Of a stretch of DNA of 24,203 nucleotides, positions 1-24,203 are shown in pieces. Numbering within the stretch: the first letter of the stretch is position 1; each line of letters begins with the position of its first letter. Source of the stretch: an uncultured Clostridia bacterium (GTDB taxonomy: Bacteria; Bacillota; Clostridia; Oscillospirales; CAG-272); contig CAMPBZ010000001.1 in assembly GCA_946641795.1 (NCBI GenBank), forward strand, positions 1 to 24,203, in the 5' to 3' direction. Under the pieces are notes generated by a model. The model was not told the origin of the DNA and did no database searches. It worked only from the letters and a program-made list of their open reading frames with translations. The translations under genes and the position numbers were made by a program.

Positions 1-49
1 CCCGTGATACGAAAGTATCGTACCGGTTCGATCCCGGTCACCGGCACCA
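1..49 (+). tRNA. tRNA-Leu, 3' part only (anticodon outside the window)
   Basis: Long variable arm GATAC-GAAA-GTATC, T-arm ACCGG-TTCGATC-CCGGT, acceptor 3' strand CACCGGC, discriminator A73 and encoded CCA. A GCCGGTG-type acceptor with a long arm and A73 fits Leu. Confidence 0.85.
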
Positions 50-192
50 CCGGGGGCTGAAAAGAGGGCCAGGCGAAGGGGACGGCGTGCGAGATGCGGT
101 CGAACGCAAGGCAGCAGGCAGGCGCCGAGGCGAGAAGCAGAGGGCGCGAGGCGGCTGGCGCGAGAAGCCTTTTGACCGGCAAAACAAAATAT

Positions 193-262
<70 letters not shown>

Positions 263-269
<7 letters not shown>

Positions 270-427
270 AAAATAAGGCAGGCACCCAAACGGGTGCCTG
301 CCTTATTTTTGCCTGTGAAAGCGATTTTGACCGTACGATCAACGGGTTATGAGCCCGAAGGGCGAATAACCCGGAGGGGAGCGCGTCGAGCGCTGTCGGC
401 GACAGATACAGCGAAGGCGCGCGAGTG
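263..427 (+). repeat. tRNA-linked long repeat, copy 1
   Basis: Matches 2125-2289 with one mismatch and 723-887 with several substitutions. Confidence 0.95.
269..310. terminator. Intrinsic terminator after tRNA-Met, probably bidirectional
   Basis: Perfect 19-bp inverted repeat AAAAATAAGGCAGGCACCC-aaac-GGGTGCCTGCCTTATTTTT; identical copies at 729-770 and 2131-2172. Confidence 0.9.
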
Positions 428-491
428 GCCGCGGTCAAAACTGCGGAGCGAGTGCTACGAGCGACAAGCAGTTTTGGGCACCGCAACAGGA

Positions 492-522
492 TCGTGTGGT
501 TCAAGTCCCACCTCCGCAACCA
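492..522 (+). repeat. Duplicate of the tRNA-Met 3' end (31 nt, att-like)
   Basis: TCGTGTGGTTCAAGTCCCACCTCCGCAACCA is identical to 239-269. Confidence 0.95.
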
Positions 523-563
523 AACGCACAAAGGACACCTAATCGGGTGTCCTTTGTGCGTTT
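522..563. terminator. Intrinsic terminator after the second tRNA 3' end
   Basis: 18-bp inverted repeat AAACGCACAAAGGACACC / GGTGTCCTTTGTGCGTTT, a different sequence from the other terminators. Confidence 0.85.
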
Positions 564-700
564 GTCTGTGGGGATGTTGCCGCGAAGCACACGCAATCGC
601 CAACGCCGGGCAATGGCATTTAATAAAGCGGAAGAAGCGATTGCCGGACGGAGCAAAGGCGGTCGGGAGCCCGCCGTCACGGCTTGCCGTGTTGCGAAGT

Positions 701-916
701 TGTGGTTACAAGTCCCACCTCCGCAACCAAAAATAAGGCAGGCACCCAAACGGGTGCCTGCCTTATTTTTGCCTGTGAAAGCGATTTTGACCGTACGGTC
801 AACGGGTTATGAGCCCGAAGGGCGAATAAGTCGGAGGGGAGCGCGCCGAGCGCTGCCGGTGACAGATACAGCAATGGCGCGCGAGCGCAACTATTCGGTT
901 TCGCGTAGCGAAACGT
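701..916 (+). repeat. tRNA-linked long repeat, copy 2 (tRNA 3' end with an A inserted in the T-loop, terminator, spacer)
   Basis: TGTGGTT(A)CAAGTCCCACCTCCGCAACCA followed by the same terminator and spacer as copy 1, offset 460 bp. Positions 888-916 match 2290-2318. Confidence 0.93.
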
Positions 917-996
917 CGGCGTTCAGCCGGCGAGAATGTTGCGTACGTTGGCGCAGGTCGAGATTTTTGCGAGCGACTGCGAGCATAAAAAATCTC

Positions 997-1022
997 GGGC
1001 ACCGCAACAGGATCGTGTGGTT
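997..1022 (+). repeat. Truncated tRNA-Met 3' fragment, left junction of the toxin cassette
   Basis: GGGCACCGCAACAGGATCGTGTGGTT is the same as 476-501 and stops abruptly in the T-loop. Confidence 0.9.
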
Positions 1023-1347
1023 ATTCTATGACGGTCACCGACGAATCCTCATTGACAATTTCAATTTGAATATCCTTTGCGAACATATCATCAGGATAGT
1101 GCTTAAACCTTTGCAAAATCTCAATCATTTTATCTGCGGCATCGTCAAATTTATCTCTAATGATTTCAAGTCCTATAATTGTAATGCGCATGGGGGTCCC
1201 ATACAGATCGGTCAAGCAATCCCAAAAAGCGGACCAGTTACAGCCATAATAATCCGGAAATTCAAGAGATTCTCGGATGACAAAATGCATTTCTAAATAA
1301 TATTTCACATTGTGGAAATCAATGGTATATTCTTTTCTTTTTTCCAT
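1021..1347 (-). CDS. Barstar-family RNase inhibitor (immunity protein), 108 aa
   Basis: FPDYYGCNWSAFWDCLTD aligns with barstar LPEYYGENLDALWDCLTG. SD GAGGAGG overlaps the upstream stop codon; ATG at 1347. Confidence 0.93.
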   Translation of the reverse strand: MEKRKEYTIDFHNVKYYLEMHFVIRESLEFPDYYGCNWSAFWDCLTDLYGTPMRITIIGLEIIRDKFDDAADKMIEILQRFKHYPDDMFAKDIQIEIVNEDSSVTVIE

Positions 1348-1357
1348 GTGGCCCTCC

Positions 1358-1930
1358 TCACTTTGTAATTTCATAAAATGTTTGGTAATGGTCGTATGTA
1401 ACAAAAATCAAACCGTCACTTGAATAAAGGATCCTTTGCCGATTTCGCTTTCCACCTGTGTAATTGATGTCGGCTTCATACCATATTCGCCCCGGCATAA
1501 ATGGGAGTTTCTGATCATCGTTTGTATAAATATCTCCGCCGATCATTTTGCCGGGCAAAACCTTATCTAATTTTTTGTGATTCGGTTTCCAGCCTTCAGA
1601 GTAGGCCTCTTTTTTGCTTACATAATAATTCGGTAACCGATTTAAATAATAGAGCTGGGCGTCTGCGCCGTTATATCCCATGTTGGTTGCACTTCCCGCA
1701 AGTTTTGTTCTCATCGGCACATAAATGCACTTACAATTCTCATGTGCGTTGACCTGGTCATTGTTTTCCAAAACAGAGATGTCGACGATCGTTCCGTGAT
1801 GGTCAACACAATATTTGCAGGTAGTGATGGTGAGTTGCGACTTCCAGTTTGCCCATTTGGAACTGTTACCCGCTAAATTCCTATCTTGTAAAAGATCGTT
1901 GATAAAAGTATCAACAAAATTTTCTTCCAT
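1358..1930 (-). CDS. Barnase-family ribonuclease toxin with an N-terminal MuF-like (phage head morphogenesis) Cys/His motif, 190 aa
   Basis: C-terminus IGGDIYTN..KLP..GRIWYEADINYTGGKRNRQRILYSSDGLIFVTYDHYQTF matches barnase, including catalytic E and H. N-terminus has TCKYC..HG..HENCKC. SD AAAGGAG; ATG at 1930. Confidence 0.92.
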   Translation of the reverse strand: MEENFVDTFINDLLQDRNLAGNSSKWANWKSQLTITTCKYCVDHHGTIVDISVLENNDQVNAHENCKCIYVPMRTKLAGSATNMGYNGADAQLYYLNRLPNYYVSKKEAYSEGWKPNHKKLDKVLPGKMIGGDIYTNDDQKLPFMPGRIWYEADINYTGGKRNRQRILYSSDGLIFVTYDHYQTFYEITK

Positions 1931-1943
1931 GTTTTCTCCTTTC

Positions 1944-1971
1944 ATTATATCATTTTTTTATTGCGTGTCAA
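1944..1971 (-). promoter_or_regulatory. Sigma-A promoter of the toxin-immunity cassette
   Basis: TTGACA (1971-1966), 16-nt spacer, TGaTATAAT (-10 at 1949-1944). Confidence 0.7.
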
Positions 1972-2042
1972 TGAATTGATTACTGAATTTTGATTTGTTC
2001 CGCTTCTGTGCCTGCCCCCATCAAAACCATAACACAAATTTT

Positions 2043-2078
2043 TGTGCCATTCTGTGCCAAATGTGCCACACTGTGCCA
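2043..2078 (+). repeat. Four phased TGTGCCA direct repeats (arm-site or iteron-like)
   Basis: TGTGCCA at 2043, 2053, 2062 and 2072 (spacing 10, 9, 10). Confidence 0.9.
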
Positions 2079-2124
2079 AGCATTCTCAAAACTCCACTAC
2101 CAATTCAATTAAAGTTGCAAACGT

Positions 2125-2318
2125 GCAACCAAAAATAAGGCAGGCACCCAAACGGGTGCCTGCCTTATTTTTGCCTGTGAAAGCGATTTTGACCGTACGA
2201 TCAACGGGTTATGAGCCCGAAGGGCGAATAACCCGGAGGGGAGCGCGTCGAGCGCTGTCGGCGACAGATACAGCGACGGCGCGCGAGTGCAACTATTCGG
2301 TTTCGCGTAGCGAAACGT
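2125..2318 (+). repeat. tRNA-linked long repeat, copy 3 (right junction of the cassette)
   Basis: Starts at GCAACCA, followed by the terminator and spacer. The 5' part matches copy 1 and the 3' part matches copy 2. Confidence 0.95.
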
Positions 2319-2353
2319 TCGGCGTTTTTTGCTGTTATATCAAACGGAAGAAA

Positions 2354-2427
2354 TAAAAAAATCACCCCCAAGAACGTATCTCGGGGGATATAGCCGGGCG
2401 GCGTCAGATCATGCGCCCGACCTCGCT
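2354..2427 (-). ncRNA. Candidate small RNA B (about 75 nt)
   Basis: Own promoter TTGACA-17-TGgTATTAT (2460-2432), a GUCGGGCG/CGCCCGGC hairpin, then a CCCCCGAGA/UCUUGGGGG hairpin with a U-tract. No real ORF. Confidence 0.55.
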
Positions 2428-2470
2428 GTTTATAATACCACAAAAAAACGGATTTGTCAATAGAAAAACA

Positions 2471-2532
2471 AAAAAAGTGACCGGGCGATTGGCAACCCGG
2501 TCATCACGGTTGCAAAAGCAGAGCCGTGTCCA
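2471..2532 (-). ncRNA. Candidate small RNA A (about 60 nt)
   Basis: Consensus promoter TTGACA-17-TGcTATAAT (2567-2539), a CACGG/CCGUG hairpin, then terminator UGACCGGG/CCCGGUCA with U7. Confidence 0.6.
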
Positions 2533-2577
2533 ATAATTATTATAGCATTGACGCCGCTATTTGTCAAGGCCTGATTT

Positions 2578-3570
2578 TTACTCCTTGTTATAAACGCTGC
2601 GGTACTTTTTGAGCGCGTAGTGGTAGTAGTTGCGCATAAAGATCCCCAGCCGTTTCGGGGAGAGGATAAGCGCGCTGTCGCCAAAGCGCTCAAAGTAGTA
2701 AAGCACCTGCTGGGCGGAGCATTCAAAGGTGTAAATGTCCTCTTCTATTTTTGTGGGTGTGGGACGGTATAGATAAATCTTTTCAAACAGAGCCTTTCCC
2801 TTTTCGGTCAATTGAACGCGAATGGGAACGTTGTCGGTTGCGTAAAGGGGATATTGCGCGCCGCAGGCGATCTGCCTTTCAAAAAGGTTGCGGCTTTCGG
2901 CCGGGAGTTCGGCTTTGTCGGGCAGCAGCGAGGCGGACTTGATTTTTGCCAGCCGCACCGTTGCGTTCCTGCTTCCGTCATAGAGCAAAACGTAGTTGAA
3001 AAGCTCGTCCTTGGAGGGCGCTACGGCATAAATTGAGCAATTGGAAACGACCTTTCCGTTCTCCAAAAAGAGGCAGACCTGCACGCCTTTGGCCACGGCG
3101 CGCGAAAGCAGCTCGTAGTTTTGCCGGAACAAAATTTTTTCCCGCTCGTTTTTGCTTTTCTTTGCGTAGGAAAGGAACAGGCGGCGGTAAAAAGCGGAAA
3201 GCGCCTCGCCCGAAAGCAGGACGTGCTCAATAAAATCGGTAACGTGCTCGGACTGTTTTGTGGGTTTGAAGGAAAGCGAAACGCCCTTGTGGCCGTACTG
3301 CTGTTTTTCCCGTCTGGCAAGCACCTGCAAAACGCCTTCCAAAGCCTCGCCGCGGTATTTTTCCGGCACCCGGAAAAGCGCCTTTTTCATTTCGTCGTGC
3401 AGTTCTTCCTCGCTCGCCGAAAACGCCTCGTAATCATTTACGATCAGCGTATTCAAAAAATCGTTGAGGTTTGGCGAGCGGTCTTTTTTGAAAAAGCGGA
3501 AATCGACGCAGTCTTTGCGCAGCAATTCCAGCGTTTCCTGCGGCAGTGTAAGTTTGATCTTTTCGGTCAT
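2578..3570 (-). CDS. WYL-domain protein of the WYL1 type (Cas13d accessory family) with an RHH-like N-terminus and WCX-like C-terminus, 330 aa
   Basis: EREKILF, FNYVL, VRLAKI, VQLTEKG..LFEKIYLYRP and QVLYYFERFG..ILSP parallel RspWYL1 motifs as I recall them. SD GGAGGTG; ATG at 3570. Confidence 0.8.
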   Translation of the reverse strand: MTEKIKLTLPQETLELLRKDCVDFRFFKKDRSPNLNDFLNTLIVNDYEAFSASEEELHDEMKKALFRVPEKYRGEALEGVLQVLARREKQQYGHKGVSLSFKPTKQSEHVTDFIEHVLLSGEALSAFYRRLFLSYAKKSKNEREKILFRQNYELLSRAVAKGVQVCLFLENGKVVSNCSIYAVAPSKDELFNYVLLYDGSRNATVRLAKIKSASLLPDKAELPAESRNLFERQIACGAQYPLYATDNVPIRVQLTEKGKALFEKIYLYRPTPTKIEEDIYTFECSAQQVLYYFERFGDSALILSPKRLGIFMRNYYHYALKKYRSVYNKE

Positions 3571-3592
3571 TCCAATCACCTCCTCTGAAATA

Positions 3593-3621
3593 ATTGTACC
3601 CAAAAAGGGGGCATTTGTCAA
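3593..3621 (-). promoter_or_regulatory. Sigma-A promoter of the WYL gene
   Basis: TTGACA-17-TACAAT on the minus strand. Confidence 0.75.
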
Positions 3622-3690
3622 TAGGAAAATGCGTATTTTCGCCTGTGTACTTGTTTTTTCGGTGGTCAAAAAATTCCGGAATACTGCCAG

Positions 3691-3719
3691 TTGTATTTTG
3701 TCGCTTTTTGGCATATAAT
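3691..3719 (+). promoter_or_regulatory. Sigma-A promoter of the DUF6847-like gene
   Basis: TTGTAT-17-TATAAT, with palindrome ATTCCGGAAT at 3673-3682 just upstream. Confidence 0.7.
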
Positions 3720-3752
3720 GGGGGCAAGAACAAAAACACGGAGGTGAAAAAT

Positions 3753-4238
3753 ATGAAAGTTTGTCACATGGAAGCAATGAAAGAAATCCGATTGCTGGAA
3801 GAGCAAAAGCAAATGGTGCTGGAAAAAGAGGAGGAAGGGTTCCGCGTATCCTATAAGGAAGGTGAAAGCAAAGTGGACACCGGCTACTCCTACCGGGAGA
3901 CCCGCGATCAGGTTGCCGCCCTGGACGCGCGCATCCGGCAGATCAAAAGCGCGCTGGCCAAGGCAAACTGCCTTTGCCGGTTGGAGGAATTTGACGTTAC
4001 CATTGGCGAAGCGCTCGTTTTGCTGGCGCAATGGAACGCCGAATACGCGCGGCTTTGCCGGCTTTCCTCCCAGCGGCAACTCTCCCGCCGCATTACCGCC
4101 AACGGCATACTGGAATACACGGAATGCTTATACGACGTGAAAGCGGTGGCCGAGGAGCGCAACTTGCTGAAACAACGCATCGGCGCGCTGCAAATTGCGA
4201 TTGACCGCGCCAATCTGCTTTCGCAAATCGAAATTTAA
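3753..4238 (+). CDS. Coiled-coil protein, DUF6847/DIP1984-like, 161 aa
   Basis: SD GGAGGTG. Helical pattern with SYKEGE, RIRQIKSALAKAN, TIGEAL, YDVK and a terminal LQIAIDRAN..IEI typical of this family (from memory). Confidence 0.6.
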   Translation: MKVCHMEAMKEIRLLEEQKQMVLEKEEEGFRVSYKEGESKVDTGYSYRETRDQVAALDARIRQIKSALAKANCLCRLEEFDVTIGEALVLLAQWNAEYARLCRLSSQRQLSRRITANGILEYTECLYDVKAVAEERNLLKQRIGALQIAIDRANLLSQIEI

Positions 4239-4475
4239 CGCATTTCCCAACCGCCCTTAACAGGCTGAACCCTTTTGGGTTTTGGCACCTCCTAAGGTAT
4301 AACTGATATTTTTGAATTGTTATCGTTGTGTTTTACAGTACGGGTCAAGGCTTATGGGTTGTGTTCTTGTAGTTGTTGGTTTATGGTTCAAGGGCTATGT
4401 CAAAAAACGACAAGATAAAATGCGGGTACGCATTTTTCATTGAGAAACGGGCGGTCAAAAGCTTTTGGTGGGGGA
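4239..4475 (+). ncRNA. Candidate structured 3' RNA with a G/U-rich 7-nt periodic tract
   Basis: ACCGCCC near the 5' end can pair with GGGCGGT near the 3' end. Small hairpins at 4268-4281 and 4417-4436; heptamer-phased tract at 4312-4395; no credible ORF. Confidence 0.45.
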
Positions 4476-4620
4476 AGCATGGGTCATATCCCATTTCCCG
4501 GTTCCCGCACCCCGCAGCAATCAAACGCACGCGACGGGATCAAATGAACGCGGCGCGGCGGCAAAGCGGGGCTGCAAAGGCGTTCAGCCGGGATCGACAA
4601 AACGAAAGGAAAAAACAAGA

Positions 4621-5985
4621 ATGAGCGAGTTAAACAGAATTGCCGGCTATGAAGCCGAAAAGCGGGAATTGCAAACATTGATTGAGATTTTTAACAATCG
4701 GGAAAAGTATCGCGAAAAAGGAGCAAGTTTACCAAAAGGAATTATATTTTACGGTAAATCCGGCACAGGAAAAACACTGTTTGCACAGGTGCTTGCCGCA
4801 GAGTGTACGCTGAAAGTGATTAAAGTGGATCTCCCGACAGCCGGCGAGCAGGATGTTTGTCGGTTGATCCGCAAGGCGTTCATCAAAGGCGCACGTTCAC
4901 GCAAGCCCACAATGATCTTTTTGGATGAGTTGGACAAACTTCTCCCAAATCAGCGCGAAGAATATTGCACCGATCAATCCAAGGCGGTGTTGACGCAACT
5001 GCTCACATTGATTGACGGGATGCACACCGTAGATGACATTGTATTTGTAGCGACCTGCAACGATTATGACGATCTACCGGAAAGTCTGACGCGTGCCGGC
5101 CGGTTTGACAAAAAAATTGCCCTGGGTCTTCCCTCTTTTTCTTCTCGTACGGCGATCCTGCGGCTCTATGCAAACGCATCCTCCTGTCAATTTGCGCTTG
5201 CCGCCGAAAACATTGCAAAACTTTGCACCGGCTTTTCCTGTGCGGCTTTGAAAACGCTGATCAACGAATGCGTGTTGCGTTCAGACGAGCACAATTTCAT
5301 CAGCGAAGAGTTAATTCGGGAAAAGGTGGCGGAAATTACCGACGAAGATCTTGTTTGCAAAAAGAGCGACGCAAGCAAAAGCGTGCAGGCAGCCCGCAAC
5401 ATTGGCTCCTTTCTCGTCTCTCGCGAATACAGCAAGAGCGATTACTTGCTCTCGCTGAACGAAAACACCGTTTGCAACGTCTTTCTTGACAGCGTAATTA
5501 CGGGCATTAATGACGAATATGACGATTATGATGACGACGAATACGATGATTATGATGTTGACGATGACGACAAGAAAGACGAAAAGACGAACGACCTGCC
5601 GATTTCCAAAAACGATTATCTTGCCGCCATCACGGCGCTGTTGGGCGGATATGCCGCAGAGGAGCTGTTGTTTCACAAAACGTACAACACACTTGATCAC
5701 TCTATGCGTAGCATCAAATACATCTTCTGCGAAATGGAAGAATGCGGTATGCTGGGGTGGCGGATGACATTCAAGTGCGACCATTCCGATTGTTCTTCTG
5801 ACCTCATGGAGCGCGAAGAGGCGCTTTTTGAGCAAATCGTTACCGAATGTTACGAAGCGGCAAAAGCAACGGTTACGAAGAACGAGCGGCTGATCAAAGA
5901 ATTAATCCCCGTTCTGATCCGGCGTGAAAGCATTGAAAAAGAGGAATGCGAGCAGATCCTTGCCGGACTTGGTGGCGTTGACTGA
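4621..5985 (+). CDS. Soluble FtsH-like AAA+ ATPase with a degenerate M41-like domain, 454 aa
   Basis: Walker A GKSGTGKT, Walker B IFLDE, SRH ATCN..RAGRFD, and M41-like ALLGGYAAEEL. No TM segment and no HEXXH motif. Confidence 0.85.
   Translation: MSELNRIAGYEAEKRELQTLIEIFNNREKYREKGASLPKGIIFYGKSGTGKTLFAQVLAAECTLKVIKVDLPTAGEQDVCRLIRKAFIKGARSRKPTMIFLDELDKLLPNQREEYCTDQSKAVLTQLLTLIDGMHTVDDIVFVATCNDYDDLPESLTRAGRFDKKIALGLPSFSSRTAILRLYANASSCQFALAAENIAKLCTGFSCAALKTLINECVLRSDEHNFISEELIREKVAEITDEDLVCKKSDASKSVQAARNIGSFLVSREYSKSDYLLSLNENTVCNVFLDSVITGINDEYDDYDDDEYDDYDVDDDDKKDEKTNDLPISKNDYLAAITALLGGYAAEELLFHKTYNTLDHSMRSIKYIFCEMEECGMLGWRMTFKCDHSDCSSDLMEREEALFEQIVTECYEAAKATVTKNERLIKELIPVLIRRESIEKEECEQILAGLGGVD
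5509..5580 (+). repeat. Low-complexity Asp/Tyr-rich coding repeat
   Basis: Encodes NDEYDDYDDDEYDDYDVDDDDKKD. Confidence 0.85.
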
Positions 5986-5990
5986 ACGAC

Positions 5991-6026
5991 AAAAAGCCCC
6001 TTTGCGCCGCGGCGCAAAGGGGCTTT
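5991..6026. terminator. Terminator after the AAA+ gene
   Basis: 34-bp perfect palindrome AAAGCCCCTTTGCGCCGCGGCGCAAAGGGGCTTT. Confidence 0.8.
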
Positions 6027-6052
6027 ACAAATTGCGGCGGATATGGTATAAT
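6024..6052 (+). promoter_or_regulatory. Sigma-A promoter overlapping the terminator end
   Basis: TTTACA-17-TGgTATAAT. Confidence 0.7.
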
Positions 6053-6096
6053 ATAGCGTCGTCAGCTTTGCAAAATCAAGCAGAGGGGGTGTCAAA

Positions 6097-6966
6097 GTGG
6101 AAGCGTTCTTTTATGACCTGCCGGCCGAAACCGCGGCGCTGTGCGAGGAGATCGTAGACTATGCCACGCAGGTCTGGCACCTGCCGATGGAAGAACAGGA
6201 AAATTTTTTGGGGTTTGGAAAAAGCCGCAGCTTTTATCTGTTTTGGATGGCGCGCAAAGAGGATTACAATTATTTCAAGGCGCGGCGCACCTGCTCCTAC
6301 CGGCAAGCCGACGGCTTTGTAGATTGCGAACTGTGCGCCGAAAACCGGGAGCGCATTTTGGAAGCGATCGACGCGATTTGCAAAAGCCGCGAAGAGCGCC
6401 GGAATGCGCCGCGCGTTCGCGCGGAAAAGCCGAATGAGCCCGACCCCTGGCAGGCGGCAACGGCGCGGGCGTGGGAACTCTACCGCCAAAATCCGCCGTC
6501 CGAAATTGCGGCGTTCTTCCGGAATGCAAAAGCCTTCTCCACACTTGCCGACCGGCAGTTGCAGGCCGTGCTCCGCGCGGTCAACGGGAGGAACGCCCGA
6601 AGAGACGCGACAATTTGGAAAAAATATATTCTTACCGACGAGGCCACGCTGGAAAGCATTGGGAACGAATACAATCTTTCCCGCGAGCGGGTGCGGCAGG
6701 TCGTCAAGCGCGCGGACGAAAGGATTGATTATCTCTTTCATCACCACGGCCGGTACGACGGCACCGGCGAGTTTCGCGACCGCGCCGAGCAAATGGCCGC
6801 TCTGCTGGAAAGCGCCGGCGGGGCGCTGCCCTTCTTTTTCAATCTTGCGTTTGCCGCCTGGGGGAGCCGCAAAAAAGAATGGTTCCTTCGCCTTTTGTTT
6901 GGCAAGGAGAACGGTGCCGCGCTCTTCAAGGCCTGCGCCGCGGCGCAAAATCCGGCGGAGCTTTGA
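6097..6966 (+). CDS. Hypothetical protein with a sigma-70 region-4-like HTH, 289 aa
   Basis: TLESIGNEYNLSRERVRQV motif; GTG start with SD GAGGGGG. No sigma region 2 recognised. Confidence 0.7.
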   Translation: MEAFFYDLPAETAALCEEIVDYATQVWHLPMEEQENFLGFGKSRSFYLFWMARKEDYNYFKARRTCSYRQADGFVDCELCAENRERILEAIDAICKSREERRNAPRVRAEKPNEPDPWQAATARAWELYRQNPPSEIAAFFRNAKAFSTLADRQLQAVLRAVNGRNARRDATIWKKYILTDEATLESIGNEYNLSRERVRQVVKRADERIDYLFHHHGRYDGTGEFRDRAEQMAALLESAGGALPFFFNLAFAAWGSRKKEWFLRLLFGKENGAALFKACAAAQNPAEL

Positions 6967-7014
6967 ACCAACCGGGGGCGATTGGAAAAATCGCCTCCGG
7001 TTTGCATTTTCATC

Positions 7015-7043
7015 TTGCAAAACGCCCCCAAAAACGGTATAAT
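7015..7043 (+). promoter_or_regulatory. Sigma-A promoter
   Basis: TTGCAA-17-TATAAT. Confidence 0.65.
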
Positions 7044-7075
7044 AAAGAAAAAGCGAAAAAGGAAGCAAGCGGAAA

Positions 7076-8230
7076 ATGAAACATAGCGTAGATACTGTAA
7101 TCATCGGCGGCGGGCCGGCCGGCATCAGCTGCGCGACCCTGCTGCAAAAAAACGGCGTATCGAATTTGGTCATTGAGAAAAAGACCTTCCCGCGAAAAAA
7201 GCTTTGCGCCGGCCTGGTGACCCAAAAAACCTTCCGGCTGTTGGTGGAGGAGCTCGGCTTTTCCGCCGAGGAACTGGCGCCGGTCTTTTGTGACGAAAGC
7301 TCGACTTTGGAGCTTTACAGCGGCGACTTGCTCTTGACGCGCTCGGAGCTTTCCACCCCCTTCCGCCTGACGCGGAGAGAGCTGCTGGATACCTTCCTGG
7401 CCCGGCAGTATCAGCTCCGCGGCGGCGTCCTTTTGGAAAACACGACCCTCAACGGGAGCGATCTTTCGGCAAACATACTGACCCTATCGAACGGGGACAC
7501 GGTCGAGTTCCGCCATTTGGTGGTTGCCGACGGCGCTTTGAGCGAGACGCGCAGCCTGCTGGGCTATCCCTTCCCAACGCTCGGCTTTTGCATGGAAACG
7601 CACGTGCCGAAGGAAAAACTGCCGCAGGGCACCGCCGTGCAGGTTCGCTTCGGCGTGATCCCCAAAGGGTACGCCTGGGTGTTCCCTTCCGGCAACGATT
7701 TTTGCGTGGGAATGGGCGGCGTTTGGCAAAAAGGGATTGACCACAAGCGGCTGATGAACGAGTTTCTTGCCTCGCTCGGCCTGGAAAACCCGGAGGAATA
7801 TCCGGCAAAAGGCGCCTTCCTGCCCTACGGGGAAACGAAAAAACAGTCCGGCGGCTCCGAGCACATCCTGCTGATCGGCGACGCGGGCGGCTTTGCCGAC
7901 CCGATCTCCGGGGAGGGGCTGTATTTTGCCCTGGCGACCGGCAAGGCGGCGGCCGACGCCATTTTGCACGCGCCCGAACATGCCCGGACGGAATTTGACA
8001 AGCTGACGGCGCCCGAACGAAAGATCATCCGGCAGGGCACGCGGCTCCAAAAGCTCCTTTACAGCGCCGCCGTGCAAAAACTGTTCCGCAAAAAGGTGCT
8101 CGGTAAAAACGCCTTTGTCGGGTTTTACTGCGAAAATCTGGTTTCGGAGTACAACTACCCCTACGGCGACCTGCTTCGCCTTTACCGGGACTACAAAAAA
8201 GGAAAGAAAAAAACAAAAGAAACCAAATAA
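7076..8230 (+). CDS. Geranylgeranyl-reductase-family FAD-dependent oxidoreductase
   Basis: IIGGGPAG, PRKKLCAG, GYAWVFP and GDAGGFADPISGEGL motifs. Confidence 0.9.
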   Translation: MKHSVDTVIIGGGPAGISCATLLQKNGVSNLVIEKKTFPRKKLCAGLVTQKTFRLLVEELGFSAEELAPVFCDESSTLELYSGDLLLTRSELSTPFRLTRRELLDTFLARQYQLRGGVLLENTTLNGSDLSANILTLSNGDTVEFRHLVVADGALSETRSLLGYPFPTLGFCMETHVPKEKLPQGTAVQVRFGVIPKGYAWVFPSGNDFCVGMGGVWQKGIDHKRLMNEFLASLGLENPEEYPAKGAFLPYGETKKQSGGSEHILLIGDAGGFADPISGEGLYFALATGKAAADAILHAPEHARTEFDKLTAPERKIIRQGTRLQKLLYSAAVQKLFRKKVLGKNAFVGFYCENLVSEYNYPYGDLLRLYRDYKKGKKKTKETK

Positions 8231-8252
8231 CCGCCAAGCCGGCAAGGCCGGT

Positions 8253-8294
8253 AAAAAAAGTCCCCGCCGTTGCGTTTGCAACGGCGGGGGTTTT
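8253..8294. terminator. Bidirectional terminator between convergent genes
   Basis: CCCCGCCGTTGC-gttt-GCAACGGCGGGG flanked by A and T runs. Confidence 0.85.
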
Positions 8295-8307
8295 GATTGA
8301 TGTTGGT

Positions 8308-10074
8308 TTATTGTGCGTTCTTGGCCGTTTTGTAAGGAACAAACGAGTTCCCTGCGGCGTTGACTTTCAATTCGTAGGAAACATCAAAATCGGCGGCGGC
8401 CTGCGTGCCGAAATCTCTGGAACCCGAAAGCGCGGTGGTAAACGTACCGTTCGCCTGAACGGCAATGGAGGAGAGTTTCCCATCCTTGACTTCCACGGTC
8501 AGCAGAATTTTATCTGCTTTGACCGAATTTGCGGCGAACGCGCCGAACACGGTGGGGTCAACCGTTGCTTTTCCCAGCGGGTCAAGGTCAAGCTGCGCGT
8601 TGAGGTAGTTCAAAATCTTTTGCGCGTCGGCTTTTGCAATGCCGATGGTGTAGGTAACGGTGCCGTCCTTCGTAATCTTTTCTACAAAGGTGTAGTTCTC
8701 CAAAGCGGCAAACAGATCAAACAAATAGTAGGCATCGGTGCGGTTTGCGGTGTAGGGCGTGACCTCGGTAACCGTATCTTTGAGGAGTTTCTTTTCAATG
8801 TTGTAAACGGTTCCGTTTTCCAGGCGGGTGCGCTTGATATGAACGTCCGCAATGCCGCCGGCTTTATACAAATCGGCATTTTTGTAGTCGCTGCCAATTT
8901 CAATGTCGTTGTGGAAATAAACGGTACCGTCAATCGTTTTGCGCTGTGCCGAGCCCTTGAAGGTGGAGTTGATCTCGTTTTTGCCGGCAAAATCAACGCC
9001 GGTTTTGACGACGAAATCGTAGCCCGAAGCGGTTTGCGTCTCGTAAGCGGAAACAGCGTTGCTGACCTCGGTTTTTGCCGATGCGATCTGCGCCGGCGTC
9101 AGCAAAAGGTTGGCGAACACGCGCGGGGTGATGGTTTTTGCCACGCCTACGTTTTTGAAGTTGAGCGAATAGATCAGCGTAAACTGCACGGTGGTGACCG
9201 AAATTTGCATTTCGTAACGGTAGGAAAGCACCTCGCCGTTTTCAAACGTGACGTACATTCCCGTATTGACGTTGTTCTCGGGAACTTCGCCAATCAGTTT
9301 TTGAACGGTGGCGTTGTTGAGGAGCTTGCTTGCAAGGGCAATTCCTGCCGACGCGTTAAAGGAGGTTTTCAGCTTGTATTCGTTTGCCTTGTTGGTTTTT
9401 TCAATGGATTTGAGCTGCGAGGCGTCGTACTCAAACAGCGCCTTTGCAAACGAGGAGGCGTCAAACCGGTAGGAGGCGTCCACTTCCTCCGCTTCGTAGT
9501 TCATCAGCCGCTCGTTTTCGTCCAGCGAGATCTTTTGCAGCTGGTTGCCGCGCCGGATCTGATAGCCGGTGCCGTCATAGAACAACAGCCCGGAGTTGGT
9601 ATGTGCGTCGTAGAAAGAAACATCGCCGGTGGTGGAATATTTTGCGTTTCCTTCGGTTCTCCCGGAGGCGGAAACGGCACTGTACGAAACCGTTGCGGTG
9701 GTGGTATAGTCATATTCGTAGCCGGAAACCGACTGGCCGATGGTCTTCTCGCGCGCGCTTTCAAACGCGTTCTGGAAGGTGTAGAAACGCGCGTAAAGCG
9801 AGGTGTTTGCGTTTACGGTAATGGGGAAGGTCGCCTGCGTGGTAAAGGAAGCGTCAAGATACCAGCCGCCGAAAATGTGGTTTTCTTTTTGCGGGTCGGC
9901 AGGCTGTTGCAGTACCGTGCCTTTTTCCACCGTTTGGCTGCTCATTCCGGCGTTTTGATAGGACACGGTATAGGTTTCTGTTGCGGTTTCGCTTGAAGGG
10001 TCGGAAGATGTATTACAAGAAACAAACGAGAACAGCAACAGCAGGGCAAGTACAAAAATCAATCCTTTTTTCAT
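8308..10074 (-). CDS. Lipoprotein with an InlB B-repeat (Listeria-Bacteroides repeat) domain, 588 aa
   Basis: Signal MKKGLIFVLALLLLFSFVSC with lipobox Cys, and the YTVSY..P.DP.KENHIFGGWY......F...T..NTSLYARF repeat motif. Confidence 0.85.
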   Translation of the reverse strand: MKKGLIFVLALLLLFSFVSCNTSSDPSSETATETYTVSYQNAGMSSQTVEKGTVLQQPADPQKENHIFGGWYLDASFTTQATFPITVNANTSLYARFYTFQNAFESAREKTIGQSVSGYEYDYTTTATVSYSAVSASGRTEGNAKYSTTGDVSFYDAHTNSGLLFYDGTGYQIRRGNQLQKISLDENERLMNYEAEEVDASYRFDASSFAKALFEYDASQLKSIEKTNKANEYKLKTSFNASAGIALASKLLNNATVQKLIGEVPENNVNTGMYVTFENGEVLSYRYEMQISVTTVQFTLIYSLNFKNVGVAKTITPRVFANLLLTPAQIASAKTEVSNAVSAYETQTASGYDFVVKTGVDFAGKNEINSTFKGSAQRKTIDGTVYFHNDIEIGSDYKNADLYKAGGIADVHIKRTRLENGTVYNIEKKLLKDTVTEVTPYTANRTDAYYLFDLFAALENYTFVEKITKDGTVTYTIGIAKADAQKILNYLNAQLDLDPLGKATVDPTVFGAFAANSVKADKILLTVEVKDGKLSSIAVQANGTFTTALSGSRDFGTQAAADFDVSYELKVNAAGNSFVPYKTAKNAQ

Positions 10075-10087
10075 AAAAAATCTCCTT

Positions 10088-10711
10088 TTAGTTATCATCA
10101 TCGGGGTGTTTGATGCTTTTGACAAGGGCAAACGGATAAACGAAAACCGAAACCACAAGCCCTACGGCAACGGCAAGCAGGAGCAGTGCAATGGAAATCA
10201 GAATGCTCAACACAAGCAAGCCCAGTTTAACGGTTAAAAACCAGACAATGCCATCCAGGCTCAACCCGAAGATAACGCCCGGCATACGAATACTGCGACT
10301 TGCAATTCCAACGATCAGGTCGCCCACAAAGTTGTTTGAAAGCAACAGGCAGGAAATTAACGTAAAGGTGAGAATAGGGGTCACGACCCCTACGGCGATC
10401 AGCGAAGGGGTTTTGAAAATGCCCGTAGCAATCATAATTGCAAGAACCACCGCCGCGCCGAGGCCGCCGAGAATATAGGACCACATCCTGCGCTTTGCGG
10501 CGGTAGCGGCCGCCTGCCGCGCGTTTTCTTCCTTCATTTTTGCCTCGCATTGCGCGCAATGATAATACTGGCGAGAGCTGCGGAGGTTGTAATGATGAAT
10601 GACCAGATCCTCTTTTCTGTAAATGGGGTTTTTGCATCTTTCGCAAATGCCAAGCGGCGGTGTTTGCGGAGTTTGGGGGGCGGCTTGCGTTTGATTTTCT
10701 TCGTTTGCCAT
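10088..10711 (-). CDS. Membrane protein with an N-terminal CxxC..HCxxC Zn-binding motif, 207 aa
   Basis: CERC...YHCAQC followed by several hydrophobic helices. SD AAGAGAGG; upstream promoter TTGACA-17-TAAAAT (10790-10762). Confidence 0.75.
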   Translation of the reverse strand: MANEENQTQAAPQTPQTPPLGICERCKNPIYRKEDLVIHHYNLRSSRQYYHCAQCEAKMKEENARQAAATAAKRRMWSYILGGLGAAVVLAIMIATGIFKTPSLIAVGVVTPILTFTLISCLLLSNNFVGDLIVGIASRSIRMPGVIFGLSLDGIVWFLTVKLGLLVLSILISIALLLLAVAVGLVVSVFVYPFALVKSIKHPDDDN

Positions 10712-10849
10712 TGTAAAAACCTCTCTTTTTCCTTTCAATTTGCCGTCAGCCGGCATATCTTATTTTATCCTACTTTATAAGATTTGTCAATATTAAATCG
10801 CATATTTGATTATAATAGTAGAAAAAGGAAAGGTTTTTAAGGTGATGCG

Positions 10850-11005
10850 ATGAAGCCGCTGAAAGAAAAAATCAGTATCACGATCGATGGCGACATTTTG
10901 GAGAAAATCAGAGTTTTGGCGGAGGACGACGACCGCTCCCTTTCCCAGTTTATCAACCTTATTCTGAAAGAGTATTTGAAGCAAACGCAGACCGCCGGAA
11001 AATAA
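10850..11005 (+). CDS. Small ribbon-helix-helix (CopG-like) protein, 51 aa, absent from the ORF track
   Basis: My translation is MKPLKEKISITIDGDILEKIRVLAEDDDRSLSQFINLILKEYLKQTQTAGK; SD AAGGTG. Confidence 0.85.
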   Translation: MKPLKEKISITIDGDILEKIRVLAEDDDRSLSQFINLILKEYLKQTQTAGK

Positions 11006-11037
11006 AAGCACCGGCCGGCAATGCCGGCATTTTGCGC

Positions 11038-11070
11038 AAAAAAGAGGCGATTTTCAATCGCCTCTTTTTT
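11038..11070. terminator. Bidirectional terminator
   Basis: AAAAAAGAGGCGATT-ttc-AATCGCCTCTTTTTT. Confidence 0.85.
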
Positions 11071-11291
11071 TATTTTGCCGCAGTTCCCTGCGGGTCGTTG
11101 GTCAAGCCCGCAAGAAAATCCAGCGATACGTGATACAGCTTTGCCAATGCAATGGCAATGTCAAACGGAACTTCCCGCTGGCCGCTTTCATAACGTTGGT
11201 AAGTGGTTTTATATAATCCTACCAATTCGGCGGCGCGGGCTTGCGATAAATCGTGATCCTCGCGCAAATCGCGAATTCGTGTGTACATCAT
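11070..11291 (-). CDS. XRE-family HTH regulator, copy 2
   Basis: RIRDLREDHDLSQ...TTYQRYESGQREVP..IAIALAKLYHVSLDFLAG. Confidence 0.9.
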   Translation of the reverse strand: MMYTRIRDLREDHDLSQARAAELVGLYKTTYQRYESGQREVPFDIAIALAKLYHVSLDFLAGLTNDPQGTAAK

Positions 11292-11420
11292 AATACAATC
11301 ATACCCCTCCGTGCGGGTCGTTGGTCAAGCCCGCAAGAAAATCCAGCGATACGTGATACAGCTTTGCCAATGCAATGGCAATGTCAAACGGAACTTCCCG
11401 CTGGCCGCTTTCATAACGTT
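11089..11420. repeat. 109-bp perfect direct repeat (11089-11197 and 11312-11420)
   Basis: Base-by-base identity of the C-terminal halves of the two XRE genes. Confidence 0.95.
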
Positions 11421-11514
11421 TATATGTGGTGGTATGAAGCCCAATCAATTCTGCGGTTCGTGCCTGCGTCAAATCATTGTCTTCGCGTAAGTCGCGGATC
11501 CTTGCATACTTCAT
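11299..11514 (-). CDS. XRE-family HTH regulator, copy 1
   Basis: RIRDLREDNDLTQ...TTYKRYESGQREVP; SD GAGGTG. Confidence 0.9.
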   Translation of the reverse strand: MKYARIRDLREDNDLTQARTAELIGLHTTTYKRYESGQREVPFDIAIALAKLYHVSLDFLAGLTNDPHGGV

Positions 11515-11546
11515 CCTTCATCACCTCGGAATTATTCTATCCAGAA

Positions 11547-11589
11547 AACACCATTTGGTGTTGAAGGCGGCACCGTTCGGTGCTACAAT
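11547..11589 (+). promoter_or_regulatory. Promoter with two CACC-N4-GGTG operator-like sites
   Basis: TTGAAG-17-TGcTACAAT (11561-11589); palindromes at 11549-11560 and 11571-11582. Confidence 0.6.
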
Positions 11590-11622
11590 AAAGGAAAGAA
11601 TATATGGAAGAGGTGACAAAAA

Positions 11623-11857
11623 ATGGAAGAAGAAAAGAAATCAACCGATTGGAAAAAATCGGCGCCGGTTTTTGATATTTCGGACCCCCTGGAAAACGAT
11701 GGAACTGACAATGCGGCTGGAAGACTGGAAAAAAGCCAACGAACGGCTTTCCGCCATTTCGGCGCAGAACACCGAGGCACTGATGGAGGCTTTTCGCCTG
11801 GGGTTTCTTGCCGGCGTTCATTTTACGCAGGACGCATTTGAAAAAGAGCGTCATTGA
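11623..11857 (+). pseudogene. Small gene, apparently frameshifted, with a DUF6809-like C-terminus
   Basis: Strong SD GAGGTG with ATG at 11623, but the family-like segment EAFRLGFLAG lies in the +1 frame. An alternative intact ORF is 11699-11857 with a weak SD. Confidence 0.4.
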
Positions 11858-11885
11858 CGCTCTTTTTTTGTTGGTTTTTTGTTTT

Positions 11886-13205
11886 TCAAAATTTGACGGT
11901 AAAGGTGGTTTTGCCGGGCGCGGAGGCAACGCTGATTTTTGCGTGCAGACCCTCGGCAAGGTTCTTGGCAATGGAAAGCCCCAGGCCGAAGCCGCCGGTG
12001 CTTTCCCTGGCCTGGTCGGCGCGCCAGAAGCGGTCGAACAGGTGGGGAATGTCCTCGGCGGGGATCTCGGCGCCGGCGTTTTGCACCGTTAAAACAGCAC
12101 CGGAGCCGCTTTTTGCAAGCGCAACCTTGACCGTTTCGCCCTTCGGACTGTATTTGACCGCGTTGTCAACCAGAATGTGCAACAGGCGGATATAGTTCTT
12201 TTCGGCGCTGGAAAGGACGATGGAAGGCTCCACGTCCGCCTCGATCAGAACGCCGCTTTCAAAGGCCAGCGGTTCCAGCTGCAACAGAGTGCGCTCGGTG
12301 GCGTCGCTCAAATTGACCTGCGAGAACACGATTTTGCCGACCTGCTCGGTTTGGGCAAGTTCCAGCATTTCGTTTACCATTTCCTTCATCCGCTCGCCTT
12401 CCTCGGCAATGCCTTCCAGCCAGGGCTCGCGCTCCTGCGGGGAGCTTTCCGGCGAATTGCGCAGGATCTCGGCGTTTGCAAGAATGACGGTGATGGGGGT
12501 TTTCAGATCGTGCGAAGCGTCGGCAACAAAGCGCTTTTGCTGTTCCCAGGCGCGCGCCGTTGGGCGAATGACAATGCCGGAGAGCAGATAGCTGATGCCG
12601 AAAAAGAGCAACAGCCCGCAAAGCAGAACGCCGCCGGTGGTGAGCGCCGTTGTGCGCAGACCGGCCCAAAGATGGTCGGTTGAGGCAAACACAACGCGCG
12701 TGCCAAAAGGCGTTTCGTTTTTTTGCCAGGCAAGGTTCAGCGAATTGAGCATCCCCTCGCTTTTGGAGGAAGCCGCGGCTTTTTCCACCGCCTCGTCCAG
12801 CACGGCCTCGTCCATTCCGGCACCGAAAGCGCCTTCGAGCTGATAGCTCCCGTCCGGCGAGATCAGCACGGTAACGGTGTAAACAAAGGAGATTTTTTCG
12901 TTGCCGCCAATGGTGGGCAGCAGGATCCCGTCCTCGCCGTAGGGAATGCCATCCGGCGGGGTTTCGCCATCCGGTGGAGTTTCACCGTCGGGCGGAGTTT
13001 CACCGTCGGGCGGAAAATCCCCTTCCCCGCGGCCGGGGCGACCGCCCTCCGCCGTGCGCCTGCCGGCGGTTTCAATGGCCTGGTCGATCTCGGCTTTTCC
13101 GGTTTGGTAGCTGACCACGCAAACGGCGCCGAACAGCACCAGAAACGAAAGCCCCACCAGGAGCATATTAACGAGAATAAAGCGCCAGCGCAACCGTTTT
13201 AACAT
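11886..13205 (-). CDS. Sensor histidine kinase, 439 aa
   Basis: Two TM segments, H-box FVADASHDLKTP, N-box LVDNAVKY, G-boxes DRFWRAD..GGFGLGLSI. The start overlaps the response regulator stop. Confidence 0.95.
   Translation of the reverse strand: MLKRLRWRFILVNMLLVGLSFLVLFGAVCVVSYQTGKAEIDQAIETAGRRTAEGGRPGRGEGDFPPDGETPPDGETPPDGETPPDGIPYGEDGILLPTIGGNEKISFVYTVTVLISPDGSYQLEGAFGAGMDEAVLDEAVEKAAASSKSEGMLNSLNLAWQKNETPFGTRVVFASTDHLWAGLRTTALTTGGVLLCGLLLFFGISYLLSGIVIRPTARAWEQQKRFVADASHDLKTPITVILANAEILRNSPESSPQEREPWLEGIAEEGERMKEMVNEMLELAQTEQVGKIVFSQVNLSDATERTLLQLEPLAFESGVLIEADVEPSIVLSSAEKNYIRLLHILVDNAVKYSPKGETVKVALAKSGSGAVLTVQNAGAEIPAEDIPHLFDRFWRADQARESTGGFGLGLSIAKNLAEGLHAKISVASAPGKTTFTVKF
12948..13013 (-). 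repeat. 18-nt coding tandem repeat (PPDGET x3 plus PPDG)
   Basis: Visible in both DNA and protein, in the extracytoplasmic region of the kinase. Confidence 0.9.
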
Positions 13206-13882
13206 TGTTTTTCCTCCAACCGGTATCCCATTTTTTTCACCGAGACGAGCGCGCAGGAAGACCCCACAAATTGCAGTTTTTTGCGCAAAAAGGAGATGTA
13301 GGCCTCCACGTTGTTGTCGCCCGCGTCCGAGTCGTAGCCCCAAACCTTGTTGATGATGATCTCTTTGGAAAGGATGACCCCGGGCGAGGAAAGGAACAGT
13401 TTGAGCAGTTCCCCTTCCTTAAAGTTCAGCCGCACCGTTTTTTCGGAGGCGCGGCAGGCCAGCGTTCCCGAAGAGAGGGTGTAGGCGAGATCGCCGAACG
13501 AAAGCTCGTCCAGCACCACCTCGCCCCGCCGCCGCGAAAGCACACGGATGCGCGCCAGCAGTTCCTCGGGCGAGAAAGGCTTGGTCATATAATCGTCGGC
13601 GCCGGCGTCCAGCCCGCGCACTTTATCGGGAACGGCGTCCCGCGCGGTGAGCATTAAAATGGGGGTTGCAATTTTCTCGCGCCGCAGGGCGGCCGCAACC
13701 TCAAAGCCGTTCTTTCCCGGCATCATCACATCCAAAATGATGCAATCGTAAATGCCGCTTTTGGCGTAGTCGTAGCCGGCGTCGCCGTCGCCAACGGCAT
13801 CCACCAGATATTTTTGCCCGCGCAGAATATGGCAGATCGCCTCGCGCAGGCGCTTTTCGTCCTCAACAACCAGGATTTGCAT
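13199..13882 (-). CDS. OmpR-family response regulator
   Basis: ILVVEDE, ILDVMMP, GLDAGADDYMTKPF and a winged-helix C-terminus. Confidence 0.96.
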   Translation of the reverse strand: MQILVVEDEKRLREAICHILRGQKYLVDAVGDGDAGYDYAKSGIYDCIILDVMMPGKNGFEVAAALRREKIATPILMLTARDAVPDKVRGLDAGADDYMTKPFSPEELLARIRVLSRRRGEVVLDELSFGDLAYTLSSGTLACRASEKTVRLNFKEGELLKLFLSSPGVILSKEIIINKVWGYDSDAGDNNVEAYISFLRKKLQFVGSSCALVSVKKMGYRLEEKQC

Positions 13883-13918
13883 TGTGTTTCCCTGCCTTTC
13901 CCTTGTTTTTTCGATCCC

Positions 13919-13953
13919 ATCCTACCACCAAAAACTGAAAAAATGCTGAAAAA
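13919..13953 (-). promoter_or_regulatory. Putative autoregulated promoter of the two-component operon
   Basis: TTTTTCAG direct repeat with 11-bp spacing (13935-13942, 13946-13953) upstream of a TAGGAT -10. Confidence 0.5.
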
Positions 13954-13987
13954 GGAAAGACGCGGCGGGGCGCGTCTTTCTTTTTTT
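13949..13987 (-). terminator. Terminator of the Gld-like operon
   Basis: GAAAGACGCG/CGCGTCTTTC stem with T runs on both strands. Confidence 0.75.
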
Positions 13988-16130
13988 ATTGCGGAATGAG
14001 CACTTGATTGAGCAGGTCCTCGGCATATCCCGCAAGCACGCCGAGCGCGGAGGTGTTCGCGTAGAACAGGCCGGTTGCCCGCGTGGGATCGGAGAAGACC
14101 TCGCCGTTGTCGTCCAAGATCAAATTCCCGTCGGCGTCGCGTTCCAGCACTTCCACCGTCATCAGGCATTTCCGGCCGCTCGGCTCGTAGGCGTAAAAGC
14201 GCAGAACAATGTCACTGCGGTTGTTTGCCGACCAGTAGCGGTTGTATTCGCCGGCGTAATCTTCCAGGTGGTAGCGGATTTTGGCAATGCACTTGTCGTC
14301 GGCGGTGTCGGCGGCAATCCATTCCTCCACCGTCATTCCGGTTCCGGCCCGGAACTGCGCGGGGTCAACATCCCCTTCAATTTCGGCCAGGAAGAGCTTA
14401 TACAACAGGCGCTTGAAGTTCTTTACGCCGGTATAGTCCAGCGCCTCTTCGCCCCCGGTATCGGTGGGAGCCAGCGTATGCACCTCGTAATCCAGCTTGT
14501 GGTCGGGGCTATCGTACTGCGGGCAAATCACTTCCAGATTTTCCGAGGAGACGCCGTTCGTCATGTCGGTTTTGCTGTTGTCCAGGTAGAAATCGTACTG
14601 CTTTTCGCCAAAGGAAAGGTGCAGCTCGCGAATGTAGGAAACGTCGGTGGAGAAATAATAGGGGCTGTACCACCGGCTCTGCTCCCATTCGGTAAAGCTG
14701 AAATAGTAGGGATCGACCGCAACAATCATATCGTAGCCCCACTCAAAGATCGAGGCGTCCTCGGTTTCGGCGGGCGCGGGCGAATAGAGGTAGCAGACCT
14801 CGCGCCCCAGCGCCTCGTCGTAGGTCTTTTGGCTGATGAAAATGATGTTTCGCACATAGGGGCCGGAGCCGCTTCCGCCAACGTCGTATTCAAAGGTCAA
14901 ATAGTGGAAGTTTTCGGAAAATCCGTAGGCGGCAAGGTCATCGTAATCGGGCATAAACTTTTTGCAGGCAAAATACTGAATGCGGTACAGCCGGGAGAGA
15001 AGCTCCGAAATTTCCCAATCGTTAATAGAGTACCCCGCCAGCAGTTCCATCTGCTCGGGAATGACGTACGGGTCGGCCTGATAGAGCGTGTACTCGCGCA
15101 GGGAGAGATCCCAGTAGCTGAACGCAGCTACCGCCTGCGAGGCGGCCTGCCCGGCCTCGGCATTGTAGGCGCTGACCTTCCAAAGGAAAAAGTTTTTCAC
15201 CATTGGATAGGTGGTCTCGCCCAGCGGGTAAAAGGCCATTGGCGTTACCAGCGCTTCCACCGGCGAAAGCACCGCGGCAATGCCGGTATCAATGATATAA
15301 ACGGCGTTTTTATCGGCGCGCTTGACGTAGTAACCCGTGCCGCTCACCGTCAGATCGCCCACCAGCACGGTGTAGCTCTGCCCGCCGCTTTGCGCGATGG
15401 TATAGACCGCCGGGGCGTTCTCGCCGTTCGGATCCAGCCCGTAGGCGGCGTAATTGACGCTGCCGTCCTCCCGGCGGGGCGCCGCGGAAGAGGAAAGATC
15501 CAGTTTTTGCAGGGTGACGGTGTAGCCGCAGTTGACGGCAAGGCTGACGTAGGCCTCCCGATCCACGCCGATGACGCTGGAAGCCCATTCTTCCCCGTCC
15601 CAAACCGAAAGAACGGTGCTGCCATCCTGTTTTTCCACGCGGAATTTGCCGGTTTGGTTTTCCACTTGCAGGGAGACCACATCGCTCTCGGCAATGCGCG
15701 GGAACATCAACAGCCGGGTGCTGGCGGCGCCGCTGGGAACTTCGTCGTCCTCAACGTCCACCGCGGCGTAAAGCGCGTACTCGCCGGTGGAGGTGTTGAT
15801 GCGGTACTGGTTGCCGCCCGCCTCGGTATCGTAAACAACATAGGCTTGCCCGTTGGACACATAGTTGTTGTAGCCGTTGTCGGGCGCCGCCTCCATTTTT
15901 TTGCCCTGCTTGTTGTAAAGCGCGTAAAGGCCGGTGGCAGGATCCCGCTTGACGGTGTATTTTACCGTTTGCAGAACGCCGTTTTCATCGGTGTAGGTAT
16001 CTTTGAGCGTGTATCTCTGCACCATACCGGAGGCAACGATTTGCGCCACGATCAGCGCGACGAGCACCACGGCCAGCACAACAGTGGCAACGGTTTGCCG
16101 GCGCAATCCGGTTGTTTGTTTTTCGTTCAT
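13986..16130 (-). CDS. DUF4340-family membrane-anchored protein, 714 aa
   Basis: N-terminal TM, AAYGL...YTVLVGDLTVSGTGYYVK..NAVYII motif, and position downstream of GldG-like genes. Confidence 0.75.
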   Translation of the reverse strand: MNEKQTTGLRRQTVATVVLAVVLVALIVAQIVASGMVQRYTLKDTYTDENGVLQTVKYTVKRDPATGLYALYNKQGKKMEAAPDNGYNNYVSNGQAYVVYDTEAGGNQYRINTSTGEYALYAAVDVEDDEVPSGAASTRLLMFPRIAESDVVSLQVENQTGKFRVEKQDGSTVLSVWDGEEWASSVIGVDREAYVSLAVNCGYTVTLQKLDLSSSAAPRREDGSVNYAAYGLDPNGENAPAVYTIAQSGGQSYTVLVGDLTVSGTGYYVKRADKNAVYIIDTGIAAVLSPVEALVTPMAFYPLGETTYPMVKNFFLWKVSAYNAEAGQAASQAVAAFSYWDLSLREYTLYQADPYVIPEQMELLAGYSINDWEISELLSRLYRIQYFACKKFMPDYDDLAAYGFSENFHYLTFEYDVGGSGSGPYVRNIIFISQKTYDEALGREVCYLYSPAPAETEDASIFEWGYDMIVAVDPYYFSFTEWEQSRWYSPYYFSTDVSYIRELHLSFGEKQYDFYLDNSKTDMTNGVSSENLEVICPQYDSPDHKLDYEVHTLAPTDTGGEEALDYTGVKNFKRLLYKLFLAEIEGDVDPAQFRAGTGMTVEEWIAADTADDKCIAKIRYHLEDYAGEYNRYWSANNRSDIVLRFYAYEPSGRKCLMTVEVLERDADGNLILDDNGEVFSDPTRATGLFYANTSALGVLAGYAEDLLNQVLIPQ

Positions 16131-16154
16131 CGGTGGGGGATCCTCCTTTCTTTG

Positions 16155-17828
16155 TTATCTTGCGCGGCGGCGACGGGCGAGCACAAACACGCCCAGCCCC
16201 AGGGCGACCGCCGCGGGAATGACGGCAAGCACAACCGCCCAGGTGCGGTTGCCGCTCTCGCTGTAATAATCGCTTCCCATTTCGCTTTGGTGGAGCCATT
16301 CGGGCGCAAAGCCGACCGCGCGGGTATCGCGCGACATTCCGCGCATAATCTCCAAAAGCAGGTCGGTGTTTCCGTAGGCGCTGGACCGGAGCAGCTCGTT
16401 GGCGGCAAACTCGATAGAGCCGAACACGCAAACCTTGGAGTTGCGCTCCACCGTAAGCCCCAGGTTACCCTCTTTTTGCGAGTCGTACCGGATGGTGAGC
16501 GTAGCAATGGGATAGTTGCCGCGCGTATCGGTCACGTCCGGCAGAACCTGCCCGTCGCTCCCGACGACTTCGGCATAGGTCATCCGGTCGGCGCCGGCGG
16601 TGCGGAAGATGTTATAAACGGCGCGATATTCGTCGTTCTTTGCGTACTTGCCGAACTCGTAGCGCCCGGTGGTATCGGTGGCAAGCGAAATTTCTTTTTC
16701 GTAAGTGGGGGAGATTTCCAGCGGCATCACGTTCGGGAACACCACCTTGGGGGCGGCGCCCTGCGCGCGCATATTTTTGGTGACCGAGGCGCCGGTGCCG
16801 GCCGTTTCGTAGGCGGCAAGAACCGCCGTTCCGCCGTTGCCGTCCACCGCGTCCATCGGCGAGACGACGCGGTAACTGCCCTGCGCTTCGGTTGGAGTTT
16901 CGGGGTCATAATAGCGTGCAAACCGAACGCCCCACTCCTCCAAAAAGGTTTCCAGGTTGGGCAAAACCGGCGTTTGCGGGCCGGCAAACAGGAACAGCGA
17001 GTTGGCGTTTCGCAAATACACGTCCAGCTTGCCCAGCTCGCCACCCTCGCCCGCAAGGTAGTTGCCGGAGGTAAAGTCGCTCTGCGGGTCAAAAATCAGG
17101 AGCATCCGGCATTCTTCGGGGATCTCCCCGGCGGCAAGGTCCAGGTATTGGATGCGGTAGCCCGCGCCGCGAACCGTTTCCAGCAGGGCGGCGTAGGTGG
17201 TTTCGTCTTCCAGCGGCTCCCCGTGGTTGACGGTAACGCAACAAACCGGCGTTTCCACCCGCGTAATGGCGCGAATGGCTTTGACAAAGGTTTTTTCGCC
17301 GTTGTAGGCCCAGGGTTCGTCCTCCCCTTCGGAATAGGTGTAAAAGCGATCGGTTCCCAGCACGCGGAACTCGGCGCCGCTCGCAACGATAACGTCGGTT
17401 TGGTAGATGCTGGAATAGGAATTGACGCGATAGGCGTCCACCGACGAGGGGTTGGCCCAAACGTCGGTCGTTTTCAGCTCGACGAAAGAGGAAAACTTTT
17501 TTGCAAGCGCGCGGGCCGTGTAGTAAATGTAGCGCGTTTGCTCGTTTTGCACCAGCAGGTCGGCGTCGGCGCAAAACAGAATGGTCACCTTTTCCGCCTC
17601 TCCGCCCTCGGCTTTGTTAAGTTCTCCGGCCTCGGCAACCGTTTGCTTCATCAGGCTGACGGTTTCCTCATTGAGCCGGTACATTGCCTCGTTGGTCAGA
17701 TCCCAAAACAGGAGCCGGCCGCCGAACAGTGCCGAGGCGCCGATATTCAAAAGAATGACCGCGGCAAGCACCGCCGCCGTAATGGCAAGCGCCGTAGCGC
17801 CGCGACGAAATGAAACGGGAATGCGCAT
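16155..17828 (-). CDS. GldG-like ABC auxiliary protein, paralog 2, 557 aa
   Basis: N- and C-terminal TMs, DLT...YRL, CVTVNHGE, IPEEC..LLIFDP.SDF; SD AAAGGAGG. Confidence 0.85.
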   Translation of the reverse strand: MRIPVSFRRGATALAITAAVLAAVILLNIGASALFGGRLLFWDLTNEAMYRLNEETVSLMKQTVAEAGELNKAEGGEAEKVTILFCADADLLVQNEQTRYIYYTARALAKKFSSFVELKTTDVWANPSSVDAYRVNSYSSIYQTDVIVASGAEFRVLGTDRFYTYSEGEDEPWAYNGEKTFVKAIRAITRVETPVCCVTVNHGEPLEDETTYAALLETVRGAGYRIQYLDLAAGEIPEECRMLLIFDPQSDFTSGNYLAGEGGELGKLDVYLRNANSLFLFAGPQTPVLPNLETFLEEWGVRFARYYDPETPTEAQGSYRVVSPMDAVDGNGGTAVLAAYETAGTGASVTKNMRAQGAAPKVVFPNVMPLEISPTYEKEISLATDTTGRYEFGKYAKNDEYRAVYNIFRTAGADRMTYAEVVGSDGQVLPDVTDTRGNYPIATLTIRYDSQKEGNLGLTVERNSKVCVFGSIEFAANELLRSSAYGNTDLLLEIMRGMSRDTRAVGFAPEWLHQSEMGSDYYSESGNRTWAVVLAVIPAAVALGLGVFVLARRRRAR

Positions 17829-17855
17829 CTTCCGCGACCCTCCTTTCACGCAATT

Positions 17856-19394
17856 TTATTTTTGTTTGCGCCGCACCAGTACCGGAACGGCGACCGCCGC
17901 AAGAACGACTGCGGGCGTCAGCACCAAGGCGAGCGTCCAGCCGACGCGCGCGCCGCGGGTCAATCCGTGCATCACCGACGAGGGGAAGGCAACGGCCGGA
18001 AGCCCCTCGGTGTTGGCAAGGCCGCTCGTTTTCCCGGTCAGGCGCAGCATTACGTCGGTGTTTCCGTAGGCGCCCGGCTGCATCCATTCCTCGGTTGCAA
18101 AGTTGACCGAGAAGATGACCGCCACGCGCGAAACGCCCTGCGGGAGCGTTTGCTCGGCATAGGCCATCAGCCCCACCGGGCCGGCGTCCACCGCCTTGCC
18201 GTTGGCCCAGGCCACCGCGCCGGAACCGCTCTCGTAAACCGCGGTGACCCGGCGGTCGCCCTTTTGGTAAACGCCGTTTTCCACGGGAACAAAGCCGGAA
18301 GCGACCCGGAAGCCGCTCGCGTTCTGGAACACGGGGGCGTGGGAAATGCCGCCCGTCAGCTCGCCGGCAAGGCCGGTTTGGTTGGCTTTGCCGAAAATGG
18401 TATAGCCGTCCGAGGTCAGAGAACCCATCTCATCCCGGATCATATAGCGGTAGCTTGCCGCGCCGCTCGCGGCGTAGCAGGGCGCAACGCCCCACTCCGA
18501 AAGATAGGCGTCCAGCTGGGGCAGCGCCGGGGTGCGGTTTTCCAAAAAGACGAGAAGCGAATGCCCGGGAACCGAGAGAAATTCGTCCAAAATCTCTTTT
18601 TCGGAAATATCCGAAACGCCGTTCTTTTCGGCAAGATCGTTGTTGGGGTTAAAGCAAACGATCAGGTTGCATTCTTCCGGAATGACCGACCGGGTCAGAT
18701 CAATGTAATCCAGCCGGTAGCCGGCGTCGTCCAGCAGGTAGAGGATTTCATAATCGTAATAGACCTCGCCGTGGTTGTTGGTCAGGCAGGCCACCGGGTT
18801 TTCGGGAGCGACGGCGCGCAGAATGGCCGAGGTCAGCTTTTTTTCGCCGGCGTAGGCCGTTGGCGAAGAAGCGCCGCTCTCAAATTGGAAAAATTCGTTG
18901 ATCGAGTAGGCGCGGTGGTAGTTGCCCGCGGTAACGATCACGCTGGTTTTTTGCAGGGTGACAGCGCGGGCGGTCTCCTCGCCGGTTTCGGGGTCGATCA
19001 CCGTAGAGGTCAGAAAATCCGAAACGCTTTCAGGGTCTAACAGAATATCGTGATACACCAGCTCAACGCGCTCTTCGCGCGCGGAAAAATCCTTTGCCGT
19101 GGCGTAAAGGTAGGAGGTCAGCGACCCCTTTTCCAACTGTTCGGGCGTATCGCAAAAGCGGATTTGCACGGTGGCGCCCGGCGCGGCGTCCAGCGCCGTT
19201 TTGACCAGGGCGGCCGACTTTTCGCCCACCGGGAAGGTTTGCGCGGGGTGCAGGTCGATCGCCCAGCCGTACCTTGCCGCCAGCGTTCCCACCAGCGTGT
19301 TGGCCAGCAGAACGCAAACGAGCGCCAGAACGGTCAGCAAAACCGAAATCCCGCCGTATTTCCCCCTTCGGTTTTTGAAAAATTGCTTGTTCAT
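17856..19394 (-). CDS. GldG-like ABC auxiliary protein, paralog 1
   Basis: GEKKLTSAILR, CLTNNHGE, IPEECNLIVCFNPNND, with terminal TMs. Confidence 0.85.
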   Translation of the reverse strand: MNKQFFKNRRGKYGGISVLLTVLALVCVLLANTLVGTLAARYGWAIDLHPAQTFPVGEKSAALVKTALDAAPGATVQIRFCDTPEQLEKGSLTSYLYATAKDFSAREERVELVYHDILLDPESVSDFLTSTVIDPETGEETARAVTLQKTSVIVTAGNYHRAYSINEFFQFESGASSPTAYAGEKKLTSAILRAVAPENPVACLTNNHGEVYYDYEILYLLDDAGYRLDYIDLTRSVIPEECNLIVCFNPNNDLAEKNGVSDISEKEILDEFLSVPGHSLLVFLENRTPALPQLDAYLSEWGVAPCYAASGAASYRYMIRDEMGSLTSDGYTIFGKANQTGLAGELTGGISHAPVFQNASGFRVASGFVPVENGVYQKGDRRVTAVYESGSGAVAWANGKAVDAGPVGLMAYAEQTLPQGVSRVAVIFSVNFATEEWMQPGAYGNTDVMLRLTGKTSGLANTEGLPAVAFPSSVMHGLTRGARVGWTLALVLTPAVVLAAVAVPVLVRRKQK

Positions 19395-19412
19395 CTTGCG
19401 CGGCCTTCCCTT

Positions 19413-20186
19413 TCAGCGCCAGCGGCGTTTCTCGTAAACGCGGACGGTTAAAAACAGGAAAACGAACGCAATGGAAAGATAGTAGAAAACGGCGGCAAAA
19501 TCAAAAATGCCGTTGGTAAAGTTGGCAAACCGCCCCAGCACCGAAACCCAGTTGAGCACCGTGCGGATCCAGGCAAAACGGATCCAGGGCTGGCCGTTGG
19601 CGTCGGTGATCTGCGTCAGAAGGCCGATCAGCGTCATCGCGCCGATCACGCCGATGGAAACGACCGCCGCCGAAAGCTGATTTTCGGTAAGCGAGGAGAT
19701 GAAAATGCCCACGGCAATGAGCGCCGCGCCCACCAAAAGCAGGGCGACCACACCGCCGATGATCTCACCCGGCACCGGGCCGATGGTGGAGCGGAGCGTT
19801 TCGGTGGTGTCCGCGCGTTCCGCCGCGGCAATAAAGGAAAGCGGAATGAAATTGAGGCAGGAACCGAGCACGCCGGCGGCATAAACGGTCAGCGCCGCAA
19901 AATACTTGCCCAGCACCATTCCGGTCAGGGTGACCGGCGCCGTCAGGAGCAGCTGCTCGGTGCGCATTTTCTTCTCCTCGGCAAACAGGCGCATCGTCAA
20001 CAGCGGGATCAGCACCGTGAGCGCGGCAACCAAAAAGGTAAAATACCCCGCCGTGCTGTACGTGGCACTGCTCAAAACGGTAAAGTAGAACAGCACCGCC
20101 GAAGCGACCAGAAAAACGCCCAGGTAGATATAGCCGATGGGGTTGATGAAATAGGAACGGAGTTCCTTTTTGTAAATGGCTCTCAT
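19413..20186 (-). CDS. ABC-2 type permease, GldF-like
   Basis: KKELRSYFINPIGY, PLLTMRLFAEEKK..TEQLLLTAP, VLGKY. Confidence 0.92.
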   Translation of the reverse strand: MRAIYKKELRSYFINPIGYIYLGVFLVASAVLFYFTVLSSATYSTAGYFTFLVAALTVLIPLLTMRLFAEEKKMRTEQLLLTAPVTLTGMVLGKYFAALTVYAAGVLGSCLNFIPLSFIAAAERADTTETLRSTIGPVPGEIIGGVVALLLVGAALIAVGIFISSLTENQLSAAVVSIGVIGAMTLIGLLTQITDANGQPWIRFAWIRTVLNWVSVLGRFANFTNGIFDFAAVFYYLSIAFVFLFLTVRVYEKRRWR

Positions 20187-20201
20187 TGCGTTTTCCTTTC
20201 T

Positions 20202-21281
20202 TTAATCTTCGTCGGTTTTGCCGGCGGCGGCTTCCTTGCGGCGGCTGTCGGCCTCCTCATAAAGCGCGGCGCCCAGCGTTTCCTCGGCCGTTTCCTTGCC
20301 GCGGCGCGTTCTGCGCGCGCCCCTGGGCGCGCGTTTGGCTCCGCTTTGCTCGGAGGTTTCCACCACCGAGAGGAACACGTCTTCCAGATCTACGCCGGTG
20401 GCTTCCAGTCCCACCAGCGCCCAGCCGCGCTCGGCGAGCAGATAGAACAGTTTTTTGCGAACGTCCAGCCCCTCGGAGGTTTCCAGAGCGTAAGCGCCGG
20501 CGTCACCGTCCCGCTCGGCCAGCGCCTCGGCGCGGGCAACGCCCGGCATATTTTGGAGCGCCTGCAAAACCGCCGCCTGCGGGCCGCAGATTTTTGCGCG
20601 GAAGCGGCGACTGCCCGAAACCGCCGCGGCAATGCGCTCGGTTTTCTCGTTGGCAACAATGCGCCCCTTGTTGATGATGACGATGCGGTCGCAAACCGCC
20701 TGCACCTCGGAGAGCAGATGGGTGGAGAGCACCACCGTGTGCGCCCGCCCCAGCCCGCGGATCAGGTTGCGGACCTCGATGATCTGTTTGGGGTCCAACC
20801 CCACCGTCGGCTCGTCGAAGATCATCACCTTCGGGTCGCCCACCATTGCCTGGGCAATGCCCACGCGCTGGCGGTAGCCTTTGGAAAGGTGGCGGATCAG
20901 CCGACCCGCAACGTCGCCCAGACGAACGGTATCGCAAACCTCGCGCAGGTGCTTTTCGCGATCCAGGCGGCAGCCTTTCAGATCGTAGCAAAAGTTCAGG
21001 TATTCCCAAACGGTCATATCCGGGTAAAGCGGGGGCTGTTCGGGCAGGTACCCGATCAGCTTTTTGGCGCGCAACGGGTCGCTCAATATATCCACGCCGT
21101 CGATCATCGCCTTGCCGGAGGTGGAGGAAAGGCAGCCGGTTAAAATATTCATCGCCGTGCTTTTCCCGGCGCCGTTCGGGCCGAGAAGCCCGACGATCTC
21201 GCCGGCTTCCACGGTGAAGCTGACGTCGTCCAGCGCGCAGACGGAACCGTAATTTTTGACCAAATGCTCGATCCGTATCAT
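20202..21281 (-). CDS. ABC transporter ATP-binding protein, GldA-like
   Basis: GPNGAGKST, LSKGYRQRVG, FDEPT.GLDP, STH. Confidence 0.96.
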   Translation of the reverse strand: MIRIEHLVKNYGSVCALDDVSFTVEAGEIVGLLGPNGAGKSTAMNILTGCLSSTSGKAMIDGVDILSDPLRAKKLIGYLPEQPPLYPDMTVWEYLNFCYDLKGCRLDREKHLREVCDTVRLGDVAGRLIRHLSKGYRQRVGIAQAMVGDPKVMIFDEPTVGLDPKQIIEVRNLIRGLGRAHTVVLSTHLLSEVQAVCDRIVIINKGRIVANEKTERIAAAVSGSRRFRAKICGPQAAVLQALQNMPGVARAEALAERDGDAGAYALETSEGLDVRKKLFYLLAERGWALVGLEATGVDLEDVFLSVVETSEQSGAKRAPRGARRTRRGKETAEETLGAALYEEADSRRKEAAAGKTDED

Positions 21282-21568
21282 ATCGTTCTCCCTTTTTTGC
21301 GGTTTTTCCGCGCCGCGGCGCGGGCCCGGGTCTTCTGTTATGCTTCCCGTTTTCCGGCCGGATTTTCCGCCGGCGGCAAAAAACGGGAACTCTGCTTTTA
21401 TAAATTCATATTATATCACGCAAATATGAACAGAGCGTGAATGCGGCTTCCTTTTTGCGAAAAAAGCGGCCGGCTTGTATAAATCCGCCCGGAACGGCAA
21501 AAAATGAGATCGGAGACAAAAATCCTTTGCTATCCGAAATTTTTTCATACCGAAAAGGAGCAATCACT

Positions 21569-22345
21569 ATGCCGAAAACCAATCAACAACCCCCGAAAAA
21601 GGACGCGCAGGAAGCCGGATTTATGGAAAAGCTGCGCTCTTTGCGCGTCAACCGCGTGGTCTTTTTGACCGTGATTATCATTCTGGTAACGCTTTCCATC
21701 GTTTTGATGATTACCGCCGTGACCAACCGCGCGCGCCGGCAGGCGGCGCAGAACGTGCTCAACCCGGTTGACGAAACGCCCGCCGACAATACCGGGAAAA
21801 CCGAGCCCGACAAAACCGAGCCGGACCCCGGTAAAACCGACCCCACCCCCGAGCCGCCCAAGCCCACCGTTCCCACCCTCTCGCTGCCGGTGGATAACGG
21901 CACCCTCCTGCAAACGCACAGCGTAGAGGTTCAGGTCTTTTCCCGCACCATGCAGGACTATCGCGTACACGCCGGCATTGACCTTGCCACCGGGGAGGCG
22001 GCGCCCGTTCTTGCCGCCGCCGACGGAACGGTGACCCGCATTTGGGACGACCCGCTGATGGGCAAATGCCTGGCGATCTCGCACGCCGCAAATTCGCAAA
22101 CCATTTATAAAAACCTGGCCGCCGACCTGCCCGAAGGAATTGCCGAAGGCGCCACCGTTCTGCGCGGGCAGCGCATTGGTACCGTTGGCGAGAGCGCGCT
22201 GGCCGAGGTTGCCGAGGAGCCGCACCTGCACCTGGAAATGACGGTAAGCGGCGAGGCGGTGGACCCGTTGGACTACTTTCCCGCCGCGGTGATCTCCTCT
22301 ATTTCCACCGACACCACCTTTGAGGACGTTGACACCGAGAAATAA
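21569..22345 (+). CDS. Membrane-anchored M23 (LytM) peptidase, SpoIIQ-like architecture, 258 aa
   Basis: N-terminal TM, Pro-rich linker, intact HAGID and HLH zinc motifs; SD AAGGAG. Confidence 0.88.
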   Translation: MPKTNQQPPKKDAQEAGFMEKLRSLRVNRVVFLTVIIILVTLSIVLMITAVTNRARRQAAQNVLNPVDETPADNTGKTEPDKTEPDPGKTDPTPEPPKPTVPTLSLPVDNGTLLQTHSVEVQVFSRTMQDYRVHAGIDLATGEAAPVLAAADGTVTRIWDDPLMGKCLAISHAANSQTIYKNLAADLPEGIAEGATVLRGQRIGTVGESALAEVAEEPHLHLEMTVSGEAVDPLDYFPAAVISSISTDTTFEDVDTEK

Positions 22346-22358
22346 ACACCATTCCACC

Positions 22359-22400
22359 GGCAAGCGGATTTTGAAGCCAAAATCCGCTTGCCTTTTCTTT
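22359..22400 (+). terminator. Intrinsic terminator
   Basis: GGCAAGCGGATTTTG-aagc-CAAAATCCGCTTGCC followed by TTTTCTTT. Confidence 0.85.
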
Positions 22401-22433
22401 GCTTTTTTGTGCAAAATATCCCCGAAAAAGGGC

Positions 22434-22462
22434 TTGCAAAAAAGAAAAAAAGGTGCTATAAT
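22434..22462 (+). promoter_or_regulatory. Sigma-A promoter
   Basis: TTGCAA-17-TGcTATAAT. Confidence 0.7.
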
Positions 22463-22502
22463 TGGAACATCTTGCCGATGGATCGGCACAAAGGAGTTTT
22501 TT

Positions 22503-23108
22503 ATGGTAACACAAAATCAAAAAAGAATTGAGGCGCTGGTGGGCACCGCGGTGCTGACCGCGCTGGTGGTGGTGTTGCAGGTGTTTGCCTCCGGCGTAAA
22601 AATCGGGCCGGTCTCCTTCACCTTTTCGCTGGTTCCCATTGTGCTGGGCGCCGTTCTTTACGGGCCGATCTCGGGCGCCTTCCTGGGCGGCGTGTTCGGT
22701 TTGGTGGTCACCATTGCAACCGTGACCGGCGCCGACATTGGCGCTTATATGATGTTTGAAAAGCTCCCGGTGCTCACCGTGGCGCTCTGTATGGTCAAGG
22801 GCATTGCCGCGGGGCTGGTTTCGGGGCTGATCTGCCGCGCGTTTGCCAAGCGCGGACATTCCCTGCCCGGTTTGTTTTTGGCCGCGGTGGCCTGCCCGAT
22901 CGTCAACACCGGCATTTTCGTTGCCGCGCTGTTCGCCTTCTACCGCGACGTTGCCACCGTTTGGATGGGCTCCACCACCTACTCCAACCTGTTTGTTTAC
23001 GTTCTTTTGGGAATTGTAGGCGTCAACTTTTTGGTGGAGCTTGCCGTCAACGTTGTTCTTGCCCCCGGCATTGAGCGCGTGATCTACGCCGTGCGCAAAC
23101 GGCATTAA
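22503..23108 (+). CDS. ECF transporter S component (PanT-like, substrate uncertain), 201 aa
   Basis: About six TMs, TFSLVPIVLGAVLYGP..GA.LG..FG, and C-terminal NFLVELAVNVVLAP.I; SD AAGGAG. Confidence 0.85.
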   Translation: MVTQNQKRIEALVGTAVLTALVVVLQVFASGVKIGPVSFTFSLVPIVLGAVLYGPISGAFLGGVFGLVVTIATVTGADIGAYMMFEKLPVLTVALCMVKGIAAGLVSGLICRAFAKRGHSLPGLFLAAVACPIVNTGIFVAALFAFYRDVATVWMGSTTYSNLFVYVLLGIVGVNFLVELAVNVVLAPGIERVIYAVRKRH

Positions 23109-23118
23109 AAACCATCGA

Positions 23119-23154
23119 CCGCCTTCGCGATCGTTCGCGAAGGCGGCCGTTTTT
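23119..23154 (+). terminator. Intrinsic terminator
   Basis: CCGCCTTCGCGA-tcgt-TCGCGAAGGCGG followed by TTTTT. Confidence 0.8.
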
Positions 23155-23200
23155 GTCTCTTTTTTCAATCTTTCGGAAAGGAGCCTCGGCATTTGGCGAT

Positions 23201-24203
23201 ATGAATATTGCAAAACAAAAAACAGACCCGACAAAGATGACCGAGGGGCCGTTGCTGGTCAAAATCCTTCTTTTCACCCTGCCGGTCATGCTGACCAACC
23301 TGTTGCAAACCTTTTACAACGCGGCGGATATGATGGTGGTCAGCCTTTCGGCCGAGGAAAATGCCGTTGGCGCCATTGGCACCACCGGGGCGATGATCAA
23401 CCTTGTGCTGAATATTTTTATGGGGCTTTCCATTGGCGCAAACGTGATTGTTGCCCGGCGGATCGGCGCCGGGGATAGCCGCGGCGTTTCCCGCGCCGTT
23501 CACACCTCGCTCATTGCGGGGCTGGCGCTCGGCGTTCTCGGCATTGGCGTCGGAATGCCGGTTGCCCGTCCGCTCCTCTCCTTTTTGGGCGCGCGCAGCG
23601 ACCTTTTGGATCTTGCCGTTCTCTATACGCGCATCTATTTCATCGGCCTGCCCTTCATTTCGCTGACCAACTTTCTGATCTCGATTTTCCGCGCGAAAGG
23701 CGACACCCGCACGCCCTTCCGCGTTTTGACAATTTCGGGGCTTTTCAATGTGGGGTTCAACCTCTTTTTCGTTCTGGTCATGAACCTTTCGGTGGAGGGC
23801 GTTGCAATGGCAACGACGGGCTCCAACCTGCTTTCCACCCTTCTGCTGCTCTGGCAGCTTTCCAAATGCCGGGGCTCCTGCCGCTTTTCCTTCCGGCGGC
23901 TGCGGTTTGACCTTCGCGCACTGCGCGATATGGCGCTGGTAGGGTTTCCCGCCAGCTTGCAGGGCGTGCTCTTCTCCATTTCCAACATGACCATACAATC
24001 CTCCATTCTGCAAGTCAACAACACCGTAGTGCCGGCGGGCGAGAGCTTTCAGCCCATTGTCAGCGGCAACGCCGCCGCGGGAAATTTGGAAGGATTTGCC
24101 TACACCGCCACCAACGCGGTTTACCAGGCGTCCATCACCTTTACCGGGCAGAACGCCGGCGCGGGAAAATACCGCCGCGTTTGGCGCGTGATGGGTTGCT
24201 GTT
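23201..24203 (+). CDS. MATE-family efflux transporter, partial (runs off the window)
   Basis: My translation MTEGPLLVKILLFTLPVMLTNLLQTFYNAADMMVV..AVGAIG..GANVIVARRIGA, later FRAKGDTRTPF. The frame stays open to the window end; the start could be 23237. Confidence 0.93.
   Translation, partial: MNIAKQKTDPTKMTEGPLLVKILLFTLPVMLTNLLQTFYNAADMMVVSLSAEENAVGAIGTTGAMINLVLNIFMGLSIGANVIVARRIGAGDSRGVSRAVHTSLIAGLALGVLGIGVGMPVARPLLSFLGARSDLLDLAVLYTRIYFIGLPFISLTNFLISIFRAKGDTRTPFRVLTISGLFNVGFNLFFVLVMNLSVEGVAMATTGSNLLSTLLLLWQLSKCRGSCRFSFRRLRFDLRALRDMALVGFPASLQGVLFSISNMTIQSSILQVNNTVVPAGESFQPIVSGNAAAGNLEGFAYTATNAVYQASITFTGQNAGAGKYRRVWRVMGCC

Follow-up and report, generated by a model that had tools for sequence, protein, structure and literature searches.

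An initiator tRNA-Met gene is followed, in the window analyzed here (the whole stretch of DNA, 24,203 nt), by three copies of a long repeat (263-456, 723-916 and 2125-2318), each of which carries on its plus strand the 16-mer CGGGTTATGAGCCCGA (343-358, 803-818 and 2205-2220), and the same 16-mer lies on the minus strand at 219-234, inside the tRNA-fMet gene. The question raised by this locus is why an inverted copy of the anticodon arm should stand beside the gene that it mirrors, and whether it acts on the tRNA in trans or serves the repeat in which it lies. The exact reverse complementarity at all three repeats, pointed out earlier in a sequence-only reading, was confirmed by a search allowing up to 2 mismatches, which returned four matches against a chance expectation of 0.01, with none of 100 shuffles giving as many. 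Copies 1 and 3 of the repeat are identical at 164 of 165 positions, and copy 2 agrees with either of them at 156 of 165. No repeat copy in the window was called as a tRNA on either strand by ARAGORN or the Rfam tRNA model, 192-268 alone being called. In the initiator tRNA, the Rfam alignment places a bulged U in the 5' strand of the T stem (window 241-262), where relatives have a bulged A. The coordinates of all features are given in Table 1.

Table 1. Features of the tRNA-fMet locus and its cassettes (window coordinates).
Feature	Position	Strand	Remarks
Class II tRNA 3' end, clipped by window edge	1-50	+	complete tRNA-Leu(taa) at the equivalent place in L067 and L135
Initiator tRNA-Met gene	192-269	+	CAU anticodon, C1xA72 mismatch; ARAGORN 192-268, Rfam tRNA 193-266 (59.8 bits)
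tRNA-fMet anticodon arm	219-235	+	part of gene 192-269
Terminator T1	268-311		20-bp hairpin, A tract before, T tract after; inverted repeat I8
Decayed inverted copy of tRNA variable loop and 5' half of T arm	323-342	-	12/20 vs tRNA 235-254; now near-palindrome TTGACCGTACGATCAA; better kept in G012
Hairpin H, copy 1	343-373	+	31 nt: 8 bp, tandem G.A pairs (2x2 G.A/A.G), 4 bp, GAA loop
16-mer, exact inverted copy of tRNA-fMet positions 27-42	343-358	-	5' strand and part of the loop of H
Direct partial tRNA copy (positions 29-47), U33C34 replaced by GA	360-377	+	3' strand of H and variable-loop GGAGG; direct repeat D2
Module E, copy 1	378-491	+	structured, GC-rich, at variable-loop position; family alignments with compensatory pairs
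Direct repeat of tRNA T arm, acceptor 3' strand and CCA	492-522	+	exact copy of 239-269; D3
Terminator hairpin T2	523-565		inverted repeat I7; differs from T1
Degenerate tRNA 3' repeat closing the second unit kind (566-731)	699-731	+	D3; stretch shared with G012 (L013)
Cassette copy 2	728-1022	+	T1 728-771, palindrome 787-802, 16-mer 803-818, hairpin 803-833 (right arm mutated)
Cassette copy 2, right part	838-1022	+	long E variant 838-1012, truncated tRNA repeat (T-arm piece) 1013-1022
Barstar inhibitor	1021-1404	-	Pfam PF01337, 8.1e-16
Barnase-type ribonuclease	1358-1945	-	Pfam PF00545, 8.8e-11
Cassette copy 3	2125-2290	+	tRNA tail GCAACCA 2125-2131, T1 2130-2173, palindrome 2189-2204, 16-mer 2205-2220
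Cassette copy 3, right part	to 2290	+	hairpin 2205-2235, then truncated E

Regarding the origin of the repeat, the reverse complement of a stem-loop retains its stems, so the orientation of an arm copy can be read only from the seven loop bases and the flanks. Of the 20 nt that extend the 16-mer on the minus strand, 12 agree with the variable loop and T arm of the tRNA (p 0.0009 by a binomial test and 0.004 by shuffling), and the complete inverted similarity covers 48 nt at 73% identity (inverted repeat I4); in a related species (G012, locus L013) the inverted match CATAACCCGGAGGTCGTGTG is perfect over 20 of 20 positions and spans loop, stem, variable loop and T stem. The flanks of the 16-mer thus match an inverted tRNA, which confirms the inverted orientation, and the likeness to a decayed variable loop and T arm that had been noted on the minus strand holds in the window and is complete in the relative. 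To the right, ATAACCCGGAGG (366-377) equals tRNA positions 36-47 in the sense orientation. Together, the inverted and direct matches to tRNA-fMet bear out the tRNA origin proposed for the repeat and support the view that its left part is an inverted copy.

The hairpin that had been suspected between the 16-mer and 366-377 is hairpin H, for which a fold energy of -20.7 kcal/mol was obtained as RNA (z -6.0) and of -11.5 as DNA. H consists of two opposed copies of the anticodon arm of the initiator tRNA, the left one inverted and the right one direct, and the replacement of U33C34 by GA in the right copy has zipped the former anticodon loop into the helix, so that tandem G.A pairs now lie below a GAA loop. 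Tandem pairs of this kind are common in RNA, and the C-GAA-G loop and the pyrimidine-GA-purine tandem mismatch are unusually stable features of DNA hairpins. A second type of unit has a small CGCC-GAA-GGCG hairpin between module E and ATAACCC; the window hairpin looks like this arrangement without E and the apex of the D stem, and the GA-for-UC change may be a junction remnant of it. In copy 2, as had been seen from the letters, the 16-mer is intact while the partner arm has become ATAAGTCGGAGG, and there the plus strand folds at -14.1 and the minus strand at -7.6 kcal/mol.

Across the 51 distinct contexts collected for H, the two pairs at the base of the stem are G-T in 41 and in 17 contexts, which on the other strand would be A.C mismatches; wobbles are thus tolerated on the plus strand only, which shows that the hairpin folds on that strand, and the plus-strand hairpin is the more stable in all 51 contexts (means of -16.3 vs -10.8 kcal/mol). 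These folds bear on the two trans-acting roles that the sequence-only reading had suggested for the 16-mer. In the case of an antisense to the initiator tRNA made by read-through, the 16-mer is held in a hairpin of -20.7 kcal/mol that follows a 20-bp bidirectional terminator, and a minus-strand CAU decoy is hardly recognizable in the minimum-energy fold of that strand, which zips CUCAUAA into a helix, burying it in 47 contexts and leaving it as an open 7-nt loop in 4. The VapC-like anticodon nucleases against which such a decoy was imagined have no counterpart here, in that a PIN/VapC gene was not found in the genome, which is 71% complete.

The distribution of H was examined by scanning one genome per species (genome_contigs) with the 24-nt hairpin core, of which 59 exact copies were recovered in about 50 species of Oscillospirales, all of them MAGs; the carriers are labelled Acutalibacteraceae, Oscillospiraceae, Faecousia, Flemingiibacterium or unclassified Clostridia, and their source is the gut of ruminants or humans. 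When 401 genomes sampled evenly across the order were scanned for the 30-mer with up to 3 mismatches, 13 carried it, representing 9 of 178 genera and 7 of 30 families; with the genome of the window (G000) counted, the matches have 0 (9), 1 (3), 2 (5) or 3 (2) mismatches, their number dropping toward the cut-off. The hairpin was absent from 2.9 million viral contigs searched. Regarding its placement, 64 hairpins had enough upstream sequence to be judged: for 36 of them a tRNA-Met(CAU) is found less than 160 nt upstream, nine lie further along an array, and for the remaining 19 the locus shows no complete tRNA-Met on the upstream side. Several of the 19 follow partial tRNA copies or the ends of other inserts.

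In the 51 contexts, which come from MAGs and were mostly ascertained through the hairpin itself, so that the conservation is partly a product of ascertainment, conservation is 90% or higher at positions -3 to +23 and at +26, while +24 and +25 are only C or T, compared with about 45% conservation for the 30 nt upstream, where a T-rich trace remains at -20/-19. The GAA loop and the GA replacing the UC of the tRNA are fixed in all 51. The comparison of the 16-mer with its flanks that the sequence-only reading had called for therefore divides: the 16-mer stands out from its left flank, and on the right the hairpin arm is conserved just as well, so that the conserved unit is the hairpin and no free antisense stretch is seen. 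Invariance that extends to the loop and both mismatches is typically seen where a protein or partner nucleic acid recognizes the site, and the perfect complementarity of 15-16 nt would also persist if pairing with the tRNA mattered. In G012 a module interrupts the hairpin, which is broken by it and hence not indispensable.

H is one element of a cassette of about 250 nt, composed of a bidirectional terminator, a decayed inverted 3' part of the tRNA, the hairpin, a module, and a direct repeat of T arm, acceptor and CCA; hairpin units lacking a module ('empty' units) were not encountered among the loci examined. Overall, the composite amounts to a partial tRNA-fMet copy that carries a module in place of its variable loop and folds back at a truncated 5' end. 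T1, bidirectional as far as its sequence goes, belongs to the cassette and not to the tRNA locus as its native terminator. In G009 and G011, the terminator that follows the second tRNA 3' copy is the sole terminator of the unit-less G010 and G001, respectively, and this identity defines the insert as T1 through the module plus one tRNA repeat. As in att duplications, the stretch 239-269 recurs as 492-522 and bounds the insert, the tRNA is intact, and the insert is present or absent among relatives with the native flank kept. The tRNA repeat of the cassette matches the local tRNA in eight of nine species compared; in the exception (L063) 11 of its 36 positions depart from the local tRNA, and it resembles the tRNA of another species, which points to horizontal transfer. 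The position at which the inverted copy turns around is 28/29 in the type found in the window, 20-22 in G012-like units and 42/43 in G005 and G011. A simple tandem inversion duplication formed in place was ruled out, as T1 differs from the native terminator.

The units occur in mixed arrays that bracket cargo. In the window, the barnase/barstar pair is array cargo between the truncated T-arm piece of copy 2 and the tRNA tail of copy 3, and has a perfect promoter-like site (TTGACA-16-TATAAT, 1971-1944, minus strand); barnase-type ribonucleases are not known to act as anticodon nucleases. Elsewhere (L091:467-3028), two hairpin units enclose an alpha-L-rhamnosidase gene, and the second unit begins exactly at TTATGAG, without the preceding three G. 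Upstream at L074, L079 and L091 there are partial tRNA-fMet copies that start exactly at the anticodon loop (CTCATAA) with unrelated DNA before them, and these mark other elements integrating by anticodon-loop crossover in tRNA-fMet. No integrase or recombinase was detected in the 16 window ORFs scanned, nor at L059, L079 and L091, and the genome has a single PF00589 match, on contig C149. On the minus strand of window 2365-2567 two promoter-like sites, TTGACA-17-TATAAT and TTGACA-17-TATTAT, each precede a terminator-like hairpin by about 40-60 nt, a layout that may represent a pair of very short transcription units. The region downstream of the fMet cassette in G009 (L016) gave sub-threshold matches to Gut-1 RNA at 980-1061 on the plus strand (30.9 bits) and at 307-382 on the minus strand (26.2 bits; gathering threshold 50).

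The explanation preferred here, tentatively and at somewhat less than even confidence, is that the 16-mer is one strand of a cis hairpin heading a tRNA-anchored, horizontally exchanged cassette, and that it acts in folded form for the upkeep or movement of that cassette. The cassette lodges between tRNA-fMet and its native terminator, behaves as a block that is gained and lost within the bounds of the direct repeat of T arm, acceptor and CCA, accumulates in arrays and brackets cargo. Its transfer from one species to another would occur through recombination with the tRNA gene, which is nearly invariant. The hairpin would act in cis as a folded single strand needed for maintenance or movement of the cassette, and presumably has no trans effect on either the initiator tRNA or anticodon nucleases. 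A role at the DNA level is favored over an RNA product because a terminator stands in front of the unit, no promoter is predicted, the cassette shows presence and absence and a patchy distribution across lineages, it forms cargo arrays, and the hairpin has features of stable DNA hairpins. In the promoter scan no promoter-like site was predicted to drive copy 1 on either strand. The idea that the inverted T loop (TTGAAC) and the inverted anticodon loop (TATGAG) together form the -35 and -10 elements of a promoter was dropped, as they stand about 15 nt apart, at a distance that varies, and the scan picked up no site there.

The modules are a reason to consider RNA as well. Two main types (E and E2) follow the hairpin at an identical point, after GGAGG or GGAGGT, and a third (E3) is present in G005 and G011. 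Module E is about 110 nt long, with two hairpin domains and about 50 distinct variants, and an alignment of 14 units has compensatory changes in 19 of 43 predicted pairs, wobble counts within E giving no strand bias; E2 is more uniform than E. No family for the hairpin, E or E2 exists in Rfam 15, which returned only tRNA and chance-level hairpin matches. Locations of E include window 378-491 and 838-1012, contigs C16, C32, C39 and C126 of the same genome, and loci L012 and L031-L038. Copies lie head to tail on contig C16 and in G026. In several species, partial tRNA-Ser copies situated between a promoter and the real tRNA-Ser harbor E in their D loop, sometimes in tandem; in G012, L064, L067, L099 and L135 it is at the anticodon-loop position of the second kind of fMet unit, and E2 is at the T-loop position in L135 and in units after the elongator tRNA-Met (contig C33). 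These placements combined indicate that modules occupy all four loop positions of tRNA-like sequences.

E is also intergenic in 16 viral contig stretches (L039-L054, IMG/VR), where the subset inspected by eye is mostly oriented like the flanking genes. In one of them (L039) it is bracketed by a 17-nt direct repeat. GenBank phages gave no match to E, and matches of a 16-nt E2 pattern in viral contigs looked like chance for so short a pattern and were left out. Derivation of E from IS200/IS605 as a miniature element was rejected, since 12 Y1 transposase loci in 11 genomes of the genus are without E ends, and so was the possibility that the two ends of E are parted by a gene, since its 5' and 3' motifs were never seen one without the other.

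Similar tRNA units in this genome are associated with Met, Ala, Leu, Tyr and Ser. The units downstream of the Ala (C11), Met (C33), Leu (C134) and Tyr (C79) genes all contain the 3' end of their tRNA in direct orientation, and in most of them a tRNA arm is also copied in inverted orientation. On C33 (6980-7700) the elongator tRNA-Met is followed by four units in which two module types alternate, each unit being closed by an inverted partial T-arm copy and ending in a copy of the tRNA 3' end. Two identical tandem units follow the tRNA-Ala on C11 (290-760) and a single unit follows the tRNA-Leu on C134 (2735-3000), while at the tRNA-Tyr on C79 (5000-5700) the terminator hairpin extends into an inverted T arm and acceptor, and this inverted T-arm piece is found again some 175 nt further downstream. 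After several tRNA genes, the last terminator is succeeded by heptamer-like repeats in runs (CTTCACT and similar), as on C11 and C33 and at L030 and L038.

Since E elsewhere stands in tRNA-Ser leaders and phage operons, where it is transcribed, which favors an RNA role for at least the E part, an RNA product is a serious rival, if on balance an unlikely one. The cassette would then be a structured-RNA gene in which H takes the place of the anticodon arm and the module that of a giant variable arm, both joined to the T arm and acceptor 3' strand in a tRNA-like scaffold, truncated at its 5' end, that stabilizes or presents E or E2, the RNA arising by read-through of T1 or as the 3' trailer of the tRNA precursor. 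The plus-strand-specific structure with compensatory pairs would be accounted for, as would the better folding of the whole unit on the plus strand (-87.6, z -2.7) than on the minus strand (-79.2, z -1.4), but the unit always stands behind a strong terminator, and the scan predicts no promoter-like site for it. The scaffold itself lacks the acceptor 5' strand and the D arm and is not called by the Rfam tRNA model or ARAGORN, its T loop is replaced in some lineages, and a long-range stem between left flank and T arm, strong in the window, was rejected as residual over 30 units (mean z about -1, no strand bias); in favor remain the position of E between promoter and tRNA-Ser in several species and, in the phage contigs viewed by eye, mostly between genes of the same orientation.

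Distinctly less probable is a functionless relic, produced by fold-back or template switching at the quasi-palindromic anticodon arm or left as integration debris and passively carried, whose apparent conservation would come from recent spread and from both arms copying an invariant gene. The locus is indeed an integration hot spot, with partial tRNA-fMet copies preceding units in L074, L079 and L091, the inverted flank decays freely, and the turn-around point varies among unit types. Gene conversion from the tRNA would, however, erase the GA, and this GA-for-UC change and the GAA loop are fixed in 51 contexts while the adjoining module and terminator have diverged to the extent of compensatory change; a pure relic is unlikely when two non-tRNA bases and the loop stay fixed as their neighbors diverge.

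Very improbable, finally, is a trans-acting 16-mer, whether as plus-strand antisense or sensor of the initiator tRNA made by read-through or as a minus-strand CAU-arm mimic that decoys anticodon nucleases, because the perfect complementarity of 15-16 nt to an invariant tRNA arm, kept in about 50 species, is matched by an equally conserved hairpin partner whose G-T wobbles fit the plus strand only, because T1 could end a minus-strand RNA just past the mimic but both minus-strand promoter-like sites to the right of copy 3 (2567-2539 and 2460-2432) are each followed by a terminator of their own before it and none is predicted near copy 1, and because the 71%-complete genome yielded no PIN-domain gene and the neighboring RNase is barnase-type; neither antisense nor decoy is supported by anything beyond the complementarity itself.

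The cis-acting cassette favored above can be extended to a bolder proposal, considered improbable as a whole, of a hitherto undescribed class of small, recombinase-less tRNA-gene elements, whose tRNA-derived arms fold back on their target, whose modules sit at four loop positions, and which spread via the tRNA gene and assemble cargo islands; as a sub-case, the invariant hairpin may sense or titrate the initiator tRNA. The initiator tRNA gene is essential and nearly invariant, and H is as conserved as the tRNA while being non-coding and patchily distributed over seven families of gut Clostridia, so that something must read it, be it a protein, a recombination machine or the tRNA itself. The cassettes suggest how islands at tRNA genes could arise without a resident integrase, and they expose at least two unannotated families of structured elements (E and E2), both with a preference for tRNA-like loops and one shared with phages. 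Should the cassettes turn out to be mobile, they would represent a novel kind of tRNA-anchored element; should they be RNAs, they would show a tRNA scaffold put to natural use.

A literature search found no description of such units, and they can be compared with several known systems. Like a T-box leader, the locus has an AUG-containing stretch complementary to the anticodon loop of a specific tRNA, but there is no Rfam T-box match (E up to 1), no T-box sequence and no downstream gene, and the AUG is paired in a helix. At the tyrT locus of Escherichia coli, downstream repeats contain the 3'-terminal bases of tRNA-Tyr, so that here too tandem units follow a tRNA gene and each ends in a tRNA 3' copy; these repeats are not known to have an inverted arm, a conserved hairpin or an inserted structured module. 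Quasi-palindrome template switching, tandem inversion duplications and hairpin-loop inversions likewise yield sense-inverted-sense copies joined at hairpin-forming sequences, whereas the T1 of the cassette is unlike the native terminator and the cassette is inherited and transferred as a unit, not formed in place in each genome.

Folded single-strand recombination sites, such as the attP of the CTX phage and the attC of integrons, share with the cassette the inverted repeats around a variable structured center and the arrays at a fixed site, and the plus-strand bias and fixed G.A pairs of H fit a strand-specific hairpin with conserved mismatches. The cassette differs from them in that no XerCD- or IntI-type partner was found, its arms are tRNA-derived, and its hairpin does not occur in the 2.9 million viral contigs. 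Duplications of tRNA 3' ends are also found at the att sites of phages, ICEs and islands, and with the cis-mobilizable elements of streptococci. They mark integrated elements, for example the tycheposon islands (bioRxiv 10.1101/2020.12.28.424599). The cassette resembles such elements in the direct repeat of the tRNA 3' end that bounds the insert, the regeneration of an intact tRNA, the cargo arrays, and the presence and absence among relatives; it differs in its size of about 250 nt with no integrase nearby, in its inverted tRNA piece and conserved hairpin, and in a tRNA homology that is interrupted by a structured module at a loop position of the tRNA.

Follow-up and report, generated by a model that had tools for sequence, protein, structure and literature searches.

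We report that a locus built around a WYL1-family gene is, with a probability that we put at about 0.6, a horizontally mobile circuit in which a WYL1-type sensor-regulator governs an RNA-centred cargo, and not a CRISPR accessory. The window, i.e. the whole stretch of 24,203 nucleotides that was analysed, is a rumen-gut Clostridia contig, and the features of the locus are collected in Table 1.

Table 1. Features of the WYL1-like locus, by position in the window.
Feature	Position	Strand	Details
ORF-less unit 2	2355..2460	-	promoter-like TTGACA-17-TATTAT 2460..2432 (11/12); hairpin 2387..2365; T-run to ~2355
ORF-less unit 1	2468..2567	-	promoter-like TTGACA-17-TATAAT 2567..2539 (12/12, with TG); hairpin and T-run 2503..2478
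WYL1-family protein gene	2578..3570	-	330 aa; RBS GGAGGTG; predicted sensor-regulator
WYL gene promoter	3593..3621	-	TTGACA-17-TACAAT; 11/12 match
Proximal operator box	3596-3613		core TGCCCCC 3607-3613; imperfect palindrome 3596-3613; within WYL promoter spacer
Distal operator box	3653..3675	-	core TGACCAC 3662-3668; T and A runs on either side
Cargo promoter	3691..3719	+	weak -35 TTGTAT 3691-3696; 17-bp spacer; perfect -10 TATAAT 3714-3719
DUF6847-family coiled-coil gene	3753..4238	+	161 aa; four long helices plus short strands
Structured non-coding RNA behind DUF6847	4242..~4540	+	~260-300 nt; covariation, linkage, RNA contigs
Soluble FtsH-like AAA+ ATPase gene	4621..5985	+	454 aa; dead M41 remnant; start 4621, not 4622

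A WYL1-family protein and its independence from Cas13d

The regulator gene encodes a true WYL1-family protein, the family to which the sequence-only reading had felt it to be closest. A profile of its own family matches RspWYL1, the accessory protein of type VI-D Cas13d (PDB 6OAW), over the full length with an E of 6.8e-28, and 6oaw is the sole PDB match of the protein itself in phmmer (E 5e-5). It also ranks first in Foldseek (E 1.5e-15; pLDDT of the AF2 model 94.3), by far the best fold match. The CRISPR-type WYL model of PADLOC matches the protein as well (E 2e-5), while Pfam WYL gives no match. The two proteins have a three-part build in common, consisting of two ribbon-helix-helix (RHH) units (strands 5-9 and 97-101 in the window protein), a WYL Sm-like barrel (~163-219) and a C-terminal dimerisation domain, although they differ in length (330 versus 392 aa) and are only ~17% identical in the structural alignment. 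RspWYL1 is reported to bind ssRNA with high affinity and to disfavour dsDNA (PMC6547453). The Arg131/Arg133 pair that it requires for RNA binding aligns with Ser/Ser in the window protein, in a stretch where the alignment is weak, and the arginines in RHH2 of RspWYL1 have not been conserved.

A second point of comparison is provided by the HTH-WYL-WCX regulators PafBC, DriD, CapW and BrxR, in which a WYL sensor domain is likewise joined to a DNA-binding domain and which control themselves and an adjoining stress or defence operon in response to single-stranded nucleic acid. PafBC, DriD and CapW sense ssDNA. Their DNA-binding module is a winged HTH whereas the window protein has a double RHH, their cargo also differs, and Foldseek matches to their structures span the WYL part only (E 1e-6 to 1e-2).

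Since the nearest solved relative is a Cas13d accessory protein, the gene might be a detached accessory of an effector encoded at another genomic site, and a source MAG that is 71% complete, together with the poor assembly of CRISPR arrays, leaves some room for this. We nevertheless regard it as largely refuted and very improbable. The window had been noted to lack cas13 and CRISPR, and this holds for the MAG, in which we found no CRISPR array and no Cas13a, Cas13b or Cas13d. Five genomes with close WYL1-like homologues, and the 14 further genomes that carry the family in a sample of 399 from the class, likewise gave neither Cas13d nor an array, whereas the Cas13d model used, NF038189, does detect Cas13d in genome G654 (E 8e-271, plus a 9-repeat array). 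Moreover, the WYL1-like family is large, with ~1000 clusters at 50% identity, and has kept partners and operators of its own.

Phased operator boxes in the divergent promoter region

The WYL gene and the DUF6847 gene diverge from a region of 182 bp, in which back-to-back sigma-A promoters had been proposed. The divergent arrangement and the WYL promoter stand, but the cargo promoter is sigma-A like at its -10 only, with a 3/6 match at the -35, which is why a promoter scan did not list it. Its -10 (CATTATA on the WYL strand) is kept across WYL1-like loci. The same region holds two boxes of the form TTTTG(A/C)CCCC, which are found in 40 of the 62 unique WYL1-like loci. In nearly all 62, the proximal one occupies positions -37 to -47 relative to the WYL start codon, with the consensus TTgattTtTGcCCCCTTTTnGtGTACaAT; in the window the distal one lies 55 bp from it and 23 bp upstream of the weak cargo -35. 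Box-to-box spacing is 44/45, 55/56, 76/77 or 86/87 bp, values that step by roughly one turn of the helix, and the phased boxes overlap both promoters across all subfamilies. Since two phased boxes are kept in the divergent intergenic region, the WYL1-like protein looks like a DNA-binding regulator with operators in its own and the divergent promoter, which is probably how it works, unlike RspWYL1, reported to be an ssRNA binder that stimulates Cas13d directly.

Behind the WYL gene, two ORF-less transcription units had been described. They are present as promoter and terminator motifs, but neither has a counterpart in any related locus compared, and three loci (L006-L008) have a 90-aa ORF after the WYL stop codon instead. 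Promoter-like sites in this region number seven versus 2.5 +/- 1.5 in shuffles, and the predicted RNAs of ~65-70 nt have fold z-scores of -3.38 (unit 1) and -3.56 (unit 2). The hairpin of unit 1 may be no more than the WYL gene's terminator. Membership of unit 2 in the module is doubtful; it yielded no metatranscriptome contigs, although it is also too short to assemble.

A composite cargo: AAA+ protein, DUF6847 and a structured RNA

Of the 42 loci of the regulator's subfamily, 34 have the AAA+ gene in divergent orientation to the WYL1-like gene, and no other neighbour cluster is present in more than seven, whereas DUF6847 and its RNA are confined to the window and its nearest relatives. Thus, the locus is not the single co-evolving module it had been taken for, as in this subfamily the AAA+ gene alone is a kept partner and DUF6847 with its RNA is an insert. 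The AAA+ protein, called protease-dead from its sequence, is indeed so: in place of HEXXH, the whole family has A-(A/C)-R-N-x-G-x-F, and in the window protein (P0004) a Thr stands where the third zinc ligand would be. With FtsH it shares an AAA+ module of the classical clade (PF00004; Walker A/B, second region of homology) and the helical C-terminal half of Peptidase_M41, the only half present, and the family has conserved both Walker A/B and the region of the arginine finger. Unlike FtsH, it has lost both zinc-binding elements family-wide, has no transmembrane N-terminus or other membrane anchor and no conserved aromatic pore loop, and carries a kept acidic Asp/Tyr-rich insert at residues ~297-316; the FtsH model TIGR01241 gives 149 against a cut-off of 600.

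The coiled-coil gene is, as judged by homology, a divergent DUF6847, as had been suspected. The protein itself (P0002) has no Pfam DUF6847 match, but among its 248 homologues those at ~55% identity pass the cut-off of 27 bits (28.3 bits). Its AF2 model (pLDDT 94.6) resembles PDB 3kdq, of unknown function, with a TM of 0.70-0.73.

The periodic tract noticed downstream is a previously undescribed structured RNA, and the DUF6847-RNA pair is new. The RNA follows every DUF6847 gene examined. With nhmmer it has one match in the source genome and 37 places in all, each behind DUF6847, and Rfam gives no match at E <= 5. It begins with UUUCCC (4243-4248) and the P1 strand ACCGCCC (4250-4256), which pairs with GGGCGGU (4450-4456) around an internal domain rich in G and U, in which GUU recurs every 6-7 nt (~4300-4400), followed by AAAAGCUU (4458-4465), a hairpin with the kept loop GAAGCAUGGGUCAUA (4474-4488) and an approximate 3' end at ~4500-4540. 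No terminator follows the RNA in the window locus, where the transcript may therefore extend into the AAA+ leader. P1 is recovered by the MFE fold, whereas RNAalifold on a plain MAFFT alignment predicted no pairs; covariation comes from a separate anchored analysis. There, cognate P1 strands pair with -16.6 versus -7.8 kcal/mol for non-cognate ones (p 1.4e-10), with the cognate strand ranking top in 13 of 20 and 4-6 pair types at each of the seven positions, and P2 gives -10.9 versus -6.4 (p 4e-6). Five ruminant metatranscriptome runs from four studies contain 34-69% of the words of the RNA, and contigs of 161-213 nt (four runs, four studies) all lie within 4255-4538, on the RNA, while the DUF6847 and AAA+ coding sequences gave none in the four runs examined; such contigs show presence, not strand, ends or level, and DNA carry-over is formally possible.

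Elsewhere, DUF6847 usually keeps company with another WYL1-like subfamily and RtcB, a link that is new. DUF6847 is followed by RtcB at loci L050-L055, L076 and L085/86, RtcB is directly divergent from the WYL1-like gene at L048, and a Ro-like DUF2828+DUF7788/vWA protein precedes RtcB at L059 and L061. These contexts bear out the RNA-centred character first proposed. No gene for RtcB or any other enzyme of RNA repair turned up in the window or in the 71%-complete MAG, so that for the window locus the RNA-repair link is one of family association. Ro60 (Rsr)/Y RNA and Band-7/tRNA-like RNA, reportedly predicted by Burroughs and Aravind in 2016 to be RNA-repair scaffolds, likewise pair a small protein gene with an adjoining dedicated structured RNA, recurrently near RtcB. 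However, DUF6847 is a four-helix protein unrelated to Ro60 or Band-7, and its RNA has a distinct architecture (UUYCC, P1, GUU-repeat domain, AAAAACUU, hairpin loop GAAGUAnnGGGUUAYA).

The ribonucleoprotein regulated by WYL1 that had been envisaged does contain a real non-coding RNA, but since this tracks DUF6847 and not the WYL protein, it would at best be a particle of DUF6847 and the RNA whose transcription is under WYL1-type control. It is rather unlikely that the WYL1-like protein is itself a post-transcriptional partner of the GUU-repeat tract instead of a transcription factor. The RNA preference of RspWYL1 (PMC6547453) and a G/U-rich domain whose repeat period suits an Sm-like or oligomeric binder would fit such a role, yet the 34 loci with regulator and AAA+ gene only have no RNA, which follows DUF6847 one-to-one, DNA boxes are kept over both promoters in every subfamily, and the first RHH strand has two nearly invariant lysines, K4 and K6.

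Candidate readings: defence island or RtcR-like circuit

The locus is patchily distributed (0/300 genomes in its own order, 5/201 in another) and has a GC of 0.49 versus 0.58-0.60 in its flanks. It adjoins a tRNA-Met with att-like repeats, and a barnase/barstar cassette is its neighbour. This island-like setting and the cassette, partial matches of the AAA+ protein to IetA/IteA anti-phage ATPase models and the common role of WYL regulators as guards of defence systems (PMC9122601, PMC9122588) would suit an anti-phage or abortive-infection island, in which a BrxR/CapW-type repressor silences a toxic or defensive AAA+ effector, helped by DUF6847 and the RNA in its action, until infection. We consider this possible although unlikely, because the IetA/IteA match reaches 71 bits against a cut-off of 510 with no IetS-type protease partner, the only PADLOC member is the generic WYL model, family cargo is RNA-repair machinery (RtcB, Ro-like) and not nucleases or other effectors, and DUF6847 was not found in the viral contigs searched. 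The two readings overlap, as RNA repair can itself counter RNase toxins.

For the mobile sensor-regulator circuit that we favour, the mechanism would be as follows. A regulator dimer would bind the two phased boxes; the proximal box within the WYL promoter spacer suggests autorepression, and the distal box just upstream of the weak cargo -35 suggests that the cargo is controlled, probably activated, in a ligand-dependent way. Since RspWYL1 binds ssRNA and PafBC, DriD and CapW sense ssDNA, the WYL/C-terminal surface may sense single-stranded nucleic acid, most likely RNA fragments from RNA damage. A single cargo transcript would supply the DUF6847 protein, the RNA of ~260-300 nt and the protease-dead FtsH-like ATPase. 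The regulator/AAA+ pair would be the ancestral unit of this subfamily, and the DUF6847-RNA cassette was presumably inserted between its two genes; in other loci this cassette stands at the head of RtcB operons with a regulator from a sister WYL1-like subfamily.

This arrangement recalls the RtcR-controlled rtcBA and rsr-yrlBA-rtcBA operons of E. coli and Salmonella, where a ligand-sensing regulator is likewise divergent from RNA-repair cargo, and RtcB, a Ro-like protein and a dedicated structured RNA all figure among WYL1-like family cargo. The parts differ: the sensor is an RHH-WYL protein with sigma-A type promoters instead of the CARF, sigma-54 AAA+ domain and HTH of RtcR, the window has no RtcB, RtcA or Ro, and the RNA it encodes, which would have DUF6847 as protein partner, has no match among Y RNAs or the other families of Rfam. 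The cargo in the regulator's own subfamily is an AAA+ protein of unknown function, a point that weighs against this reading. By analogy, the window locus most likely follows RtcR-operon logic, and its best reading is a composite, RtcR-like circuit that senses RNA damage or stress, in which the candidate roles for DUF6847, its RNA and the AAA+ protein are those of an RNA chaperone or scaffold particle and of an ATPase that remodels substrates in the quality control of RNA or ribosomes.

The WYL1-like regulator and its relation to Cas13d

The three genes named in the sequence-only reading exist, encoding a WYL1-like regulator (P0001), a coiled-coil protein (P0002), and a AAA+ protein (P0004). 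P0001 shows no WYL match in Pfam or NCBIfam and no Pfam HTH match but is picked up by the PADLOC CRISPR-type WYL model (E 2e-5), and its sole PDB sequence match is RspWYL1 (6oaw), the accessory protein of Cas13d (phmmer, E 5.4e-5). When a 55-member family profile was used instead, 6oaw was matched over the full length (7-329 against 26-390) with an E value of 6.8e-28, the next matches being PafBC-like at E 0.45. The AlphaFold (AF2) model of P0001 (pLDDT 94.3) displays strand-helix-helix units at residues 5-66 and 97-136, a beta-barrel at ~163-219, and a C-terminal domain. Foldseek with this model returned 6oaw first (E 1.5e-15, 374-378 aligned columns, TM 0.67), while PafBC, DriD, CapW, and BrxR aligned in the WYL part only (E 1e-6 to 1e-2). 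The initial recognition of the protein as WYL1-like was therefore correct, RspWYL1 being the best match in both the HMM and the structure comparisons proposed at the time.

RspWYL1 consists of a double-RHH N-terminal domain, an Sm-like WYL domain, and a dimerising C-terminal domain; it prefers ssRNA, which it binds via the RHH2 arginines R131/R133 and WYL/CTD lysines, and it stimulates Cas13d (PMC6547453). P0001 has a matching three-domain architecture (RHH, WYL barrel, and C-terminal domain), with the R131/R133 strand facing Ser/Ser in a low-confidence stretch of the profile alignment. In contrast, PafBC, DriD, CapW, and BrxR combine a winged HTH with WYL and WCX, where the N terminus of P0001 is a double RHH. 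What the P0001 family has in common with them is a conserved putative operator in its own or a neighbouring promoter.

Homologs of P0001 form 995 clusters at 50% identity (E <= 1e-3), nearly all of 320-350 aa with end-to-end matches, and are found mainly in gut Clostridia. Published WYL1 is known only from Cas13d loci (PMC5935466, PMC6547453), and P0001 could be imagined as a stray accessory gene of such a locus. NCBIfam models detected no Cas13a, Cas13b, or Cas13d in the metagenome-assembled genome (MAG), and this 71% complete assembly gave no CRISPR array when scanned by k-mers; the same k-mer approach detects the 9-repeat array of a genuine Cas13d locus. Cas13d was likewise not found in 5 genomes carrying close P0001 homologs nor in 14 other family carriers among the 399 class genomes sampled. 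A single one of these 399 has Cas13d (G654, E 8e-271), which is not a family carrier and has no WYL1-like gene within ~7 kb of its Cas13d locus. The earlier statement that the window contains neither cas13 nor a CRISPR array thus holds and extends to the MAG; for Cas13d it extends to the relatives' genomes searched, with G654 as a positive control. Since no Cas13d was found in the MAG, the five relatives, or the 14 other carriers, we rejected a detached Cas13d accessory gene within the limits of MAG completeness and regard that origin as extremely improbable. WYL1 is one outlier of a CRISPR-independent family of ~1000 clusters at 50% identity.

Coordinates of the features described, in the window unless another locus is named
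Feature	Location	Strand	Remarks
tRNA-Met	192-268		low-GC 2-6 kb stretch just beyond
Three direct repeats, tRNA-Met 3' end and flank	263-427, 723-916, 2125-2318		165-194 bp, 95-99% identity
Barnase-family ribonuclease gene, then overlapping barstar immunity gene	1021-1945	-	PF00545 E 9e-11; PF01337 E 8e-16
WYL1-like regulator gene (P0001)	2578-3570	-	330 aa
Proximal box core	3607-3613
Distal box core	3662-3668		55 bp from proximal
Coiled-coil protein gene (P0002)	3753-4238	+	161 aa
Contigs on the structured RNA	4326-4538, 4255-4437, 4293-4454, 4265-4478		metatranscriptomes; strand and ends not given by contigs
AAA+ protein gene (P0004)	4621-5985	+	454 aa
ORF resembling sigma-70 region 4	6097-6966	+	PF04545 E 1.3e-6; 3' of AAA+ gene
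ADP-ribosylglycohydrolase gene	L049 10642-11538	+	PF03747 E 7e-35
Cas13d locus L097 (G654:C7)	7926-12480		903-aa effector, 9 repeats, period ~67 bp

Partners, cargo and operator boxes of the family

We compared the gene neighbourhoods of the window and 41 species-level loci with homologs at 47-78% identity. In 34 of them, the regulator is directly divergent from the AAA+ gene; the second-commonest neighbour family occurs in 7 only, and the flanks are otherwise unrelated. The regulator gene is patchy, being carried by 0 of 300 genomes in the MAG's own order and by 5 of 201 in an order to which one carrier belongs. Presence of the 161-aa gene between the regulator and AAA+ genes is confined to the window and L006-L008, its closest relatives (77% identity). 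The module proposed from sequence therefore stands in part: the AAA+ partner is nonrandom, but in these loci the 161-aa, DUF6847-like gene is restricted to the window and L006-L008. Since a 529-aa homolog (37-41% identity) of the sigma-70 region 4-like ORF occupies the equivalent place in L006-L008, this ORF may belong to the module in that sublineage.

P0004 contains a classical-clade AAA+ module (PF00004, E 1.4e-26), as FtsH does, and 35 members of its family share the conserved Walker A/B motifs and arginine-finger region. Unlike FtsH, it lacks the HEXXH zinc site, the third ligand, and a membrane anchor. Its AAA domain begins at residue 5 without a conserved aromatic pore loop, it matches the M41 profile at positions 54-191 only, and it scores 149.5 against the TIGR01241 cut-off of 600. 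The zinc site is lost across the whole family: A-(A/C)-R-N-x-G-x-F stands where FtsH has HEXXH, and in P0004 Thr takes the place of Asp as the third ligand. This bears out the earlier description of P0004 as protease-dead; the protein also has a conserved Asp/Tyr-rich insert. An identity as an IetAS/IteA anti-phage ATPase was rejected (NF042959, 71 bits vs. 510; no S8 protease neighbour), the PADLOC IetA match (E 3e-22) being limited to the generic AAA part.

The 161-aa P0002 shows no match to DUF6847 (PF20935) even at E <= 10. It is nevertheless predicted to be a divergent DUF6847 protein because its ~55%-identical, equal-length homologs pass the Pfam cut-off (P0332 and P0340, at 55-56% identity, score 28.3 and 28.1 against 27). 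The term DUF6847 occurs in no searchable paper, the domain was not found in viral contigs (IMG/VR), and a fold search returned only 3kdq, a structure of unknown function, and unnamed AlphaFold clusters.

Elsewhere, DUF6847 homologs are divergent from another WYL1-like subfamily, ~34% identical to P0001, and in at least four lineages DUF6847 is followed by the RNA ligase RtcB. RtcB lies beside WYL1-like genes in loci L048, L050-55, L059, L061, L076, and L085/86. In L048, the family member is directly divergent from RtcB, and in L059 and L061 it is divergent from a protein with Pfam domains DUF2828 and DUF7788/vWA, which we take to be Ro60-like, with RtcB next. RtcB was not found by tblastn in the window or the 71% complete MAG, a difference from the Rtc system, where RtcB/RtcA are paired with RtcR (CARF, sigma-54). 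These RtcB, DUF2828-vWA, and DUF6847 neighbourhoods therefore suggest that the family as a whole is wired to RNA-repair cargo; the window holds a composite of a regulator/AAA+ pair and a captured DUF6847 cassette.

Sequences resembling a tRNA T-arm (GGATTCGAACCTGC / GGAGTCGAACCCGC) were seen upstream of the WYL1-like gene in L059, L060, and L061 and also in L019 and L033, between the regulator and DUF2828-vWA (Ro-like) or AAA+ cargo. In the Ro-like loci, they may be Y-RNA-like or tRNA-like RNAs.

A box, TTTTG(A/C)CCCC(T), is common to the intergenic regions of all subfamilies. Its proximal copy lies 37-47 bp upstream of the regulator start codon, within the -35/-10 spacer of the regulator's own promoter. 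A second box is found 44/45, 55/56, 76/77, or 86/87 bp further upstream, in steps of approximately one helical turn, giving two phased boxes in 40 of the 62 unique loci. This distal box adjoins the cargo promoter, whose -10 is perfect and conserved and whose -35 is weak. Searching loosely for the box across the genome gave 74 matches, mostly intragenic, and was uninformative. Together with the near-invariance of Lys4 and Lys6 in the first RHH strand, the box positions lead us to read P0001 as a putative DNA-binding regulator that would repress itself and control its cargo, probably as an activator. The idea that the WYL1-like protein itself binds the structured RNA described below, in the manner of the ssRNA-preferring RspWYL1, has to be set beside these boxes and lysines, and we think it improbable.

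The two ORF-less units that the sequence-only reading placed 3' of the WYL gene have strong motifs (promoters matching at 12/12 and 11/12 positions, each with a terminator, and a fold z of ~-3.5) but no copy in any compared relative's locus or elsewhere in the MAG, and they are not counted in the system. They are too short for metatranscriptome contig data, and the hairpin of the first may simply be the terminator of the WYL gene.

A structured RNA linked to DUF6847

A conserved noncoding element lies 3' of every DUF6847 gene examined. A nucleotide HMM of this RNA matched 37 places, exactly one of them in the MAG (4243-4506), and did not find it in ~50 compared loci without DUF6847. The element opens with UUYCC and stem P1, after which an internal domain, 90-240 nt long and rich in G and U, contains conserved GGUUUAYCGUU-like blocks; then come the P1 return strand, AAAAACUU, sometimes an extra hairpin, and hairpin P2. 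The P2 loop is conserved (GAAGUAnnGGGUUAYA, or GARGUUCGGUUUSA in one group) and is followed by a U-run (terminator) in most loci but not in the window. Rfam 15, including Y RNA/YrlA, tRNA-like RNAs, and riboswitches, yielded no match at E <= 5 for 4239-4620, nor in L052.

The sequence of P1 differs in almost every lineage, yet pairing is always kept, the first seven positions showing 4-6 pair types each. Cognate P1 duplexes are more stable than non-cognate ones (-16.6 vs. -7.8 kcal/mol, Mann-Whitney p 1.4e-10), with the cognate strand ranked first in 13/20, and the same is true of P2 (-10.9 vs. -6.4 kcal/mol, p 4e-6). When the window copy is folded as a single sequence, P1 is recovered, and the z value of the whole fold is only -1.9. 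RNAalifold predicted no pairs on a MAFFT alignment of 22 RNAs because the variable internal domain shifts the two P1 strands out of register, and support for the stems is drawn from the anchored duplex tests in its place. GUU triplets are enriched in the internal domain of 18 of 20 sequences, mostly spaced by 6-7 nt, which confirms the periodicity first noticed in this tract; such a register would suit repeated protein binding.

Since the gene 3' of the RNA is unrelated or on the opposite strand in many loci, the RNA belongs to DUF6847 and is not the leader of any one downstream gene. Read-through control is possible where RtcB or the AAA+ gene comes next. In L049, the ADP-ribosylglycohydrolase gene lies ~1 kb 3' of the DUF6847-RNA pair, in the place of RtcB elsewhere, with a 100-aa opposite-strand ORF between. 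In several loci, the pair is followed by 324-351-aa proteins with no Pfam, PDB, or Atlas match. Other downstream genes (SpoVT/AbrB-like, MurJ-like flippase, and DUF308) look unrelated, in keeping with a terminator closing the RNA in most loci.

Metatranscriptomes of the ruminant gut gave one contig on the RNA in each of four runs, which come from four studies (161-213 nt, 99-100% identical). The coding regions of DUF6847 and AAA+ had no contig from these runs, and the WYL gene had one. In an RNA-only search, five RNA runs of four studies contained 34-69% of the RNA's words. Four independent contigs within the same 12% of the stretch argue for a stable, comparatively abundant RNA, with DNA carry-over as the remaining alternative for the contigs.

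Genomic setting and a putative RNA-damage circuit

The MAG (1.2 Mb, 177 contigs, 71% complete) has a GC content of 0.549, and the window is one entire contig of 24.2 kb; DNA runs in which it occurs are from gut or rumen samples of bovine, goat, and sheep origin. GC falls to ~0.49 at 2-6 kb vs. 0.58-0.60 in the flanks. The second and third tRNA-Met-derived repeats bracket the low-GC barnase/barstar cassette (GC 0.385), and the repeats resemble the att-type duplications that successive insertions at a tRNA would leave. Low GC, adjacency to tRNA-Met, and a triplicated tRNA 3' segment around barnase/barstar therefore give the region the appearance of an insertion hot spot. A perfect TTGACA-16-TATAAT promoter at 1971..1944 indicates that the barnase gene probably starts at ATG 1930, and the N-terminal part of its product weakly matches phage head-morphogenesis proteins (phrog_4728, E 4e-4). 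Four TGTGCCA copies, ~11 bp apart (2010-2080), just ahead of the third att-like copy, could be protein-binding iterons or arm sites. Elsewhere in the MAG (contig C145, 3005-3240), three tandem ~79-bp units each contain a GC-rich hairpin (GCCCCGCAGTGCGGGGAGCC); a CRISPR array was rejected there, entire units being repeated without unique spacers.

In this setting next to an RNase toxin-immunity cassette, P0001 might be a defence-island regulator, a reading not fully separate from RNA repair, which may itself counter RNase toxins; with RtcB and Ro-like cargo recurring across the family, we judge it rather unlikely. We favour, with a probability of roughly 0.6, a mobile sensor-regulator circuit of the WYL1 type that, across the family, would serve to turn on cargo responding to RNA damage. 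Such a circuit would parallel RtcR, which is known to regulate RNA-repair operons (PMC4012209, PMC7790460), but would use another sensor and promoters of the sigma-A type. The copy in the window would control the DUF6847-RNA pair and the pseudo-FtsH ATPase. The ligand might be ssRNA fragments; like the sign of regulation and the biochemistry of the cargo, this is what we infer.

A bolder and more doubtful proposal joins several steps: DUF6847 and the GUU-repeat RNA would form a new bacterial RNP, a functional analog of Ro60/Y RNA, acting with RtcB or the pseudo-FtsH ATPase to control damage to RNA or ribosomes, and the WYL1-like family would be to Firmicutes what RtcR is elsewhere, sensing RNA damage, and later the source of Cas13d's WYL1.

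WYL- or CARF-type sensing of nucleic-acid damage is already known as a general kind. What is new is the association of the WYL1-like family with cargo of the RtcB and Ro-like kinds, the pairing of DUF6847 with an apparently undescribed RNA family, for which there is covariation and expression evidence, and the tests showing independence of the WYL1-like family from Cas13d. The locus yields a structured RNA family tied to a domain of unknown function, and it supplies a regulator and a context for the conserved FtsH-like ATPase that is protease-dead. The family also offers a plausible origin for the ssRNA binding of WYL1. With its own putative operators and its place ahead of RNA-repair genes, it gives a testable candidate for what might sense RNA damage in bacteria without RtcR.

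What the first reader, a model, noticed from the sequence alone, without database searches (positions are those of the whole stretch)
4239..4475. Structured 3' non-coding tract with heptamer periodicity behind the DUF6847-like gene
Seen: from 4312 the sequence parses into 7-mers TTGAATT GTTATCG TTGTGTT TTACAGT ACGGGTC AAGGCTT ATGGGTT GTGTTCT TGTAGTT GTTGGTT TATGGTT CAAGGGC. Five of the 12 end in GTT and two more in TT, and the strand is G/T-rich and C-poor. It is enclosed by potential long-range pairing (ACCGCCC / GGGCGGT) and small hairpins. Inference: an unpaired RNA with one protein-binding register per 7 nt, onto which the coiled-coil protein could polymerise. I recall similar T-rich phased tracts after other DUF6847/DIP1984 genes but cannot verify this here.
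Basis: partly seen in the sequence, partly recalled or inferred. Interest (0 to 1): 0.75.

Follow-up and report, generated by a model that had tools for sequence, protein, structure and literature searches.

The report
New folded RNA partnering DIP1984-like gene
The flagged stretch is a real, conserved, roughly 255-base folded RNA in no RNA catalogue; it carries a row of GUU units spaced about 7 bases apart and always sits directly behind one small protein gene of unknown function, so the two probably form an undescribed protein-RNA particle.

Summary
Window 4243-4495 (+) is a structured RNA that starts 5 nt after the stop codon of a 161-aa gene with a DIP1984 fold (DUF6847-like).

A 3' hairpin and two pseudoknots also show compensatory changes.

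The 7-nt period is only nominal in this window (P about 0.005-0.05, chosen after the fact). It is strong across 44 homologs (lag 7, z 9.8) and in 23 further RNAs found through their 3' motif alone (lag 6-7, z about 8).

All 62 protein-first loci carry the RNA. All 39 genuine RNA-first hits follow a DIP1984-like gene.

Contigs from four metatranscriptome libraries lie on the element. Rfam has no match. The small ORF in the tract is not conserved.

Frequent neighbours are a divergent WYL-WCX regulator gene and RtcB. That layout parallels rtcR / rsr-Y RNA-rtcB.

Direct binding, polymerisation and an unpaired state of the heptads are untested. The protein model gives a symmetric dimer.

This scan has already noted the same gene-plus-RNA module on other DNA several times. 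Most likely this is the RNA subunit of a new RNP, with the GUU array as its multi-site platform.

The parts
3753..4238 (+). 161-aa gene of the DIP1984 fold (DUF6847-like), with GGAGGTG 6 nt before the ATG. It is the constant upstream partner of the RNA.
   Evidence: ORF and sequence. More than 248 homologs, nearly all of 161 aa. AF2 model pLDDT 93.7. Foldseek top hit 3KDQ, E 4e-5, TM 0.65. DUF6847 is hit in 10 of 25 homologs but not in this protein itself.
4243..4248 (+). 5' tail UUUCCC. CCC 4246-4248 pairs with GGG 4481-4483 in the loop of the 3' hairpin (pseudoknot PK2). UUU may pair with AAA of 4457-4460; this is inferred and the bases are invariant.
   Evidence: Pair types across homologs: CCC/GGG 25, CUG/CAG 4, CCG/CGG 3, CCU/AGG 2. 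83% are fully complementary against 52% in permutations, with 0 of 5000 permutations reaching the observed value. Further CCG/CGG cases were read by eye.
4250..4256 (+). P1, 5' strand (ACCGCCC). It pairs with 4449-4455.
   Evidence: Cognate against non-cognate duplex energy is -12.6 against -5.6 kcal/mol over 44 distinct RNAs, p 7e-17. The helix sequences differ widely.
4257..4288 (+). Junction module: UUAACAGGCU (4257-4266), capped hairpin GAACCC-UUUU-GGGUUU (4267-4282), then U-GGCAC (4283-4288). In most relatives AACAGGCU lies just before the 3' strand of P1 instead. The window, L003 and L004 are therefore locally permuted.
   Evidence: Alignments and sequences. This is a reading by eye and was not tested statistically.
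4316..4392 (+). GUU array of eleven 7-nt units. GUU or GUC starts the units at 4330, 4344, 4358, 4372, 4379 and 4386.
   Evidence: for the window. Family periodicity. RNAalifold finds no consensus helix here. A short hairpin with loop GGUUUAUU is seen in many relatives, with partial covariation.
4420..4433 (+). Small hairpin AUGCG-GGUA-CGCAU in the variable region before the 3' strand of P1.
   Evidence: Sequence and MFE fold. It is not conserved in position across relatives.
4449..4455 (+). P1, 3' strand (GGGCGGU).
4456..4464 (+). Conserved motif CAAAAGCUU (GAAAACUU in most relatives). GCUU 4461-4464 pairs with AAGC 4475-4478 in the loop of the 3' hairpin (pseudoknot PK1).
   Evidence: Four pair types across relatives: ACUU/AAGU in most; GCUU/AAGC in the window, L003, L004, L007 and L008; AACC/GGUU in the L033 group; ACAU/AUGU in L047, L052 and L054.
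4467..4495 (+). P3 hairpin: stem 4467-4472 / 4490-4495 and conserved loop 4473-4489 (GG-AAGC-AU-GGG-UCAUA-U). The last pentamer is T-loop-like (UUAUA, UUUCA or UUCGA in relatives). Most relatives have a U-run after P3; the window does not.
   Evidence: RNAalifold finds 5 pairs, each with compensatory changes. Cognate against non-cognate energy is -8.9 against -4.5 kcal/mol, p 8e-16. Loop variants.
2578..3573 (-). Divergent WYL-WCX regulator-like gene. It is a frequent partner of the module.
   Evidence: PADLOC WYL E 2e-5. Among 16 homologs, WCX is hit in 13 and WYL in 6. It is present divergently upstream in 23 of 58 loci.
4621..5985 (+). Downstream AAA+ ATPase with a C-terminal remnant of peptidase M41, no HEXXH motif and an acidic linker. 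It stands where RtcB stands in many relatives.
   Evidence: Pfam AAA 1.4e-26 and M41 7e-9, covering profile positions 54-191 only. Translation. Homologs lie downstream of the RNA in L003, L004 and L089.

Best explanation
Window 4243-4495 (+) encodes a non-coding RNA of about 255 nt from an uncatalogued family.

Shown:
- It begins 5 nt after the stop codon of the 161-aa DIP1984-fold gene and lies on the same strand.
- Stem P1 closes it.
- Its 5' tail, the motif (G/C)AAAA(C/G)UU and the loop of the terminal hairpin P3 interlock through two pseudoknots.
- In its interior it displays about ten GUU-led units spaced 6-7 nt apart.

Inferred:
- The RNA is made from the same transcript as the protein gene and then trimmed. 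There is no room for a promoter between the stop codon and the 5' tail.
- It acts as the RNA subunit of a particle with the DIP1984-like protein.
- The GUU array is a multi-site platform with one site per unit for protomers or dimers.
- The pseudoknotted end module locks and protects the RNA ends.

Inferred from gene order:
- In many relatives the module heads an RtcB operon under a divergent WYL-WCX regulator.
- The particle would then work in the response to RNA damage, in the place that Ro60 and Y RNA hold in rtcR / rsr-yrlBA-rtcBA.
For: Conservation and structure:
- The same motifs sit in the same place behind the gene in all 62 protein-first loci: 50 by pattern and 13 by eye.
- They are also present behind a homolog only 26% identical.
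- P1 and P3 covary.
- PK2 shows four pair types, and 0 of 5000 permutations reach the observed value.
- PK1 shows four pair types.
- G-U pairs and the U-runs after P3 fit the + strand.

Periodicity:
- Family-wide lag 7 has z 9.8.
- In 23 RNAs picked by 3' motif alone, lags 6 and 7 have z about 8.

Linkage:
- The RNA-first pattern scan of 185,579 genomes gave 50 hits.
- 37 of them have a DIP1984-like ORF within 900 nt upstream.
- 2 are cut short, but lie on contigs already known to carry the gene.
- The other 11 lack P3 and lie in unrelated sequence.
- Downstream genes vary (RtcB, AAA+, MarR, two-component systems, YqeY), while the upstream gene is constant.

Presence in RNA libraries: contigs of four metatranscriptome libraries from four studies, at least 99% identical, lie on 4255-4437, 4255-4437, 4293-4454 and 4326-4538.

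Not coding:
- There is no lag-3 signal.
- The tract is read in different frames with stops in relatives.
- The window's ATG at 4354 is ATC in L003 and L004.

Not catalogued: Rfam gives nothing in the window or in nine relatives.

Protein self-association:
- The four-copy model scores 0.71 against a best control of 0.01.
- That mark was reached by 20 of 30 proteins solved as pairs of one chain and by 1 of 23 solved as single chains.
- The runs agree in at least 95% of contacts, and the partner's pLDDT is at least 86.
- The interface is a symmetric dimer that holds 18 of the 36 invariant residues.
- Because 3KDQ is a solved multi-chain relative, the pass may come from likeness to that structure.

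Operon parallel:
- The WYL-WCX gene lies divergently upstream in 23 of 58 loci, RtcB lies downstream in 13 of 54, and both occur in 12.
- The Salmonella operon with divergent rtcR, Ro60 and Y RNAs is described in PMC7790460.
Against:
- The protein is near neutral (pI 6.0, net charge -1), and no RNA-binding family matches it.
- The oligomer model is a closed symmetric dimer, not a filament.
- Folding energies do not mark the array as unpaired, and part of it forms a short hairpin in many relatives.
- This genome (71% complete) shows no RtcB and no Ro60, so the link to RNA repair does not hold for every carrier.
- Contigs cannot show strand, RNA ends or abundance, and DNA carry-over in RNA libraries cannot be excluded.
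- Homologs share ancestry, so the statistics overstate independence.
Confidence: 0.5

Rival explanations
1. The RNA works without the neighbouring protein as its main partner. It could be a decoy, sensor or substrate in RNA-damage conflicts: for example the GUU array mimicking the targets of a ribonuclease, or the RNA being cut and resealed (even circularised) by RtcB. In this reading the DIP1984-like gene is only co-regulated with it.
For: RtcB is the next gene in 13 of 54 loci, and the regulator is of a ligand-sensing type, WYL-WCX. PMC7790460 raises a nuclease-inhibitor role for the tRNA-like YrlA RNA.
Against: The RNA stays with the DIP1984-like gene in every locus, while RtcB is present in a minority and was not found in this genome. 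No joint was seen in the four contig sets, which is weak evidence because contigs rarely show joints. The bases before GUU are mostly G, not the pyrimidine expected for an anticodon-loop mimic (sequence; my own knowledge of colicin E5 specificity).
Confidence: 0.2
2. It is a cis-acting part of the mRNA. It could be a structured 3' UTR that stabilises or terminates the DIP1984-like transcript, or a leader or attenuator that controls read-through into the downstream genes, with no function in trans.
For: It starts 5 nt after the stop codon. It ends in a hairpin plus U-run in most relatives. A ribosome-binding site and the next gene often follow directly. One RNA-library contig runs 43 nt past P3 in the window lineage, which lacks the U-run.
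Against: About 250 nt with two covarying pseudoknots, a conserved T-loop-like loop and a phased array is far more than a terminator needs. The downstream genes differ or even point the other way, so it is not a leader of one regulated gene. Rfam finds no riboswitch or T-box likeness.
Confidence: 0.2
3. The G/T-rich tract encodes a small hydrophobic peptide (ORF 4312/4354-4443, 29-43 aa), such as a type I toxin or a membrane peptide.
For: The open frame has a hydrophobic N-terminus and a basic C-terminus.
Against: It is not conserved. In L003 and L004 the ATG is ATC and a stop follows after 12 codons. Relatives read the same conserved bases in other frames. There is no lag-3 signal, and AAGG lies only 3 nt before the ATG.
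Confidence: 0.02
4. The heptamer pattern is a chance effect of G/T-rich composition in an ordinary intergenic spacer.
For: In the window alone the signal is weak (z 1.8). Tandem Repeats Finder reports no array there.
Against: The family-wide signal appears in two separately gathered sets, and the flanking helices and pseudoknots covary.
Confidence: 0.01

Closest known systems
Ro60 (Rsr) with bacterial Y RNAs (YrlA/YrlB) in the Salmonella rsr-yrlBA-rtcBA operon under the divergent regulator RtcR (PMC7790460; Chen et al. 2014, PMC4201824, cited there)
   Same: A protein gene is followed by a structured non-coding RNA at the head of an RtcB operon, with a divergently transcribed regulator that carries a ligand-sensing domain (CARF there, WYL-WCX here). 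The RNA is closed by a long-range stem and carries a T-loop-like element.
   Different: No TROVE/Ro60 gene was found in this genome. No Rfam Y-RNA match was found. The protein is a small helical DIP1984-fold protein, not a HEAT-repeat ring. The RNA has a GUU array and two end pseudoknots in place of a Ro-binding helix plus tRNA-like domain. RtcB is present in only about a quarter of loci.
Phased triplet arrays bound by oligomeric RNA-binding proteins: TRAP (11 G/UAG triplets, 2-3 nt spacers) and HutP (UAG triplets with 4-nt spacers, that is, period 7). This rests on my own knowledge and was not checked here.
   Same: Short conserved triplets repeat at a fixed spacing, with variable spacers. 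HutP sites share the 7-nt period.
   Different: The triplet here is GUU and about ten units stand in one row. The array sits inside a closed ncRNA behind the protein gene, not in a 5' leader that overlaps a terminator or antiterminator. The candidate protein is unrelated to TRAP or HutP. Binding has not been shown.
DIP1984 family / DUF6847 (PF20935; PDB 3KDQ, function unknown)
   Same: The fold of the 161-aa protein matches 3KDQ (TM 0.65, E 4e-5). Weak to moderate PF20935 hits occur in 10 of 25 homologs.
   Different: The window's protein itself does not reach any Pfam or NCBIfam threshold. No function is known for the family, and no paper in the searched library mentions DIP1984 or DUF6847 among the listed hits.
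Large ornate bacterial ncRNAs with dedicated partner proteins (OLE with OapA/B/C) and other orphan structured RNAs (raiA, ROOL, GOLLD). This rests on my own knowledge.
   Same: It is a conserved, intricately folded ncRNA of unknown function with fixed gene linkage.
   Different: It has no sequence or structure match to any of them in Rfam. It is much smaller than OLE, ROOL or GOLLD, and none of those has a periodic array.

Membership tests
Bacterial Y RNA (YrlA/Yrn1) with Ro60 | Match to the Rfam Y-RNA covariance models | tested here: not met
   There is no hit at gathering score in the window. Nothing relevant appears at E up to 10 in 4100-4750. Nine related loci give none.
Bacterial Y RNA (YrlA/Yrn1) with Ro60 | A Ro60/TROVE gene in the same operon or genome | tested here: not met
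   PF05731 was not found in the window's genome, which is 71% complete; the controls ring. No such gene appeared among the neighbour clusters of 62 loci.
Bacterial Y RNA (YrlA/Yrn1) with Ro60 | Position next to rtcB under a divergent regulator | tested here: inconclusive
   This is met in 12 to 13 related loci, with a WYL-WCX regulator instead of RtcR. It is not met in the window, where an AAA+ gene follows and no RtcB was found in the genome.
TRAP/HutP-type triplet arrays | Repeated conserved triplets at fixed spacing | tested here: met
   GUU-led units recur at 6-7 nt: lag 7 z 9.8 in 44 RNAs and z about 8 in 23 others, and they are visible by eye.
TRAP/HutP-type triplet arrays | Location in a 5' leader that overlaps a terminator or antiterminator of the regulated operon, with a TRAP or HutP protein | tested here: not met
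   The array lies inside a closed ncRNA behind the protein gene. The downstream genes vary. The neighbouring protein has the DIP1984 fold.
TRAP/HutP-type triplet arrays | Direct binding of an oligomeric protein to the triplets | not testable with these tools
   Only a homodimer model of the protein was obtained. No protein-RNA prediction or assay was available.
DIP1984 / DUF6847 (protein) | Match to PF20935 above threshold | tested here: inconclusive
   The window's protein has no hit at E up to 10. 10 of 25 homologs are hit at E up to 1, best 1.9e-6.
DIP1984 / DUF6847 (protein) | Fold of 3KDQ (DIP1984) | tested here: met
   The AF2 model has pLDDT 93.7. Foldseek puts 3KDQ first with E 4e-5 and TMq 0.65 / TMt 0.67, and the next hit has E 0.6.
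Riboswitch, T-box or attenuator leader | A fixed downstream regulated gene and an Rfam match | tested here: not met
   The downstream genes differ or are on the opposite strand. There are no Rfam matches.
Small ORF / type I toxin | An open frame conserved among relatives, with a coding signature | tested here: not met
   The start codon is lost and an early stop appears in the closest relatives. The frames differ among relatives. There is no lag-3 signal.

The most novel reading that the evidence does not exclude
The DIP1984-like protein and this RNA form a defined particle. In it, about ten GUU units each seat one protomer (or five dimers sit in register), and the double-pseudoknot end module shields the RNA termini. 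Such a particle would be a new class of RNA-damage-response RNP that stands in for Ro-Y RNA at the head of RtcB operons. It would give a first function to the widespread DIP1984/DUF6847 family. The RNA may also be processed or resealed by RtcB.
Probability: 0.3. Interest if true: 0.9.

Novelty: categorically new. Interest (0 to 1): 0.78.

Why it matters
DIP1984/DUF6847 proteins are widespread and have a solved structure, but no function is known for them. A strictly linked, intricately folded RNA gives the first concrete handle on them. It predicts a protein-RNA particle that can be tested by pull-down, footprinting and cryo-EM.

The phased GUU array would be a new example of periodic RNA recognition. 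The interlocked 5'-tail / 3'-loop pseudoknots would be a new end-closing RNA architecture.

The recurring layout of a WYL-WCX regulator, this module and RtcB mirrors rtcR / Ro60-Y RNA / RtcB. It suggests that bacteria have more than one RNP solution in RNA-damage responses. It also offers a Ro-independent system in gut Clostridia, Akkermansia and Bacteroidaceae in which to study it.

Tried and rejected
- **Rfam.** The gathering-score scan of the whole window, the permissive scan of 4100-4750 and the scan of nine related loci all gave nothing for the element.
- **Promoter and terminator scan of 3400-5000.** It gave only chance-level sites. There was no terminator after P3 in the window and no promoter between the stop codon and the RNA.
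- **Tandem Repeats Finder.** It does not report the heptads; they are too degenerate.
- **Small ORF.** Rejected.
- **RNAalifold on the full MAFFT alignment.** It recovered only P3, because P1 was misaligned. P1 was therefore tested by cognate against non-cognate duplex energies.
- **Is the array unpaired?** Pair probabilities showed no difference from the rest of the RNA or from the shuffled array (0.39, 0.38, 0.41), so the test was uninformative.
- **Reads.** No contig covered the ORFs at 3600-4254 or 4539-4800 in the four RNA libraries, and no joint was listed. By the tool's own rules, a part without cover and a missing joint are not evidence.
- **Shared contig ends.** Contigs of two runs share the ends 4255 and 4437, but one of them has a loose end and no DNA run was laid. 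This is not used.
- **Barnase/barstar next to the module.** Not found in any related locus.
- **Pattern scan of viral contigs.** One true module and two chance hits.
- **Literature.** No listed paper mentions DIP1984 or DUF6847. The supplement of PMC8040213, which lists thousands of unnamed candidate RNAs from human microbiomes, could not be matched to this RNA, so it may be among them.
- **Covariance model.** None was built. It would have needed a long typed structure string, and the pattern scans answered the linkage question.

Full report
**What is there.**
- The 161-aa ORF 3753-4238 (+) has a GGAGGTG ribosome-binding site and ends in TAA at 4236-4238.
- The next long ORF is an AAA+ ATPase that starts at 4621.
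- The 382-nt gap between them holds the finding.
- The window's protein matches no Pfam or NCBIfam family, even at loose thresholds.
- It has more than 248 homologs, nearly all exactly 161 aa. Ten of 25 of these weakly match DUF6847 (best E 1.9e-6).
- A confident AlphaFold model (pLDDT 93.7) has PDB 3KDQ, the DIP1984 protein of Corynebacterium diphtheriae, as its only significant structural match (E 4e-5, TM 0.65).

**The observation in the window.**
- The 7-mers, the G/T-rich and C-poor composition, and the ACCGCCC/GGGCGGT pair are all present.
- On its own the period is weak. Lag 7 has z 1.8 in 4312-4395, and five of nine GTT triplets share one phase (P 0.005, for a tract chosen after the fact). 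A Rayleigh test on a wider stretch is not significant.

**Relatives decide it.**
- I fetched 62 loci that encode homologs of the protein. Nearly every one has an ORF-free gap of 200-440 nt behind the gene.
- Translated fragments of these gaps repeat the same 'peptides' in different frames. That points to conservation at the nucleotide level, not to coding.
- Alignments show four fixed blocks:
  - UUUUCCC 3-6 nt after the stop codon;
  - a G/U-rich core;
  - GAAAACUU;
  - a hairpin whose loop reads GGAAGUA-nn-GGGUUAUA, mostly followed by a U-run.
- Fifty loci match these blocks by pattern. The other 13 carry recognisable variants.
- A homolog only 26% identical, from another family of the same order, has them too.

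**Structure.**
- P1: the bases after UUUUCCC pair with the bases before GAAAACUU. The helix sequences differ widely. Cognate strands give -12.6 kcal/mol against -5.6 for non-cognate strands (p 7e-17).
- P3: cognate -8.9 against non-cognate -4.5 kcal/mol (p 8e-16). RNAalifold finds five pairs, all with compensatory changes.
- PK2: two tertiary pairings join the ends, and this is the first. The CCN of the 5' tail pairs with NGG just before the T-loop-like pentamer of the P3 loop. Pair types are CCC/GGG, CUG/CAG, CCG/CGG and CCU/AGG, and 0 of 5000 permutations reach the observed complementarity.
- PK1: this is the second. The end of GAAAACUU pairs with AAGU in the same loop. Pair types are ACUU/AAGU, GCUU/AAGC (the window, L003, L004, L007, L008), AACC/GGUU and ACAU/AUGU.
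- G-U pairs and the U-runs put the RNA on the + strand.
- Window coordinates: tail 4243-4248, P1 4250-4256 / 4449-4455, motif 4456-4464, P3 4467-4472 / 4490-4495, PK1 4461-4464 with 4475-4478, PK2 4246-4248 with 4481-4483.

**The heptads.**
- In the interior of 44 distinct RNAs, lag-7 identity is 0.340 against 0.288 in dinucleotide shuffles (z 9.8). Lags 13/14 and 20/21 are raised, and lag 3 is not.
- By eye the units read GUUnnnn, eight to eleven in a row, with occasional 6-nt steps. In the window they run 4316-4392.
- A second set was gathered without reference to the array, using the pattern AAAACTT-N8-38-GAAGTANNGGGTTATA over 185,579 genomes. It yields 23 RNAs not seen before, including ones from Akkermansia and Bacteroidaceae. 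These show the same signal: lags 6 and 7 with z about 8, and lag 13 with z 6.
- Relatives are not independent, so this is a family trait rather than a probability.
- No consensus helix is predicted within the array. A short hairpin with loop GGUUUAUU recurs.
- Pair probabilities do not mark the array as unpaired. Whether it is single-stranded remains open.

**Linkage.**
- Protein-first, all 62 loci have the RNA.
- RNA-first, 37 of 50 pattern hits have a DIP1984-like ORF within 900 nt upstream on the same strand. Two more are cut short but lie on contigs known to carry the gene.
- The remaining 11 lack P3 and sit in unrelated coding sequence. That is about the number I estimated by hand for chance matches to 21 fixed bases, roughly eight.
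- The downstream genes vary.
- The gene was found in none of 36 genomes of the same genus. The module is therefore accessory.
- It is single-copy in this genome.

**Expression.**
- Contigs of four metatranscriptome libraries from four studies, at least 99% identical, lie on 4255-4437 (two of them), 4293-4454 and 4326-4538.
- Contigs show presence in RNA libraries only. They do not show strand, RNA ends or abundance.

**Neighbours and analogy.**
- A WYL-WCX regulator-like gene lies divergently upstream in 23 of 58 loci, the window included. RtcB follows the RNA in 13 of 54 loci, and both occur in 12.
- This mirrors rtcR / rsr-yrlBA-rtcBA in Salmonella, where Ro60 and Y RNAs precede RtcB and the regulator senses damaged tRNA (PMC7790460).
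- No Ro60 and no RtcB were found in this genome, which is 71% complete.
- In the window, L003 and L004, an AAA+ protein takes RtcB's place. It has a remnant of the M41 protease domain and no HEXXH motif. A relative of it follows the RNA in L089.

**The protein as an oligomer.**
- A four-copy model scores 0.71 against a best control of 0.01.
- The mark was reached by 20 of 30 proteins solved as pairs of one chain and by 1 of 23 solved as single chains.
- The runs agree in at least 95% of contacts, and the partner's pLDDT is at least 86.
- The interface is a symmetric dimer that uses 18 of the 36 invariant residues.
- A solved relative (3KDQ) exists, so the pass may reflect likeness to it.
- This supports self-association, not a filament.

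**Verdict.**
A structured, conserved RNA with a phased GUU array and strict linkage to the DIP1984-like gene is real.
- Binding, polymerisation and an unpaired state of the array are untested.
- The best reading is the RNA subunit of a new RNP. The main rivals are a protein-independent decoy or RtcB substrate, and a purely cis-acting UTR.
- No catalogue or paper that I could search describes it.
- Earlier notes of this scan describe the same kind of module on other DNA. My tests here were run independently of them.

Noticed in passing
window 4257-4288, compared with L013, L016, L035 and L043: In the window, L003 and L004 the motif AACAGGCU sits right after the 5' strand of P1, followed by a capped hairpin and GGCAC. 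In most relatives AACAGGCU sits just before the 3' strand of P1, and the P1 extension plays the part of that hairpin. This looks like a local circular permutation of the junction, which argues for selection on the 3D architecture.
   Followed up: partly
window 1021-1404 (-) and 1358-1945 (-): A barstar-like gene (PF01337, E 8e-16) and a barnase-type ribonuclease gene (PF00545, E 9e-11) form an RNase/inhibitor pair two genes away from the RNA module. No related locus has this pair.
   Followed up: partly
window 4621-5985 (+): An AAA+ ATPase resembling the FtsH ATPase domain. It has an acidic D/E/Y-rich linker and only the C-terminal part of peptidase M41, with no HEXXH motif. PADLOC and NCBIfam give weak likeness to the anti-phage ATPase IetA/IteA. 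It follows the RNA in the window, L003 and L004 (49% identity), and a 30%-identical relative does so in L089.
   Followed up: partly
window 2578-3573 (-): A WYL-WCX regulator-like gene divergent from the DIP1984-like gene. Relatives of it sit in the same position in 23 of 58 loci and in every RtcB-bearing locus that has upstream sequence.
   Followed up: yes
window 192-268 (+): A tRNA-Met (CAT) gene lies near the start of the window. The DIP1984-like gene was found in none of 36 genomes of the same genus, so the region may be an accessory island next to a tRNA gene.
   Followed up: no
window 4553-4579 (+): A 13-nt unit GCGCGGCGGCAAA repeats 2.1 times in the leader of the AAA+ gene. GGGATCAAATGAACGCG just upstream of it is shared with L003 and L004.
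   Followed up: no
L016, L017, L025 and L029, between GAAAACUU and P3: An inserted element, GUCGGGAAAUYGGAUCCCGGGGUUCACCGRCAA, sits at the optional-hairpin position and is duplicated in L017. L047, L052 and L054 instead carry an extra hairpin inside the P3 loop.
   Followed up: no
L108 (Akkermansia muciniphila isolate), L078 (Bacteroidaceae), L118 (IMG/VR contig): The same 3' RNA motif follows more distant DIP1984-like genes outside the Clostridia, and it occurs on one predicted viral contig.
   Followed up: partly
L017, L018, L033, L036, L042 and L045, downstream of the RNA or of RtcB: A 270-340-aa protein family with no Pfam match (cluster 4 of my neighbour clustering) recurs downstream of the module in several loci.
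   Followed up: no
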